56,474 bases of DNA, from IMG/VR virus record IMGVR_UViG_3300020258_000006, positions 1 to 56,474 of that record. One strand, 5' to 3'. Of the stretch, positions 1 to 56,474 are shown one piece after another. The notes below the pieces were generated by a model, which saw only the letters and a program-made list of their open reading frames with translations, ran no database searches and was not told the origin of the DNA. This stretch comes from a virus (Duplodnaviria > Caudoviricetes). Position 1 is the first letter of the stretch; each line of letters opens with the position of its first letter. The translations under genes and the position numbers were made by a program.

Positions 1-161
1 TGTGTACAGTAATAAAGCTTTTTATATATGTATAGAAAAATTTCTAGTGACTTTTTTATGCACATAAAACTTATTAGTCTTTTATTGGTGTCACCAAAAA
101 TAGTAATATAAATGCAATAACTAATAATATTAATACTTTAAGTAATTATTATTTTATGCAT

Positions 162-193
162 AAAAAAACCCCCCATAAATAAATATGAGGGGT
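162..193 (-). terminator. Rho-independent terminator ending the early operon
   Basis: Minus strand ACCCCUCAUA-uuuauu-UAUGGGGGGU followed by a U-tract. Confidence 0.85.
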
Positions 194-216
194 AGTTTGG
201 GAGAACTTTTTATTAA

Positions 217-447
217 TTAAGTATTAGATGAAAAGTAGTTTTTTCTGTATGCATTTGCACATTCATCTATCATTTCATTAACTCTATTTTCTGTTCTTTC
301 ATTTGCAATATACTTATTTGCATTTGATAACCAACAATGAACACAAATATATTTATCATCTTCAATAACAAATAAATATCTCTCTTGTTGTTTACCACAA
401 GCAGAACAAGAACAAATATCTTGTGAACTTGGAACATGAATACTCAT
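217..447 (-). CDS. Small zinc-ribbon-like hypothetical protein
   Basis: CSCSAC...CVHC Cys pairs; start moved to ATG 447 behind GAAAGG. Confidence 0.6.
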   Translation of the reverse strand: MSIHVPSSQDICSCSACGKQQERYLFVIEDDKYICVHCWLSNANKYIANERTENRVNEMIDECANAYRKNYFSSNT

Positions 448-448
448 T

Positions 449-694
449 TTAATACTGCCTTTCAGTAGTCTTAACAATAAAGTTTTCGTTATCGTCTAAT
501 TGATACTCTTTTAACTTTAATTGTTTATTAGATGAACCATAACAAGTAATACCTTGATGTTCTAATAATTCAGTTAATGCATCAATTTGCATCTTTACTG
601 CTCGAACTTGTTGAGCAATTAGATTTAAATCTTTATATTCATAAGCAACCATATTATCCATATAATCCTTATTTACTTTAATTAATTTTTGCAT
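449..694 (-). CDS. Hypothetical early protein
   Basis: ORF with GAAAGGG SD, tight packing. Confidence 0.65.
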   Translation of the reverse strand: MQKLIKVNKDYMDNMVAYEYKDLNLIAQQVRAVKMQIDALTELLEHQGITCYGSSNKQLKLKEYQLDDNENFIVKTTERQY

Positions 695-728
695 TTTTTA
701 ACCCTTTCAAAGTTATTAAAGTTTAATA

Positions 729-992
729 TTAGTTGTTTAAATCAACCAATGAATAAACATTAGAATTAATCTTTTTCTGTGTCAAATGTTTATTTTCATT
801 TAAAAATATATTTCTATATTTACCAGTGGTTGTTGAATAATCCCAGTAATTAATATCTAAATAAACTTTTCCCTCATTATCTCTCATAGCAATTAAACTC
901 TCGTATGATTGAAAATAATGAGCATCTGGAGTGACAATTAGAAATTGATTAGGTCTATTGTTTATATTGTGTACTTTTATATGTTTTATCAT
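729..992 (-). CDS. Conserved phage hypothetical protein (FQSY...WDYSTTTGKY family)
   Basis: Motifs NQF, FQSYxS, WDYSxTTGKYRNxFL; GAAAGGA SD before ATG 992. Confidence 0.7.
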   Translation of the reverse strand: MIKHIKVHNINNRPNQFLIVTPDAHYFQSYESLIAMRDNEGKVYLDINYWDYSTTTGKYRNIFLNENKHLTQKKINSNVYSLVDLNN

Positions 993-1030
993 TTTATTTC
1001 CTTTCAAGGTTTTATTTTGTTATAGGTGAC

Positions 1031-1058
1031 ATAATACATAAAAAAAAGGGGATGTAAA
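1031..1058 (-). promoter_or_regulatory. Sigma70-like promoter embedded in the terminator
   Basis: TTTACA-16nt-TATTAT, with TG just before the -10. Confidence 0.4.
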
Positions 1059-1068
1059 TACACCCCCC
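1040..1068 (-). terminator. Rho-independent terminator
   Basis: GGGGGUG-UAUUUA-CAUCCCC hairpin followed by U8. Confidence 0.8.
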
Positions 1069-1073
1069 AGTTT

Positions 1074-1154
1074 TTAAAATATTGCTAGTAAAATGGCTAT
1101 TAAAACAATTATCCAAACTAGCTTAAAAGCACTAGTAATCCAATCGTGTATCAT
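1074..1154 (-). CDS. 26-aa single-TM micropeptide (MIHDWITSAFKLVWIIVLIAILLAIF), not in the ORF track
   Basis: ATGA overlap with the DUF932 stop; ends just before the terminator; hydrophobic helix. Confidence 0.6.
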   Translation of the reverse strand: MIHDWITSAFKLVWIIVLIAILLAIF

Positions 1155-2269
1155 GCGACAAGTGCTAAATTATTCCAATTATCAGTTGACAATAATTGTC
1201 TGACTTTATTTTGTCTATGCAGTTGTACAGTATGCTTTGACTTTGTCTCACCTAATGTCTGATCTTTACCATTGACATCAACATACTTTGCATCAGTATG
1301 CGTTGACCAATATGTAAGAGCATTATAAGCTGACCACATATTTGCACCACAATCTTGACTTTCTTTTTGGAATACTTGCACCATAAAATCCAATAGCTTT
1401 TGATTGACTTTATATTTGCTATCAGCAATTAACTGCGACCCTTTACCCCTTTCAACTCGACATAATGTCACTGCTAGGAAATCAGCAAATCTCTTATCAG
1501 TGATAGGAGTATTTTTCCAATGTATCATTTGATCTTGATTAGAGTGCCAAGAAGACAAACTAGTATTAGCATTATTGAGTAATGCATCGACATTTAAATT
1601 CTGTGTATGCAAATGCTTTTGTTGATAAGATTTTTCACCACCAAATACTTGAGTGTTTTGACATAGCGATCTATAAGCCCCACTAAATACTTGGAAAGCC
1701 CAAGACATATCGACAGAATTAAAAACATCTAAGCGACATTTAACTAAGTCATTTTGACCTACATCCATTTTAAGATCATTGAAATGAATTGTGCGACTAG
1801 CACGTCTTCCATTCTCATATACTCGATCAATGACTTCAACATTGTCCAAAGGTAAATCTGAGTTATCCTGCAAATACTTTCCCTGCTTTTCAAATAATTC
1901 AGAATGATTAACAAGTTTGTAAGTATCAGAGATAGGGCGACAGTTTAAAACGTCACCAGTATGCGTTGAAATAAGCCCTCGATACTTTTCAAGTTTTTGC
2001 ATTGTTCCCATGCCAACCCCAAAAGGTTTATCCACAAATAATGGTACTGGTTCGACAGTTCCAACATCCTCGAATAGTCTAATATTGCGTACATCATCAT
2101 GTACAAATTCAGTACCATTGGGCAACTGTTTATAACCACAATCGTCTAATGATACATTCCATTTTGGTGGAACATTAGTCTTGAATGTTTCAATATTATT
2201 TTCACCTTCAAGATTGTTTTGAATGTTCGCATCTATTAGTTCTTCAATATCAATTTGATCAGTCATCAT
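1151..2269 (-). CDS. DUF932 (LGT_TIGR03299-like) family protein
   Basis: NSVDMSW...RSLCQN and NMWSAYNALTYW motifs. Confidence 0.75.
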   Translation of the reverse strand: MMTDQIDIEELIDANIQNNLEGENNIETFKTNVPPKWNVSLDDCGYKQLPNGTEFVHDDVRNIRLFEDVGTVEPVPLFVDKPFGVGMGTMQKLEKYRGLISTHTGDVLNCRPISDTYKLVNHSELFEKQGKYLQDNSDLPLDNVEVIDRVYENGRRASRTIHFNDLKMDVGQNDLVKCRLDVFNSVDMSWAFQVFSGAYRSLCQNTQVFGGEKSYQQKHLHTQNLNVDALLNNANTSLSSWHSNQDQMIHWKNTPITDKRFADFLAVTLCRVERGKGSQLIADSKYKVNQKLLDFMVQVFQKESQDCGANMWSAYNALTYWSTHTDAKYVDVNGKDQTLGETKSKHTVQLHRQNKVRQLLSTDNWNNLALVA

Positions 2270-2486
2270 TTTTCCTTTCTATTAATGCTTTGGATACAAT
2301 GCTTTCAATATCAACATTAGTATCAATTAAAATATCTAATTCATTTCCACCAATAAAATCTAATTGGCAATCGTCTAAAGTTTCACGAATTAATTTTGAA
2401 ACTTCAACTTTTAGATTATTTTCTAAATTTTCTAATTCAACTGTAGTGCCAATTATATCCAACACCTTATGACTATATACGTTCAT
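2259..2486 (-). CDS. Small acidic hypothetical protein
   Basis: ORF with AGAAAGGA SD; D/E-rich. Confidence 0.65.
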   Translation of the reverse strand: MNVYSHKVLDIIGTTVELENLENNLKVEVSKLIRETLDDCQLDFIGGNELDILIDTNVDIESIVSKALIERKNDD

Positions 2487-2488
2487 AA

Positions 2489-2740
2489 TTATTTATTCCT
2501 TTCTATAGTTAATTGTGAAACTGCATGATCTACTTGATCACCAATCTTATCTTCAAGTGTAGTCGTATCCATATAATCCAACATATCCATTTGGGCTAGT
2601 TCATCTTGAACTAAACCATATATATCTAGTTCATGTGACCAATCCATATTTTCGATATGCTTTTTTACTGCATCTTCAACTACTGCTTTTAATTGATCGT
2701 TTATCTGAGTGATCAGCTCATCTGATACTATTTTAACCAT
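2489..2740 (-). CDS. Small acidic hypothetical protein (possible DNA mimic)
   Basis: 19 D/E vs 7 K/R in 83 aa; GAAAGGA SD. Confidence 0.65.
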   Translation of the reverse strand: MVKIVSDELITQINDQLKAVVEDAVKKHIENMDWSHELDIYGLVQDELAQMDMLDYMDTTTLEDKIGDQVDHAVSQLTIERNK

Positions 2741-2763
2741 TTTAATCCTTTCATTTTAATGGC

Positions 2764-2844
2764 GATCGTATGGGGCAAACATTAAATTGTAGGAGACAAT
2801 CCAAGAGCAACCCCATACGATCTATTTAAACAACTTTGCTCTTG
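2764..2844 (-). ncRNA. Structured intergenic RNA element (12-bp stem, inner hairpin, possible pseudoknot)
   Basis: Perfect inverted repeats 2764-2775/2811-2822, 2786-2790/2796-2800 and 2802-2810/2836-2844. Confidence 0.5.
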
Positions 2845-2876
2845 TGCTATCTTAAATATCACAACTGCACCATAGG

Positions 2877-3116
2877 TCAACTATTATTTTCCAAATATTT
2901 CATAAAAGAAATTTCAAAATCTTCCAATCTTCTTGCGTATTCAAAATTTTCTTCATCATATAAATCAAAAATAATTTCTTGAAGTTCAGTCAAAAGAGGA
3001 TCTGTAGCTCTGTGACTATCAGTGTTTGGGCTGACATTATTTAGCTTTGGGCTGACATTATTTTGAAAATTAATACTGGCGACTGCCCACTGTCGTTTGT
3101 TCCATCTTTGCATCAT
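2877..3116 (-). CDS. Hypothetical protein
   Basis: ORF, ATGA coupling with the upstream gene. Confidence 0.55.
   Translation of the reverse strand: MMQRWNKRQWAVASINFQNNVSPKLNNVSPNTDSHRATDPLLTELQEIIFDLYDEENFEYARRLEDFEISFMKYLENNS
3025..3063 (+). repeat. 18-bp direct repeat TTTGGGCTGACATTATTT x2 (period 21)
   Basis: 3025-3042 and 3046-3063; partial third copy at 3537-3548. Confidence 0.85.
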
Positions 3117-3349
3117 TTACGAATCTCCCCTATGATATTATCCTTGTTGTAGAACCGACCCAATGATAGTTCTTTTTTAGTATCGTACACCTTGCCATTC
3201 CATCTTTGTGCAATATCCTTTGCATCAGATAAATGGGTTGCTCGACCTATGCACTCACCATCTGCAATAACTGCATACAGTTCTTTGCGTTTACGTAGAT
3301 ACTTCTCTTGTGCAATCCTCATTCGTTCACTTGTATATGGATCATTCAT
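3113..3349 (-). CDS. Hypothetical protein
   Basis: ATG 3349 preceded by GAAAGGA. Confidence 0.6.
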   Translation of the reverse strand: MNDPYTSERMRIAQEKYLRKRKELYAVIADGECIGRATHLSDAKDIAQRWNGKVYDTKKELSLGRFYNKDNIIGEIRK

Positions 3350-3367
3350 AATATTTCCTTTCATAAA

Positions 3368-3406
3368 AATAGGACTACAGATTACTCCATAGTCCTATTA
3401 AGTCAA
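3368..3406 (-). promoter_or_regulatory. Sigma70-like promoter overlapped by a palindromic operator
   Basis: TTGACT-16nt-TAATCT; inverted repeat AATAGGACTA-N12-TAGTCCTATT at 3368-3399. Confidence 0.55.
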
Positions 3407-3439
3407 TCCCTAAAAAGCGAAAGGATAAAAAAATTCTTT

Positions 3440-3652
3440 TTAGAGATTATATTTTGACCAATACTCATTCCAATTATCAGTCAAAATCTCGTGTGACCAT
3501 TCTTGCCAATCGTCTCTCCAATCGATCAAATGGGAATGGGCTGACATTTTTTTAAAATACTCTTCAATATGTTCACAATCATTGACATTATCGAGAGATA
3601 AATCAACATACTTATCTTCCATATCCATACACATACTTTTAACTCTTCCCAT
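3440..3652 (-). CDS. Small acidic Trp-rich hypothetical protein
   Basis: Start ATG 3652 behind AAAGGA; C-terminal DWRDDWQEW...DNWNEYW. Confidence 0.6.
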   Translation of the reverse strand: MGRVKSMCMDMEDKYVDLSLDNVNDCEHIEEYFKKMSAHSHLIDWRDDWQEWSHEILTDNWNEYWSKYNL

Positions 3653-3842
3653 TGACATTTTCCTTTTCATAACATTCAACAAATACTTCAATGCTCGATC
3701 TAATAAGATCAGCTACACTTATATGTTCTAAACTATTCCTAGTTTCTTGTAAAGATATTTTTGACAATTTTTCAAACATTTCTATAGGCATAGTTAAATT
3801 ATAAGTTTTTGTCGTTGACATTAATTTTTTAGGTCTACCCAT
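3639..3842 (-). CDS. Ribbon-helix-helix (CopG/Arc-like) DNA-binding protein
   Basis: MGRPK arm, beta-strand TYNLTMP, helix, then SVADLIRSSIE. Confidence 0.7.
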   Translation of the reverse strand: MGRPKKLMSTTKTYNLTMPIEMFEKLSKISLQETRNSLEHISVADLIRSSIEVFVECYEKENVNGKS

Positions 3843-4956
3843 TTGGCATACTCCTCAAGATATGTGCAATGACATCTACTGTGAAACCATTACCAAGCAT
3901 CTTGTACCTTTGTGACTTGGATATTTCTTTTATGTCATAGTCATCATCAGATGGATATCTTGACTCATCAAAATCACCAAACATGGTATAGTCATCAGCT
4001 AGTGTCTGTAGACGTTCACACTCTCGTGGTGTCAATGCTCTCCAATACTTATCAGTAACTACAAGATTGTCCTTTTGTACAGTTGTTAACGAACCACTTT
4101 TGCCATCACCTTTCAATTCAATACGTTGCTCAGTTTTGATGTTAGGGTTGTAGTCATCACGCTTTCCTGTTTTAGGATTGATCTTACGACCAACCATCTG
4201 TCCACACACAACCTTTGGTTCTCTGTGTCCACCTTGCATAGTTGTTAGAGTAGGTGATTTACCTTCTCGTGCATACACTCGTTTGATCACATCATATCCT
4301 TTTATATCTGCGATACCAACTTGTATACATCTGTGATCGTCAAATACTAACTGTCGTCTATTCTTTACGAAGTATGATTTCAAGTTACCACCTTTCCAAT
4401 AGTTTGCATCTATACAGAAAGACTTATCTCGATCAACTGCACCATCTTCAACTATGTCTTGTAGATAGATGCCTTTGTCTTTAGGTAAATCGCAATTCCA
4501 ATTAAACCAATACAAACGATCACGCTTTTGTCCACTGACAAGACTAGATGGTATCATCATTGGGGCTACACCCAATGCCATAGTAATCATATTCTCATAC
4601 TCTTTTTTCATCTTGACATTTTCTAACAAAAAGTATTTAGGCTTGATTTCTTTTAAATGATCTAACCATGTGAAGAATAGGTTTGATCGTTTACCCTCGA
4701 CCAAACCCTTACCTTTACCACTAAATGATACGTCTTGACAAGGCGATCCACCGATCATCAGATCAATGTCCTTTATACTATTAGGATTAATTTTAGTTAT
4801 ATCCCCAATAAATTTTGTATTAGGATAATTATACCTTGTTACTGCATTGCACCACTTATCAGTTTCACTTGCTAAGTATGTGGTTACTTTTTTATCTGCT
4901 CGATCAAGAGCAACATTAGCACCACTGTATCCATTGAAAGCACTATACACTCGCAT
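3835..4956 (-). CDS. DNA (cytosine-5)-methyltransferase
   Basis: Motif I SAFNG, IV GGSPCQ, VI LLENV, VIII QKRDR, IX LTPRECERLQ, X LGNG. Confidence 0.92.
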   Translation of the reverse strand: MRVYSAFNGYSGANVALDRADKKVTTYLASETDKWCNAVTRYNYPNTKFIGDITKINPNSIKDIDLMIGGSPCQDVSFSGKGKGLVEGKRSNLFFTWLDHLKEIKPKYFLLENVKMKKEYENMITMALGVAPMMIPSSLVSGQKRDRLYWFNWNCDLPKDKGIYLQDIVEDGAVDRDKSFCIDANYWKGGNLKSYFVKNRRQLVFDDHRCIQVGIADIKGYDVIKRVYAREGKSPTLTTMQGGHREPKVVCGQMVGRKINPKTGKRDDYNPNIKTEQRIELKGDGKSGSLTTVQKDNLVVTDKYWRALTPRECERLQTLADDYTMFGDFDESRYPSDDDYDIKEISKSQRYKMLGNGFTVDVIAHILRSMPNG

Positions 4957-5158
4957 GATCATCTCCATTAAGAATTGCTAACTTGATTTCTTTTAGACGA
5001 TCTACTGCATCTTCAAATGTATCGAAGTCATACGATACAGTTCTCATATCTACAACATCGTCAGATACTTCATACTGCACCATACCATCTTCAGACATAC
5101 CCTTAATGATACACCACTTGTTTTTCAAAGCGTTCTTATTTCCTTTCTTGGCACTCAT
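4943..5158 (-). CDS. Hypothetical protein
   Basis: ORF, AGAAAGGA SD. Confidence 0.6.
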   Translation of the reverse strand: MSAKKGNKNALKNKWCIIKGMSEDGMVQYEVSDDVVDMRTVSYDFDTFEDAVDRLKEIKLAILNGDDHASV

Positions 5159-5345
5159 ATATTTTCCTTTCTTCTTGTAAATTTTTTAAATAAGAATTTA
5201 GTTTTGTATAGGTAGAGAAAAAAGAATACCTATCATTATCTGCATGATCATTCAACCATCTCATAAAATCAGATTTGCCAATTATTTGAAATGATACTTC
5301 TGATTGATGATCGTACACATGAAAATGATTATTGAGATACGGCAT
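5136..5345 (-). CDS. Hypothetical protein
   Basis: ORF, GAGGAG SD. Confidence 0.6.
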   Translation of the reverse strand: MPYLNNHFHVYDHQSEVSFQIIGKSDFMRWLNDHADNDRYSFFSTYTKLNSYLKNLQEERKIYECQERK

Positions 5346-5550
5346 TATGTTTCTCCTCTAATTTCATTGCATACATTCTAGATAAACGATCATATGTTTG
5401 TTGACCACTCGTAGACATACGATCATAATCCCATCCTAAATCTTGTAAGTCTTTAATTGTATATTCAACAAGCAAACGAAAGGCTTTATTTTCTTCAAGA
5501 ATTTTATCTATATATATTTTACTATATGTTGATCTATTCTTACTAACCAT
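5329..5550 (-). CDS. Hypothetical protein
   Basis: ORF, TAATG coupling, AGGAG SD. Confidence 0.6.
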   Translation of the reverse strand: MVSKNRSTYSKIYIDKILEENKAFRLLVEYTIKDLQDLGWDYDRMSTSGQQTYDRLSRMYAMKLEEKHNAVSQ

Positions 5551-6197
5551 TATGCACTCTCCTTTTTCTTATCTATATACAGACGAATACATTTAGACTT
5601 ACTCAATGGTTGACCATCATCATATGTTTTCCAACTTTCCCCTCTTTCTAATTTAGACTTATCTAAGTATTGACCACGCACACGCATATTATATGTATCT
5701 TTATTTAGATAGAACCTCATTGTCTTTACAAGCGATTGTCCATTATCATCATTAGGAATATTAGAAAATACATACCTATGCCCTTTATTTTTTAAATGAG
5801 GATTAAAGTATGAATCACACATACTTTTATTAAGTTTCATTACTCTTTTAAGTTCTTTTCTTAATCTAGATACTTCTTCTTCTAATTTAAATACAGATTT
5901 AGAATTAGCATTTTTCTTTAGTTTGCTATTCTCATTCAAATAATGCTCGATTGTACGATCCTGTCGTTCACACTTATCGAACAACAATTCATATACATCC
6001 CTACGGACATAACCACCGACTAACTTTTTAAACTTTTTAAGATTGGTTGGTTTGTAATCATCTTCCCATATGTGTTCACATATGCCTAATTCTTCTAATC
6101 GATCACAAAGTTTTTTAAATGCATACCAAACGTGTTGATGATGCATATCGTTGATATTTACATAGTCTTGTTTTGTATTGCTATAATATTGAGTCAT
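5550..6197 (-). CDS. Hypothetical coiled-coil protein, first gene of the early operon
   Basis: 215 aa ORF, AGAAAGGAG SD. Confidence 0.7.
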   Translation of the reverse strand: MTQYYSNTKQDYVNINDMHHQHVWYAFKKLCDRLEELGICEHIWEDDYKPTNLKKFKKLVGGYVRRDVYELLFDKCERQDRTIEHYLNENSKLKKNANSKSVFKLEEEVSRLRKELKRVMKLNKSMCDSYFNPHLKNKGHRYVFSNIPNDDNGQSLVKTMRFYLNKDTYNMRVRGQYLDKSKLERGESWKTYDDGQPLSKSKCIRLYIDKKKESA

Positions 6198-6225
6198 AGA
6201 CTCTCCTTTCTGTTTACTATAGGTT

Positions 6226-6300
6226 GCCCCTTAGGGGTTATTTTTATATAACTACACCCAAAAAAAACGCTTGTCAATGGCAATTAACAATGTTAATACT
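6226..6300. promoter_or_regulatory. Divergent promoter region between the early and replication modules
   Basis: Minus TTGACA at 6272-6277; plus TTGTCA-17-TAATAC(T); palindrome ATTAACA-A-TGTTAAT at 6283-6297; CCCC-TTA-GGGG hairpin near 6227. Confidence 0.5.
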
Positions 6301-6306
6301 TTTTTT

Positions 6307-7107
6307 ATGAAATCACCTAATTGGCTAAAGAATTACGTTCAAACGTTAGACATTCCTCAAAACGGAAGATACAGATCAGATTGTCCTGTGTGCAATCGTA
6401 AAAATACTTTTAGTGTTAATGAAAATAATTTTCAAAGAATGTGGAACTGTTTTCATGTTGACTGCCATGTTTCAGGCATTGCTGACATTTCTTTCGACAA
6501 AAACGTTAAGGCTGACAATGTCTTTAAAAATAAAACAATTGACAATATTTCTGTTGACATAAATTTTGACATTCCTCATACCTTTGTAAGTCTTTCGAGG
6601 AATCTAGTTGCAGAGCATTATGTTAAAAGAGTAGGAGCATATAATGCTTATCTCAAAGGTTTAGTTGACATTAGATTTGACATAAAGAAGAACCGTGTGG
6701 TATATCTTTTGACTGACAATAACAAAGTCATCGATGCTTGTGGAAGAGCATTGGGCGACATAAAACCGAAGTGGTATAGATATGGACATAGCAAACATCC
6801 TTTTATTTGTGGAGACTCAAGGAGTCATGGATTCATTGTTGAAGATTGTGCTAGTGCCTGTGCTGTCAGCGATATTGTCTCTGGTATAGCGTTGATGGGA
6901 ACAAGCCTTCTCGATGAACACATAGACGTAATAAAAAATTTTAAAAAGGTGTATGTTGCTCTTGACAAAGATGCGACAAAGAAATCGATTGACATTGTTA
7001 GGAGATTAGTATCTTATGTTGATACGAAGTTAGTTGTTTTAAAACAAGATTTAAAGGATATGAGAAGAGAGGATAGAAATGAGTTTATACGATCCAAAGT
7101 TGGTTGA
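6307..7107 (+). CDS. DNA primase (zinc-binding domain + TOPRIM)
   Basis: CPVC...CFHVDC zinc finger; IVED and ALDKDA TOPRIM motifs. Confidence 0.88.
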   Translation: MKSPNWLKNYVQTLDIPQNGRYRSDCPVCNRKNTFSVNENNFQRMWNCFHVDCHVSGIADISFDKNVKADNVFKNKTIDNISVDINFDIPHTFVSLSRNLVAEHYVKRVGAYNAYLKGLVDIRFDIKKNRVVYLLTDNNKVIDACGRALGDIKPKWYRYGHSKHPFICGDSRSHGFIVEDCASACAVSDIVSGIALMGTSLLDEHIDVIKNFKKVYVALDKDATKKSIDIVRRLVSYVDTKLVVLKQDLKDMRREDRNEFIRSKVG

Positions 7108-8311
7108 CAAACAGGTATTAGGTTTTTGTTTATCTAATTCCTTTTTTGCAGAAGTAAAAAATATGTTGGACAGAACGATGTTCGACAGAGAAATGAAAGA
7201 CATATATGATGCTATATGTTTTTCCCATACAAAATACGGTAAGGATATAACCATTAATGAATTAGGGATACTATTTGACGATAGAAACCCATCTTTACCT
7301 GATAGCACTAAAAAAAGAGTACACGAAATAATTAGCGAACTAGATGTAGGTACGGCTGACAATTTTGAATTACATAAAGATATAATACAAAACTTTTGGC
7401 TAAGAGATAAAGCAAGACAGATTGGTGAAAAAGCTTTAGAAATATTTACAGGAGAAAGTGAAGAGTTTGGTGAGTTACGTAAGCTGATAGATCATGTAGA
7501 GGATGGTCGTATATCAGACAAAACTACTTATACTAAGGTTGACAAAGATTTTGAAGAGTTGCTGCAGGAAGAAGAGAAAGATAGTGACTTTCCTTTTGAC
7601 TATGCCCCTATTCGTGAAAATCTATCTGGTATGAATAGGGGCAACTTAGGTATTATATTTGCTAGACCAGAGGTAGGTAAGACAACTTTTTGTTGTTTTT
7701 TATGTGCATCGTACATAAGACAAAAATTAAAAGTTGTGTATTGGGCAAACGAAGAACCAGCAGATAAAATAAAATTAAGGATCATACAATCTTATTTTGG
7801 TTTAAAAAAAGAAGAGATGATAAACCATAAGAAAGATTTGATGCAGAGATATATAAAAGAGATTGAACCTTACTTAACAATTATGGATTCTGTTGGAACT
7901 TCTATAGAAGAACTTGATGAGTATTCTAAACTGAATAGACCTGACGTTATGTTCTGTGATCAACTAGATAAATTTAGAATATCAGGATTGTACAATAGAG
8001 GTGACGAAAGATTAAAAGAAACTTATGTCACTGCTAGGGAAATAGCTAAAAGAAATAAGCTATTGTTATGGGCAGTAAGCCAAGCAAGTTATGATGCACA
8101 TGACAGACAATTTATAGACTATTCTATGTTAGACAATTCTAGAACAGGAAAAGCAGGTGAAGCTGATGTCATTGTTGGCATAGGTAAGACAGGATCAAGT
8201 GAAATAGAAAATGATGTTAGACATATTTGTATTTCCAAAAATAAAATAAATGGTTATCATGGCATGATCAATGTACAGATAGATATACATAGAGGGATTT
8301 ATTGCACATGA
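7079..8311 (+). CDS. Replicative DnaB/gp4-like SF4 helicase
   Basis: Walker A ARPEVGKT, CDQLDK, VSQA, KAGEADV, SKNK. Confidence 0.92.
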   Translation: MSLYDPKLVDKQVLGFCLSNSFFAEVKNMLDRTMFDREMKDIYDAICFSHTKYGKDITINELGILFDDRNPSLPDSTKKRVHEIISELDVGTADNFELHKDIIQNFWLRDKARQIGEKALEIFTGESEEFGELRKLIDHVEDGRISDKTTYTKVDKDFEELLQEEEKDSDFPFDYAPIRENLSGMNRGNLGIIFARPEVGKTTFCCFLCASYIRQKLKVVYWANEEPADKIKLRIIQSYFGLKKEEMINHKKDLMQRYIKEIEPYLTIMDSVGTSIEELDEYSKLNRPDVMFCDQLDKFRISGLYNRGDERLKETYVTAREIAKRNKLLLWAVSQASYDAHDRQFIDYSMLDNSRTGKAGEADVIVGIGKTGSSEIENDVRHICISKNKINGYHGMINVQIDIHRGIYCT

Positions 8312-8877
8312 AAAAAGTTTTAACGTTGGATGTAGAAACAACACATATGGAGAAAAAAAATGGTGGATATACTCCTTTACCTTACTTCGGTAATCGTCTT
8401 GTTAGTGTGGGCTATAAGTATATGGATAGCCCTACCAATTACTTATGTTTTTATCACGCTGATCGTGAACCAGATCAGAAGGGTAACGAAATATTACAGG
8501 ATGCCTTAAATAATGCGAAAGTTCTTGTTGGTCACAATATTAAGTTTGACATTTGTTGGCTCAGAGAATGTGGTTTTGTCTATGATGGCAACCTGTACGA
8601 CACTATGGTTGCTGAGTATATTCTTGCACGATCTAGGAGATGGGGATTGAGTCTCGATGCTTTGTCTGAGAAGTACGATGTTACAAGAAAACGAAAAGAT
8701 TTAACACAAGATTACCTAAAGAACGGAAAAACTTTTTATGATATACCCTATGAAATAGTTGAAGAGTATGGTATAGCTGATGTAAAAGCAACAGAAGAAG
8801 TTGCTATAAAACAACTTATTGCCTTTGGCACAACTTTTGAGGAACTGTATGATACCAACGTTAAAGCTCTCGCTTGA
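8308..8877 (+). CDS. 3'-5' exonuclease domain of family A DNA polymerase (separate ORF)
   Basis: ExoI LDVET, ExoII GHNIKFD, YDTM, ExoIII YGIADV. Confidence 0.9.
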   Translation: MKKVLTLDVETTHMEKKNGGYTPLPYFGNRLVSVGYKYMDSPTNYLCFYHADREPDQKGNEILQDALNNAKVLVGHNIKFDICWLRECGFVYDGNLYDTMVAEYILARSRRWGLSLDALSEKYDVTRKRKDLTQDYLKNGKTFYDIPYEIVEEYGIADVKATEEVAIKQLIAFGTTFEELYDTNVKALA

Positions 8878-10378
8878 AATGACAAATGTTTTATCTAGGA
8901 TAGAACAGAACGGAATAAAAGTTAATTTAAATACTCTGGCCGCAATACGACAGGAGTATGAAACAGAATTGTTAGAGTTGGACACCAAGTTGCAGAGGAT
9001 GGCACAAAATGCTATGGGTGACACACCTGTAAATTTAGCATCACCAGACGATAGAAGTATTCTTTTATATTCTAGAAAAGTAAAGGACAAAAGTATTTGG
9101 TCTATTGTTTTTAATTTAGGTCACGAAGTTAGGGGTGCAACAAGCAGACCAAAATTTAAAACTAAAATGAAACGAGAAGAGTTTATAAGAAATGTTCGCA
9201 GTATGACAGATGTTGTCTATAAGACAGTTGGATCTCACTGTGAGTCTTGCAATGGACAAGGTAGAGTATCGTTTATACTGAAGAGTGGCAAAAAAAGTAA
9301 AGCCATGAGGATATGCAAGTTATGCAAAGGCAAAGGTATTTTGTATGAGAAAACTAAAGAAGTTGCAGGATTTAAGTTAGTACCTAGAAGCCCTGTTGAC
9401 ATAGCATCTGCAGGATTTAAAACAGATAAAGTTACATTGTCTAATCGTTTAGGAGAATTAGACGGAGATGCATACGAGTTCATAAAAGCATACACACGAT
9501 ACAACGCTTTGAAAACTTACATAAATACTTTTGTTGAGGGCATGGAAAACAATGTAGATTCAAATGGCTACATACATCCAGAGTTTATGCAATGTGTAAC
9601 TGCTACAGGTAGACTATCTTCAAGAAACCCTAACTTTCAAAATATGCCTAGAGGTAATACATTTGCTATAAGAAAAGTTGTAGAGAGCAGATTTGATGGT
9701 GGTTATATATTAGAAGGTGATTATTCACAGTTAGAATTTAGAGTTGCTGGATTTTTAGCTAAAGATAAAGCAGTGTACAGAGATGTTAAGGAAGGTACAG
9801 ACGTACACTCGTTCACTGCATCTATTATTGGTTGCGATAGGCAGACTGCAAAAGCACATACTTTCAAACCTTTATATGGTGGAGTTAGTGGAACGTCTGA
9901 ACAACAAAAATATTATAGAACATTTAAATCAAAGTATTCTAATGTTACATCATGGCAAGAAGACTTACAAAAACAGGCAGTTGAAAATAAATTTATTAAG
10001 TTGCCATCAGGTAGAGAGTATGCTTTTCCTGACGCTCAATGGACACGTTGGGGTACTGCTACAAATGCAACTGCTATTTGTAATTATCCTGTTCAAGGAT
10101 TTGCTACTGCTGATTTGTTACCTATGGCTTTAGTTTTGTTAGATTACAATATACGAGGACATAATTTAAAGTCTGTCATTTGTAACACAGTGCATGATTC
10201 TATTGTTATCGATGTTCATCCAGACGAATATAAGGATTGCATAACATTATTAAAATTTTCTATGCAGCATATTAAAAGTGAAGCTAAACGTAGGTATGAC
10301 ATAGAATATGACATGCCTGTTGACATTGAATTAAAAATAGGTAAAAATTGGCTTGACTTAAATTTGGTTGAGATATAG
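8849..10378 (+). CDS. Family A DNA polymerase domain with DnaJ-like zinc-finger insertion
   Basis: TATGRLSSRNPNFQN, motif A DYSQLEFR, motif B KAHTFKPLYG, motif C TVHDS; CESCNGQG and CKLCKGKG; GAGGA SD before ATG 8849. Confidence 0.93.
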   Translation: MIPTLKLSLEMTNVLSRIEQNGIKVNLNTLAAIRQEYETELLELDTKLQRMAQNAMGDTPVNLASPDDRSILLYSRKVKDKSIWSIVFNLGHEVRGATSRPKFKTKMKREEFIRNVRSMTDVVYKTVGSHCESCNGQGRVSFILKSGKKSKAMRICKLCKGKGILYEKTKEVAGFKLVPRSPVDIASAGFKTDKVTLSNRLGELDGDAYEFIKAYTRYNALKTYINTFVEGMENNVDSNGYIHPEFMQCVTATGRLSSRNPNFQNMPRGNTFAIRKVVESRFDGGYILEGDYSQLEFRVAGFLAKDKAVYRDVKEGTDVHSFTASIIGCDRQTAKAHTFKPLYGGVSGTSEQQKYYRTFKSKYSNVTSWQEDLQKQAVENKFIKLPSGREYAFPDAQWTRWGTATNATAICNYPVQGFATADLLPMALVLLDYNIRGHNLKSVICNTVHDSIVIDVHPDEYKDCITLLKFSMQHIKSEAKRRYDIEYDMPVDIELKIGKNWLDLNLVEI

Positions 10379-10381
10379 TAT
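10353..10381 (+). promoter_or_regulatory. Sigma70-like promoter for SSB and downstream genes
   Basis: TTGACT-17nt-TAGTAT, then AAGGAG SD. Confidence 0.65.
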
Positions 10382-10411
10382 AAATTATCAATTTCATAAA
10401 GGAGAAATTTA

Positions 10412-11260
10412 ATGAATGGAATATTAACTATAAATAACGAAATGGAAAACCTAGTAGATGCCTTTGGTCAAGATGACGAAGCGACCCTGATGAAGTTGTC
10501 AGGGCAAACGTCTGAAAGTGTAAATACAGGTTTACCTCGTCTTAATATAAATTATGACACTGAAACTGAAGATGGTGTCACTCTACCTAGAGGTCAGTGG
10601 AGAATGTATTATGATGGGCAGAACATATTTGCACCAGAGGTACAAATAAGACCCATACTTCGTACTTATGAATGGAGTGTTTGGGATCAAGAGTCTGGAA
10701 CATTTTCTGCTAAGTCTGTGCAGAAGCCTAGCATATCAGGTGATTTTCCTGATAACACAGGTGGTAATAAATGTGGTAGACTATCTAAAGAGGAAGAGGA
10801 GAAACTTGCACAAGATGATCCTATTCTTCTTAATTCAAGAGCCGTTGCCTGTAATCAAGTTATATACGGTACAATAACAGGTGAGTTTAAAGCTGCAGAT
10901 GGTACGAAGGTAACTGTTGCCGACCATCCTTTTGTATCGTATTTTAAAAAATCTGGTTTTAGACCAATAAGAGAGTTTATTGATGGTCTAACTAAGCAGA
11001 AGAAGATTATGCAGAAATGCAGGGTTAATCTGAAAACTGCAAGAAAAAAGAATGGGGGTGTCACTTATTGGATTCCTGTTCCTACTCTACATGATACAGT
11101 AGAGATTACTGACTCAGACAAAGAGTTAATGTCTATGTTTGCTCAGTCTGTAAAATCCCATAATGAAAACATTATGGCACAATACCGTGAAAATTCTAAG
11201 TTGGTTGAATCACAGGATGACTCTGATTTAGCATCCGATTTCAATGCTAACGCAGCTTAA
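10412..11260 (+). CDS. Probable single-stranded DNA-binding protein
   Basis: Position after the polymerase, LPRLNIN start, acidic C-terminal tail (DDSDLASDF). Confidence 0.6.
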   Translation: MNGILTINNEMENLVDAFGQDDEATLMKLSGQTSESVNTGLPRLNINYDTETEDGVTLPRGQWRMYYDGQNIFAPEVQIRPILRTYEWSVWDQESGTFSAKSVQKPSISGDFPDNTGGNKCGRLSKEEEEKLAQDDPILLNSRAVACNQVIYGTITGEFKAADGTKVTVADHPFVSYFKKSGFRPIREFIDGLTKQKKIMQKCRVNLKTARKKNGGVTYWIPVPTLHDTVEITDSDKELMSMFAQSVKSHNENIMAQYRENSKLVESQDDSDLASDFNANAA

Positions 11261-12137
11261 AATACAGGATTTTCTATCTAGGGCTACTAAGGGGGAAGTA
11301 ACACTCCCTCTTAGTTCCATCAACAATTTTGGGGAATCTTGTAAAGATGCCCTATCTAAACAATTCGTTTCAGAACCTAGAAAATTTAGAATTAGAATGT
11401 CTCAATTGGGCAAACCTATTTGCCAACAGTTGTTGGAAAAACAAGGTTACGAAGAAGACAAAGATTACAATGCTATATTTAGATTTCTATACGGAGATAT
11501 AACCGAAAGCATAATAATGTTTATCCTCGAAGAAGCAGGGATAAAGGTTGTAAAAAGTCAAGAAGAAGTATCTTTAACAATTGGAGATATGGTTGTCAAA
11601 GGCACACTTGATGTTATTATAGAAGATGAATTAGGCGATAAAAAAGTTTGGGATATAAAATCAGCAAGTGAATGGGCTTTTACATATAAGTATACAGGCA
11701 TAGGGGGATATGACAGGATAAAAGAGGATGATCCTTTTGGTTACATAATGCAAGGACATCTGTATGCAGAAGCTAAGAACATGCCATTTGGTGGTTGGAT
11801 AGTAGTAAACAAATCGAGTGGTGAAATAGCAGTTGTAGAAGCACCAGAGTGGCAAGAGCAAGATAGAAAAGATTGTTTAAAAAAGGCCGCAGAAAACATA
11901 AAAATATTAACAGATCCTAAAACAAAATTTAAAGTTCCATTTAAAGATGAATGGGAAACATATAAAGTTAATGGTGAATTAATAAAAACAGGAAATAAGA
12001 TTGTGCCAAAGCCATGTTCTATGTGTGGCTTTAAGTATCACTGTTGGTCAAAAGCAGTTTTACATCCAAAAATTACATCCAAAGCTAAAAATCCACCTCA
12101 AGTTTGGTATTCAAAACTTAATAAAAAAGAAATATAA
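11244..12137 (+). CDS. PD-(D/E)XK exonuclease (Cas4/RecB-like)
   Basis: RMSQLGKPICQ, GTLD...WDIKS, YIMQGHLY, C-terminal CxxCxxxxxC. Confidence 0.82.
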   Translation: MLTQLKIQDFLSRATKGEVTLPLSSINNFGESCKDALSKQFVSEPRKFRIRMSQLGKPICQQLLEKQGYEEDKDYNAIFRFLYGDITESIIMFILEEAGIKVVKSQEEVSLTIGDMVVKGTLDVIIEDELGDKKVWDIKSASEWAFTYKYTGIGGYDRIKEDDPFGYIMQGHLYAEAKNMPFGGWIVVNKSSGEIAVVEAPEWQEQDRKDCLKKAAENIKILTDPKTKFKVPFKDEWETYKVNGELIKTGNKIVPKPCSMCGFKYHCWSKAVLHPKITSKAKNPPQVWYSKLNKKEI

Positions 12138-12544
12138 TGCCATTACTGAATACTAAATTGTACGATAGTGGTCTTATTGAAATGAATGAAGATCTTATGT
12201 GTGTTTTTGTTGAAGCACATAATCGAGCAGGTGGTGGTAGAGATACTGTATATTTAAGGCAACACGACAGGGGTGTGCCGTTAACTATGAGAAATGATTT
12301 TTCTGATAGTGGATATTTAGATTATTCTACACAAGTTAGAGATCTTAAAATATTACGTGAAGATTTTGATTATTTAAGTTCTTTATTAAGAAGAGGTAAT
12401 TTAATTTTACTTCCATTATATCCTTTACTAGAAGAACATATTATGTTAGAAAAAAAATCTCCTGTTGTTACAGAATATATACAGGAAAGAATAGATACTC
12501 TATTTACAATTTTTCCCATAACTCCAATAGCGAGATTACATTGA
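12137..12544 (+). CDS. Hypothetical protein
   Basis: Translationally coupled ORF. Confidence 0.6.
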   Translation: MPLLNTKLYDSGLIEMNEDLMCVFVEAHNRAGGGRDTVYLRQHDRGVPLTMRNDFSDSGYLDYSTQVRDLKILREDFDYLSSLLRRGNLILLPLYPLLEEHIMLEKKSPVVTEYIQERIDTLFTIFPITPIARLH

Positions 12545-12924
12545 AAGTACAAGATAGATACGCAGGGTACAGATCCTTATTTGAATTAAATGTAGCTAAA
12601 AATTTAATTGAAAATAAAATAAAATTTGAATATGAAACTCAAAAAATAAACTACATACCTAAAACAAAAGTATATACACCTGATTTTTATTTCCCTCTTA
12701 CAAATATATACGTAGAAGCAAAAGGATATTTTGATATGGATGATAGAGTGAAAATGCTTTTGGTTAAAAAGCAACATCCAGATCTTGATATTAGATTTGT
12801 TTTTTTAAAACCTTATAATAAAATTAGATCAAACAGTAAAACAACTTACGTTGATTGGTGCAACAAATATAATTTTAAATGGGCTGATAAAGTTATACCT
12901 ATGGAGTGGTTTAAAAATGTCTAA
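12541..12924 (+). CDS. Endonuclease I-like Holliday junction resolvase (T7 gp3-like)
   Basis: YRSLFE, YTPDF, YVEAKG, HPDLDIRFVF, TTYVDWC. Confidence 0.9.
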   Translation: MKVQDRYAGYRSLFELNVAKNLIENKIKFEYETQKINYIPKTKVYTPDFYFPLTNIYVEAKGYFDMDDRVKMLLVKKQHPDLDIRFVFLKPYNKIRSNSKTTYVDWCNKYNFKWADKVIPMEWFKNV

Positions 12925-13207
12925 AAAACAATACCCTTTACTTGAACATGGCAAATACTATATTATTTTATCTCCTGTTGAAAAAAACGACTCTGAGTTT
13001 ACTTTAGCTGCATATGATACAACAGGCATGAGTATAGATAATATAGATGAACTTCCTGCAGTGGCTATTGTGCATGAAGGTATAGCTGCCATAGTCGATA
13101 GCGATATAGGTCTTTTATATCAAAAAGGTTTGGCCGCATTGGAACGAAAAAGAAAAATAAAATTTGAAGACAACGTTATAAACGTAAATTTTGGAGATAA
13201 AAAATGA
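12917..13207 (+). CDS. Hypothetical protein
   Basis: ATG 12917 after GGAG; C-terminal NVINVNF. Confidence 0.6.
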   Translation: MSKKQYPLLEHGKYYIILSPVEKNDSEFTLAAYDTTGMSIDNIDELPAVAIVHEGIAAIVDSDIGLLYQKGLAALERKRKIKFEDNVINVNFGDKK

Positions 13208-13449
13208 AAAAAGATATGGTCAATCAGCCCCCACATTATAATCAAGATAAAATAGAATGTATTGATGCTATTGAATCAGCAACAAATAGTGGTTTTGAAT
13301 ATTATTTACAAGGAGTTATAATTAAATATCTTTGGAGATATAGATACAAAGGTAAGCCTGTAGAAGATTTACGCAAAGCTGAATGGTACTTGCAAAAATT
13401 AATAGAAATAAAAATGGAACAAGAATTAAAAGAAAGTGATGGAGCATGA
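13204..13449 (+). CDS. DUF3310 protein (T7 gp1.7-like nucleotide kinase family)
   Basis: MVNQPPHY, IECIDAI, KYLWRY, EDLRKAEWYL. Confidence 0.88.
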   Translation: MKKDMVNQPPHYNQDKIECIDAIESATNSGFEYYLQGVIIKYLWRYRYKGKPVEDLRKAEWYLQKLIEIKMEQELKESDGA

Positions 13450-15368
13450 AAAGTTTACCAACACCATATCAAGACTTTATACATAAATCTCGTTATGCTC
13501 GCTGGAATGAAACAGATAAAAGACGAGAAGATTGGAATGAAACAGTTGATAGGTATTTAGATTATATTACAGAGCATGTAAAAAAAGAACATAATTTTGA
13601 TATAGAAAGTCATAATGTAGGCTTGTATCCTGCACTAAGACAACACATATTAGATTTAAAAGTAATGCCTTCTATGCGAGCAATGATGACTGCAGGAGAA
13701 GCATTGGACAGAGATAATATCTGTGGATATAATTGTAGTTATATTCCTGTTGATCATCCTAGAGCGTTTGATGAGTGTATGTACATACTCATGTGTGGCA
13801 CAGGTGTTGGATTTTCTGTAGAACGAGAGAATGTAGATAAGCTACCAATAGTTGCTGAAAACTTTCATCGCAGTGATACAGTCATTACAGTTGCAGACAG
13901 TCGTATGGGATGGGCAAAGTCCTACAAAGAGTTAGTTGCATTACTATACTCTGGGCAAATTCCCACATGGGATGTGTCATCTGTTAGACCTGCAGGAGCA
14001 AAGTTAAAGGTTATGGGTGGCAGGGCATCAGGACCAGAACCTCTTGTAGAACTATTTGATTTTACAATAAATACTTTTAAAAAAGCTAGTGGCCGCAAAC
14101 TATATCCAATAGAGTGTCACGATATTATGTGTAAGGTTGGACAAGTTGTTGTGGTTGGTGGTGTTAGACGATCAGCATTAATTAGTCTATCTAATTTAGG
14201 TGATGACCAAATGCGACATGCCAAATCTGGAACATGGTGGGAAACACAAGGTCAACGTGCTTTGGCAAACAACAGTGTATCTTACAAGTTCAAACCAGAG
14301 ATGGGTACGTACATGCGTGAGTGGGTATCTCTATATGAATCAAAGTCTGGTGAGCGTGGTATGTTTAATCGTGAAGCATCAGACAAACAAGTTGCACGAA
14401 ATGGTCGTAGAGAAACAGGACACGCTTGGGGTACAAATCCTTGTTCTGAAATAATACTTAGACCATATCAGTTTTGTAACTTATCAGAAGTAATAGTTCG
14501 TAGTGATGATACACTACAGGATCTAAAACAAAAAGTTCGTATGGCTACCATACTAGGAACATTTCAATCAACATTAACTAACTTTAAATATTTGAGGAAA
14601 ATATGGAAACAAAACACAGAGGAAGAAAGATTATTAGGAGTATCATTAACTGGTATAATGGATCATCCAGTTTTATCAAAAACTATAGATTCTACAAGAT
14701 GGCTAAAAGAAATGAAAGACCACGCAGTCCTTATAAATCAAGAGTATGCAAAACTACTGGGTATCCCTCAGAGTGCAGCGATAACTTGTGTAAAACCCTC
14801 AGGTACTGTGTCGCAGCTGACTAACTCAGCCAGTGGTATACATGCAAGACATAGTGAATATTACATAAGGACAGTAAGAGCAGATAACAATGATCCTCTT
14901 ACAAAACTTATGAAAGATGAAGGAGTAGTACACGAACCTGATGTAATGAAACCAGATTATACTACTGTTTTTTCATTTCCTACAATGTCACCAAAAGGTG
15001 CTACCTTACGAAAAGACCTATCAGCAATAGAGCAATTAGAACTATGGAAAGTATATGCACAGAATTGGTGTGAACATAAGCCATCTATAACTGTAACAGT
15101 AAAAGAAGATGAATGGATGGATGTAGGTGCATGGGTGTATAAGAACTTTGATATTATATCAGGTATATCTTTTTTACCTTATGATGATCATACATATCAA
15201 CAAGCACCCTACCAAGACTGTACGAAAACAGAATATTCTAAAATGTTAAAAGGATCACCTATGAAAATTAATTTTAGTAGGTTGTCAGAATATGAAAAAG
15301 AAGATACAACTACCGGGAGTAAGGAATTAGCTTGCACTGCTGATAGTTGTGAGGTAGTAGACATATGA
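13446..15368 (+). CDS. nrdJ: Class II (B12-dependent) ribonucleotide reductase
   Basis: MPSMR, YNC, GTGVGF, GGVRRSA, TNPCSEI, CVKPSGT, C-terminal CxxxxC; no beta-subunit gene seen. Confidence 0.88.
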   Translation: MKSLPTPYQDFIHKSRYARWNETDKRREDWNETVDRYLDYITEHVKKEHNFDIESHNVGLYPALRQHILDLKVMPSMRAMMTAGEALDRDNICGYNCSYIPVDHPRAFDECMYILMCGTGVGFSVERENVDKLPIVAENFHRSDTVITVADSRMGWAKSYKELVALLYSGQIPTWDVSSVRPAGAKLKVMGGRASGPEPLVELFDFTINTFKKASGRKLYPIECHDIMCKVGQVVVVGGVRRSALISLSNLGDDQMRHAKSGTWWETQGQRALANNSVSYKFKPEMGTYMREWVSLYESKSGERGMFNREASDKQVARNGRRETGHAWGTNPCSEIILRPYQFCNLSEVIVRSDDTLQDLKQKVRMATILGTFQSTLTNFKYLRKIWKQNTEEERLLGVSLTGIMDHPVLSKTIDSTRWLKEMKDHAVLINQEYAKLLGIPQSAAITCVKPSGTVSQLTNSASGIHARHSEYYIRTVRADNNDPLTKLMKDEGVVHEPDVMKPDYTTVFSFPTMSPKGATLRKDLSAIEQLELWKVYAQNWCEHKPSITVTVKEDEWMDVGAWVYKNFDIISGISFLPYDDHTYQQAPYQDCTKTEYSKMLKGSPMKINFSRLSEYEKEDTTTGSKELACTADSCEVVDI

Positions 15369-15859
15369 TAGAAGTAGACATATCAGTTGAACAATTGGAT
15401 AAGGCTAGAAAGCAAAGTACCAAAATGGGAACTTTGCCTAACTCTATTACAAATGGTGGTGGTAATCTAGCAGGATTTATTGGAGAGATTGTTGTAGCAG
15501 ATTTACTTGATGCTGAAATAAAAAACACATATGATTATGATATTGTAGATAAGCATGGAAGTAAAATAGATGTTAAAACAAAAAGATGCAATACTAAACC
15601 TAAAGACTATTACGAATGTAGCATTGCTTCACACGGAACAAAACAAAAATGTAATGAATATATATTTGTTAGGGTAATGAATAACCTCACAAAAGCGTGG
15701 GTGTTAGGAAGGATAAGTAAAAACGATTATTTTAAAAACTCAACTTATCACAACAAGGGAGACATAGATCCTGATAACGGATTTAAGTTTAAGTCAAGTT
15801 GTTATAATTTGCCAATAAACAAATTAGGTAATTTAAATGAAGAAACAAACGAGTGCTGA
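15365..15859 (+). CDS. PD-(D/E)XK-like nuclease-fold protein
   Basis: GFIGE...YDYDI...IDVKTK pattern. Confidence 0.5.
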   Translation: MIEVDISVEQLDKARKQSTKMGTLPNSITNGGGNLAGFIGEIVVADLLDAEIKNTYDYDIVDKHGSKIDVKTKRCNTKPKDYYECSIASHGTKQKCNEYIFVRVMNNLTKAWVLGRISKNDYFKNSTYHNKGDIDPDNGFKFKSSCYNLPINKLGNLNEETNEC

Positions 15860-16058
15860 ATTATTTTCTTTTAAAATGACGCTATTACCAAATGGAAATA
15901 TAGATTTGTCTATGCAAAATGTAAACCCGGAGGAGTTTCAAAAAGTCATGGAGCATGGCTTACCTAGCTATGACGGTTCACATTCTATAGGATGTATGAT
16001 AAGATATTTTAAAAAGGCTTGCGGCGAAATTATGGAAAAATCGCAAAATTACATTTAA
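15837..16058 (+). CDS. Hypothetical protein
   Basis: Overlapping coupled ORF. Confidence 0.55.
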   Translation: MKKQTSAELFSFKMTLLPNGNIDLSMQNVNPEEFQKVMEHGLPSYDGSHSIGCMIRYFKKACGEIMEKSQNYI

Positions 16059-16061
16059 TTT

Positions 16062-16148
16062 CCGGGGTATAAACATACACGGAGGGTGCGTTTCACCCCT
16101 CTGAGGGGCTTTAAAACGAGACGTTTTTTTACAACTGTAGTCGAAAAT
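16062..16148 (+). other. GC-rich structured intergenic element related to 56303-56466
   Basis: CCGGGGTATAAACATACA, hairpin GAGGGTG-CGTTT-CACCC(C)TC, GTAGTCGAAAAT. Confidence 0.45.
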
Positions 16149-16157
16149 GGAGTAAAT

Positions 16158-16379
16158 ATGAAAGATGTACTACTTAATGGAATAAAGGCTCATTTAATAG
16201 GTGAGATCAATAAACACATAGCAAATATAGAAATAACGCTTAATAGTTCTAAGCGTGTTCAAGATTTAGATAGAGAATTATTGTTACTATCTGAAGCAGA
16301 TTCTAAACTTCAAGCTTTAGGAAGATATATCATAAAGCCTGAAGAAGAATCTAATCAGAATAAAACTACTAAGAAGTAG
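16158..16379 (+). CDS. Hypothetical protein
   Basis: ATG 16158 after GGAG; last gene on the + strand. Confidence 0.6.
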   Translation: MKDVLLNGIKAHLIGEINKHIANIEITLNSSKRVQDLDRELLLLSEADSKLQALGRYIIKPEEESNQNKTTKK

Positions 16380-16560
16380 TGTTATTCATAGCTCCCATCA
16401 TTGGCATGGGGGCTTTCATTTTTTTAGGCTTTGCAGACATCTCTGTCATGCCGCCATGACCCATAGATTTTTTCATACTGCCACCATACATCATGGGTTT
16501 TCTTTTAGCCGCTCCACCATACATCATGGATTTTCTTTGACCGTTATTGTATACTTTCAT
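16369..16560 (-). CDS. Small basic Met/Gly-rich protein with MMYGG repeats
   Basis: AAGGAG SD; KSMMYGG, KPMMYGG, KSMGHGG. Confidence 0.7.
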   Translation of the reverse strand: MKVYNNGQRKSMMYGGAAKRKPMMYGGSMKKSMGHGGMTEMSAKPKKMKAPMPMMGAMNNTTS

Positions 16561-16573
16561 TTAAGTCTCCTTG

Positions 16574-19500
16574 TTATTTTAAATTAGCGTCTTGCACTGC
16601 GTAAGGTATATTATACTTTTGAGGTTCTGCTTTCGCAAACTCTTTAGCTAAAGGCAATGCGTTCTTTTTTATATCCGATACAGATGGATATATAGTAAAT
16701 TCTCTTCCAAATTGATCTTCATATGTTTGAGGATCTGGCTTACCAAATATTATGTCGTTAGCAATTAAGGCTTGTACAGCCATATTAAACACCTGTGTTT
16801 CTCTTCGAGGTTCTAACATAACTCCTGATTCAACCATATCTAAAAATATTCTTCCTACCTCTGGACTACCCAACAGTAGTTTTAAAGTGCTAAAATTTCT
16901 TATTCTCATCTGTTGGAGCAGTGCTTCTGTACCCACATATTGATAGCCAACAACTTGTCTTCTTAACGCATAAAATCTACTAATCCAACTTTCAGGAGAA
17001 AAAGGTCTAGGCACTCCTCTTAAATCTAATTCAGCACCCCTAGCTTTATTGTTTTCTAAAAACTGCACCACTCTTTTGTAATAGTTTAATCTTCTCTCAG
17101 CACCTGAAGCATCATTTCCTACTCTTAATACTTCTAAAAACATTTCTTCTCTTTGAGGATTATTAAATCCAATAATTTCTTTTAGTTTTTCTATATCAAA
17201 TTCTAACTCTGGAAGCAGTTGATCAGGGTTTTTTGGATTTACATCGTATCTGCCTGTGGCTTTCATAGTATTTCTATCTATGTAATCTATAACTAAATTG
17301 TAAACTATTTGATCTACTTGTGTATCTGTGTACTTATTACCTAATCGTAATTTATCTTTAAAAGCTTTTACTCCTCCCATTCCACTATCTAAAAGAACTT
17401 TTCCTGCATCATCAGATATTTGATCTGTTTTTGAAAACATTTTAAGAATCTCTATACCTTCTAACATACCTTTTTTAACTACTTCAGCATTATTTTCTAC
17501 TTCTCTAAACGCTGCGTTATAGGCTGCATTAAAATCTTTATCTGCTCTAATTCTAATTTCTTCAGGAATAGTGTTGCTGTTCCAACCTATGGTTTGATCT
17601 TGAATTTTACCAACATCTACTAAACGTATAGGGTTACCGTTTTGGTCTACTTTGCCTGTTGAAAATATTTCTTCTAAGTTTCTTAACTTCTGGTTAAATT
17701 CAAAAACATCCCCCTTTTTATACGCATCGGTTTGTACAAATTTAGCAAAGTGTTCTGCTATCATTGCTTCAACTACATCTTGAACAGCATTAGCCATGTC
17801 TGTTCCTTCTATTAATTCATATCGATTCGTAGTTGGATTATATGTTCCCACCATTTGTAAAAAACTTTGCCATTCTATTTTGTCATCTTCTAAAGTTTCA
17901 TCCGTCATTTTAGATATGTTAAACCAGTTGTGACTATGTGCTTTGCTATTTGCAGGAACATTCTTTTGCACACCAATTGGATTAGCGGCATTTGTAACTA
18001 CTTCTGGACTACGTTCAGTCCAAGCAAATTTTTGTGAATTTAAAGGATTGTCATAAAATATTAATCTATGTTGTTGCCACTCTCTATTAGCTGTTTCTCT
18101 GATTTGTGTAACAGGAACATTTACTATTTCTCCGTTTTCATTTTTAACTCTCATAGATAATTTTTCAATAAAAACTTTATTTCCGTTTACATCTTTAACA
18201 TAAAATTGAGTTTGTAATTGATCTAACTGTCCTATTATAAGATCAAACTCTTCTACCTTACTAAAGTTACCTGCTTTGTACGCTTTGTTTTTTTGATTTT
18301 TTAAAGTGTTTGTAAATTGATTTAAAGTTTGGTAGCTCATAGGTATTATTTCAGTTGCATTTCCACCTTTTAATTGTGCAAGTTTTCTTAATCCTGCTAT
18401 TATTTTAACATCGTCACTAATGCCTTGCATTTTAAATATAGCATTATATTCTTTTTCAGGAAGTGCTGCCTGTAAACTTTTTTTAGTTCCGTTTTTAATG
18501 TCTCTTACTGATACTTTAACTTCAGGAGTAGACGCTGCTAATGCTTGATTTTCAAAAAATATATCACCATAAGTTTTAAAAATTTGATTTATTCTACTTT
18601 TTTCTCCTACACTCAATGTTTCATTGTTCATTGCTTTTAATAGATCTAAACTTGTGCCATCAGGAAACGCTTCTTTTTGACCCATAGCAAACAGAGCATC
18701 TAATACAATGCCGCCATCGACTCTAGGAACTCCTGATATAACTTTTCCGTTTTTATCTACAAACTCTCCTCGATCTAGTTTTTTAAATAAATAACCTGCA
18801 GTTGCTTTGTTAACACTGGCCGCAACTTCTGCTATGGCATTTAACATGTGATGAGGTTTTGTCATAGATTCTGGTCTAACAGGTAAAGTTCCACCTATTG
18901 CTCCTTTTTCTGTTATAGGAGTTACGTTTGCTTCTATTGATAAATTAGTTTGACTACCATTTGGTAAAGTAGTTTTTACTTCTTTTTTAGAACTTAAAAG
19001 TTTTTTAGTGCTGTTTAATGCTAATTGATTAGTTGTAAAATTTGTTTGTATTTCTTTTACTTTTGCTGATATTGCTTGTAAAGGAACTTTTTGAGCATCT
19101 ATTTCTATTGTTTTTAAAACATCGTACATTCCAATTTTAGGCACTATATCTAATTCAATCAGTCTATCTATGGCTTGTGCTAATTGTGTTTCTACCGTGG
19201 AGTTCATACGTGCAACGTTTTGACCTAAATCTTCATATATTTGACTTCTAAGAGCATCTTTCATTAATTCTGTTAAAAGAGCCATATCGTCTTTAGTTTG
19301 AAGTATTTGATTTTCATAATATTTTATACTGTCATCTACTATTGTTTGTAAACTTACTGCTTGATCTGTAGCAGGATCTATTACTGGTTTCATATCTCCT
19401 ATGTTTGCAGAAATATTTTTAAGTTCTGTTAATAATTGATCTTGTTGAGTCAAAGCTTCTTCTAAATTTGCTATCTGTCCACTTTTTATTTGACTAACAT

Positions 19501-21691
19501 TTATGTCTAATCTTGTTTGTTCGGAGATAATTTGATATGTTCCTAAACCTAATATTCTATCAAATGCCCCTACAACAATCTCTGGGTCGCCCCCTTCTGC
19601 TAGTAAAGCATCTTGAATTTCTCTGTACATGCCACCTCTAGCAAGTATTCCTTTCGCAAATTCAGCGTCATAACTGTTTATAGTTTTAGCTATCCATTCG
19701 GCAGCAGTAGAAGGTTTTACAATTTTACCTAATGTTCTAGGAAATTGTGACCACCCTTTTTCTTTTATGTACCTTGTAACAGCAAAAGCAGATCCTTTAG
19801 ATATTTCAGCTAATATACCTGAGATCATACCTAATCCTTCTCCCATGCCGGGGTTACTACTAAGTATATTTTGAGATATTTCACCACCTGCTACACCTCC
19901 TAAAAGAACAAAAGTATCTGAAACGTTTGAATCTCTTACATATTTAGGTGTTGCACTTTTTATAATAGAAGTTTCTAATTTCTTTTGAGCAAAATTAAGA
20001 TCGCTTTCTAAATCTTCTAGTATTTTCTTTTCCTTTTCTCCTACAAACTTACCACTTTTGTGTATATTTTCCATTCTATTTTTTTGGCTTTCGATTCTTT
20101 TTTCTATTCCCTTAATAAGATTTTGAGATTGTATAACTTCTGCTCTAAGATTAGCAGGAAGTGCCGCATCTTCTATTTGAAATCCATCTCTTAATTTTCC
20201 AGTTAACTTACTTTTATCAAGAGTCGATAATAGAGGTATAGTCTGTGCATAGCTAGAAAGTAATCCATTATTAGCGTATTGTATTTTTAATTCTACGTAT
20301 TCTTTTATAGCTTCTCCCTGTGGCATATCCTTAGGTATTGCACCGTTTGCTCTAGCTGATTTATACCACTCGTTAAATTCTGCTACTTCTCTTTTACCTT
20401 TTAAAAATCTACTAGCTGTAACAACTTTACTTGGAAGCACAGCTTCTGTGTACACTCCTGCCACTCTTCCCCCAAGATTAAAATAGTATCTAGATAAATA
20501 CTCAGCAGTAGCTAAATCAATATTAATACCCCCTTGAGCTAATTCATTTTGTAGTTTACTAGGCATGTCTAAAACTATTCTATCTATAAGTCGTGATCTT
20601 CCCTTAGACGTTGCTATACTATTATCTTTATCTACAACATCAGCAAATAAATTATATATCTCGCCTACTCCCATAAAACTTAATTGTAAAGGAAATCTCG
20701 CTACATCTCTTGCAACTCCTTGTAAGTTTTGAAGATCACCAAAGCCATGAAAAGATTGTCTGTACTTTATGATACCTAAACGAGTTCTAGGGTCTGTTAC
20801 ACCTTGTTCTATAAGTTTAGCATTTAACACCGCAGCAAACAAAGGTTTTCTTACTTCGTCTTTGTCTCCTGTGCCACCTAATATCTGTCTCATAAATTTT
20901 GGAAAATGATTAGGAACACCAGAATATAAAGCTATACTAGCATCTTTTCCTAAACTTTTTAAGAGGTCGCTCCCTTCAACTCCCGGTATATTTATGCCTA
21001 TTATTTGTGAAAGAGCTTTATCACTAAACGATATTTCATTTGCTAAAGCATTATCCCACGGTATAGTGAAGGTGTAATTTTGATTTAGATCTTTGTCTTT
21101 TACGCTTAGAGCAACAATTCCTAATTTATCTATTTTATTTATTCTTTGTTCTAGTGTATCATTTTCACTAAAAATAGCAGACGGAACAGTTCCACCTACT
21201 AAGTTTTTATCAAATCCTGCTGTAGCGTTCATTATTTGGTACACAGCATTTTCATTGTTTAAATCCATAGTTTCTCTTACAGATATGTATGGGGTAATTA
21301 AACTTGGATCTGTTATAACTTTTCTAGATTCTTTTTGTTCTAAAAATTTACCAAATAAAGGTAAATTCATAGGTTCAAAAGTTTCTTCTGCACCTCCTGT
21401 TAAATTCTTTTTTTCTACTCTAAAATTATTCCAAAAATCATCAAACTTATTGCCTGTTTCCTTTGCTTTTTTAGGAGCAAAATATTGTATTAAAGTGTCA
21501 CTAAGAGAAGGTCCTTTTTCTACTGCAGGAGTAGGAACTTCAGGAAAAGCAGGAGGTGAAATTTTACCGTCATCTGTTTCGGTAAACACTTGTCCTTTAA
21601 GGGCTGTTGTTATATCTGCATCTACTTTAAACTTATCTCTATCTTCATAAGTTAAAAAGTTTAAATCTTCTGGTTTGTTTAAAGTTCCCAT
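16574..21691 (-). CDS. Large internal virion (ejection) protein
   Basis: 1705 aa, helical, position at the end of the podovirus late module. Confidence 0.6.
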   Translation of the reverse strand: MGTLNKPEDLNFLTYEDRDKFKVDADITTALKGQVFTETDDGKISPPAFPEVPTPAVEKGPSLSDTLIQYFAPKKAKETGNKFDDFWNNFRVEKKNLTGGAEETFEPMNLPLFGKFLEQKESRKVITDPSLITPYISVRETMDLNNENAVYQIMNATAGFDKNLVGGTVPSAIFSENDTLEQRINKIDKLGIVALSVKDKDLNQNYTFTIPWDNALANEISFSDKALSQIIGINIPGVEGSDLLKSLGKDASIALYSGVPNHFPKFMRQILGGTGDKDEVRKPLFAAVLNAKLIEQGVTDPRTRLGIIKYRQSFHGFGDLQNLQGVARDVARFPLQLSFMGVGEIYNLFADVVDKDNSIATSKGRSRLIDRIVLDMPSKLQNELAQGGINIDLATAEYLSRYYFNLGGRVAGVYTEAVLPSKVVTASRFLKGKREVAEFNEWYKSARANGAIPKDMPQGEAIKEYVELKIQYANNGLLSSYAQTIPLLSTLDKSKLTGKLRDGFQIEDAALPANLRAEVIQSQNLIKGIEKRIESQKNRMENIHKSGKFVGEKEKKILEDLESDLNFAQKKLETSIIKSATPKYVRDSNVSDTFVLLGGVAGGEISQNILSSNPGMGEGLGMISGILAEISKGSAFAVTRYIKEKGWSQFPRTLGKIVKPSTAAEWIAKTINSYDAEFAKGILARGGMYREIQDALLAEGGDPEIVVGAFDRILGLGTYQIISEQTRLDINVSQIKSGQIANLEEALTQQDQLLTELKNISANIGDMKPVIDPATDQAVSLQTIVDDSIKYYENQILQTKDDMALLTELMKDALRSQIYEDLGQNVARMNSTVETQLAQAIDRLIELDIVPKIGMYDVLKTIEIDAQKVPLQAISAKVKEIQTNFTTNQLALNSTKKLLSSKKEVKTTLPNGSQTNLSIEANVTPITEKGAIGGTLPVRPESMTKPHHMLNAIAEVAASVNKATAGYLFKKLDRGEFVDKNGKVISGVPRVDGGIVLDALFAMGQKEAFPDGTSLDLLKAMNNETLSVGEKSRINQIFKTYGDIFFENQALAASTPEVKVSVRDIKNGTKKSLQAALPEKEYNAIFKMQGISDDVKIIAGLRKLAQLKGGNATEIIPMSYQTLNQFTNTLKNQKNKAYKAGNFSKVEEFDLIIGQLDQLQTQFYVKDVNGNKVFIEKLSMRVKNENGEIVNVPVTQIRETANREWQQHRLIFYDNPLNSQKFAWTERSPEVVTNAANPIGVQKNVPANSKAHSHNWFNISKMTDETLEDDKIEWQSFLQMVGTYNPTTNRYELIEGTDMANAVQDVVEAMIAEHFAKFVQTDAYKKGDVFEFNQKLRNLEEIFSTGKVDQNGNPIRLVDVGKIQDQTIGWNSNTIPEEIRIRADKDFNAAYNAAFREVENNAEVVKKGMLEGIEILKMFSKTDQISDDAGKVLLDSGMGGVKAFKDKLRLGNKYTDTQVDQIVYNLVIDYIDRNTMKATGRYDVNPKNPDQLLPELEFDIEKLKEIIGFNNPQREEMFLEVLRVGNDASGAERRLNYYKRVVQFLENNKARGAELDLRGVPRPFSPESWISRFYALRRQVVGYQYVGTEALLQQMRIRNFSTLKLLLGSPEVGRIFLDMVESGVMLEPRRETQVFNMAVQALIANDIIFGKPDPQTYEDQFGREFTIYPSVSDIKKNALPLAKEFAKAEPQKYNIPYAVQDANLK

Positions 21692-21699
21692 GTATTGAC

Positions 21700-24600
21700 C
21701 TAACCTGTTGCCGTTGTCATGCTGTTCATAATGTCGTTAAATTGATTTTGATACTTTTTAATTAAATCATCGTCACTTAAATTGTCATCTTGTGGACTAT
21801 AAATGCCATCTGCTTGTAAATTTCTTTTAAGTATATTTATAATTTTAGATTTATTTTCAGGTAGCACATTGTCTAAAGTTTTAGGCTCTAACGCATTTGA
21901 GCCTGTTCTAAGTTCACTGCCCTCTTCTTTTATAGCATGTGCAATCATTTCAGATGTTAATGGTTTTCTGAGTCCAAATCCATAATCCTTTAAAAGTTCT
22001 TCTGCACGATAAGCAGCAGCTCCATTTAGACCACCTTCACCTTTAGCTTTTGCAAATGCTTCAATTGTTTTCATCATTTTTAATGCAGCCTGTAGCGAGT
22101 ATACTTCAGTTTCAGCACTCTTAAATATACCAAAGTTAAACGCTCTTAAAATGTTTTGAACGTCTTGGTCAGAAATTGTTCTACCACCTGTGCCACCTTG
22201 AATTGCCGCGGCCATTTGATAAGCTAACATATATTTAAAATATTCTCGTTGTGCTAATCTTTTTGTTTTTTCAGTTGTAGCAGAACTTAGTTTGCGTATA
22301 ATACCGTTTTTTATCTTTTGATTGTAATCTCTAGCAGCTTCTAATTTTTTTATTTCTGCTTGTGATAGGTTAAGGCTTGGATCATCTAATATAGAAGTAA
22401 ATTCACCGATAGCTTCATCAAAAGACTTTACCATATCTTGGTTGTTGTCCAAAGATAAAATTGATTTTACACTGTCTGGAACACCTACAATTTGAGATGC
22501 TATAGTTAATGCACCCTTAGTGCTTAAATACAAATTAGCTTGCCATGAGTTTAAATTAATAAAATTACCAGACTCATCAAAGTATGTTTGTATCATATCC
22601 TGTAGCGTTTGAATAGCCGTTGCGGCAGCGTCTGCTCTTTGGGAGTGATTAGTTTTTACTTTGTCTATTTCGTTAGTTCCTATACCTATATTTCTTAAAA
22701 CATTACCATCTATTTGACCTACCATTCTCATGTATGCAGTGCTACCATTTAATTGTCTAGGTATAAAAGTCTTTACAAAAGATATAGCTTGAGTGGCATT
22801 ACCGTTTGCTGCTTCTGCTAACATAGCTCCTATTTCATTTTTCATGTCTTGATTTATGTCATAGTCATCAAGAACGTTTGTCATAGGTTTAGCTAAAAAT
22901 TTACCAAATAACTCTAGTTGTGATCTACCTGTTCCTGTTTCTATGGTTTTTGATAGGTTATCATACATATCTAGAAAAGGTTGATTGTCAGCAGGAACTG
23001 CGTATTTTTTACCGTCTGCTCCTTCTTGTTTTATAATTTTTCCTGTTCTTTCATCCTTTTTATATACTATGTGATTTGCTACTATTTCTGTTCTTTTCTT
23101 TATAGCTTCAGGACTTGTTTCGCTTCCCCAAATGCCAGACTTATCATTAGCAAATCTTTTAAATACTTCGTGATAATTATTAGGAAGAAGCACAGGAACT
23201 ATTGAACTTATAATTTCATCATTTTGTTCTGAAGTTACAACAGCAGTAGAAACTGTACTAACATTAGGGATGTTTACATTTTGGTTTGTGTAAGAAAGCA
23301 CATTGTCTTCTTCTCTTTCTATTGCCGTACCCATAGCTAAATCATATGCATTAGCAAAACCTTTTACTTTAAAAAACGTAGGCAATTGCTGTTTTAACCA
23401 AGCACTTCCTTGTAATTGAAAATTAAAATTAATTTGTTCAGTGCCTTGTGGATTATCTCTATCTGCAGTATAATTTGTAGCTTCAAATACCATTGCGGCC
23501 AGCATTTGTTCTCGTAATCGTATACCTTTTTCTGTGTCAGCATTAAGTTCTTTTACAATACTTTCGTTAGTTAATAGATTACTAAATCTTTGTAAATTAA
23601 CAGAGCTTCCAGCTTTAGAGTCTTTTGTTTGTAATGGAAATTGTATTGGTTGATTAGTGGTTGAGTCTAGAGTTTCAAAAACAATAGGAGAACCAAATTC
23701 GCTTTGTTCTTGAACATTGTTAGCATCACTAGCTAAACTATCTAATTCACTAATACTTGCAGATGTAGCAGTATTTAGGTTATCAGTGGAATCACTTTTT
23801 AGAGTAAATATATTACCACTTACAGGCATATACTTATCAGGGTTGTCTTTATAGTCTTTAAACAAAATATATTCTGTCTTACCATTAGGTTTACCTTCAA
23901 CTATTTTTTGAACATCTATATAACTGTTTTCTGATATATTTTCCTTTTGCTCTATTAAAGTTATATTTCCCACGCTTATTGGCTGACCTGTAATATCTAC
24001 TTTAGTATCTTCTAGTTTCTGTATTTCTTTATCAAAACCTAATTTTTTTAGTTCTGCTTGAGAATCAGCTATCTTTGATTCTCCTTCGTTATTAAATCCT
24101 CTAAACAAAGTAGTTGTGATAGCTTCTTTTTTTGTTTCATATTCGCTCAAAGGAGTGGCTGTTGCAGATGCAAAACCTGTTATTATTTTACCTTTTTTAG
24201 TAACGTTTTTTGAATATATTAAAACATCTGTGTCACTTGCACCTGCTGCTACTAACCTACCTTTTACTTTTTTAGCATGAACAATTGCTTTATATAAATC
24301 ATCAAAGACTTTACCACTAACTGTAAATTCTTGTGTAGTTGTAGATTCTGCAGCAGGTGGCTCATACAAAATCTCTCTAGTTCCTGCTACAATTCTAGGT
24401 AGGGTTTTACCTTCGTCTTCATATTGAACGTTACCGTCTAACGTTTGAGCATCAAACATATAAACAGCTTCATCAATTTCCTTGTTCTTTATCTTCTCGG
24501 CTATATCATTATAACTAACAAAAGCACCTTTATATTGATAAACTTTGTTTTTACCTTTTCTAGCAAGTTGAATTTTTTCCTGATCTGCTAAAACTTCTTC

Positions 24601-25284
24601 AAGATTAGTTAATGTTGTAGTTACAGTCGATTGATTATTTTTATCTGTTTTTGTTACTTCATTAAATATATGAGGTAAAACACCTTCATTTTCTTTTACT
24701 TGAAAATAAGTTATTGCATCATATTTTTTATTAGGAAACTTAGGATTTATAAATATTTGTTTTGTTGTTTCTGTCGGCTCTATTTCTTTTTCAAAAAATC
24801 CCGGTATCAATGCATTAAGAACTTTATCACTAGGTAGGTAATCTTGCCCTGATAAACTTCTTTGTCCAACTGTTATAAAAGTTTCAGGATTTACTACATC
24901 TTCTTCACTAACAAATCCTTCATTAACATACAGATTGTTTTTTAAACGAGTATCAATTTCTGGTCTAGTAACAAAATCATTCATATGAGGATCGTGATAC
25001 AATGTCTGATATTGTTTTTTATTTTCATCTGGATAATCAACACTAAAAGGTGCAGCATTGCCCACCTTTACCTGTAAGACTTTAAAACCCTCTTGAGGAT
25101 AGGTTGTATCTCCTAAATCATAAGACTTAAAACTTTTTTTCCCTGTCTCTTGATCCGTAAATATTCCGTAATGCGTTTCTCTATTTTCTGCTATAGACTT
25201 TGCTTCAGCCGCAGCTTGTTCTCGTTTTGATTTTGATCTAACAGAAGCTGCATACATTAACCCTGATAATAGTGTTATACCCAT
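21700..25284 (-). CDS. Internal virion (ejection) protein
   Basis: 1194 aa; C-terminal GGRTISDQDV motif; synteny. Confidence 0.55.
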   Translation of the reverse strand: MGITLLSGLMYAASVRSKSKREQAAAEAKSIAENRETHYGIFTDQETGKKSFKSYDLGDTTYPQEGFKVLQVKVGNAAPFSVDYPDENKKQYQTLYHDPHMNDFVTRPEIDTRLKNNLYVNEGFVSEEDVVNPETFITVGQRSLSGQDYLPSDKVLNALIPGFFEKEIEPTETTKQIFINPKFPNKKYDAITYFQVKENEGVLPHIFNEVTKTDKNNQSTVTTTLTNLEEVLADQEKIQLARKGKNKVYQYKGAFVSYNDIAEKIKNKEIDEAVYMFDAQTLDGNVQYEDEGKTLPRIVAGTREILYEPPAAESTTTQEFTVSGKVFDDLYKAIVHAKKVKGRLVAAGASDTDVLIYSKNVTKKGKIITGFASATATPLSEYETKKEAITTTLFRGFNNEGESKIADSQAELKKLGFDKEIQKLEDTKVDITGQPISVGNITLIEQKENISENSYIDVQKIVEGKPNGKTEYILFKDYKDNPDKYMPVSGNIFTLKSDSTDNLNTATSASISELDSLASDANNVQEQSEFGSPIVFETLDSTTNQPIQFPLQTKDSKAGSSVNLQRFSNLLTNESIVKELNADTEKGIRLREQMLAAMVFEATNYTADRDNPQGTEQINFNFQLQGSAWLKQQLPTFFKVKGFANAYDLAMGTAIEREEDNVLSYTNQNVNIPNVSTVSTAVVTSEQNDEIISSIVPVLLPNNYHEVFKRFANDKSGIWGSETSPEAIKKRTEIVANHIVYKKDERTGKIIKQEGADGKKYAVPADNQPFLDMYDNLSKTIETGTGRSQLELFGKFLAKPMTNVLDDYDINQDMKNEIGAMLAEAANGNATQAISFVKTFIPRQLNGSTAYMRMVGQIDGNVLRNIGIGTNEIDKVKTNHSQRADAAATAIQTLQDMIQTYFDESGNFINLNSWQANLYLSTKGALTIASQIVGVPDSVKSILSLDNNQDMVKSFDEAIGEFTSILDDPSLNLSQAEIKKLEAARDYNQKIKNGIIRKLSSATTEKTKRLAQREYFKYMLAYQMAAAIQGGTGGRTISDQDVQNILRAFNFGIFKSAETEVYSLQAALKMMKTIEAFAKAKGEGGLNGAAAYRAEELLKDYGFGLRKPLTSEMIAHAIKEEGSELRTGSNALEPKTLDNVLPENKSKIINILKRNLQADGIYSPQDDNLSDDDLIKKYQNQFNDIMNSMTTATG

Positions 25285-25285
25285 T

Positions 25286-25813
25286 TTATTCCTCTGCTCT
25301 TAAAAAACTATTTTGCTTTAGGTTATCTTCTTTTAATTCACCTTGAACGGCTTCATCTACTTTTAATCTTTGCCTTTCGTTTATTTCTTCATTCATAGCA
25401 TCAAACATCTTTGGATTTCTTTCTTTTAGAATAGCAAAAAACGATTGGTCATTAAATTGTTCTTGTTCATCTTCTACAAATAACTGAGGTTCAAATCCCT
25501 CTCTTTCTGCAGCATCCATTAAATATATAGCTACAGCAGGTTTTATGAGTTCAGCAACATCAGGAGTATATGCCCCTGCTAAAAATCCTTTAAAAGCTAT
25601 TTGTGCTACAACTTCTTCAACTGTTATACCTGCAAGCAATGCTTTCATAATTTCTTCATGTGCTTGTTTATCTCTAAGTTTATCTATAACAAAATCTACA
25701 GCATCATCAGGATTAGAAAATTGTGCAGGATTTTCCCAAGGGTAACCTTGTGGTGCATCTGTTAATGAATGTCCGGGGGGAGCCGCAAGAGCCGTAAGTT
25801 TATCCATCTCCAT
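25286..25813 (-). CDS. Virion-associated protein (PGHSLT..P..YPWENP motif)
   Basis: Motif typical of marine podovirus ejection-module proteins; coupled ORF. Confidence 0.55.
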   Translation of the reverse strand: MEMDKLTALAAPPGHSLTDAPQGYPWENPAQFSNPDDAVDFVIDKLRDKQAHEEIMKALLAGITVEEVVAQIAFKGFLAGAYTPDVAELIKPAVAIYLMDAAEREGFEPQLFVEDEQEQFNDQSFFAILKERNPKMFDAMNEEINERQRLKVDEAVQGELKEDNLKQNSFLRAEE

Positions 25814-26286
25814 TATGTTGTCTCCGTTTTAGCTTCTGCTTTACTTTTGTAAAGTTTTGGACTAGGTTTAGCCGCTAGGTTAACACCAAAGTTAGGTCTA
25901 GGTGAGTTTATTTGTGGTAACCTAGCTGTTGTATACCTGTCTATAAGTTTATTTCTAATTTTAGGATTACCTAATGCATTTTGTACAAATTGATTATTGC
26001 CCATAGGAAAGTTAGCAGCGCCATATCTTTTTGATCTTACACCAAACCCTCCACCTACAGGATCTGCGTCTGGTAGATCACTCATCTCTAAAGGTTTTTT
26101 CGGTATTACCCCTGTTTTTCCAGTTAAAATATTTGTTATTCCTTTATCTAGAAATCCACCTACTAAGGGTATGCCTTTTACTGTTTGTTGAAAACCTGAT
26201 GTGTAACTGTCAGCTACCACAGGTAGTACATTTTCTCTAAACAAGCTTCCTCCTAATGATAGGACAGCTCTTTTAAATAGATTCAT
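25813..26286 (-). CDS. Small internal virion protein (putative)
   Basis: Gly-rich amphipathic N-terminus, basic C-terminus; synteny. Confidence 0.5.
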   Translation of the reverse strand: MNLFKRAVLSLGGSLFRENVLPVVADSYTSGFQQTVKGIPLVGGFLDKGITNILTGKTGVIPKKPLEMSDLPDADPVGGGFGVRSKRYGAANFPMGNNQFVQNALGNPKIRNKLIDRYTTARLPQINSPRPNFGVNLAAKPSPKLYKSKAEAKTETT

Positions 26287-26298
26287 TTTATTATACCT

Positions 26299-27654
26299 TT
26301 ATGTAAAAAAATTATCAATTGTTTTCATAATTAAAAAGTCATCAAACTTTTGGTTATATATAGCCATATTGTTAGAAATTTGAGCCGCTTGCATAGATGC
26401 ATTATGGGCCCTATCTTTTGCACTTTCAGATATTTGTACATTCCAAGATGCGTAATCTCTATAAGCTTGCCATATATTATTTAAAGCGTTTTGATTTATG
26501 TTCAATAGATTTAAAACGTTTTGTCTGTTGGCTTCGTTTTGAGCTGCAGTATTAGCTGTGTTTACATTACGTCTCCACACAGCATTACTTTGATTTATTT
26601 GTATTTGATTTGCCGCATTAAATTGATCATTTTGAGTTTGAATTTGGGCAGCAAATTGTCGCATAGCTGTATCTTGAGATATATTATATTGGTCTGCGGC
26701 CAAAGCTCTGTTTAATGTAAGAGTTTCAACTTGCACTCCTAACTCATCATAAAACTTCATTAGTTCATTTTGAGTTTTAGTGTTAATCTGTTTTGCTGTA
26801 TTGTTTGCTTTTTGATCACTTAAAATAGCTGTCATTAATGATTGGTATTTTAAAGTGTTAGTTGCCTGTTCGTTAGTTAAATTTTGTACATCTATAGTTA
26901 AAAAAGCTTTTGCATTATTAACATTAGCCATTTGCCTATTATCTAAATTCTTTGTGTCCATTGCGGCAACGGCCGCGGCATTTTGTAAGATAGCTTGGTT
27001 TTTAGCAGATTGATTTGCTAGCTGTAAAGTTGCGTATGCTTTTGCATCATTTAAAGCTATGGGTATACCTGCTTCCATTGCGGCCGTAACTTGAGCTGCC
27101 GCGGCCATACTAGAACTTCCTAACCCTCTAGCGTTCATTATAGAGTTAACTTTTCTCATTGCTGGAGATAACCACGGTGGGGGTGGTTTACCTTCCTCTA
27201 TGGTACTAAAAAGTTGTTCTAATTGATACCTTCCTGTAGCTCTAGGATCAAGTTCAGCAGTATCTGCTTTAGCCATAGCTTCAGGAGATAGCTCTCCTTG
27301 AGCGGCATCCATAATAGCCCCTTCCGATACTTTTCCTTTTGCCGCATCAAACTCTGCATCTTTTGTTTTTTGAGTCGCAGAAGTGTCAGCATCATAGGTT
27401 GCGGCATCTTTAGGTTGTATAGGTGTTTGTGTGTAATCATCAGCATTTAATTGTTTTGCATCGCCTATATCTGGAGCAACTGTTTTTGTTCCCCCTGCTA
27501 CAGATGGATCGTCAAGTAGTTCGTTGTCATCTACTGTTATATCTTTAGGTTTTATTTTTTCACTGTCTTTTAACGTAGTCTGCTTAGACTTGTCTTCCAT
27601 TGTAGTCTTAGCGTCTGAAAAAGCATTGTTTGTTGTTGTGTCGTCTTCAGCCAT
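26299..27654 (-). CDS. Internal virion / DNA ejection protein
   Basis: ARGLGSSSMAAAA motif followed by Q/N/A-rich coiled coil. Confidence 0.65.
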   Translation of the reverse strand: MAEDDTTTNNAFSDAKTTMEDKSKQTTLKDSEKIKPKDITVDDNELLDDPSVAGGTKTVAPDIGDAKQLNADDYTQTPIQPKDAATYDADTSATQKTKDAEFDAAKGKVSEGAIMDAAQGELSPEAMAKADTAELDPRATGRYQLEQLFSTIEEGKPPPPWLSPAMRKVNSIMNARGLGSSSMAAAAQVTAAMEAGIPIALNDAKAYATLQLANQSAKNQAILQNAAAVAAMDTKNLDNRQMANVNNAKAFLTIDVQNLTNEQATNTLKYQSLMTAILSDQKANNTAKQINTKTQNELMKFYDELGVQVETLTLNRALAADQYNISQDTAMRQFAAQIQTQNDQFNAANQIQINQSNAVWRRNVNTANTAAQNEANRQNVLNLLNINQNALNNIWQAYRDYASWNVQISESAKDRAHNASMQAAQISNNMAIYNQKFDDFLIMKTIDNFFT

Positions 27655-27656
27655 AG

Positions 27657-27887
27657 TTATTTACCTATTAGTATCTTATCTAGTTTATCTTCTAATCTTT
27701 GAAGAGCATCCATTACAGTATGCATATCTTCTTTAACGTCATCACGTTTAGCATACTCTTCTCTTGTTTTATTTAACAATATATCTAATCTTTTCATCTC
27801 TGACAGCACACTACGAAACATCCATATAGCAGGTGCTATAATGAGTGTAAGAACTCCATTCCAAAATAGTATAGGGCTTATTTCCAT
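27657..27887 (-). CDS. Small membrane-anchored coiled-coil protein
   Basis: N-terminal TM segment, REEYAKRDD...LQRLEDKLD. Confidence 0.6.
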   Translation of the reverse strand: MEISPILFWNGVLTLIIAPAIWMFRSVLSEMKRLDILLNKTREEYAKRDDVKEDMHTVMDALQRLEDKLDKILIGK

Positions 27888-27895
27888 AGTTTATC

Positions 27896-28660
27896 CTACA
27901 TTAAAGAGTAATTGTTTCCTGCGTTACTACCAATATTGCTTGTATCAGCGTTACAGTTTGTTCTAAAATGAATAGATATATTATCACCAGCACCACCAGA
28001 AGTGCCTGAAGTCATAGATACAGTAACAGTTGTATTTGCTGTTAATACTGGAGTTAGCACATGAGTTGTTCCACTTCCCATAGATTGATTTGATACTCCA
28101 CCAGAAGAAACACCACTTCCAGTAAAATTTAAAGTAGCACCTGCTCCCCCCGGACCACTAACTACTGCATATAAATAATATTCACCTGCTACATTAACAG
28201 TAAAAGGAATTGAAAAAGAACAAGTGTTTCCTGCAACACTCCATCTGTTAACAAAAAGTAACTGAGCTTCATTAGCTACTCCTGCAACACTGGCATAGTT
28301 AACATTATATCCAGATCTATACCAATAGTCACTATTTGTTTTTACACCCACCCACTGTCTATCACCGTTGTCTCCACTCTGAGTAATGCCACTAGCATCT
28401 ACGGTTACTGCCGCATTTGTTACTAATTTTCTACCACCACGAAAATCTGTTAACTTTATAGGATCACCAGATAATTCAGAGCTTGTTGGAACATTAGCGT
28501 TAGCATTGGCGGCATTGGTTGTTTGTGTTCCATTATTGTACGCTGTGGGGTTTGGAACAAAAGATCCCCCTTTAACTAACGCTGTTAGATTATTACTGGT
28601 TGAACCATAATAATCTCGCACTGTAGTTAAATTTACTGTACCACTACTCGCTAGGGGCAT
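27896..28660 (-). CDS. Tail-fibre tip adhesin (gp38-like)
   Basis: MPLASSG...NVPTS...IKLTDFRG N-terminus; follows an S74-type fibre; Gly/Ser/Thr-rich beta C-terminus. Confidence 0.55.
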   Translation of the reverse strand: MPLASSGTVNLTTVRDYYGSTSNNLTALVKGGSFVPNPTAYNNGTQTTNAANANANVPTSSELSGDPIKLTDFRGGRKLVTNAAVTVDASGITQSGDNGDRQWVGVKTNSDYWYRSGYNVNYASVAGVANEAQLLFVNRWSVAGNTCSFSIPFTVNVAGEYYLYAVVSGPGGAGATLNFTGSGVSSGGVSNQSMGSGTTHVLTPVLTANTTVTVSMTSGTSGGAGDNISIHFRTNCNADTSNIGSNAGNNYSLM

Positions 28661-30731
28661 GACACTTACATCCTTGTTTATGTTCGTCTATTTCTTTTTT
28701 CAAATCTTTTATTGCTTCTATAAGAACACCAACCATGTTACCATATGCTACAGATTTGTATTCATTATCTACAACAACCTCTGGTAAAACCTTTTCTACC
28801 TCTTGTGCTATTACACCTGTGCCTTTTTCAGCTTGCATTGTATAAGTTACACCACGCATCTTCATAACTTTATCTAAAGCATTATCTATTGTTTTAATAT
28901 CAGACTTTAATCTTTCATCCGAAGTAGCCGCAACTTCTGCACCTTGTATTGTACCTGAAGCTGTGATATTTGTAACAGTGGTAATATTACCAGTAACAGA
29001 AAGGCTAGTTCCATCATAAGTTAAATTAGCTTCAGCTTCTAGTGTATCAGCAGTACCACTTCCTGTTATAATTCGGTTGTCATTGTTGTTATTAATGGTT
29101 GTTAAAGTAACTGTGCCAAAACTTAAATTACCAGATGCATCCGTTTTTAAAAATTGTCCTGCACTTCCATCACTAGCAGGTAAAGTAAACTCTGTATCAC
29201 TTGCTGTCTTTTTTAATGTACCTATATTTGTACCAGTTGTATTACCTGTTACATTACCCTCAAGATTAGCAACAAGTGTTCCTGTAGTTCCACTAAATAC
29301 TTCAGAACTATTTGTTGCCGCAGTTAGAAGAGTAAACTTAGCTTCACTGTCATCATACCCAAAGAAGCCTACTCTAGCTGATCCATCGTTGTATTTAAAT
29401 TCAATACCTCTATCTTTATTATCATCACTAGCGTTTGCCCCCAAAGTAATAATAGGGTCAGCAATTGTTGTTACAGTGCTATCTACTTGTGTTGTTGTGC
29501 CACTGACTGTAAGGTTGCCCCCTATGGTAACATTACGACCAAATGATGCATCTCCTGCTTCAGCCATATTTAATGTTAAAGCAGTTACTTCAGATCCAGC
29601 ATCATCCCCTTTAAATATTATATTCTTATTGGCTACAAGAGATTTAAGTGTCAAGTTATCGCTATCCATATCAACATGACCAACATTTGTACTGCCATCT
29701 TTAAATATAACTTGTTCACCTGCAGCATCAAGAACAATGTCTGCCGCACCATCTAATGTCATATCGCCAGCAGATAAAGCTATTGTTGTACCATCAATGT
29801 TAAAATCATCAACATTTATACCTGCATTGACTGTAAGTGTTGAACCAGCAGTGATTGCAGTGCCAAAAGTTATTCCTGTTCCAAATGTAATTTGTGTTGT
29901 TTCTGTTCCTGCAACTATATTACTAAATACAACTTCACTGTCTTCAGTTGTGTTACTTACGTCTTTAACTTGTGTTGTTATTTTTGCAATATTTCTAGAA
30001 ACCCCTGTGTCACTGTCAGCTTTAAATAATATTGAACCACCAAAATCATCATCGGCAGGTGAAGCTGAGTCTCTTTCAATAATAACAACAGGACCTGCAG
30101 TAGCTCCTGCTTCAGTGCTTTGAAGATGTAAAAGATTACCTGTAGCTACAGATGATAGTTTTAAACCAGTATCAGCCACATGAGTAAGAACAATATCACT
30201 GTCTGCTCCAAAATTTATAATAGCACCATCTGACCCCATAGTAAGATCATCACCAATTGTTACATCACCAGATATATCAACTCGTGTGCTTGCATCGATA
30301 TCTACTATAGGAGCAACTATATCTATCTCACCATCAGCAGCAATATCTAACTCACCATCAGCACCAGAATTTATGTATATATCAGAATCTCTAAACTGTA
30401 TTTTAAATGCAGTATCAACCAGTATGTCTTCACCTAGCCCATCTATATATGCCTTACCATCAATATAAATATTATCCCACTGGTTGCCTGTTTTACCTAA
30501 ATCTAAACTAGTTGCTGATGGATAAAATGAATCACCGTCTGTTAAGTATTGGTGGCTAGGTCCTATCTTTTCAATAGCTCCACCTTCACCTGCATCGCCA
30601 TTATGTGTGTGTCCACTTACAGCAAAAGCATTTAATATAGCATTAAATTCAGCGTTAAAATCATCAGCATCTATAACATTACCAGTTGCTATGTCATTAA
30701 GTTTTAGTCTAGCCGCATAAGCTGTACCCAT
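28644..30731 (-). CDS. Main tail fibre with C-terminal peptidase S74 intramolecular chaperone
   Basis: N-terminal anchor (IDADDFNAEFNAI...GHTHNG); SDERLKSDI...MRGVTY...GVIAQEVE. Confidence 0.85.
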   Translation of the reverse strand: MGTAYAARLKLNDIATGNVIDADDFNAEFNAILNAFAVSGHTHNGDAGEGGAIEKIGPSHQYLTDGDSFYPSATSLDLGKTGNQWDNIYIDGKAYIDGLGEDILVDTAFKIQFRDSDIYINSGADGELDIAADGEIDIVAPIVDIDASTRVDISGDVTIGDDLTMGSDGAIINFGADSDIVLTHVADTGLKLSSVATGNLLHLQSTEAGATAGPVVIIERDSASPADDDFGGSILFKADSDTGVSRNIAKITTQVKDVSNTTEDSEVVFSNIVAGTETTQITFGTGITFGTAITAGSTLTVNAGINVDDFNIDGTTIALSAGDMTLDGAADIVLDAAGEQVIFKDGSTNVGHVDMDSDNLTLKSLVANKNIIFKGDDAGSEVTALTLNMAEAGDASFGRNVTIGGNLTVSGTTTQVDSTVTTIADPIITLGANASDDNKDRGIEFKYNDGSARVGFFGYDDSEAKFTLLTAATNSSEVFSGTTGTLVANLEGNVTGNTTGTNIGTLKKTASDTEFTLPASDGSAGQFLKTDASGNLSFGTVTLTTINNNNDNRIITGSGTADTLEAEANLTYDGTSLSVTGNITTVTNITASGTIQGAEVAATSDERLKSDIKTIDNALDKVMKMRGVTYTMQAEKGTGVIAQEVEKVLPEVVVDNEYKSVAYGNMVGVLIEAIKDLKKEIDEHKQGCKCHAPSE

Positions 30732-32293
30732 TATCTTCTCCCATATTGACCATACTCTAATGATACAGCATCAAATGAATATGGTGGATTTGTTGAATCT
30801 TCTACAAATTGTAATGACACAATGTAACCTGATCCTTTTGTTTGTTTTGTAAACACAGATTTCAATGTACCCCCACTGTATAAAGCAGTTCCGTATAGAC
30901 TGTCTGAATTACCGTACAAAAATACTCCTGTTGTTCCTGCTGTGTTTTCTATGTTTATTACGTTAGGCTCAATAACTCCTGTTTCAGACAAATCAAATTT
31001 TAAAGAAAAATCAACATCTAGTGATCCTTGAGGGTCTGTATATATTATAGCCTTATATATTGTTTTACGCAAGCGTGGATCTGTAATAGGAAAATAAGGA
31101 GTTGAAAAATTTGCAACAATGTTTTCTCCTCCAAAACTATTTCCTGATTCCATTTTATAAACAAACCCATCTGTTTCTCCAAAAACAACAAGCTCTATAC
31201 CTTGACGTAAACTAGAATGTGCAACTTTTGCTCGTATTCCATTAGTTTCAGCCCAATTGAACTGCACACCCCCTTCTCCTAATACTTGTGTTCCTATAAA
31301 CCCTTTTGATGAACTTGTTGTAATACTAGTAGAAAATCCAAATATTCTGTATTGTGTTTTTGATCCTATAGTGACGCTAGAAAAATCTGAGTGTGTTGAT
31401 ACAAAATCTTTTACACGATCCTGTATAACTTTTGAAATAGATAATAAATTAAAATCACCAACTTTTTCTGTACCTGATATAGTTCTAATACCATCTTTTG
31501 ATAAAAAAACAATATCACCACCTACTTCTTGTACGGTATCCCCCTCTACACAACCAATGTCACTAGCGATAGGACTTAATTGAAAATCAGCCGCACTTGA
31601 TCCAACAAGTCTAAATATTTTATTTTCACAAAATATAACAAGTTGATCACGAAAAGCTATAAGAGAAGTTATATCTCCACCAACACGAATTGTTCCTGCA
31701 CCGTTAGTAGGATCAAAATCGTCATCTTCATAAGGTGCAGAAAATACAAGTTTATCGTCATTTCCAATTATTAAATGGTTTTTAAATACAGCAACATGTG
31801 ACGCACCATCAATGTCAGTTGTTCCGTTGCTAGATGTTAGTTTTGATAAATTTCCTGCTGTTGTACCTTTTAATAGTAAAGGATACCCTATTCCATCAAC
31901 AATAGCTAGGTACTCATTGCCATCAAAATTATAATTTAAAAATCTAACTTTTGTTGCGTTTGGTCCTAATTCTATTGACGTAGATAAATCAACATGTGAT
32001 CCACTCCCTGAAGGAACAAGATACAAATGAGGATTACCAGATGATTGTCCTCTTGCAGTAACAACTTGTCCTCTAAATTGCACGACCCCTAAAAGATTTC
32101 CTGTGCCTGTTACTGCATTAGTATTAAATTTTTCAAAACCTTTAATGCGTCTGTAACCACCTTCAATAGATGGTTCAAAGTTTGTTAAAACTCGTGCCGA
32201 TCCCGGTGCTGTTGCCCCATGCTGTAAAGGAGATAAGTTTGTAATTAAACCACCTTTAAATTCTAATGGATACGTTTGCAACCTATCAGGCAT
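30731..32293 (-). CDS. Tail nozzle / tail tubular protein B-like
   Basis: FKGGL N-terminus, beta-propeller-like repeats, synteny. Confidence 0.7.
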   Translation of the reverse strand: MPDRLQTYPLEFKGGLITNLSPLQHGATAPGSARVLTNFEPSIEGGYRRIKGFEKFNTNAVTGTGNLLGVVQFRGQVVTARGQSSGNPHLYLVPSGSGSHVDLSTSIELGPNATKVRFLNYNFDGNEYLAIVDGIGYPLLLKGTTAGNLSKLTSSNGTTDIDGASHVAVFKNHLIIGNDDKLVFSAPYEDDDFDPTNGAGTIRVGGDITSLIAFRDQLVIFCENKIFRLVGSSAADFQLSPIASDIGCVEGDTVQEVGGDIVFLSKDGIRTISGTEKVGDFNLLSISKVIQDRVKDFVSTHSDFSSVTIGSKTQYRIFGFSTSITTSSSKGFIGTQVLGEGGVQFNWAETNGIRAKVAHSSLRQGIELVVFGETDGFVYKMESGNSFGGENIVANFSTPYFPITDPRLRKTIYKAIIYTDPQGSLDVDFSLKFDLSETGVIEPNVINIENTAGTTGVFLYGNSDSLYGTALYSGGTLKSVFTKQTKGSGYIVSLQFVEDSTNPPYSFDAVSLEYGQYGRR

Positions 32294-32973
32294 TACACAG
32301 CCCTTACATAAATATTTTCATTAATTAATACTTTTCTCATGTAATCCATACCATCTTTAAATTTTTTAAATGATATTTGTGCTGACTCTATGTTATCTCT
32401 AAACATATAGGTATGATACATAGCTCCATCTATAATTACATATTTAAATCTCTCTGGCACTCTAGAAACATCATTGTGTAATTCTAGATCTTCAGTGTAT
32501 TTAAAATATTCAAAAGTAACTTTGTATGCTTTATCTGGCATTGGAACAATACCAAATTCTTCATTTTGACCTCTAAAAACTTTTTCTGGTACACCACCTT
32601 TAGTTGTATCTGTTTCGTCTTCTTGATCTATGTGCTTATCTAAGTATTCATCGTAAGTTATATGTTCTAATTTTTTTGCTTCACCAACATTTAATGATGT
32701 ATCTCTACGTATCCTAAAACTTTTAAAATCTACAAATTTTGCTTCTGCTGGAAACACATAACGTGAACGACCTGCTATTAATATTTGTGAAATTTCAGTA
32801 TGATTATAGGGCCAGTAATCGTGATAGAAGCCTATATCTCTTATAGCTGCATTAACAGAATCTTTTATTTGAGAGTAAAATCCTGTAGCCGAAGCAAAAT
32901 TGCTGGATGTAAGTTCTTCTTCATTTAAACGCTTACACACAACGTTTACCATATCTAAAAAATTATATGCCAT
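32293..32973 (-). CDS. Head-tail adaptor / tail tubular protein A-like
   Basis: FLDMVNVVCKRLNE start, PMPDKAY...PERF motifs, synteny. Confidence 0.7.
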   Translation of the reverse strand: MAYNFLDMVNVVCKRLNEEELTSSNFASATGFYSQIKDSVNAAIRDIGFYHDYWPYNHTEISQILIAGRSRYVFPAEAKFVDFKSFRIRRDTSLNVGEAKKLEHITYDEYLDKHIDQEDETDTTKGGVPEKVFRGQNEEFGIVPMPDKAYKVTFEYFKYTEDLELHNDVSRVPERFKYVIIDGAMYHTYMFRDNIESAQISFKKFKDGMDYMRKVLINENIYVRAV

Positions 32974-33353
32974 TATACTCTTTCCTTAACACTAAGATGT
33001 ACAACCCTTTTTGTAACAATAGCTGCATTTGTTTGTGAAGAACTTGTTGTAGTAATTTCACATACAAATCTGTATTCTTTATTAGCAACTCCACCACTAA
33101 GCACAAGTGTTGCTGTTGTAGTAGTGTTTACAATATTTTCAACAGTTATACCTAATGCTGTTGCAACAACTGCTCCTGTTTCATCAAACGTATTACCAGC
33201 ACTTAATGCACTGCTCTCCGTTGTTCCTGAAATCATCTTCCATTGAACACTCGCTATTGTTACTGGATTACCAAAATTATCTAAGAATCGTGACCAATCA
33301 ATTGTAAAATCTAATCTTTCGTCAGGATCTTTATTGGGCCATTGTAATGCCAT
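32973..33353 (-). CDS. Fibre-tail adaptor-like protein
   Basis: KDPDERLDFTIDWS motif, LSGG...Y.F.C.ITT. Confidence 0.6.
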   Translation of the reverse strand: MALQWPNKDPDERLDFTIDWSRFLDNFGNPVTIASVQWKMISGTTESSALSAGNTFDETGAVVATALGITVENIVNTTTTATLVLSGGVANKEYRFVCEITTTSSSQTNAAIVTKRVVHLSVKERV

Positions 33354-33862
33354 TATGCTGCTACCTTTACATTTCTAAATTCATCTTGTGGAACACTAGC
33401 CTGTCGTAAAATTTGAAACTCCACTCTCGCTATTCGTGTTTCTTCAAATGGTACTTTAGCTACTCTATTTTTTGAAAACAATGCAGGATCAAAAAAGAAT
33501 ATTTTAGCTGCCGATCCTGTTGCTGTTGCATCTCCTGCAATTGATGCAGTTGCTGGTCTACTTCTAGTTGCCGTTATTGAATTAACAGTTGCATCTGCAG
33601 ATATACTTGCACTTGTTGGTCTAGAACGTGTAACCGTTGCAGTTGCTGTTGCATCACCAGTAAGTGTTGTGATGATTGCAGATGATCCAGTAAATACTGT
33701 AGCACTACCTGTACACGTTGCATCTCCACTTATACTAGCACCGACTCTTGCTGTTACAGATGCTGATCCTGTTGCTGTTGCATCTGCTGAAACACTTGCT
33801 GAAATGGTTGTTGCAAATGTTCCTGATAAAGATTTAGTCGATAGTGGAAATACGGAAAACAT
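33353..33862 (-). CDS. Ala/Thr/Ser-rich repeat virion fibre protein
   Basis: Repeated ASI(S/A)(A/G)DAT units. Confidence 0.55.
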   Translation of the reverse strand: MFSVFPLSTKSLSGTFATTISASVSADATATGSASVTARVGASISGDATCTGSATVFTGSSAIITTLTGDATATATVTRSRPTSASISADATVNSITATRSRPATASIAGDATATGSAAKIFFFDPALFSKNRVAKVPFEETRIARVEFQILRQASVPQDEFRNVKVAA

Positions 33863-34090
33863 TTAAAGTTTATCCATCTCTGTTTTTATCTGTGACCATG
33901 TTACACCGAACTTGCTTGGGTCATTACTTGTAATAGCATTGTTGTTAGCATCTACACTTACAACTTTATGAAATCTAGCTAAAAATTCTGTTTCATTAGT
34001 TGGGTTATCACCAAGAACTGTCCAACCACTAACTTTTAAATTTTTTAAGGCTAGTGAAAATTTATTTTTTACTGTTCCTTCTGGTATCAT
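33863..34090 (-). CDS. Putative tail-fibre chaperone/assembly protein
   Basis: ATGA-coupled start at 34090; C-terminal FGVTWSQIK. Confidence 0.5.
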   Translation of the reverse strand: MIPEGTVKNKFSLALKNLKVSGWTVLGDNPTNETEFLARFHKVVSVDANNNAITSNDPSKFGVTWSQIKTEMDKL

Positions 34091-34641
34091 CCTCTTATCT
34101 CCTGAACTGTAAGAGTAGTTATAGTAGTTGCAGCCCAAGCACTATCTCCATCTGAATATTGATGATTTACATTCATATCATAAGAAGTTGCACTATTAGG
34201 AGTTGCTCCTTTTATTTTATAAGTTATAGCTGATGTTGTATTTGGATAATCTAATAAAACAACACATGGTGCGGCTGAATCATAAGTAGTAAGATAATTA
34301 GTGACACCGTAAAAGTGAGCAGCACTTCTTATTCTATTTGAACCCACTTGATCACCCATACCTACACCAGTTCCACCTGCGTTTTCTATGTTATCATCAT
34401 TTCTAGTTACTCTTATGTCATAGTGTCCATAACCACTTGCTGTAACATAAGCCATTACAAGGATGCCACTTGAAGTTGCTGATGGTGTAATTTGTTGTGT
34501 TAAAATATCAACAAATGATGTACTCTCTATTAACTGTTTGTCTGTTTTATTTGCTTGTAGTGTTTGCAATACTGCACCAGTTGGCAAATTTGTACCACTT
34601 AATGTTCCTATTGCATTTGCACCTAAAGTTGTTATTGCCAT
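34087..34641 (-). CDS. Short tail-fibre / receptor-binding protein
   Basis: GAVLQT...ITPSATSSGILV...DYPNTTSAITYKI...ITTLTVQEI. Confidence 0.6.
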   Translation of the reverse strand: MAITTLGANAIGTLSGTNLPTGAVLQTLQANKTDKQLIESTSFVDILTQQITPSATSSGILVMAYVTASGYGHYDIRVTRNDDNIENAGGTGVGMGDQVGSNRIRSAAHFYGVTNYLTTYDSAAPCVVLLDYPNTTSAITYKIKGATPNSATSYDMNVNHQYSDGDSAWAATTITTLTVQEIRG

Positions 34642-34826
34642 CAGTCTGCATCCTCTATAGTCAGTTCACCTGCATCCACTTGTTTCATTAATTCAACATA
34701 GTCTAAGTTTTCTGTATTTATAGGAACAGCCACAACCACTCCATCATTAAGAACTAATCTTATGTTACTATAACTACCATCATTAGCTAATGAGTCCTTT
34801 ATATATTTTGCTGATTTAATATCCAT
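34641..34826 (-). CDS. Putative tail-fibre chaperone
   Basis: VPINTENLDY...GELTIEDAD; follows a fibre gene. Confidence 0.55.
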   Translation of the reverse strand: MDIKSAKYIKDSLANDGSYSNIRLVLNDGVVVAVPINTENLDYVELMKQVDAGELTIEDAD

Positions 34827-34834
34827 AAAATATC

Positions 34835-35953
34835 CTATAATTCTGCATCGCCTGAAAAAAAAGCATCGTTATCATTGTTAGAATAAACCATAGCTGCATC
34901 ACCACTATTAGCACCACTTGTAGGTATAGGTTCTTGTGATTGCCAAAATAAAGTGCTTGTTCTTACACTTCCTGTTAACGCAAAAGCTGCACTTCCTTCA
35001 GCCACTTCAGCAGTCCAAGTTCCTCCGTAAGCCATTGTTGGTGCTGCTCTCATCGTTACAGGATGCATCCCTTGATACATAGTACCACTTGTAGAGTTAG
35101 TATTAATCTGCATACCAGTTGCTCCTAACGGACCATAAATATCAGTTGATAAAAATTTGTAAAAATACCTTTGACATCTGGCTAAATCTTCTGCTATTGG
35201 TAACAACTCAAAAGGTGTTGCAACATCACCTAATTCAAACTGCACTCCAGTAAGTTGAAATGTGCTTTCATCTGTTGTTATATGTGTATTTGTTACATGA
35301 CCAAATGCAAACTTATTAGCAGTATATTCATGCCAAACATCACCATTAGAGCCACCAGTTGAATTACTGCCAATAGAAATGTACCATTGTATTTGTAATC
35401 CTGTTGTATTATCGTCATTTATAGCCGCCATCGTATTTCCGGGATATGTAATAGTTTTGTGTTCCCAAGTGTCAGCAGAATTAATAGTGTAAGGTTTTGA
35501 TATATTATCATTTCCATCTTCTTGATAAATTCCTACTGCAAAAGTTCCTGCTATACTTGATTTAACCCAAAAAGATAATGTAGCAGTTTTTGCACCTGAT
35601 GTTCCATAAAGAAGTCTTTGACAGTCTTTACCTTCTATTTTTGTAAGAAGAGTCATATCTTCATTTGCCGCAAGCGAACTTTCAGGAGTTTTAACTTGAA
35701 GTTTTAAAGAATAACTACCGGGAAAAGTATCAGGAGAATCTGTTGCTCTTGCAACTTCTACAGATAGTTGACCAACATTAGATTGTCCTTCTCGCCATCT
35801 TTCTATTACTTTACCACCACCACTTCCAGTTTTAGTAAATGTTGTGTTTCTTTGGTCTATATTAAATGCACCATTACCAATCATATTACGATTAGCTAAA
35901 CTTGTACCCTCAGATGCTGTGGCTAAATCTGCGAATGTTCTTGCTCGGCTCAT
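34835..35953 (-). CDS. Tail fibre / carbohydrate-binding-like receptor-binding protein
   Basis: MSRARTFAD, RNMIGNGAFNIDQR, TLSFWVKS, TGVQFELG...LARCQRYF, MRAAPT. Confidence 0.7.
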   Translation of the reverse strand: MSRARTFADLATASEGTSLANRNMIGNGAFNIDQRNTTFTKTGSGGGKVIERWREGQSNVGQLSVEVARATDSPDTFPGSYSLKLQVKTPESSLAANEDMTLLTKIEGKDCQRLLYGTSGAKTATLSFWVKSSIAGTFAVGIYQEDGNDNISKPYTINSADTWEHKTITYPGNTMAAINDDNTTGLQIQWYISIGSNSTGGSNGDVWHEYTANKFAFGHVTNTHITTDESTFQLTGVQFELGDVATPFELLPIAEDLARCQRYFYKFLSTDIYGPLGATGMQINTNSTSGTMYQGMHPVTMRAAPTMAYGGTWTAEVAEGSAAFALTGSVRTSTLFWQSQEPIPTSGANSGDAAMVYSNNDNDAFFSGDAEL

Positions 35954-37438
35954 CTACGCTTCCTCCAATGCTTTTACTTTAGCTTCTAATGTTTCTATTC
36001 GTGTCATTGCTTCTTGTAAGGCTTTGACAGCTTTCATGTAAAGCACAGAATACATAACAGCTTTTACATTTGACTTTACTTCAACTTTTTTCTCATACCC
36101 TTTAATATCGCCAACTTTTTTACCATCTGGTATAGTATCTGTTTCTTTGTACTCAATAGGTTTGTCTGTATCATCTACTACTGTTCCAAACTCAGAATTA
36201 ATTGCTACATCATTTTCATCTGGTTCTGTTTCTCTAATTAATTTTGGACTAATTGTTTCTAATTCTTGTGCAATAACACCTATCTGCGACCATGCTTTAT
36301 CACCATATTTTTCAACATCATCTTTCTTTTTAAAATTTCTAATTTTTATGTTTTTAATATCATCCCACTGAGAACTAGCATCAACAATATCTTGTTTTAG
36401 CCTTTCATCAGAAGTTGAACCATAAGAATTATCATGGTTTACAACATCACCATCTGCATATATTCTTAGTCTTGCAATAGTGCTGTCATGGCAAGTTAAA
36501 AAATATTGGCTATTATTATCTGGAGATGCATTTGGAAATTCTATGTAACATCCGTAAGGGTATGTATCATGTTCATTTTGAAAGTAATGTGCTACTGAGT
36601 TTCTATTTGATTTATAATAAATGTAATTATCATTATTATTGTTGTTATTAGCAATTACAAATCTTTCAACTAATGATGCTGTTCCACCATCACTTCCATT
36701 TTGGACATGATAATAATATAAACTTCCATTATTTAATGATAATACATTACCTCCACCTGCCGTAGCATATTCCCATTGACTACTTGTATTATAAAAAATA
36801 TTACTATTTAAATAAACAGCACCACTATCAAAAGGTGTTAAAAATCCTCTTGCACCAACTTGTACTGTTTTCATACTTGAGTTATGTGTTTCGGCTGTTA
36901 CACCACCTACTACTATACCATTAGCTGTAGTTTCTGATTTTTTTGAATTATTATGATAAAGTTCTACAGCACCATCATCAATAAATTTTGCTAATGTTTC
37001 ACCGCTGCCATCTATATTTAAAGTGCCATCAACTGTAATATGACCATCTGTTCCATCCCAATGCACAGACAAATCACTACCTGTACCAATATTTAAATTT
37101 ACATTATCTGGTAAACTTACAGCACCACTAAACGTACCACCACTTGTAGCACTTACCATGTCAGCAACAGTAAATACATCATAGACTATAACAGTCACTT
37201 CATCATTTGTGTTGAGTGCTGATAGACCTGCTATCGTTCCTGCCGTGCTTGTGTTATAGTCTGTTGTTGGTTTTAGTAAAACACCATTGAGATACACGTC
37301 AACGTATGCACCATCTGTAAATGTTAGAGTAGCACCATTGGCATCTGCTCCACTTACGGATGTGTCACCACTTGAAGCGAGATATACGAATCTACTTCGT
37401 ACTCCAAATCCGTCTGTTGATCTTCCTATGTATGGCAT
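35954..37438 (-). CDS. Tail fibre with C-terminal peptidase S74 chaperone
   Basis: MPYIG start, VDVYLNGVLL, SDERLKQDI...GVIAQELE. Confidence 0.8.
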   Translation of the reverse strand: MPYIGRSTDGFGVRSRFVYLASSGDTSVSGADANGATLTFTDGAYVDVYLNGVLLKPTTDYNTSTAGTIAGLSALNTNDEVTVIVYDVFTVADMVSATSGGTFSGAVSLPDNVNLNIGTGSDLSVHWDGTDGHITVDGTLNIDGSGETLAKFIDDGAVELYHNNSKKSETTANGIVVGGVTAETHNSSMKTVQVGARGFLTPFDSGAVYLNSNIFYNTSSQWEYATAGGGNVLSLNNGSLYYYHVQNGSDGGTASLVERFVIANNNNNNDNYIYYKSNRNSVAHYFQNEHDTYPYGCYIEFPNASPDNNSQYFLTCHDSTIARLRIYADGDVVNHDNSYGSTSDERLKQDIVDASSQWDDIKNIKIRNFKKKDDVEKYGDKAWSQIGVIAQELETISPKLIRETEPDENDVAINSEFGTVVDDTDKPIEYKETDTIPDGKKVGDIKGYEKKVEVKSNVKAVMYSVLYMKAVKALQEAMTRIETLEAKVKALEEA

Positions 37439-37448
37439 ATGTTATTCC

Positions 37449-37733
37449 TTAACTCGGTTTCGTTGGAAATGTTATATTGCTTAGAGCCATATCAACTGGT
37501 TCTGTTTTTGTAATGTCTCGTAATGCTTGTCTGTATGTCTTCCAATCGTTACTCATAGTAACATCAGAGTTAGCCATCCAATCTGTTTCAGTTAATAGGA
37601 TATTTCTTTTGTTTCTTAATTTAGCCATTCTTTGCACTAATGTGCCTTCTAAATTTGCTTTATCTTCTGCTTGTTTTGATGCAATCTCTGCATCTGTCAT
37701 TTCAATTTCAATGCCATCAACTATTTTTTTCAT
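37449..37733 (-). CDS. Tail-fibre assembly chaperone
   Basis: LRNKRNILLTETDW...WKTYRQALRDI. Confidence 0.8.
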   Translation of the reverse strand: MKKIVDGIEIEMTDAEIASKQAEDKANLEGTLVQRMAKLRNKRNILLTETDWMANSDVTMSNDWKTYRQALRDITKTEPVDMALSNITFPTKPS

Positions 37734-38647
37734 TATGATTTTATCCCATAAAGACTAAATGTGCCTTGTGCAACATTGCCACTAACGTATGCAAACTTTA
37801 AATTATTTATTGCTGTTCTATCAGTATTTGATGACCCTATAATTTTTGCAGCACCATCCCACCAATAATCATTACCAGTGTTATGACCACCATCAAGGTC
37901 ATGTATTCCAATACAATTATAATACATTGCTTTAATACCAGTAGTATTTCTTAACCCAATAAAATATATGTCTGCATTAAGACCTTTATTTGCTGTATTT
38001 TCTGTTCCAGTACCTATATTAATTTTAGCTGAACTATTACCTACTGTATTAGCTTGACCTTGAGCAGTTGATTTTAAATCGTGATATGCCATAGCTTGTT
38101 CAATAAGTATATCGTAATTTGAACCATTATCATCTGATGGAAAAACAGTAAGAGCTTGTCCATTTGTTACTGGTGCTGTATGTCTAACAGTAACTTTGTA
38201 ATCCATGTATGCATCAGTTATTAAAGACGAACTAAAAGTTACACTTGCTACAGCAGAAGAAACTGTAGTTGTATTTAAAAGGGTCATTGCAGTACCAGCT
38301 ACAGTTCCGTTAAATGTTGATGCACCTGTTACTGTTACATCTCCAGTAAGAGTAGCATTTGCCGCAGTTAAATCCTGTGCAGAAGGATGTGTTGCTGTGC
38401 TTACTGGTGTATTGTGGTGCATTACATACACATTATTTGTACCTGCTGGGGTAGTTCCTGTAAAAGTTAATGTTGTACCACTAACTGAATATGCTGTTGT
38501 TGGTATCTGTCTTACGTTTTCAACATAAACGGCTACACCATTTGTTGTTGCTGGTTTAGATAAAGTGTATGAAGAAGCATTACCATCAAACGTATCTTTA
38601 GTGACTGATGAAAAGTTTGCTGTTGGATGATTTCCTAAATACGGCAT
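37733..38647 (-). CDS. Tail fibre / receptor-binding protein
   Basis: MPYLGN start, VYVENVRQIP..AYSVSGTTLTF, C-terminal GTFSLYGIK. Confidence 0.65.
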   Translation of the reverse strand: MPYLGNHPTANFSSVTKDTFDGNASSYTLSKPATTNGVAVYVENVRQIPTTAYSVSGTTLTFTGTTPAGTNNVYVMHHNTPVSTATHPSAQDLTAANATLTGDVTVTGASTFNGTVAGTAMTLLNTTTVSSAVASVTFSSSLITDAYMDYKVTVRHTAPVTNGQALTVFPSDDNGSNYDILIEQAMAYHDLKSTAQGQANTVGNSSAKINIGTGTENTANKGLNADIYFIGLRNTTGIKAMYYNCIGIHDLDGGHNTGNDYWWDGAAKIIGSSNTDRTAINNLKFAYVSGNVAQGTFSLYGIKS

Positions 38648-38655
38648 ACTATTTC

Positions 38656-38982
38656 CTATGTACTGATTGCATCAACAACTGAAACCCAAACATCTGCTGA
38701 ACTGGCAGTATCACTTTTAACTTTGAGTGCATCACCAGACACCATAACTATTTTAGCTCCACCATCTAAAACCTGTAAACTTGAACCTGCTGGAATGGGT
38801 GCATCCTTTACAATGTGAATATCATTTGATCCATCATTGATATATACTTCCACTGCAATTTGACTTGATGTTATATTAGCAACTGTTATTCCTACAATCG
38901 CATCATCAGAATTTGCTGTTCTTAAAGTTACTGCACTTGTTCCAACACTATTTGCAGTATTTCGTTCAAAATCTTGTGCCAT
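38656..38982 (-). CDS. Small beta-rich tail-associated protein
   Basis: VANITSS...IPAGSSL...KIVMVSGDALKV; paralog-like to 41623-41979. Confidence 0.55.
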   Translation of the reverse strand: MAQDFERNTANSVGTSAVTLRTANSDDAIVGITVANITSSQIAVEVYINDGSNDIHIVKDAPIPAGSSLQVLDGGAKIVMVSGDALKVKSDTASSADVWVSVVDAIST

Positions 38983-38995
38983 TATATTCTCCTAT

Positions 38996-41227
38996 TCACA
39001 AGGCAATCGCCATAGCTGTAACGAACCCTTTTGTTGCACCAGTTGATGATGTTAAAACTTCATTGCCTTCTACTGCCATAACTCCAGCACTTGCTCTTGA
39101 TAAAGTTGTATCAGATGAATTACCTAATTCTATATTTCCTGTAGTTTCTAAAACTCCAGTAACTTTTACTGAATTGCCTGTATCACCAGTTAATTGTATA
39201 TTTCCACCAGTTGCACTAATATCTACATTACCATTAGTTGAATTAACATCTACTATTGCACCATTAAGTTCAAGTTCAGTATCTGCAACTAAATCTAAAA
39301 CACCATCTGCTGATTGATGAATGTATGTTCCATCATCACCAAACTGTAATTGTTTTGAACTGTTTAATTTTAAACCAGTATTGTGAACATGAGTTAAAAC
39401 AACTTCAAGGTCAGAACCAAAAAATATACGACCTGCATCAGAATTAAGAACAAGATCATCTCCAACTTTCAGATCAACACCAATTATAGCATTTTTAGCT
39501 ACAGATAATCCACCATCAGTTTGTAGCGAACCATCTGTTGTGCTTGTAGCATCTGTTGTATCATCTACTATTATTCTACCAGATGCTGTTATTGTACTGT
39601 TTGCTATGAATGGTTTATGTACAGTAACATCTGTATCACCACCATCCATAATATCTGTTCCATCTTCTTCTTGGAAAGTAAATATTGGTTGTCCATCTTC
39701 ATCGTCTAAAAAGAAAGTAATCTTACTACTATCGCCATCCATTCCAAAACATAATTGACCACTGGCATTAGTAAACATTATATTTGCTTGATTTCCATTT
39801 TCTGGTCTAAATACACTTGCCATCACTGTACCAGTGCTTGGATTATATTTAAAATTGCCATCCATTTCCAAGCCATGATTGCCTGTTCCTGTTTGAGCAT
39901 TTTCAACAAAAGTTATTAGATTTGCTTCAGCCGTACTTTCATTATCTGTTACTGTAACATGAGTAGCATTTGTAGCAGTAGTTGCTGTGTCTGCATTACC
40001 TGTTACATTACCTGTTAGATTACCTGTTACATTACCTTCTATGTTAGCAACTAACGTACCTGTTGTCATGTTAAGGTTGCCTGTACTACTAGCATTATCT
40101 GTAGTTGTACCTAAAGCCCATTTGTCAGCAGATTCATCCCATATTAATAATGCATCATTGCCTGTTGAACCCCTTTCAATAATAATACCACTATCATTAG
40201 AGTTAGAAGATGCACCATTGTTTAGACCTAGTAAGCTGTCTTTGATGACTGTATTGGTTGTGTCTACTGTAGTTGTAGTACCATTAACTGTAAGATTACC
40301 ACCTATAGTTACATTATCAGTTACTGTCACGCTATCTACATAAGCGTCTTTCCATCTAACGCTTGTAGTGCCTAAATCTACATCACTATCTGATTGAGGT
40401 CCAAAGATATTATCGGCTAAATAAACTTGTTCTACATTAGCAGCATAGAAGTGTATTTCATCTGCTGTTTCAAAGTCAATCTTTGTTTGGTCATCTTCAC
40501 CAATCTTTATGTCTGTGTCTAATAAATACGAATTTTTAACAGATACAGCATCTCCTGAACCTAACAAAGTTCCAGATGCAGTAGGTAAAACAAGAACAGC
40601 ACTACTAGCTGCTGAATGTGGTTGTGCTTGTAATGTTTGTGCATGAGCATTACTTACTTCACAGTAAAACTTCATCTTACCAACAGCACCACTGTTAGAC
40701 CGTAAATCTATTTGACCACCTTGAACTGTTAAGTCATCACCTACAGTTATGTCACCAGATGTTGTAAGACTTGTTAAAGTTCCGACAGATGTGATGTTTG
40801 TTTGTGCTGCACCTGTTACAGTTGCCGCAGTACCAGAAGTGTTACCTGTAACGTTACCTGTAACGTTTCCAGTAATGTTACCAACGAATGTTCCGTTGAT
40901 GTTATTACTAGCATCTTTAAATACAGCTTTGTCTGCAGGATATGTTGTAAATATTGTGGGAGTAGCCGAAGACCAGTTAACAGCGTTGTCACTGTTAGAG
41001 CTTTGAAGAATAGTTGTACGTGCTAAAGTTGTACCACTAGCTGTGTATGTGCCAATTCCTATTTCAAAATTAGCATCTTGTACAGCTGCATAGTATGTAG
41101 TATTGCCATCACCTACCCCATCAGTAAAGGTTTGAAAACCTGTAAAAGTTCCAGAAAGGGTATAAGTTCCCTGACCTGATATAGTGGCCGCAGTTTGTTT
41201 TACACGATCAGCTACTACTAATGCCAT
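38996..41227 (-). CDS. Long tail fibre protein
   Basis: MALVVADRVK start, GNVTG repeats, C-terminal KGFVTAMAIAL. Confidence 0.75.
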   Translation of the reverse strand: MALVVADRVKQTAATISGQGTYTLSGTFTGFQTFTDGVGDGNTTYYAAVQDANFEIGIGTYTASGTTLARTTILQSSNSDNAVNWSSATPTIFTTYPADKAVFKDASNNINGTFVGNITGNVTGNVTGNTSGTAATVTGAAQTNITSVGTLTSLTTSGDITVGDDLTVQGGQIDLRSNSGAVGKMKFYCEVSNAHAQTLQAQPHSAASSAVLVLPTASGTLLGSGDAVSVKNSYLLDTDIKIGEDDQTKIDFETADEIHFYAANVEQVYLADNIFGPQSDSDVDLGTTSVRWKDAYVDSVTVTDNVTIGGNLTVNGTTTTVDTTNTVIKDSLLGLNNGASSNSNDSGIIIERGSTGNDALLIWDESADKWALGTTTDNASSTGNLNMTTGTLVANIEGNVTGNLTGNVTGNADTATTATNATHVTVTDNESTAEANLITFVENAQTGTGNHGLEMDGNFKYNPSTGTVMASVFRPENGNQANIMFTNASGQLCFGMDGDSSKITFFLDDEDGQPIFTFQEEDGTDIMDGGDTDVTVHKPFIANSTITASGRIIVDDTTDATSTTDGSLQTDGGLSVAKNAIIGVDLKVGDDLVLNSDAGRIFFGSDLEVVLTHVHNTGLKLNSSKQLQFGDDGTYIHQSADGVLDLVADTELELNGAIVDVNSTNGNVDISATGGNIQLTGDTGNSVKVTGVLETTGNIELGNSSDTTLSRASAGVMAVEGNEVLTSSTGATKGFVTAMAIAL

Positions 41228-41229
41228 GT

Positions 41230-41613
41230 TTAAGTCTCTGTTATTGTAATTGCACTAGCTGCAACAACAAGTGAGTCACCATCTTCAATAACTTTGTCAT
41301 CTGTCAAAGCACCGTGGTATAATAAATTACCACTGCTTGATGCATCAAATATTCCAAAATGAGTAATTGTTCCCCAGTTGCCACCACTAGCTGTAAATGT
41401 TTCTGCTGAACTGTTTGTTGCAGATCCACTTGAAGCAGCATTAAAAGTTATAACTTGTCTGCTGTAACCATTACCACTTACTTCAGTGCCACTGTTAGCA
41501 TCTGTTGGATTTGATGTAAATAACCCCATATACACATTTGATGGTGCTGACGTTGATGACGTACCAAGAAAGTGATCGATGACTTTGTTTTCTAAGTAAT
41601 TAGATTTTGCCAT
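41230..41613 (-). CDS. Phage tail-fibre-associated structural protein
   Basis: SNYLENK, GTEVSGNGYSRQ, WGTITHFGIFDA, GNLLY. Confidence 0.65.
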   Translation of the reverse strand: MAKSNYLENKVIDHFLGTSSTSAPSNVYMGLFTSNPTDANSGTEVSGNGYSRQVITFNAASSGSATNSSAETFTASGGNWGTITHFGIFDASSSGNLLYHGALTDDKVIEDGDSLVVAASAITITET

Positions 41614-41622
41614 TATTTCTCC

Positions 41623-41979
41623 TTATCTACTTGGGTCATAATATTCTTCTAAAAATAAAAACAGGTTTAAATCGCTGTTTGCACTTGCCTGTGCTTGTAT
41701 TTTATCAGAAGCTTCTAAATAAATATTTGCAGTATCAATTCTAAGAAAATCATCTGCACTAACTGATTTTGTAGAAACAAATGCTTTTGCTGAACTTGCA
41801 GAACTATCATGTAAAGCTAACGTTATGTCTGCGGCATTTGTTCCATCTATGTTTGTTACTATAATTTCTTTTACTATTGCTGTCGTATTTGCAGGACAAG
41901 TGTACACATCCTGACTAGCAAAAGCTGTAGTTGTAACTGCATGTGATATATTACGATAACGTCTTGGTTCGTTTGTCAT
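41623..41979 (-). CDS. Small beta-rich tail-associated protein
   Basis: VYTCPANTTAIV...NIDGTNAAD...LEASDKI. Confidence 0.55.
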   Translation of the reverse strand: MTNEPRRYRNISHAVTTTAFASQDVYTCPANTTAIVKEIIVTNIDGTNAADITLALHDSSASSAKAFVSTKSVSADDFLRIDTANIYLEASDKIQAQASANSDLNLFLFLEEYYDPSR

Positions 41980-42103
41980 CTTTATTCAACTTTACTATGC
42001 TTTTGTATATATCACGAAAATTAGTTTTTATTTCTTTTACCTGTTGGTCAGACTTTGCTTTTTTTATTGCAAATTCAAGAGCTTCTTTTATAAAAGTTTT
42101 CAT
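41951..42103 (-). CDS. 50-aa basic hypothetical protein (MKTFIKEALEF...), probably leaderless; not in the ORF track
   Basis: ATG 5 nt after a TATACT -10 box; fills the gap between genes. Confidence 0.45.
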   Translation of the reverse strand: MKTFIKEALEFAIKKAKSDQQVKEIKTNFRDIYKSIVKLNKDDKRTKTLS

Positions 42104-42108
42104 ATTTT

Positions 42109-42137
42109 AGTATACAGATGTAGTCCTATTTTGTAAA
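42109..42137 (-). promoter_or_regulatory. Sigma70-like promoter for tail genes, with AATAGGACTA in the spacer
   Basis: TTTACA-17nt-TATACT. Confidence 0.65.
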
Positions 42138-42446
42138 CTGTTCTTTTATACTGCGTACAACGCTTCTTATATCAAAGGGTTCTTCATTCGGTCTATAAGG
42201 GCATTGATACTCTCTTGGACATTCTCCAGCATCATACGGAAGGTATTCTCTATATTGAGTATTGTTTGCTCCAATAAATACACACACACGTTGTTCGTTC
42301 CCCAGTATTTGACTTGCTAATCTACAAGTCGTCATTTCACCTCTTGCTTCACTTATTCCTAACAAGATATAAAGAGCAAAAGCTAGTGCAAGTAAAGCTA
42401 AACGGAAAGACTTATTATCCATATCATCCATCCTAATGCTCCACAT
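42126..42446 (-). CDS. Hypothetical secreted/membrane protein with 4 Cys
   Basis: Signal/TM segment, then CRL...CVF...CPREYQCP; true start probably downstream. Confidence 0.55.
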   Translation of the reverse strand: MWSIRMDDMDNKSFRLALLALAFALYILLGISEARGEMTTCRLASQILGNEQRVCVFIGANNTQYREYLPYDAGECPREYQCPYRPNEEPFDIRSVVRSIKEQFTK

Positions 42447-42877
42447 CCTATAAGTGATGCGATGCCTATGATGGTATAGTCTCGTATCTGTCTGTTTTTT
42501 TCTTCCCTAGCATACACAGCTTCCTTTCTAGCTCGTCTTATACGACCTTCTTCACGGATCAAATCATCCCATGCTTTTGTTCCGTAATGTGCCACTAAAA
42601 AATTTTTAAGTTCTTCCCTTTGTTTTGCAAGTTTCTTTTTACTTGCGAAAGACTCTATTGCAACTTGTTCAATTGAGCCATTAAATAGTTTATCAAACGT
42701 TGAAGGACTGTTTGCATTTTTGTGAATGTTATCTACATCACTTACAGCCGACATCCATGTGGACAATTGAGATCCTAAGTCTTCAATCTCACGACCCATC
42801 ATAATGGCTTTTTTTATGCCATTGTATGCCGCTGTTGCTCCACTAACAGCAGCAGATAGGGTGATTGGGTCAAGCAT
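42398..42877 (-). CDS. Hypothetical coiled-coil protein with C-terminal TM helix
   Basis: ORF, AAGGA SD. Confidence 0.65.
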   Translation of the reverse strand: MLDPITLSAAVSGATAAYNGIKKAIMMGREIEDLGSQLSTWMSAVSDVDNIHKNANSPSTFDKLFNGSIEQVAIESFASKKKLAKQREELKNFLVAHYGTKAWDDLIREEGRIRRARKEAVYAREEKNRQIRDYTIIGIASLIGCGALGWMIWIISLSV

Positions 42878-42967
42878 GTTTATATCCTTTAAATTTCTTG
42901 TCTCTAGGTTTAAAATATTGAGACAAGGCTAGCTTATGTCTCTCCCTGTCTTGCTGTTTGATAAGTT

Positions 42968-43426
42968 CTATTTGTGTAAATCGACACCTTTCATTCGGCT
43001 TATCAGTCTTTCTGCCCTGTTTGTTACCTGTTTGTACCATCTACTCTGTTTCATCTGGTTTGCGGCTTCGATGTGGTCGCCATCTCTTACAGCCTGTATC
43101 ATTAATCTAAATTTACAAAATCTTGGATATCCGAGATTAAACATCATATTTGCCATGATTAATTTTACTTCTTCGTTCATAGCGTTCCAATCATCGAATA
43201 CTTTTTTACAGTCATGTATTGTAGTCATAATGTCTTGTTCAAACCACTCATCAACTCGTTCTTTACTTATAATTGTACCTACAGGCTTACCATGCTCTGG
43301 ATCAGACTCTTTAATTAAATGCCCTATTCCTGCTGTAGGTAATCCTAAATGATCCAAATAAATATGATACTTACAACCCTCATCAATTTCTAATTCAACA
43401 CGTAATCTATCTATTATTGTTTCCAC
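42968..43426 (-). CDS. Endolysin, T4-type lysozyme (GH24)
   Basis: LEIDEG...YLDHLGLPTAGIGHL; NMMFNLG; SRWYKQVTNRA. Confidence 0.9.
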   Translation of the reverse strand: METIIDRLRVELEIDEGCKYHIYLDHLGLPTAGIGHLIKESDPEHGKPVGTIISKERVDEWFEQDIMTTIHDCKKVFDDWNAMNEEVKLIMANMMFNLGYPRFCKFRLMIQAVRDGDHIEAANQMKQSRWYKQVTNRAERLISRMKGVDLHK

Positions 43427-43650
43427 TATTTTCTCCCACTAATTGCACTAAAACCAAAATAAGCTCCCACTAAGCCACACATACTTATGTATTGAGTCAT
43501 AAGAATACTCTCTGCTTCTGCAAGCCTGTCTGGAAATGCTAAAGTTAGGATAGTGGTAATACCCATAAGAATAATTAAAACCCATGCCATTCTTCTCTTA
43601 TTTACCTGATAAGCCATTTTATCAGGGATTAAATCATTATTTTCGGACAT
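43426..43650 (-). CDS. Small two-TM membrane protein (holin-like)
   Basis: NKRRMAW followed by two hydrophobic helices; next to the endolysin. Confidence 0.55.
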   Translation of the reverse strand: MSENNDLIPDKMAYQVNKRRMAWVLIILMGITTILTLAFPDRLAEAESILMTQYISMCGLVGAYFGFSAISGRK

Positions 43651-44023
43651 TTTTAAATTTATCCAATCCTCTTATGCCTAATGCCGCAGATACCGTTAAG
43701 AATAGTAAATATGTATACCATTCAGGTAATTCATTAAGTCTAGCAAAACCGTTTTTTACAATCTCTTCCATGCCCGGAATAAAGACTAATATTGTTGGAA
43801 TCAATATAACGATTGTGACAAGCTCATCTTTAAAACTGTTTTGAGTGCCTTGTGCCATAATGATTTCCCACTTTGAATCATGTGTGGCCGCAGTACGCAT
43901 TATCTCTGCTTCGGCTTCAGCTTTAGTTTGTGCAAGCGTTGCTTTTGCTTTCTGTTTATTAATTTGCCCTTGCATGAATGATCCTGCAAGTTCAGATATA
44001 GGTCCTATAAGTGCTTGAAACAT
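43637..44023 (-). CDS. Probable holin
   Basis: IGPISELAG, SFKDE, LPEWY, TM helices; lysis cassette. Confidence 0.6.
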   Translation of the reverse strand: MFQALIGPISELAGSFMQGQINKQKAKATLAQTKAEAEAEIMRTAATHDSKWEIIMAQGTQNSFKDELVTIVILIPTILVFIPGMEEIVKNGFARLNELPEWYTYLLFLTVSAALGIRGLDKFKNVRK

Positions 44024-44212
44024 TTAAATGCCGTAATATTTCTTTTTAAGGTAATTAACATTAGGAGCATTTCCTATTATTTCTGTTTCACCTTTTACGT
44101 TACGCACAGTATTTTCTTTTATAACTGCTTTACGTATTTTAGGGGGTAAAGTTGGAGTGTCTCCAAATGCAGGTTTTCTTGGATAATTACCATATCTTCC
44201 TAATTTACTCAT
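44024..44212 (-). CDS. Small basic hypothetical protein
   Basis: AGGAG SD, ATGA coupling. Confidence 0.55.
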   Translation of the reverse strand: MSKLGRYGNYPRKPAFGDTPTLPPKIRKAVIKENTVRNVKGETEIIGNAPNVNYLKKKYYGI

Positions 44213-44418
44213 GTATTTTCTCCTGTTGGTTTACCAATGTATACGCAAGTGCTATATCCATTTAAATATTGAGGATCTTGGGTTATACTAGATCTCACTT
44301 TTGCTACATACTCATAGCAATTGTCAGATGAAGTAAATGGAAAATTAACCATTGGAAAATTTACCCATGTAGCACTATCACTCAATGCCCATAGTATTGT
44401 TATTACTGGAATCCACAT
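44209..44418 (-). CDS. Small membrane-anchored two-Cys protein
   Basis: TAATG-coupled start 44418; MWIPVITILW...FTSSDNC...CV. Confidence 0.55.
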   Translation of the reverse strand: MWIPVITILWALSDSATWVNFPMVNFPFTSSDNCYEYVAKVRSSITQDPQYLNGYSTCVYIGKPTGENT

Positions 44419-44663
44419 TACGCTTTTCTCCTTGTCTTCTTGCGTTTTCTTCCAGAAGCAGTAACAGACCATTTTACAGCCTTAGGTCCTGTCTTCTTTC
44501 GTGCTTCTGATTTGCTTATCCTTCCAGCTACAGATTTAGGGCGACATGCAGGATACGGTCTAGATTTCTTTTCTTTACCAGATCTACCACACTTCTTGCC
44601 AGTTTTAACATCTCGCCAATCTTCTTTGAACCATTTTGTTAGTCCACCTTTGGGTTTAGCCAT
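44418..44663 (-). CDS. Basic protein, DUF5872-like (C-terminal half)
   Basis: GLTKWFKEDWRDV...CGRS...YPACRP. Confidence 0.65.
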   Translation of the reverse strand: MAKPKGGLTKWFKEDWRDVKTGKKCGRSGKEKKSRPYPACRPKSVAGRISKSEARKKTGPKAVKWSVTASGRKRKKTRRKA

Positions 44664-44830
44664 TATGCGTAAGTTCCACCCCTTTTCTTATATGTACGCA
44701 CTAACCATGCGTTTGCATATGCAGATGGGTATACTTTAAATTTACGTTTTGCTTCTGCTTTTACTTTTGCATATAAAGCTTTATTTTTGGGTGTTGCACC
44801 TTTACTTTTTTTTGATTTTTTTGATGCCAC
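44663..44830 (-). CDS. 55-aa basic protein, DUF5872-like (N-terminal half); not in the ORF track
   Basis: GTG start after GGAGGAGG; PKNKALYAKVKAEAKRKFKVYPSAYANAWLVRTYKKRGGTY. Confidence 0.7.
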   Translation of the reverse strand: MASKKSKKSKGATPKNKALYAKVKAEAKRKFKVYPSAYANAWLVRTYKKRGGTYA

Positions 44831-44960
44831 TTTTAAGACCTCCTCCGTATTTCATTGCAGGTTTTAGTTTACCACCTTTTTTCATAAATCCCATTTTATT
44901 TCTAACTGCTGTCGGTAATTTTTTTAATCCTTTATTTTTAGCTGGTACTTTTTTTAACAC
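44802..44960 (-). CDS. 52-aa Lys-rich protein; not in the ORF track
   Basis: GTG start after GGAG; NKGLKKLPTAVRNKMGFMKKGG...MKYGGG. Confidence 0.65.
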   Translation of the reverse strand: MLKKVPAKNKGLKKLPTAVRNKMGFMKKGGKLKPAMKYGGGLKSGIKKIKKK

Positions 44961-45238
44961 TTCCATCTCCTTCGTGCTTGTCTTAATCTGCTGTTAGGGT
45001 TTTTTGCTGCTTTAGGAAATTTTTTCATCTGTCCTGCAGATCTAGCACAGTATGATTTCCTACGCTTGGCATCCTTACTTCCCTTTTTAACTTTACCTGT
45101 AACGGCTGTTTTAAGTTTACTTCCGGGATTATCTCGTCTATATTTCGCCACACCTGCCTTAGTCATACCTGCACCAGACTTGGTGGATCGATAATATTTT
45201 TTTGTTCGTGGTGGTTGTTTATCTGGTTTTCTTGCCAT
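44954..45238 (-). CDS. Highly basic protein (DUF6321-like)
   Basis: GAGMTKAG...NPGSKLK...RRKSYCARSAG...NSRLRQARRRWKC; TAATG-coupled start 45238. Confidence 0.7.
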   Translation of the reverse strand: MARKPDKQPPRTKKYYRSTKSGAGMTKAGVAKYRRDNPGSKLKTAVTGKVKKGSKDAKRRKSYCARSAGQMKKFPKAAKNPNSRLRQARRRWKC

Positions 45239-45414
45239 TATTCGACTTTCTGAGGAACGCAGTAAGCTTTGACCCAAATTTTATCTCCTGCCAAAGACTG
45301 ACTCCAATTTTGATCTCTAATTTTTTTTGCAATCTTTAAACATGTATCTAAATTATCAAAGTAGATACTATCTTGGACTGTGCCAGATAAAAAAATTAGA
45401 AGAACCCATATCAT
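45238..45414 (-). CDS. Small membrane-anchored two-Cys protein
   Basis: MIWVLLIFL...FDNLDTC...AYCVP. Confidence 0.55.
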   Translation of the reverse strand: MIWVLLIFLSGTVQDSIYFDNLDTCLKIAKKIRDQNWSQSLAGDKIWVKAYCVPQKVE

Positions 45415-45416
45415 AG

Positions 45417-45444
45417 TAAAAGGGGGCAAGTTGCCCTGCCCCCA
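45417..45444 (-). terminator. Terminator after the capsid genes
   Basis: GGGGGCAG-GGCAA-CUUGCCCCC followed by UUUU. Confidence 0.7.
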
Positions 45445-45450
45445 AATAAA

Positions 45451-45924
45451 TTAAGTTCCAGTTGAAACTGTAGCAGTTTCGACAGGATTTTTAGAAATGT
45501 CACATAAGATAACGTGAACACGAAATCTTGCTGTGCTTTCACCAGTTGACCCAGCATCGATAATTAACGCATCAATGGTATCTGCAGAGGTTAAAATTCT
45601 AGCGTTAGAGCCAGAAGCACCTGTTGCAGCTTCAAGAAATGGTGTAAAACCAGCAGCTAATGTAGAGCCGTCAATAAAACAGTCTACATCACCACCAGTA
45701 ATACCAATATCCATAGTTATTTGCGAATTACCTCTTGCTTCAAGAACTTCTAAAACACCTGCAACAATCATAGTATCAGCAGGAACGTCTATTAATTTAA
45801 TAACATCTCCCCCTGCACCACCATCAGCAGTGTCGTGTACTTTAGAAGTCATTACATAAGGTCTTGCAACATTAGCTGGATGACCAGTAGTTCCACCATT
45901 CGGTGTAGCATCATATTCTGCCAT
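45451..45924 (-). CDS. Putative capsid decoration / minor capsid protein
   Basis: Directly after the MCP, before the terminator; beta-rich (GDVIKLIDVPADT, ADTID). Confidence 0.6.
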   Translation of the reverse strand: MAEYDATPNGGTTGHPANVARPYVMTSKVHDTADGGAGGDVIKLIDVPADTMIVAGVLEVLEARGNSQITMDIGITGGDVDCFIDGSTLAAGFTPFLEAATGASGSNARILTSADTIDALIIDAGSTGESTARFRVHVILCDISKNPVETATVSTGT

Positions 45925-45935
45925 GTAATCCTCCC

Positions 45936-46925
45936 TTACGCTGCGTAGCTAATTACAGCACGGCAAAGAGCTTCTTGTCTAAGGACTTTTCTTCCAAAGA
46001 CGTGAAGACCACGTACTATATCGCTAAAGGTTTCAGTTGAACGTACAACTTCTGTCTTTGCAATATGCGAAGCTGTAGCAGTTGAAGACATGTGACCAGC
46101 TAAAATAACATGTTCAGATGAATCAGTTTCTAATGTGCCTGTAGCATCTGTTAGTGTTACTTGATCTGTTCCACCTGTGCTATTAAGAGCAGTAGTCTTA
46201 TATAACTTAAATCCAGCTAATGTGCCGTTGTATACAAGACCGTTTCTTAACGGAGTTGATGCATCGCCAGTAACTTGGACTTCAGCTATTTTATTTCCTG
46301 CTTTAAGAGCAAATTCATAGAACTTAGGTGGTGCTATGAACCAACGGTTTTCTTCTGGAACACTTTGGTCATCTAAATGACGAGCCATAGTTAACAAAAG
46401 ATTAATACCGTTATCGGCAGTGTCAACTCTGATAGGAGTATTAGTTGTACCTAAACCAGTTGCATCAGTTGTTGTCAAGGTTGTACCTGACACGGCTGAT
46501 CCACCGATACCTGCTCCATCAGACATAACTTGAAGAATATTAGAATCATAATTTCTCTTCAATGAATATGCACCTGATGAAGTTGCTAATGCTTCAAAGT
46601 TCACATGTGAATGACGTTCTTCAATGTCATCGATCTTAAATGCAAATGCATTTGCTTGATCAACAGTCATTGTGATTTGGTCGTCAGCCAAATCTTGAGG
46701 ATTAATTACAGAACCTCTAGAATACGATGAAATCGTAAGTGTTGGTTCTTTAATAATCTTCACGGTGTCGCCAAAGTTCTCAATCTCACCGTAGTAGTCT
46801 GTATTAGTTATATCTTCTACAACCGAAGCTCTACGGAAAAATTTTAAAACTTTTTGGCTAAATATTTCTGGTGTAAAATTACCAGAAGGCAGGTTACCAT
46901 AACCTGCTGCACTATTAAAAGCCAT
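45936..46925 (-). CDS. Major capsid protein (HK97 fold)
   Basis: FTPEIFSQKVL, ITNTDYYGEI, GDTVKI, FSDIVRGLHVFGRKV. Confidence 0.9.
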   Translation of the reverse strand: MAFNSAAGYGNLPSGNFTPEIFSQKVLKFFRRASVVEDITNTDYYGEIENFGDTVKIIKEPTLTISSYSRGSVINPQDLADDQITMTVDQANAFAFKIDDIEERHSHVNFEALATSSGAYSLKRNYDSNILQVMSDGAGIGGSAVSGTTLTTTDATGLGTTNTPIRVDTADNGINLLLTMARHLDDQSVPEENRWFIAPPKFYEFALKAGNKIAEVQVTGDASTPLRNGLVYNGTLAGFKLYKTTALNSTGGTDQVTLTDATGTLETDSSEHVILAGHMSSTATASHIAKTEVVRSTETFSDIVRGLHVFGRKVLRQEALCRAVISYAA

Positions 46926-46954
46926 GAGCTTTCTCCTTCTTAAAAGTTAAAATT

Positions 46955-47824
46955 TTAAGATGCGAAATCTATACGACCTTCGGCTCTAGCTTCGTCAATT
47001 TCTTTTTCAACTTTTTCAAATTCCCACGGTTTCAATTTACCAATGTCGCTTGCTTTCCATATTCTTTTATCTCCACCAGTAGAATTTATTTCTCTAGCTT
47101 TTGGAGATTTTACAATGGTTGCTGCTGAACTTTGAGTAGATTGTGAAGTAGGTTTTACTTTTGAATCTGCTTTATATAAATCAACGACTCTAGAAGCCCA
47201 TCTTGCATCTGTGTTATTTCTTAGAATACCATCAGATATAGAGACAGGTTGATCCTCTAGCCATTTTATAAATTTTTCATCTTGTCTTAGTTCATTAAAA
47301 TCAGAATGATTATTTAACAACTCTGCATAAGCATTTTGAACCTTTAAATCTTTTTCTTTTGTCTTTATAGTATCCAGTTCTTTTTGGAGTTCATCAGATT
47401 GTTCTTTTGCTTTCATAGATGCTATAGTTTGCACTACATCATAAACATCTGGGTACTCTGTTTTAAACTGTTCTAATTCTTCAGGAGTTTTAGGTAACTC
47501 AACACCTTTTTGTTTTGCCATTTCCATAGCAGAACTAAGTTGTTTTTTCTCTTCCTCATGTTGTTTTATTTTATTGTCATAATGACGTTTTAAATCATCA
47601 TACCTTTTTTTATAATCATGGGGTTGATCTTTTTCTGTAGAAACAAACGTCTCTGCTTCTTTAGAAGTAGTTTCCTCTTTAACTTCTGCAGTTTCTAAAT
47701 TTTGTTCTTCATCCTCTTTGTAAACATCATCACGATAATTACCTTTGTATAAAGAATCATTATTTATAGTGCCAAAAGAATCGTTAGGTTTATTTGCTCT
47801 TGCACCTCGTTGCTTTTTTGCCAT
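46955..47824 (-). CDS. Capsid scaffolding protein
   Basis: YKKRYDDLKRH, PKTPEELEQF, C-terminal IDEARAEGRI; upstream of the MCP. Confidence 0.8.
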   Translation of the reverse strand: MAKKQRGARANKPNDSFGTINNDSLYKGNYRDDVYKEDEEQNLETAEVKEETTSKEAETFVSTEKDQPHDYKKRYDDLKRHYDNKIKQHEEEKKQLSSAMEMAKQKGVELPKTPEELEQFKTEYPDVYDVVQTIASMKAKEQSDELQKELDTIKTKEKDLKVQNAYAELLNNHSDFNELRQDEKFIKWLEDQPVSISDGILRNNTDARWASRVVDLYKADSKVKPTSQSTQSSAATIVKSPKAREINSTGGDKRIWKASDIGKLKPWEFEKVEKEIDEARAEGRIDFAS

Positions 47825-47840
47825 ATTTTTTCTCCTTAAT

Positions 47841-47910
47841 GCAGGGCCACATTGGCGAATGGGTAGCTGCTTTGGTTGTAGTCAGGGCTATATTATTATA
47901 GGTAGCTGAC
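47841..47910 (-). ncRNA. Tandem pair of CC-bulged hairpins in the scaffold 5' UTR
   Basis: Two 30-nt units CAG-CUA-CC-stem/loop-URG-CC-CUG with different but still paired apical stems. Confidence 0.65.
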
Positions 47911-47917
47911 GGTTGAT

Positions 47918-49768
47918 TTACGGAAATTCCTCTGTCATATACCTTCCGTAAAAAGTGTGTCCTTCATCATCTATTAACGGAGCTAAAAGTGGCGATTTGT
48001 CATGCCATGAAGATCCTCCAACTCCGGGTTTTTTATAATATAATATATGTGAAGGTAATCTGTATTGTTCTAAATCAGGCTCTGTGTCCAAAGTATTTAT
48101 TGCGGCTGTGTAAGTTTTTTCTAAAGCGTCTGGAGCTTTTCCTGATAAAATTTCTGATATTCTTGCTTGTAAAATACTAGGTTCTAGACCATCAAATGCA
48201 ACCATTTTACTGCCCTTTCCCCTATTAGTTCTTTGTAACAAAACATCTTTAATTGATTTTAAGTTTTTAAATTCAAATTGTTGATCATTAACTCTATTAA
48301 GTATTACATCACCAATTTTTTGCATAGTTGTTAAAGATGCTTTTGATGCAACAGTTTCAGTTAAAAAAGCTAAAGACAAAGCTTCTTCATCTGATAGGCT
48401 TAATATAAAATTATCTCGTTCTGATCTATTTCTTTTCTTTTTATTAAAATCTTTTAATTTAGACATAAAGTCATCAGAAGGAATTTCGTAACCTATATCA
48501 ACTTCATTTCCTTGTACTTCATCTCCTTGGTTATATCCGTTCATAAACCCTTTATTTAACGCAGTAACAGTGGGTTTACCTTGATCATTTATTTTTTTTA
48601 AAAACTCCATGCCCCCCATAGCATTTACATGTTCTGGTGGTATGTACATTTCTCCTTTAGATATTTTTATGGGTACTTCTCCACCCATAGCTAAACTAGG
48701 AGACTTGCTTTGTTTTTTTGCCTTATTGTACATGGCATTTAATTTTTTTTCTCCAAATTTTTGAACAGCAGGTGCATTTATAACAAAACCACCTTCTCTA
48801 GCTTCAAAGTTAACATCATCAGCTATTGTTTTTTGAGGAGAATATTGACTAGGAGGACCTCCTATAAAACCCCCATCATTAAATCCAAACTCACCAGTAA
48901 ATCCTTCTGCTCCCTCTTTAGTTTTTTGTTTTTCTTGTCTAAGCGTATCAAAACTTTGACCAGAACTAACTTTACCAGTTTTTTCTGTTTCTTTTACATA
49001 TTGATCTGAAGTTTTTATTTTTGTAGATGTATCTAATAATCTATTTTTTAAGTTAGTAGATAAATTAGATTCATTTATAGATTTTGTAAATTCTTTATCA
49101 AAACCTGCATCCCCCATGCCAAACTTTGTATATTGACTACCTAAAAATCCTGAACCTTTTCCTTGTTGAGATAACTGTAATAAATCATTTATAATGTTTC
49201 TTCTTTGATCTTCAGGATAAACACCAGTTAATTGATATCCTAAAAATCCTTTACTTAAACCTATAGGTCTACCATCATACATTCCTATGGCAAATCCTTC
49301 ATCGCCTAATGCTGCTCTTGCAGATATAGTTTCTAAATGTGCTTTTGTCAAACCACTTAAAAGTTTTGCAGGTCCTGCTAAAGGCCCTAACATTAAATCT
49401 GCTACACCTAAAGTTCCTTGCATTTGTTTACCAGTAGCTATAGAATAACTACTTCCTGTTACTGAAGGAGAAGTAGATATATTTTTCATCCTATTAATAA
49501 AAGAACCACCATCAGTTGCATCAATCTTTTCATATGGACTTTTATTATCACTACTACCACCAGTTACTTGAGATACCTCTCCAGTTCTAGGTACACTAGG
49601 TGTAGTTAAATTAAATGGATTAGATGTTCTAAGAGTTCTAAAGGTTCTATTTATACCTTTATTTAACCTTTGTAAAAATTTAGGCATAGGTCTACTAGTA
49701 TCTAAAACATACCCTTTGTTTTTATCAAAAGTATAGTTATCAGTTATAAATGTTCGCCATTCACTCAT
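47918..49768 (-). CDS. Putative virion protein with C-terminal SleB/Hydrolase_2-like cell-wall hydrolase domain
   Basis: ALSLAFLTE...IGDVILNRV...SIKDVL...GHTFY; GGFIGGP...DDV...EGGFVINA module. Confidence 0.55.
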   Translation of the reverse strand: MSEWRTFITDNYTFDKNKGYVLDTSRPMPKFLQRLNKGINRTFRTLRTSNPFNLTTPSVPRTGEVSQVTGGSSDNKSPYEKIDATDGGSFINRMKNISTSPSVTGSSYSIATGKQMQGTLGVADLMLGPLAGPAKLLSGLTKAHLETISARAALGDEGFAIGMYDGRPIGLSKGFLGYQLTGVYPEDQRRNIINDLLQLSQQGKGSGFLGSQYTKFGMGDAGFDKEFTKSINESNLSTNLKNRLLDTSTKIKTSDQYVKETEKTGKVSSGQSFDTLRQEKQKTKEGAEGFTGEFGFNDGGFIGGPPSQYSPQKTIADDVNFEAREGGFVINAPAVQKFGEKKLNAMYNKAKKQSKSPSLAMGGEVPIKISKGEMYIPPEHVNAMGGMEFLKKINDQGKPTVTALNKGFMNGYNQGDEVQGNEVDIGYEIPSDDFMSKLKDFNKKKRNRSERDNFILSLSDEEALSLAFLTETVASKASLTTMQKIGDVILNRVNDQQFEFKNLKSIKDVLLQRTNRGKGSKMVAFDGLEPSILQARISEILSGKAPDALEKTYTAAINTLDTEPDLEQYRLPSHILYYKKPGVGGSSWHDKSPLLAPLIDDEGHTFYGRYMTEEFP

Positions 49769-49997
49769 TATTTTGTTTTACTTTCATAGCTGCATAGTAA
49801 TCTAATTTTAAACCTTTAATCATTTCCAGTGAAGCCACTTTCCCCTGCAGACGGTACAGGTCCTGTGCCGATTGTGCCACCACCAGCCCCTTGAGGGCTA
49901 TTTTGATTTGCTCCTCTAGGAACTCCTCCAGAGCGATCCACGCTTTCTCGTTGGTTACTATTGGGCTGACCTTGCTGGCTTGTTTCTTGTTGAGCAT
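49761..49997 (-). CDS. Conserved small protein downstream of the portal (overlaps the portal 3' end)
   Basis: AAGG before ATG; DLYRLQGKVASL motif. Confidence 0.65.
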   Translation of the reverse strand: MLNKKQASKVSPIVTNEKAWIALEEFLEEQIKIALKGLVVAQSAQDLYRLQGKVASLEMIKGLKLDYYAAMKVKQNNE

Positions 49998-51930
49998 CTT
50001 GTAGTCCTTTTAACATTTGTGCAAAAATTTGTGCTTCGTTTACATCATTAACTAGACTATCAGGATCTATATCTTGAGATATAGCTAACTCTCTAATTAA
50101 GTTAGGTATTTTTATAAACGGTGCTAGCATTGGATTTCCTACAGTTTGTAATAATGCTGTAAGACGTTGACTTCTTACTTCTTTTTGCATTACTGCAGAA
50201 ACACCTCTAGGTTTTATTTCTAAGTCTCCTTGTATATCAGGAGCTTGTTCATTAAATTGCATGTTCCATTGAAACATAGCTTCACCCAAAGGTTTTAACA
50301 GGTGGTCATCAATATTTTTTATAACTGTTTTAAGTGATAAAGATGCACCCCCTAACAACATAGATAATCCAGAAGCTGTTCTTCCTGTTCCAGATACTCC
50401 AGTTTGTCCGTGCATAATTGATGGCAACCCTGTTTCTTCGTCTGCTAACTGACGACTTATTTGATACATTTGTAAATTTTCTGGTGCAGTATTAGGAAAC
50501 TTTAAACCATTTATAGCTGTTCCTGTTACACCTGACTGTCTTCTAAATATCTTTCCGGGAAAGATGTCCATGTTTTGTCCCGGAACTAAACTTGCTTCAT
50601 CTACATCAAATACTAAATTTCCTGCTAATGTCAAGTTATCTATAGCCATTCTTACATGACCATTCATTAACATTTGAGCATCTTCCATATTTTCTGCAAC
50701 ACCTACACCCCACAATTGATAAGGATTGATTTCGTATGGTATTACTTGATATGGTATTCTAGATGGTGTAAAAGGATTTAATACACATCTTAGTATGTGC
50801 ATACCTGATACCCATATATTAACCTGCACTTGGTCTAATTCACTAAGATCTTCAGGTATTTCCATACCCACTTCTCTAGCTAACTTAGCGTCTAATACAC
50901 CCCAATATTCTAATACTTCATATCTATTTTCTTCGTATGTTGTTTGGTTTTCTTCTCTACGTATAGTGTCTTCATAATATTTATTATTATAATTAGGACC
51001 CATAGCTATACAATCTTCTATAGCTTCTTTGTAGAAATGAGGTATACTGATTAAACCTCTCATTTGTTGTTTGTTTAATCTATGACGTTGAATAACATAT
51101 TCGCAGTCATCCATGCTTGTTGCATTAGGATCAGGATGAAAATCCCATATAGAAACATGTTCAAGTCTAGGCACAGTCTTTTCATATGGAACATAATTTC
51201 TTTGACCGTTTTCTCCACGTTCCCATTTATGTATTCTTTTATGAAAGTTAAAAGGACCTTTTACAATTCCAGTTCCTAATAGTGCGGCCTCAAATATTGC
51301 ATTTCTTAATACATTAACTGCACTAGTATCTAAAAGCTGATCATGTATGTATTTCTCTAATTTAAGAGCTGCCTTTTGTGCAGGACTAATTTGTGGTTCT
51401 CCTGCTTTAGCAGGTCCTTCTGCTATAGGTGCATTTGCAAACTGATCTTCCAAACCACCTAATATATCCATAGATGGAGATGCTTCCATAGCACCGGGAG
51501 CTATATTTCTGCCATCGCCTTGAAAACCATATGGGTCTTGTTTTGGTGGTTGTACGACTTGATCTATAGGTGTCTGTAAATGTGCAAACTCTGCTATACC
51601 TTCTGGTATAGGAGTAGGCTCAACAACTATAGGAAATTTTTTATTAGAAAATAATATGTCAACTATTTGACCGTATGCTGCTAGAACTTTAGTTTTAGTT
51701 ATCTTGATAAATACTTTAGAACGTTCAGAATCACGGTATACAGTAGTGCTGTCGTATATACCCCTAAAGTTTTTATACGCTTGTAGCCAATCCTTTTCAT
51801 GGGATAGCCTATTGTGTTCTGCTTCCTCTAGCTTGTTTTTAATATACCCAATAAGTCCGGGCATACTTTCACTAGGTTCTACGACAGGTACAACTGTATC
51901 GTCTGCAGGTTCTAAAAAATTATCAGACAT
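49816..51930 (-). CDS. Portal protein
   Basis: WLQAYKNFRG, SKVFIKITKTKV, LGTGIVKGP, WGVGV, GRTASGLSML. Confidence 0.9.
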   Translation of the reverse strand: MSDNFLEPADDTVVPVVEPSESMPGLIGYIKNKLEEAEHNRLSHEKDWLQAYKNFRGIYDSTTVYRDSERSKVFIKITKTKVLAAYGQIVDILFSNKKFPIVVEPTPIPEGIAEFAHLQTPIDQVVQPPKQDPYGFQGDGRNIAPGAMEASPSMDILGGLEDQFANAPIAEGPAKAGEPQISPAQKAALKLEKYIHDQLLDTSAVNVLRNAIFEAALLGTGIVKGPFNFHKRIHKWERGENGQRNYVPYEKTVPRLEHVSIWDFHPDPNATSMDDCEYVIQRHRLNKQQMRGLISIPHFYKEAIEDCIAMGPNYNNKYYEDTIRREENQTTYEENRYEVLEYWGVLDAKLAREVGMEIPEDLSELDQVQVNIWVSGMHILRCVLNPFTPSRIPYQVIPYEINPYQLWGVGVAENMEDAQMLMNGHVRMAIDNLTLAGNLVFDVDEASLVPGQNMDIFPGKIFRRQSGVTGTAINGLKFPNTAPENLQMYQISRQLADEETGLPSIMHGQTGVSGTGRTASGLSMLLGGASLSLKTVIKNIDDHLLKPLGEAMFQWNMQFNEQAPDIQGDLEIKPRGVSAVMQKEVRSQRLTALLQTVGNPMLAPFIKIPNLIRELAISQDIDPDSLVNDVNEAQIFAQMLKGLQDAQQETSQQGQPNSNQRESVDRSGGVPRGANQNSPQGAGGGTIGTGPVPSAGESGFTGND

Positions 51931-51940
51931 AACCTACTTT

Positions 51941-52159
51941 CTAGTAGTCTTTTTCGTTAGCCATTGCAAACAAAGAATTGTCTACAGTAGTTTTAGTTTG
52001 CTTTTTAGGCATATCTACTGTAAGCACATCTCTAGATGCTCTAGTATCAAACTCAAGTGGTTCTCTAGTTAAAACATTAGAACCCATAGCATCATCAACT
52101 GATGTTTTATCTGAGTTCATAATGTAAGAAGCACCATAATTATAATTGTTACCGGGCAT
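51941..52159 (-). CDS. Small hypothetical protein
   Basis: AGGAG SD; between the recombinase-like gene and the portal. Confidence 0.65.
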   Translation of the reverse strand: MPGNNYNYGASYIMNSDKTSVDDAMGSNVLTREPLEFDTRASRDVLTVDMPKKQTKTTVDNSLFAMANEKDY

Positions 52160-52169
52160 TGTACTCTCC

Positions 52170-54131
52170 TTATTTATTAAAATTTAAAAAATTATCTTGG
52201 GGAAAATCCCTAACTGTTGTTCTATCGTCTTCGCTGTACACAAATTCGTCAGCATCGTCACTTCCTCTTTCAGGCTGTTCACCTATAGGTTTAGCAAAGT
52301 TTTCATCAGGGTATAGCGATTGATTAGGGGATATTTTTGAAATCCCAAATGCTATAGGTACGGCTTCTGCTACTGTCGATAAAAATCTTCCACGAGGATC
52401 TAACTTAAGAGCGGCTTGACCTGCTTTTTTTATACCTTGAATTATACCTTCATCTTTTGCTATATCAAATGCTGTTTGTCCAACACTTTCAATATCACCT
52501 TCGCCTTGAAATACTGCCGCTAAACCTGCTCCTGCTCTACCTGCTGCACCAAACTTAGAAGCTCCTCTAGCTAATGTTGTTTGCATATCTCCAAACATGT
52601 CACCAGAAGAATCTGCAATTGTTGCAGTTCCGTCAGGAGATGGTTCTCCAAATATTAATTCTGTAGGAGATTCGTCTAAAGCACGAAACTCATCTACATT
52701 TTCGTTTCCTGTAGGAATACCTAAACTAGCAAATACTTTATCTCCAAGATCTAACAATTTATTTTCTTTTGCTACTTTTACTGCGTTTTGTGATTCTAGT
52801 CTAGCTTGGGCAGCTTCTTTTGATTTTTTTCCTAATTCTATATCTAAATTAGCTTGTTGTAACTCTAACTCTTTTACAGAAACAGCTTGAGATTTTTGTG
52901 CTAAATCATCACTAACTACATTAATTTTAGTTGATATAAATTCATCGCCTAATTGTAAATTAGGATATTTTTTTTCTAATTGTTCTTGTATAAACCACGG
53001 AGTTGCTTTAAATGTTTCGGCTGTAGCATTATATTTTTTTGTTCTATTGCTAAGATTTTTTATACCTATATTGGCTAAATACTGTGCAATAGAAGTTTGA
53101 CCATTTAAAAGAGAATGTATAGATAATCTTTTTACGTGTGCTGATTCTAACCTACCCATATTACCAGTAGCAATATATCCTCTAACAGTAGTAGGGTTTC
53201 CTCTTAAAGTTAAAAAATCTCTTTCAGGAGAATTTTCTAGTATTCCCATAGCACTTAAATGAGTTTCAGACATTTTTCTTAAATCTTCTAAAGTAAAATC
53301 TCCTCCTTTTTCTATACCTTTGACAGTATACCCAGTAGGTATTTTTGCATTTTTTAGAGCTTGATTTGCTATTTTTTGTGACGCAGCTAAATTTTTAAAT
53401 ACTAAACCGTCTGTTCTACCCCCAGAAAATTCTTTTATAATATCTAATATATCAGGAGTAAAAATACCTGCTTTATATACAGGTTCTTGATTTCCTTTTG
53501 TGGCACTTATTATTGCATCTTTTATGAGTAACTCAGAAACAAATCCTGTATTAAAATCTATTTTTTCTAATTTTAAATTTTTTAAATCAGAAGCTCTATA
53601 TCCCCCTACAAGAATCATAAGAGTAAGATACCCTGCTTCTCTTTGTTTTACATCTTTACTGTTTATTAAACCAGATGCTACCTTTGCAATTTTTTGGTAA
53701 GGAGTAGTATCCTTATACGGAATAGGAATTTTTCTTATAGCTTCTCTTGATTGTGGAAAAGTTGCTACTCTTTTTGCTTCTCCAACAACATCATCTAAAA
53801 GAAGTCGAACAGGATTATTATTTCCTTTTGCTACATACCCTGCTTCATTAAATACTTTTTTAAATGACTGAAGTATTTTATTTGCGTCTTCAGATCCATC
53901 ATTAATAATTGCATTTGCAAATTTTGCTTTTGCTTCTTTATTATTATTTATATCGCCTAACGTTAATTCAGATAAACCTAATTCACCTAATTTTTTACCT
54001 ACAGCCTGTCTATTGCTAAAAGTATTAGCGTTTACCACAAGATTGATTAGGGGAGTTTTATCTAAGAAATCTTTTCTTAACTCACCAGAGTCTGCTATTA
54101 ATTTTTCAAAATTTTCATTAAAAAAAGCCAT
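52170..54131 (-). CDS. Tyrosine-recombinase-fold protein with long C-terminal extension
   Basis: Box I LMILVGGYRASDLKNLKLEKIDF; box II FTLEDLRKMSETHL...LRGNPTTVRGY; TAATG-coupled to TerL. Confidence 0.65.
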   Translation of the reverse strand: MAFFNENFEKLIADSGELRKDFLDKTPLINLVVNANTFSNRQAVGKKLGELGLSELTLGDINNNKEAKAKFANAIINDGSEDANKILQSFKKVFNEAGYVAKGNNNPVRLLLDDVVGEAKRVATFPQSREAIRKIPIPYKDTTPYQKIAKVASGLINSKDVKQREAGYLTLMILVGGYRASDLKNLKLEKIDFNTGFVSELLIKDAIISATKGNQEPVYKAGIFTPDILDIIKEFSGGRTDGLVFKNLAASQKIANQALKNAKIPTGYTVKGIEKGGDFTLEDLRKMSETHLSAMGILENSPERDFLTLRGNPTTVRGYIATGNMGRLESAHVKRLSIHSLLNGQTSIAQYLANIGIKNLSNRTKKYNATAETFKATPWFIQEQLEKKYPNLQLGDEFISTKINVVSDDLAQKSQAVSVKELELQQANLDIELGKKSKEAAQARLESQNAVKVAKENKLLDLGDKVFASLGIPTGNENVDEFRALDESPTELIFGEPSPDGTATIADSSGDMFGDMQTTLARGASKFGAAGRAGAGLAAVFQGEGDIESVGQTAFDIAKDEGIIQGIKKAGQAALKLDPRGRFLSTVAEAVPIAFGISKISPNQSLYPDENFAKPIGEQPERGSDDADEFVYSEDDRTTVRDFPQDNFLNFNK

Positions 54132-55801
54132 TAGTAACCAAAGACCTCATCTTGAACTTTAAATACTTGATTTTTAATATGACCTAAGGTTTGATGTATA
54201 GATGCATATCCTGTTACTCTACACATAAGCATATAACGCAAAGCATCATAGGCATGATCTTCAGCTTTTGTATCTACATCTTCACTATTGGTTTTAGACA
54301 AAGGTATCCCTGCCATTTGCTTAACTAAGTTGCTGCACGTAGAAAATATACGAACTCTAGGTTCTTCTGTACGAGGATCGTCAGCGAGTCTACTATGCAC
54401 TTCCATTTTACCTTGCATCCTATTTCTATCAGCAGGAGTCCATCTAACTCCTGTCCTCATCATTGTTTCTGCTATAGAAGGTCCAAAGCCTGTTTTGTTC
54501 CAACAGGAAGAATCTAGGACAGTGTAATGAGGTGTAGGATCTAATTGTTCTACTTCTAGTATTTTATCAGCTAATTGCTCTCCAGTCAAGTGTTTTACGT
54601 AAAGTTCTCTATAAACCCAGATATTATTATCCCAATCTATAGCACCCCATAAAACACAAGATGGACTAGCGTATCCATAATCAGCTGCACGTATTCTGGG
54701 CCAGTTAGTCGGCATATCAAAAGGCTCGACTACATGCTTAGTACGTGAAAACTCTGGGAAGGCGGCTCCCTCTGCCACATCCCAATCCCCTTCTAGAAGT
54801 CTCTTTCGTTCAACTTCTGGGAGCGATCTCAACATTGCTTCATATTGACCATCAGCCATGAGATAGGGATTATCGGTCAACCGTGCAGGAATAAACTTAC
54901 GAAAGAACAACGGTTGCCTTGCTTTTTCATGCCCATCGGGCCATAGTAAAGGTGTTCCTGTATCTATGTCACACGCTGGGAAAGCCGTAAAGGGTTCAGA
55001 AGGTTCTATGTACATCTTCTTGACCCACCATCCACCAACGCCACCGGGGTTGGCAGTACATCTCATATATAAATTGTCTTGTAGCTCTTTATCTGTCGAT
55101 CTTAATCTAGAACGGAGATAATCCCACACATACGATGTAGGATACTGTGTTATTTCATCTATACCTATCCAATTAAAAGACTGACCTTGAAATCTTGTTA
55201 CGTCTTTGTCTTTATCTAGGTATGTAAACCATATTGTTGCTCCTGATGGGAACACCCAAGTTGATTTTGACTCCCTAAATTTTGCACCGGGAAATGCTTT
55301 TGTATATAATTGTCTTGACTTATCTATAAGTTCTGTTAATTCGTCTAATGTTCTTCTTAGGAGAAGACCTCTATGATTAGGATTATGGCAATACCGAAGA
55401 GGATCAGCAAGTAAGCTAAAGCTCTTCCCACCTCCTGCTGCACCCCCATATAATACATCACGTTCTGGAGACGATAAAAAGTCTTCTTGAGGACCTGCGT
55501 TAGGCTTAAAAACAATTTCGCGACCATCAACAAGTTTTTGTACAGAATTAGGTAGATTTTGTAAATCACCCTCATCAACTGTAGCTGAATCGTTGCCTTG
55601 TAAAGCTTTTTCAATTTTAATTGCACTATTCTTAATAGTTTCTGCATATTTTCTCCTATTTCCTGCTTTTATGGCTAGTTTATTAGCTTTTTTGTTAGCT
55701 TCACGTAGTCTTTTTTGTGTTTCTCTACGTGCTTTTTGAAATACGGATAGATTATAATTCGCTTTAGGTGCGTTAGGATCTTTTTTTGGTCTTCCTGCCA
55801 T
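54131..55801 (-). CDS. terL: Terminase large subunit
   Basis: YGGAAGGGKS, IGIDE, CTANPGG, ADYG, DHAYDALRY. Confidence 0.95.
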   Translation of the reverse strand: MAGRPKKDPNAPKANYNLSVFQKARRETQKRLREANKKANKLAIKAGNRRKYAETIKNSAIKIEKALQGNDSATVDEGDLQNLPNSVQKLVDGREIVFKPNAGPQEDFLSSPERDVLYGGAAGGGKSFSLLADPLRYCHNPNHRGLLLRRTLDELTELIDKSRQLYTKAFPGAKFRESKSTWVFPSGATIWFTYLDKDKDVTRFQGQSFNWIGIDEITQYPTSYVWDYLRSRLRSTDKELQDNLYMRCTANPGGVGGWWVKKMYIEPSEPFTAFPACDIDTGTPLLWPDGHEKARQPLFFRKFIPARLTDNPYLMADGQYEAMLRSLPEVERKRLLEGDWDVAEGAAFPEFSRTKHVVEPFDMPTNWPRIRAADYGYASPSCVLWGAIDWDNNIWVYRELYVKHLTGEQLADKILEVEQLDPTPHYTVLDSSCWNKTGFGPSIAETMMRTGVRWTPADRNRMQGKMEVHSRLADDPRTEEPRVRIFSTCSNLVKQMAGIPLSKTNSEDVDTKAEDHAYDALRYMLMCRVTGYASIHQTLGHIKNQVFKVQDEVFGY

Positions 55802-55806
55802 GCATT

Positions 55807-56205
55807 TTACGTTGTTTGTCGTTTAGGGGGCAGTAAAACTACCCCATGAATTGCCTGTACATTATGATTCATAGTCTCCTGACGACCTAAACCAACTCTA
55901 TTGAGTAGAGTTTCTGCAGCTTTTAAGCGTAGTTCGTCTCCCCTCTCTGGTGTAGGGTTGTCTATTGTCCTGATTACCTGATTTGCAGCCTTCAATGCTC
56001 CCATAGATAGTAGAGATTTGGTCTTTTCTACAATTTCTTCTGCTAATGATACCTTGAGCCATCCTACAGATCCTTGAGAGTATCCTGCCTGTAATGCAGC
56101 ATCAGTTATGTTGCCACCATTTTTAAACAAGTGGTCTAAAAAAGACTCTTGTTGAGGTGTCAATTCTCTTTTACTCTGTCTATTTGGTAATAAATTTAAT
56201 GACAT
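55807..56205 (-). CDS. terS: Terminase small subunit
   Basis: LTPQQESFL...GNITDAALQAGYS HTH; upstream of terL; start moved to ATG 56205. Confidence 0.8.
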   Translation of the reverse strand: MSLNLLPNRQSKRELTPQQESFLDHLFKNGGNITDAALQAGYSQGSVGWLKVSLAEEIVEKTKSLLSMGALKAANQVIRTIDNPTPERGDELRLKAAETLLNRVGLGRQETMNHNVQAIHGVVLLPPKRQTT

Positions 56206-56211
56206 ACTATT

Positions 56212-56240
56212 ATAATAGGAATCGACACCCATTTAGTCAA
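56212..56240 (-). promoter_or_regulatory. Sigma70-like promoter of the late operon (leaderless terS)
   Basis: TTGACT-17nt-TATTAT, ATG 6 nt downstream. Confidence 0.65.
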
Positions 56241-56260
56241 TAAAAAAAAATTTATAGCCA

Positions 56261-56289
56261 TTGACAAATGAGAAATTTACTATCATACT
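56261..56289 (+). promoter_or_regulatory. Divergent sigma70-like promoter with no ORF downstream
   Basis: TTGACA-17nt-CATACT. Confidence 0.55.
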
Positions 56290-56294
56290 AAGGT

Positions 56295-56372
56295 ATCACC
56301 TGCCGGGGTATACATACATGTATACCTTACGACACTGCTGGGAGAACCATTCGTGTTCTACCCCCATTTTTC
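56295..56372 (+). ncRNA. Candidate small RNA or structured DNA site
   Basis: Hairpin GGTATACA-TACA-TGTATACC; hairpin GGGAGAAC...GTTCTACCC followed by a T-tract; promoter upstream. Confidence 0.35.
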
Positions 56373-56474
56373 ATACAAAAAACTATAAAATATAAAATTA
56401 CGGTTGACATTGCTAGCAAAGTACCAGTACCCCCGGTGACCCTACCGACCCATCGTGGTCGAAAATTTATATAA

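Follow-up and report, generated by a model that had tools for sequence, protein, structure and literature searches.

The Cre-loxP system of phage P1 cyclises the terminally redundant phage DNA and resolves dimers, and its lox site is located near the packaging start. The topoisomerase IB (TopIB) of poxviruses is carried in the virion and has a Lys at the place of the first active-site His of the recombinases, whereas the second His is retained in TopIB. In baculoviruses and nudiviruses, VLF-1 is described as a late protein of the integrase family and a component of the nucleocapsid end, which is implicated in processing the replicated DNA for packaging (PMC6669607). For the hairpin telomere resolvases, a second Tyr in the active site has been described as a peculiarity of ResT and TelA (PMC11317167). 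The HMO-2011-type phages are presented as a dominant marine viral group in PMC9038755. A terminase-coupled tyrosine recombinase was not found described in the literature searched, which included passages of PMC3556154.

The window, i.e., the whole stretch of 56,474 nucleotides analysed here, is a complete phage genome of 56.5 kb, in which the minus strand encodes terS, terL, an ORF of 653 amino acids, an ORF of 72 amino acids and the portal protein in this order (Table 1). The sequence-only reading of this DNA had placed the 653-aa ORF before the portal gene and had described its overlap with terL as TAATG, and both are borne out by the ORF calls and the sequence. The coupling extends to the relatives: in 66 of 66 related loci, the distance between the start codon and the terL stop is -1 to +4 nt. 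The gap between the recombinase gene and its downstream neighbours is about 10 nt, so there is no space for an adjoining non-coding site. The nuclease motifs of TerL appear intact, as read from the translation, and the phage also encodes a junction resolvase of the T7 endonuclease I type (PF05367, 137 bits), so that no gap in function demands a recombinase. A role as stand-in for a missing junction resolvase was rejected in view of the endonuclease I, and a role as compensation for a defective TerL nuclease in view of the intact TerL motifs.

Table 1. Features of the terminase-recombinase-portal locus and of the 653-aa protein (coordinates of the window).
Feature	Coordinates	Strand	Basis or remark
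Terminase small subunit, terS	55807..56232	minus	phrog_51, E 6.4e-7
Terminase large subunit, terL	54131..55801	minus	phrog_979, E 1.5e-62
TAATG, terL stop overlapping ORF start codon	54129..54133	minus	read from sequence
653-aa ORF (P0001)	52170..54131	minus	tyrosine-recombinase-type protein with C-terminal helix and disordered tail
N-terminal core-binding (SAM-like) helical domain, residues 1-130	53742..54131	minus	confident model and integrase N-domain matches
Catalytic domain, residues 131-324	53160..53741	minus	structure matches and conservation counts
Catalytic codon R179	53595-53597	minus	
Catalytic codon K204	53520-53522	minus	
His-I place, E282	53286-53288	minus	assigned by spacing
Second Arg codon R285	53277-53279	minus	
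His-II place, R310	53202-53204	minus	assigned by spacing
Catalytic codon Y319	53175-53177	minus	
Conserved helical sub-domain after the Tyr, residues 325-400	52932..53159	minus	Q350 and G356 nearly invariant
Single long alpha-helix, 62 residues, 408-469	52725..52910	minus	predicted model
Gly/Ala-rich, then acidic tail, residues 485-653	52173..52679	minus	predicted disordered, pLDDT <50
72-aa ORF between recombinase gene and portal	51941..52159	minus	no PHROG family
Portal protein	49816..51930	minus	phrog_332, E 1.3e-77; phrog_1216, E 3.2e-35

At the sequence level, the Pfam family Phage_integrase (PF00589) matches the 653-aa protein only weakly (E 0.0015, 18.8 bits, and 20.8 bits in a second scan), the gathering cut-off being 27.1 bits. 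The same Pfam family is matched by 12 of 28 members of the phage protein family at E<=0.01, and one relative from six related records lies above the cut-off with 31.2 bits over profile positions 8-167 of 172. A single-sequence search of the PDB with the recombinase gave no match, a profile search of the PDB gave only box I of XerA (E 0.092) and a coiled-coil-biased match to a scaffold (E 0.5), and NCBIfam gave no assignment except a 21-bit XerA match of one relative. The AlphaFold model of residues 1-400 (pLDDT 89.9) is that of a two-domain tyrosine recombinase. The top matches in a Foldseek search of the PDB are XerA, lambda Int, Tn1549 Int and Cre, with a probability of 1.00 for XerA, lambda Int and Cre, and those in BFVD are phage integrases. 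With VIA-align, 12 of 48,161 chains match at Z>=8, and each of these is either a tyrosine recombinase or topoisomerase IB. XerA (4a8e, Z 10.7, rmsd 3.7, 164 aligned) ranks first, and further matches include 3nkh (Z 10.2) and the lambda Int core (1ae9, Z 8.7). The N-terminal domain (residues ~14-130) matches 3lys, 2kkp and 2oxo with modest Z values of 5.5, 5.0 and 4.0, respectively, and is also covered in the two-domain alignments with lambda Int 75-356 (1z1b), Tn1549 Int (6emy) and Cre (1kbu). According to the Pfam matches of the family, the predicted model and the PDB structure matches, the resemblance to recombinases is beyond chance. The tyrosine-recombinase fold suspected from the motifs is thus confirmed by model and structure searches, in which all strong PDB matches are tyrosine recombinases or topoisomerase IB.

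The motifs on which this suspicion was based were all found in the protein, namely GGYRASDL (176-183), GLVF (242-245), LEDLRK (281-286) and TTVRGY (314-319). As had been claimed, the protein retains the Tyr and the two Arg residues and has other residues at the two His positions (E282, R310); the Lys is retained as well. In an hhalign alignment, R179 and K204 correspond to R212 and K235 of lambda Int, the numbering of which was checked on the sequence, and the catalytic residues are spaced 25/81/25/9 compared to 23/76/22/9 in lambda Int. Among 91 distinct relatives, R179, R285 and Y319 are present in 91 and K204 and R310 in 90, so that the Arg-Lys-Arg-Tyr set is conserved among the homologues. 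At the two His places, which were assigned from spacing and not from a residue-level structural superposition, no relative has the canonical residue: position 282 is Tyr in 50, Lys in 20, Glu in 18, Gln in 2, Ala in 1 and His in none, and position 310 is Arg in 90 and Ile in 1, the canonical His/Trp being absent. Judged by these alignments, the active site is non-canonical and reads Arg-Lys-(Tyr/Lys/Glu)xxArg-Arg-Tyr. With both His replaced, the chemistry of the recombinase could be altered or lost, and the family, in which Arg replaces the second His and Tyr, Lys or Glu the first, represents a natural experiment on the chemistry of the superfamily.

If activity were lost completely, the protein would reuse the fold without catalysis, either for DNA binding or as a structural component of the head, in the manner of MrpR or Ndc10. 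The loss of both His and the presence of MrpR, SroF and Ndc10 among the fold matches (Z 4-6.3) point in this direction; however, Tyr, both Arg and Lys are kept in 90-91 of the 91 relatives while the remaining protein drifts to ~26% identity, and we regard this explanation as very unlikely. An enzyme acting as a TopIB-like swivel, which relieves torsional stress at packaging or ejection without site-specific recombination, would be consistent with the nearly equal match of TopIB structures to the catalytic domain (6z01, Z 8.1; 2b9s, Z 7.9; 2h7f, Z 7.7; overall span Z 7.4-8.1), with the Lys at the first His place in 20 of 91 relatives and with co-expression with the packaging motor. Nevertheless, the N-terminal domain is of the integrase SAM-like core-binding type, the second His is Arg here and recombinases are the best structure matches, which makes a swivel improbable.

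As regards possible DNA targets, candidate recombination-site pairs, paired repeats, terminal repeats and inverted terminal repeats were searched for in the genome and none were found. A long palindrome was likewise absent from the 56.5-kb complete genome, the best near-palindromes being 14-28 nt long at 72-93% and located mostly inside genes. Two elements at 16062 and 56303, which had been put forward as substrates, are unconvincing as a site pair, as they have only one exact 10-mer in common; at up to one mismatch, 3 matches compare with 0.73 expected by chance. The element upstream of terS gave no Rfam family and no RNAalifold consensus. These results bear on a function as hairpin telomere resolvase (protelomerase), for which the protein size of about 600 aa and the Tyr at the first His place in 50 of 91 relatives can be cited, the latter presumably at the same place as the second active-site Tyr of ResT and TelA. 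The missing long palindrome and inverted terminal repeats stand against it, as do the structural matches to TelK (Z 5.7), TelA (Z 5.5) and ResT (Z 3.4), which lie well under those of the integrases in VIA-align, and the Glu instead of Tyr at position 282 of the protein itself. A protelomerase is therefore hardly to be expected.

The part of the protein following the conserved sub-domain had been described as a coiled coil with Gly/Ala amphipathic segments, which is roughly right: a long helix (408-469) and a Gly/Ala-rich part with 25-33% G+A are present, while the region 485-653 turns acidic after the Gly/Ala-rich part and is predicted to be disordered. The helix is the least conserved region of the family, with a mean pairwise identity of 17%. 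The tail terminates in ...QDNFLNFNK, and a [NGS]F[LIM] motif within the last 12 residues, or an end in ...GF, is found in 67 of 91 relatives. Another late protein (ORF 25286-25813) and its 3 relatives also carry this motif at their C-terminus. Docking of the tail residues 560-653 on one portal chain scored 0.00 against a mark of 0.32 and speaks neither for nor against an interaction, and the ESM Atlas search with residues 400-653 (feature scores 0.82, TM <0.4) gave nothing usable. A tether to a partner in the head or the packaging apparatus may be provided by the long helix together with the disordered tail and the F-L motif at its end. It is conceivable, although on balance unlikely, that helix and tail load the protein into the capsid, that it is ejected with the DNA and that phosphotyrosyl chemistry then seals, cyclises or integrates the genome in the cell; an enzyme ejected in this way would already be present at genome entry. 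If it were capsid-loaded, it would be the tailed-phage counterpart of the virion-borne poxvirus TopIB, baculovirus VLF-1 and retrovirus integrase, and its variable alleles would define genome-specific ‘self’ sites.

The relatives were gathered by an exhaustive HMMER search (35 clusters), as a word-indexed protein search gave just 2-3 close relatives. The true family members comprise 98 loci on 94 IMG/VR contigs, and the gene occupies the same slot without exception wherever the DNA reaches: terL is directly upstream in 90 loci and the portal gene at most 1.7 kb downstream in 81, the remaining 8 and 17 loci, respectively, being truncated by the DNA end. Two members, L111 and L052, were considered as carriers of another N-terminal domain on the same tail, which was ruled out since both retain the recombinase motifs. 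The 72-aa companion ORF has a tblastn match in 74 of 100 loci (identity 41-83%), and in related phages the terL-portal gap hosts accessory genes. As far as searched, the family is absent from cultured HMO-2011-type phages, GenBank phages and bacterial genomes. On the basis of these loci, one clade of uncultured marine podoviruses of the HMO-2011 type appears to carry the recombinase as a fixed late gene. DNA of the phage or of close relatives occurs in 20 public runs from 14 studies; these data are contigs, so that DNA ends, strands and expression levels cannot be read from them. Fragments of the recombinase gene (53834-54023, 53856-54092 and 52270-52431) are present in three RNA libraries of two studies, which is no proof of transcription.

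The synteny also bears on whether the enzyme is a lysogeny integrase in an unusual place, recombining a host attB with an attP located elsewhere, e.g., in the extended non-coding DNA upstream of terS, its variable alleles standing for different integration sites. Neither the genome nor 5 related records encode any other tyrosine recombinase, and the architecture of the protein is nearest to Int, Xer and Cre. No second place resembling Phage_integrase was detected in the 56.5-kb record, and the same holds for 6 of 6 related virus records, of which 3 are complete. HMO-2011 carries a canonical integrase upstream of its primase; this gene is missing here, as the sequence-only reading had noted. 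Allele shuffling between near-identical flanks, as described below, is typical of int modules. However, all 66 starts are coupled to the terL stop within a late operon that has no adjoining non-coding DNA, and the tail of ~250 residues is foreign to integrases. No homologue was found with two peptide patterns in one genome per species of 185,579 species, a search confined to these patterns and genomes, and 0 of the 10 HMO-2011-like portal loci in these genomes carry the recombinase gene. None of the 96 carrier contigs exceeds the phage-genome length, the longest having 55,186 bases. When the 242 nt upstream of terS were compared with 401 Pelagibacterales genomes, nothing but AT-rich chance matches emerged, a weak argument as the host may be another. 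According to PMC9038755, subgroups IV-X are without lysogeny genes, which bears on the present clade only if it falls within IV-X. Within the patterns and genomes searched, neither an adjoining attP nor copies at prophage borders were found, and the idea that the homologues would turn out to be ordinary prophage-border integrases is contradicted by their position between terL and portal in the 98 loci and by their absence from the bacterial genomes searched. A lysogeny integrase is accordingly a minority option, albeit the main rival.

In terms of divergence, the median pairwise identity is 26% for the recombinase as opposed to 76% for TerL and 73% for the portal protein. TerL is >90% identical in 29 locus pairs, in 8 of which the recombinases are <40% identical, and the Spearman correlation of the distances is 0.28 for recombinase and TerL versus 0.85 for TerL and portal. 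Judged by these comparisons, recombinase alleles are shuffled between near-identical flanks, resulting in a cassette-like diversity. Such an exchange is usual for integrase/att modules and is also compatible with a host-directed role. If the alleles recognise different sites, the family is a source of new site-specific recombinases. As a host-directed or counter-defence effector, injected with the DNA or acting late, the protein would cut, nick or covalently block the DNA of the host or of a defence element instead of working on the phage genome. Its very fast divergence, the allele exchange as in arms-race genes and the use of the terL-portal gap as an accessory-gene slot in relatives would suit an effector, whereas the PADLOC search gave no match, a known tyrosine-recombinase effector of this kind was not found in the literature searched and the catalytic core is conserved as in a housekeeping enzyme. 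We consider such an effector quite unlikely.

We tentatively favour, while giving it somewhat less than an even chance, an active phosphotyrosyl DNA enzyme that is tied to packaging or entry, as in the case of VLF-1 or Cre. The evidence points to a part in processing the genome during packaging or entry, a role that would be undescribed for tailed phages. Translation of the protein is coupled to that of TerL, directly ahead of the portal gene. Tyr319 would attack the phage DNA to form a 3'-phosphotyrosyl intermediate, after which the strand would be rejoined; the phage genome would thereby be broken and resealed in a site- or structure-specific manner, either as packaging proceeds or upon entry. 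The reactions that come into question are the interconversion of monomeric and multimeric genomes, cyclisation or end sealing as by P1 Cre-lox, and genome processing as proposed for baculovirus VLF-1. If this is true, tailed phages possess, in a conserved, apparently active recombinase translationally locked to the terminase, a new component of their packaging or entry machinery, and it could explain genome cyclisation, multimerisation or establishment without a classical integrase.

Among the known systems, VLF-1 matches the fold only weakly (BFVD rank 48, probability 0.51) and comes from eukaryotic viruses, the capsid of which is different; moreover, capsid association is described for VLF-1, whereas it is hypothetical for the phage recombinase. 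The poxvirus TopIB has the catalytic fold in common (2h7f, Z 7.7; 1a41, Z 6.0) but has another N-terminal domain and keeps the second His. ResT, TelA and TelK are similar in size, and the non-His residue, often Tyr, before the second Arg in most members of the phage family is a further likeness, but their structural similarity is lower and the phage genome contains no palindromic target. The HMO-2011 integrase gp09 is also a tyrosine recombinase from the same phage group; however, it has 292 aa and lies upstream of the primase, hhalign aligns box I only (probability 0.5%), and the recombinase family profile finds neither this integrase nor that of CRP-3. Unlike in P1, no lox-like site was found here, and Cre is encoded outside the terminase operon and is without a tail. 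XerA, the lambda Int core, Tn1549 Int and Cre resemble the phage protein in the core-binding and catalytic domains and in the Arg-Lys-Arg-Tyr spacing. In contrast to these simple tyrosine recombinases, the phage family has both His replaced (by Tyr/Lys/Glu, and by Arg in 90 of 91); its gene, for which neither an adjoining site nor prophage copies were found, is part of a late packaging operon, and the protein adds a conserved sub-domain of 75 residues, a helix of 62 residues and a disordered tail of 170 residues.

The recombinase gene of the window is a minus-strand ORF between the gene of the large terminase subunit (terL) and the portal gene, and the coordinates of these and the other features are collected in the table. 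The start codon ATG and the stop of the gene upstream overlap (TAATG), and beyond the portal there follow, in order, a 616-aa protein, a 289-aa protein and the major head protein, according to PHROG profiles. The record of 56,474 bases is complete by CheckV, has a G+C content of 34% and encodes on the opposite strand a primase, a DnaB-type helicase, family A polymerase and ribonucleotide reductase. The nearest cultured relatives by TerL are the pelagiphages HTVC115P, HTVC033P, HTVC103P and HTVC104P, the Roseobacter CRP phages and HMO-2011, with 48-57% identity.

Features of the window and their coordinates
Feature	Position	Strand	Evidence or location
Recombinase ORF, 653 residues	52170-54131	minus	ORF in window
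Terminase small subunit (terS)	55807-56232	minus	PHROG profile; upstream of recombinase ORF
Terminase large subunit (terL)	54131-55801	minus	PHROG profile; upstream of recombinase ORF
72-aa ORF	51941-52159	minus	downstream of recombinase ORF
Portal	49816-51930	minus	PHROG profile; downstream of recombinase ORF
616-aa protein	47918-49768	minus	weak C-terminal PF07486 match, E 0.0069, residues 481-592
175-aa late protein	25286-25813	minus	just precedes two giant ORFs (1194 and 1705 aa) at late-operon end
T7 endonuclease I homologue	12541-12924	plus	PF05367, 137 bits
Family A polymerase, exonuclease part, 191 aa	8302-8877	plus	
Family A polymerase, polymerase part, 519 aa	8819-10378	plus	
C-5 cytosine DNA methylase	3835-4968	minus	PF00145, E 1.4e-36
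DUF932 protein	1151-2269	minus	
25-nt direct repeat, tandem pair	16481-16538		just precedes end of minus-strand late operon
G+C-rich element	56254-56353	minus (sense)	about 75-170 nt upstream of terS
7-6-7 inverted repeat	56307-56326		within the G+C-rich element
First element with the shared 10-mer	16062-16079		just precedes hairpin and T-run at end of plus-strand genes
Second element with the shared 10-mer	56303-56312		

Several further observations were made on the genome. The family A polymerase is encoded by two overlapping ORFs in different frames, as opposed to one 2043-nt gene in HMO-2011, which could reflect a split gene, a frameshift or a sequencing error. The 616-aa protein, with its match to a cell-wall hydrolase profile, is a candidate ejected murein hydrolase. 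The methylase and DUF932 genes sit in a leftward block that separates the replication genes from terS, and the two copies of the direct repeat are 96% identical and 33 nt apart. The segment 46475-56474 was found, whole or in parts, in 20 public runs (14 studies, marine or seawater metagenomes), with six of the runs containing at least half of its sampled words and three being flagged as possibly the source of this DNA, and short late-gene pieces are present in three metatranscriptome libraries.

The sequence profiles alone give hints only, as the window protein matches Pfam Phage_integrase with E 0.0015 and 18.8 bits, below the cut-off of 27.1 bits, and the PHROG integrase profile with E 0.0094. 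Among 28 family members, 12 match Phage_integrase at E<=0.01, and one relative exceeds the cut-off (31.2 bits, profile positions 8-167 of 172). When 1.84 billion representatives were searched exhaustively with HMMER, 35 clusters came up, mostly of proteins of about 600 residues, and an AlphaFold2 model of residues 1-400 (mean pLDDT 89.9) was built on their alignment. In Foldseek against the PDB, the top ranks were XerA, lambda Int, Tn1549 Int, Brujita Int, Cre and XerH; their alignments cover both domains and are 310-370 columns long. VIA-align against 48,161 chains gave 12 matches with Z>=8, every one a tyrosine recombinase or a type IB topoisomerase, the best being XerA 4a8e (Z 10.7, rmsd 3.7, 164 aligned), Brujita Int (10.5) and 3nkh (10.2); residues ~14-130 resemble the SAM-like N-terminal domains of integrases (Z 4.0-5.5). 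In a comparison with predicted viral structures, the 19 best matches at E<=0.001 all come from phages and are either named integrase or unnamed. The tyrosine-recombinase fold proposed in the sequence-only reading is thus borne out. Type IB topoisomerases reach Z 7.4-8.1 compared with 8.9 for lambda Int, and a topoisomerase-like swivel is one of the alternatives to which we give little weight. Telomere resolvases score 5.7 (TelK), 5.5 (TelA) and 3.4 (ResT), compared with the 10.7 of XerA, and a function as telomere resolvase is likewise a smaller rival.

The active site was examined in an alignment of 91 distinct sequences, comprising the window protein, 66 ORFs from IMG/VR loci and 24 database proteins. 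Arg179, Arg285 and Tyr319 are present in all 91, so the Arg/Arg/Tyr set had been read correctly, and Lys204, Glu289 and Arg310 are present in 90, the very divergent protein of locus L111 being the sole outlier at all three positions. R179 and K204 are paired by hhalign with R212 and K235 of lambda Int, whose sequence was checked and has R212, K235, H308, R311, H333 and Y342 at those positions. The family spacings are 25 (R179-K204), 81 (K204-R285), 25 (R285-R310) and 9 (R310-Y319), the corresponding ones in lambda Int being 23, 76, 22 and 9. By spacing, position 282 would be the place of the first histidine and position 310 that of the second. Position 282 is never His (Tyr in 50 sequences, Lys in 20, Glu in 18, Gln in two and Ala in one; Glu in the window protein) and the second place is Arg, in agreement with the earlier claim that both histidines are altered, with the places assigned by spacing. 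In ResT and TelA, a second active-site tyrosine presumably sits three residues before the second arginine. A second active-site tyrosine is described as peculiar to these two enzymes (PMC11317167). The nucleophile and three basic residues stay fixed while residues 1-400 drift to a median identity of 26%, which speaks for a functional catalytic centre. That the product is a non-catalytic head protein is weighed here as a smaller rival. The product is an integrase-type enzyme with strongly constrained catalytic residues.

IMG/VR was searched in three scans with sub-alignments and one with the protein itself, which resulted in 100 loci on 96 distinct contigs (L078/L098, L081/L103, L083/L105 and L088/L100 are same-contig pairs). 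Two candidates, L112 and L113, were weak matches to an ordinary 364-aa integrase in unrelated DNA and were left out, and the synteny counts cover the remaining 98 loci (94 contigs). The gene terL lies directly upstream in 90 of these and the portal at most 1.7 kb downstream in 81; the other eight and 17, respectively, run out of DNA first, there are no exceptions to the order, and homologues in the role of ordinary prophage-border integrases were not seen. The ORF is complete in 66 loci, and in each of them it starts -1 to +4 nt from the terL stop (25 overlapping, 7 abutting, 34 with a gap of 2-4 nt), which extends the coupling noticed in the window to the family; the recombinase is made from the TerL message, immediately after TerL. 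The 72-aa ORF was detected in 74 of the 100 loci, and identities to the window proteins are 63-94% for TerL and 61-96% for the portal.

The family was not found in 50,697 GenBank phage records (tblastn with two members as queries), in the whole genomes of HTVC115P, HMO-2011 and CRP-3 (family profile) or in a pattern scan of one genome per species for 185,579 prokaryote species. The portal directly follows terL in HMO-2011 and CRP-3, and three small ORFs lie between them in HTVC115P. A portal-based scan of prokaryote genomes gave 10 HMO-2011-like loci, mostly on metagenome-bin contigs, none with the recombinase gene (L114 is too short upstream to tell) and two with other small genes in the gap, which identifies the gap as an accessory-gene slot, or hot spot, in which the recombinase gene became fixed in the clade of uncultured marine HMO-2011-type podoviruses. 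The gap genes of relatives without the recombinase differ (L002 3122-3892, L117 2277-3218, L119 9042-9887) and include reverse-strand lipoprotein-like ORFs in a Paracoccaceae contig.

The mode of evolution was compared over 30 loci, that is 435 pairs, which are not independent, so that the figures are descriptive only. The median pairwise identity is 26% for recombinase residues 1-400, 76% for the last 300 residues of TerL and 73% for 450 residues of the portal, and the Spearman coefficients of the identities over these non-independent pairs are 0.85 (TerL-portal), 0.28 (recombinase-TerL) and 0.42 (recombinase-portal). Among the 29 pairs with TerL more than 90% identical, the recombinase is less than 40% identical in eight, which indicates that alleles are swapped between near-identical flanks. 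By region, the mean pairwise identity is 26% in the core-binding domain, 36% in the catalytic domain, 27% in the post-Tyr sub-domain and 17% in the helix.

The helix belongs to the C-terminal part, which a full-length model from the 91-row alignment (mean pLDDT 73.3, fold of residues 1-400 retained) shows as one helix at 408-469 followed by residues 485-653 below pLDDT 50. In the tail, Gly and Ala make up 25-33% of residues 471-600, and Asp and Glu 25% of the last 53 residues. It is weakly conserved except at its end: 67 of the 91 sequences have either [NGS]F[LIM] among their last 12 residues or a ...GF end, and near variants occur in several of the remaining 24. The 175-aa late protein ends similarly with ...KQNSFLRAEE; its relatives in L059, L060 and L061 have ...PNFMTMG..., ...QNFLEMGDV and ...SFLDVP..., farther from the C-terminus. 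In the portals of the clade, an N-terminal MSDNFLEP and a GFTGN close to the C-terminus are conserved. A shared docking peptide is possible, as a lead and not a proof, since tripeptides of this sort often arise by chance (by our own estimate, about 0.7 would be expected in the 47 ORFs listed) and the sequences are mutually related.

The recombinase is the sole enzyme of its kind in these genomes (6/6 records, three of them complete). In HMO-2011 an integrase lies upstream of the primase, whereas this place is empty in the window, as the sequence-only reading had stated. A classical integrase would be expected to be active early in infection and to lie beside its attP. Here the gene overlaps its neighbour at one end and has a spacer of about 10 nt at the other, lies in the late operon and encodes 250 extra residues, which favours a role in genome processing tied to packaging or entry; we hold this reading tentatively, at somewhat less than an even chance. 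The main rival, an unconventional lysogeny integrase, would account for the cassette-like allele exchange, which integrase modules also show, and is rather unlikely in view of the same three features. Since host-interaction genes show such exchange too, a host-directed effector is a further, smaller rival. In genome processing, the enzyme might make or resolve genome multimers, or cyclise or seal the genome at one site in the manner of P1 Cre, with the helix, the disordered tail and its terminal motif tethering it to the head or motor. It could also have a role like that proposed for baculovirus VLF-1, which PMC6669607 describes as a late, integrase-family component of the nucleocapsid end that binds cruciform DNA. 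Genome processing is weakened by the cassette-like exchange, by the endonuclease I homologue, with which the phage has its own Holliday-junction resolvase, and by the absent candidate site, as no long palindrome, paired repeats or terminal repeats were found for it in the window.

Two short elements were observed in the DNA. The G+C-rich element upstream of terS, in an otherwise A+T-rich spacer, includes the inverted repeat GGTATAC ATACAT GTATACC. A core of CC(C/T)CGG(C/A)GG ... TGTA ... TTTGTCAA is common to 13 related loci, together with a short hairpin with arms that vary by locus. The element matched no Rfam family and gave no RNAalifold consensus structure. It may serve as a pac or terS-binding site, as a promoter or leader, or as a site for the recombinase. 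The exact 10-mer CCGGGGTATA, followed by CATACA after a 2-nt indel, is common to the two elements that the sequence-only reading had named at 16062 and 56303; with one mismatch allowed it has three matches in the window compared with 0.73 expected by chance.

By its predicted fold, the recombinase belongs to a very well-known superfamily. The novelty lies in four features taken together, namely an active site that lacks both His residues, the extra sub-domain with the helix and the disordered tail, a position in the packaging operon that is coupled to TerL and fixed in a widespread clade of marine phages, and shuffled alleles; no description of such a gene was found in the tailed-phage literature searched. 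The recombinase gp143 of the lytic phage phiCbK is thought to resolve replication intermediates and, unlike the window protein, is small and located in the replication module, according to PMC3556154. Baculovirus VLF-1 is a weak fold match only (rank 48 among the predicted viral structures, probability 0.51). Lambda Int has a near-equal R-K-R-Y spacing, but it possesses H308 and H333, whereas the family has neither His.
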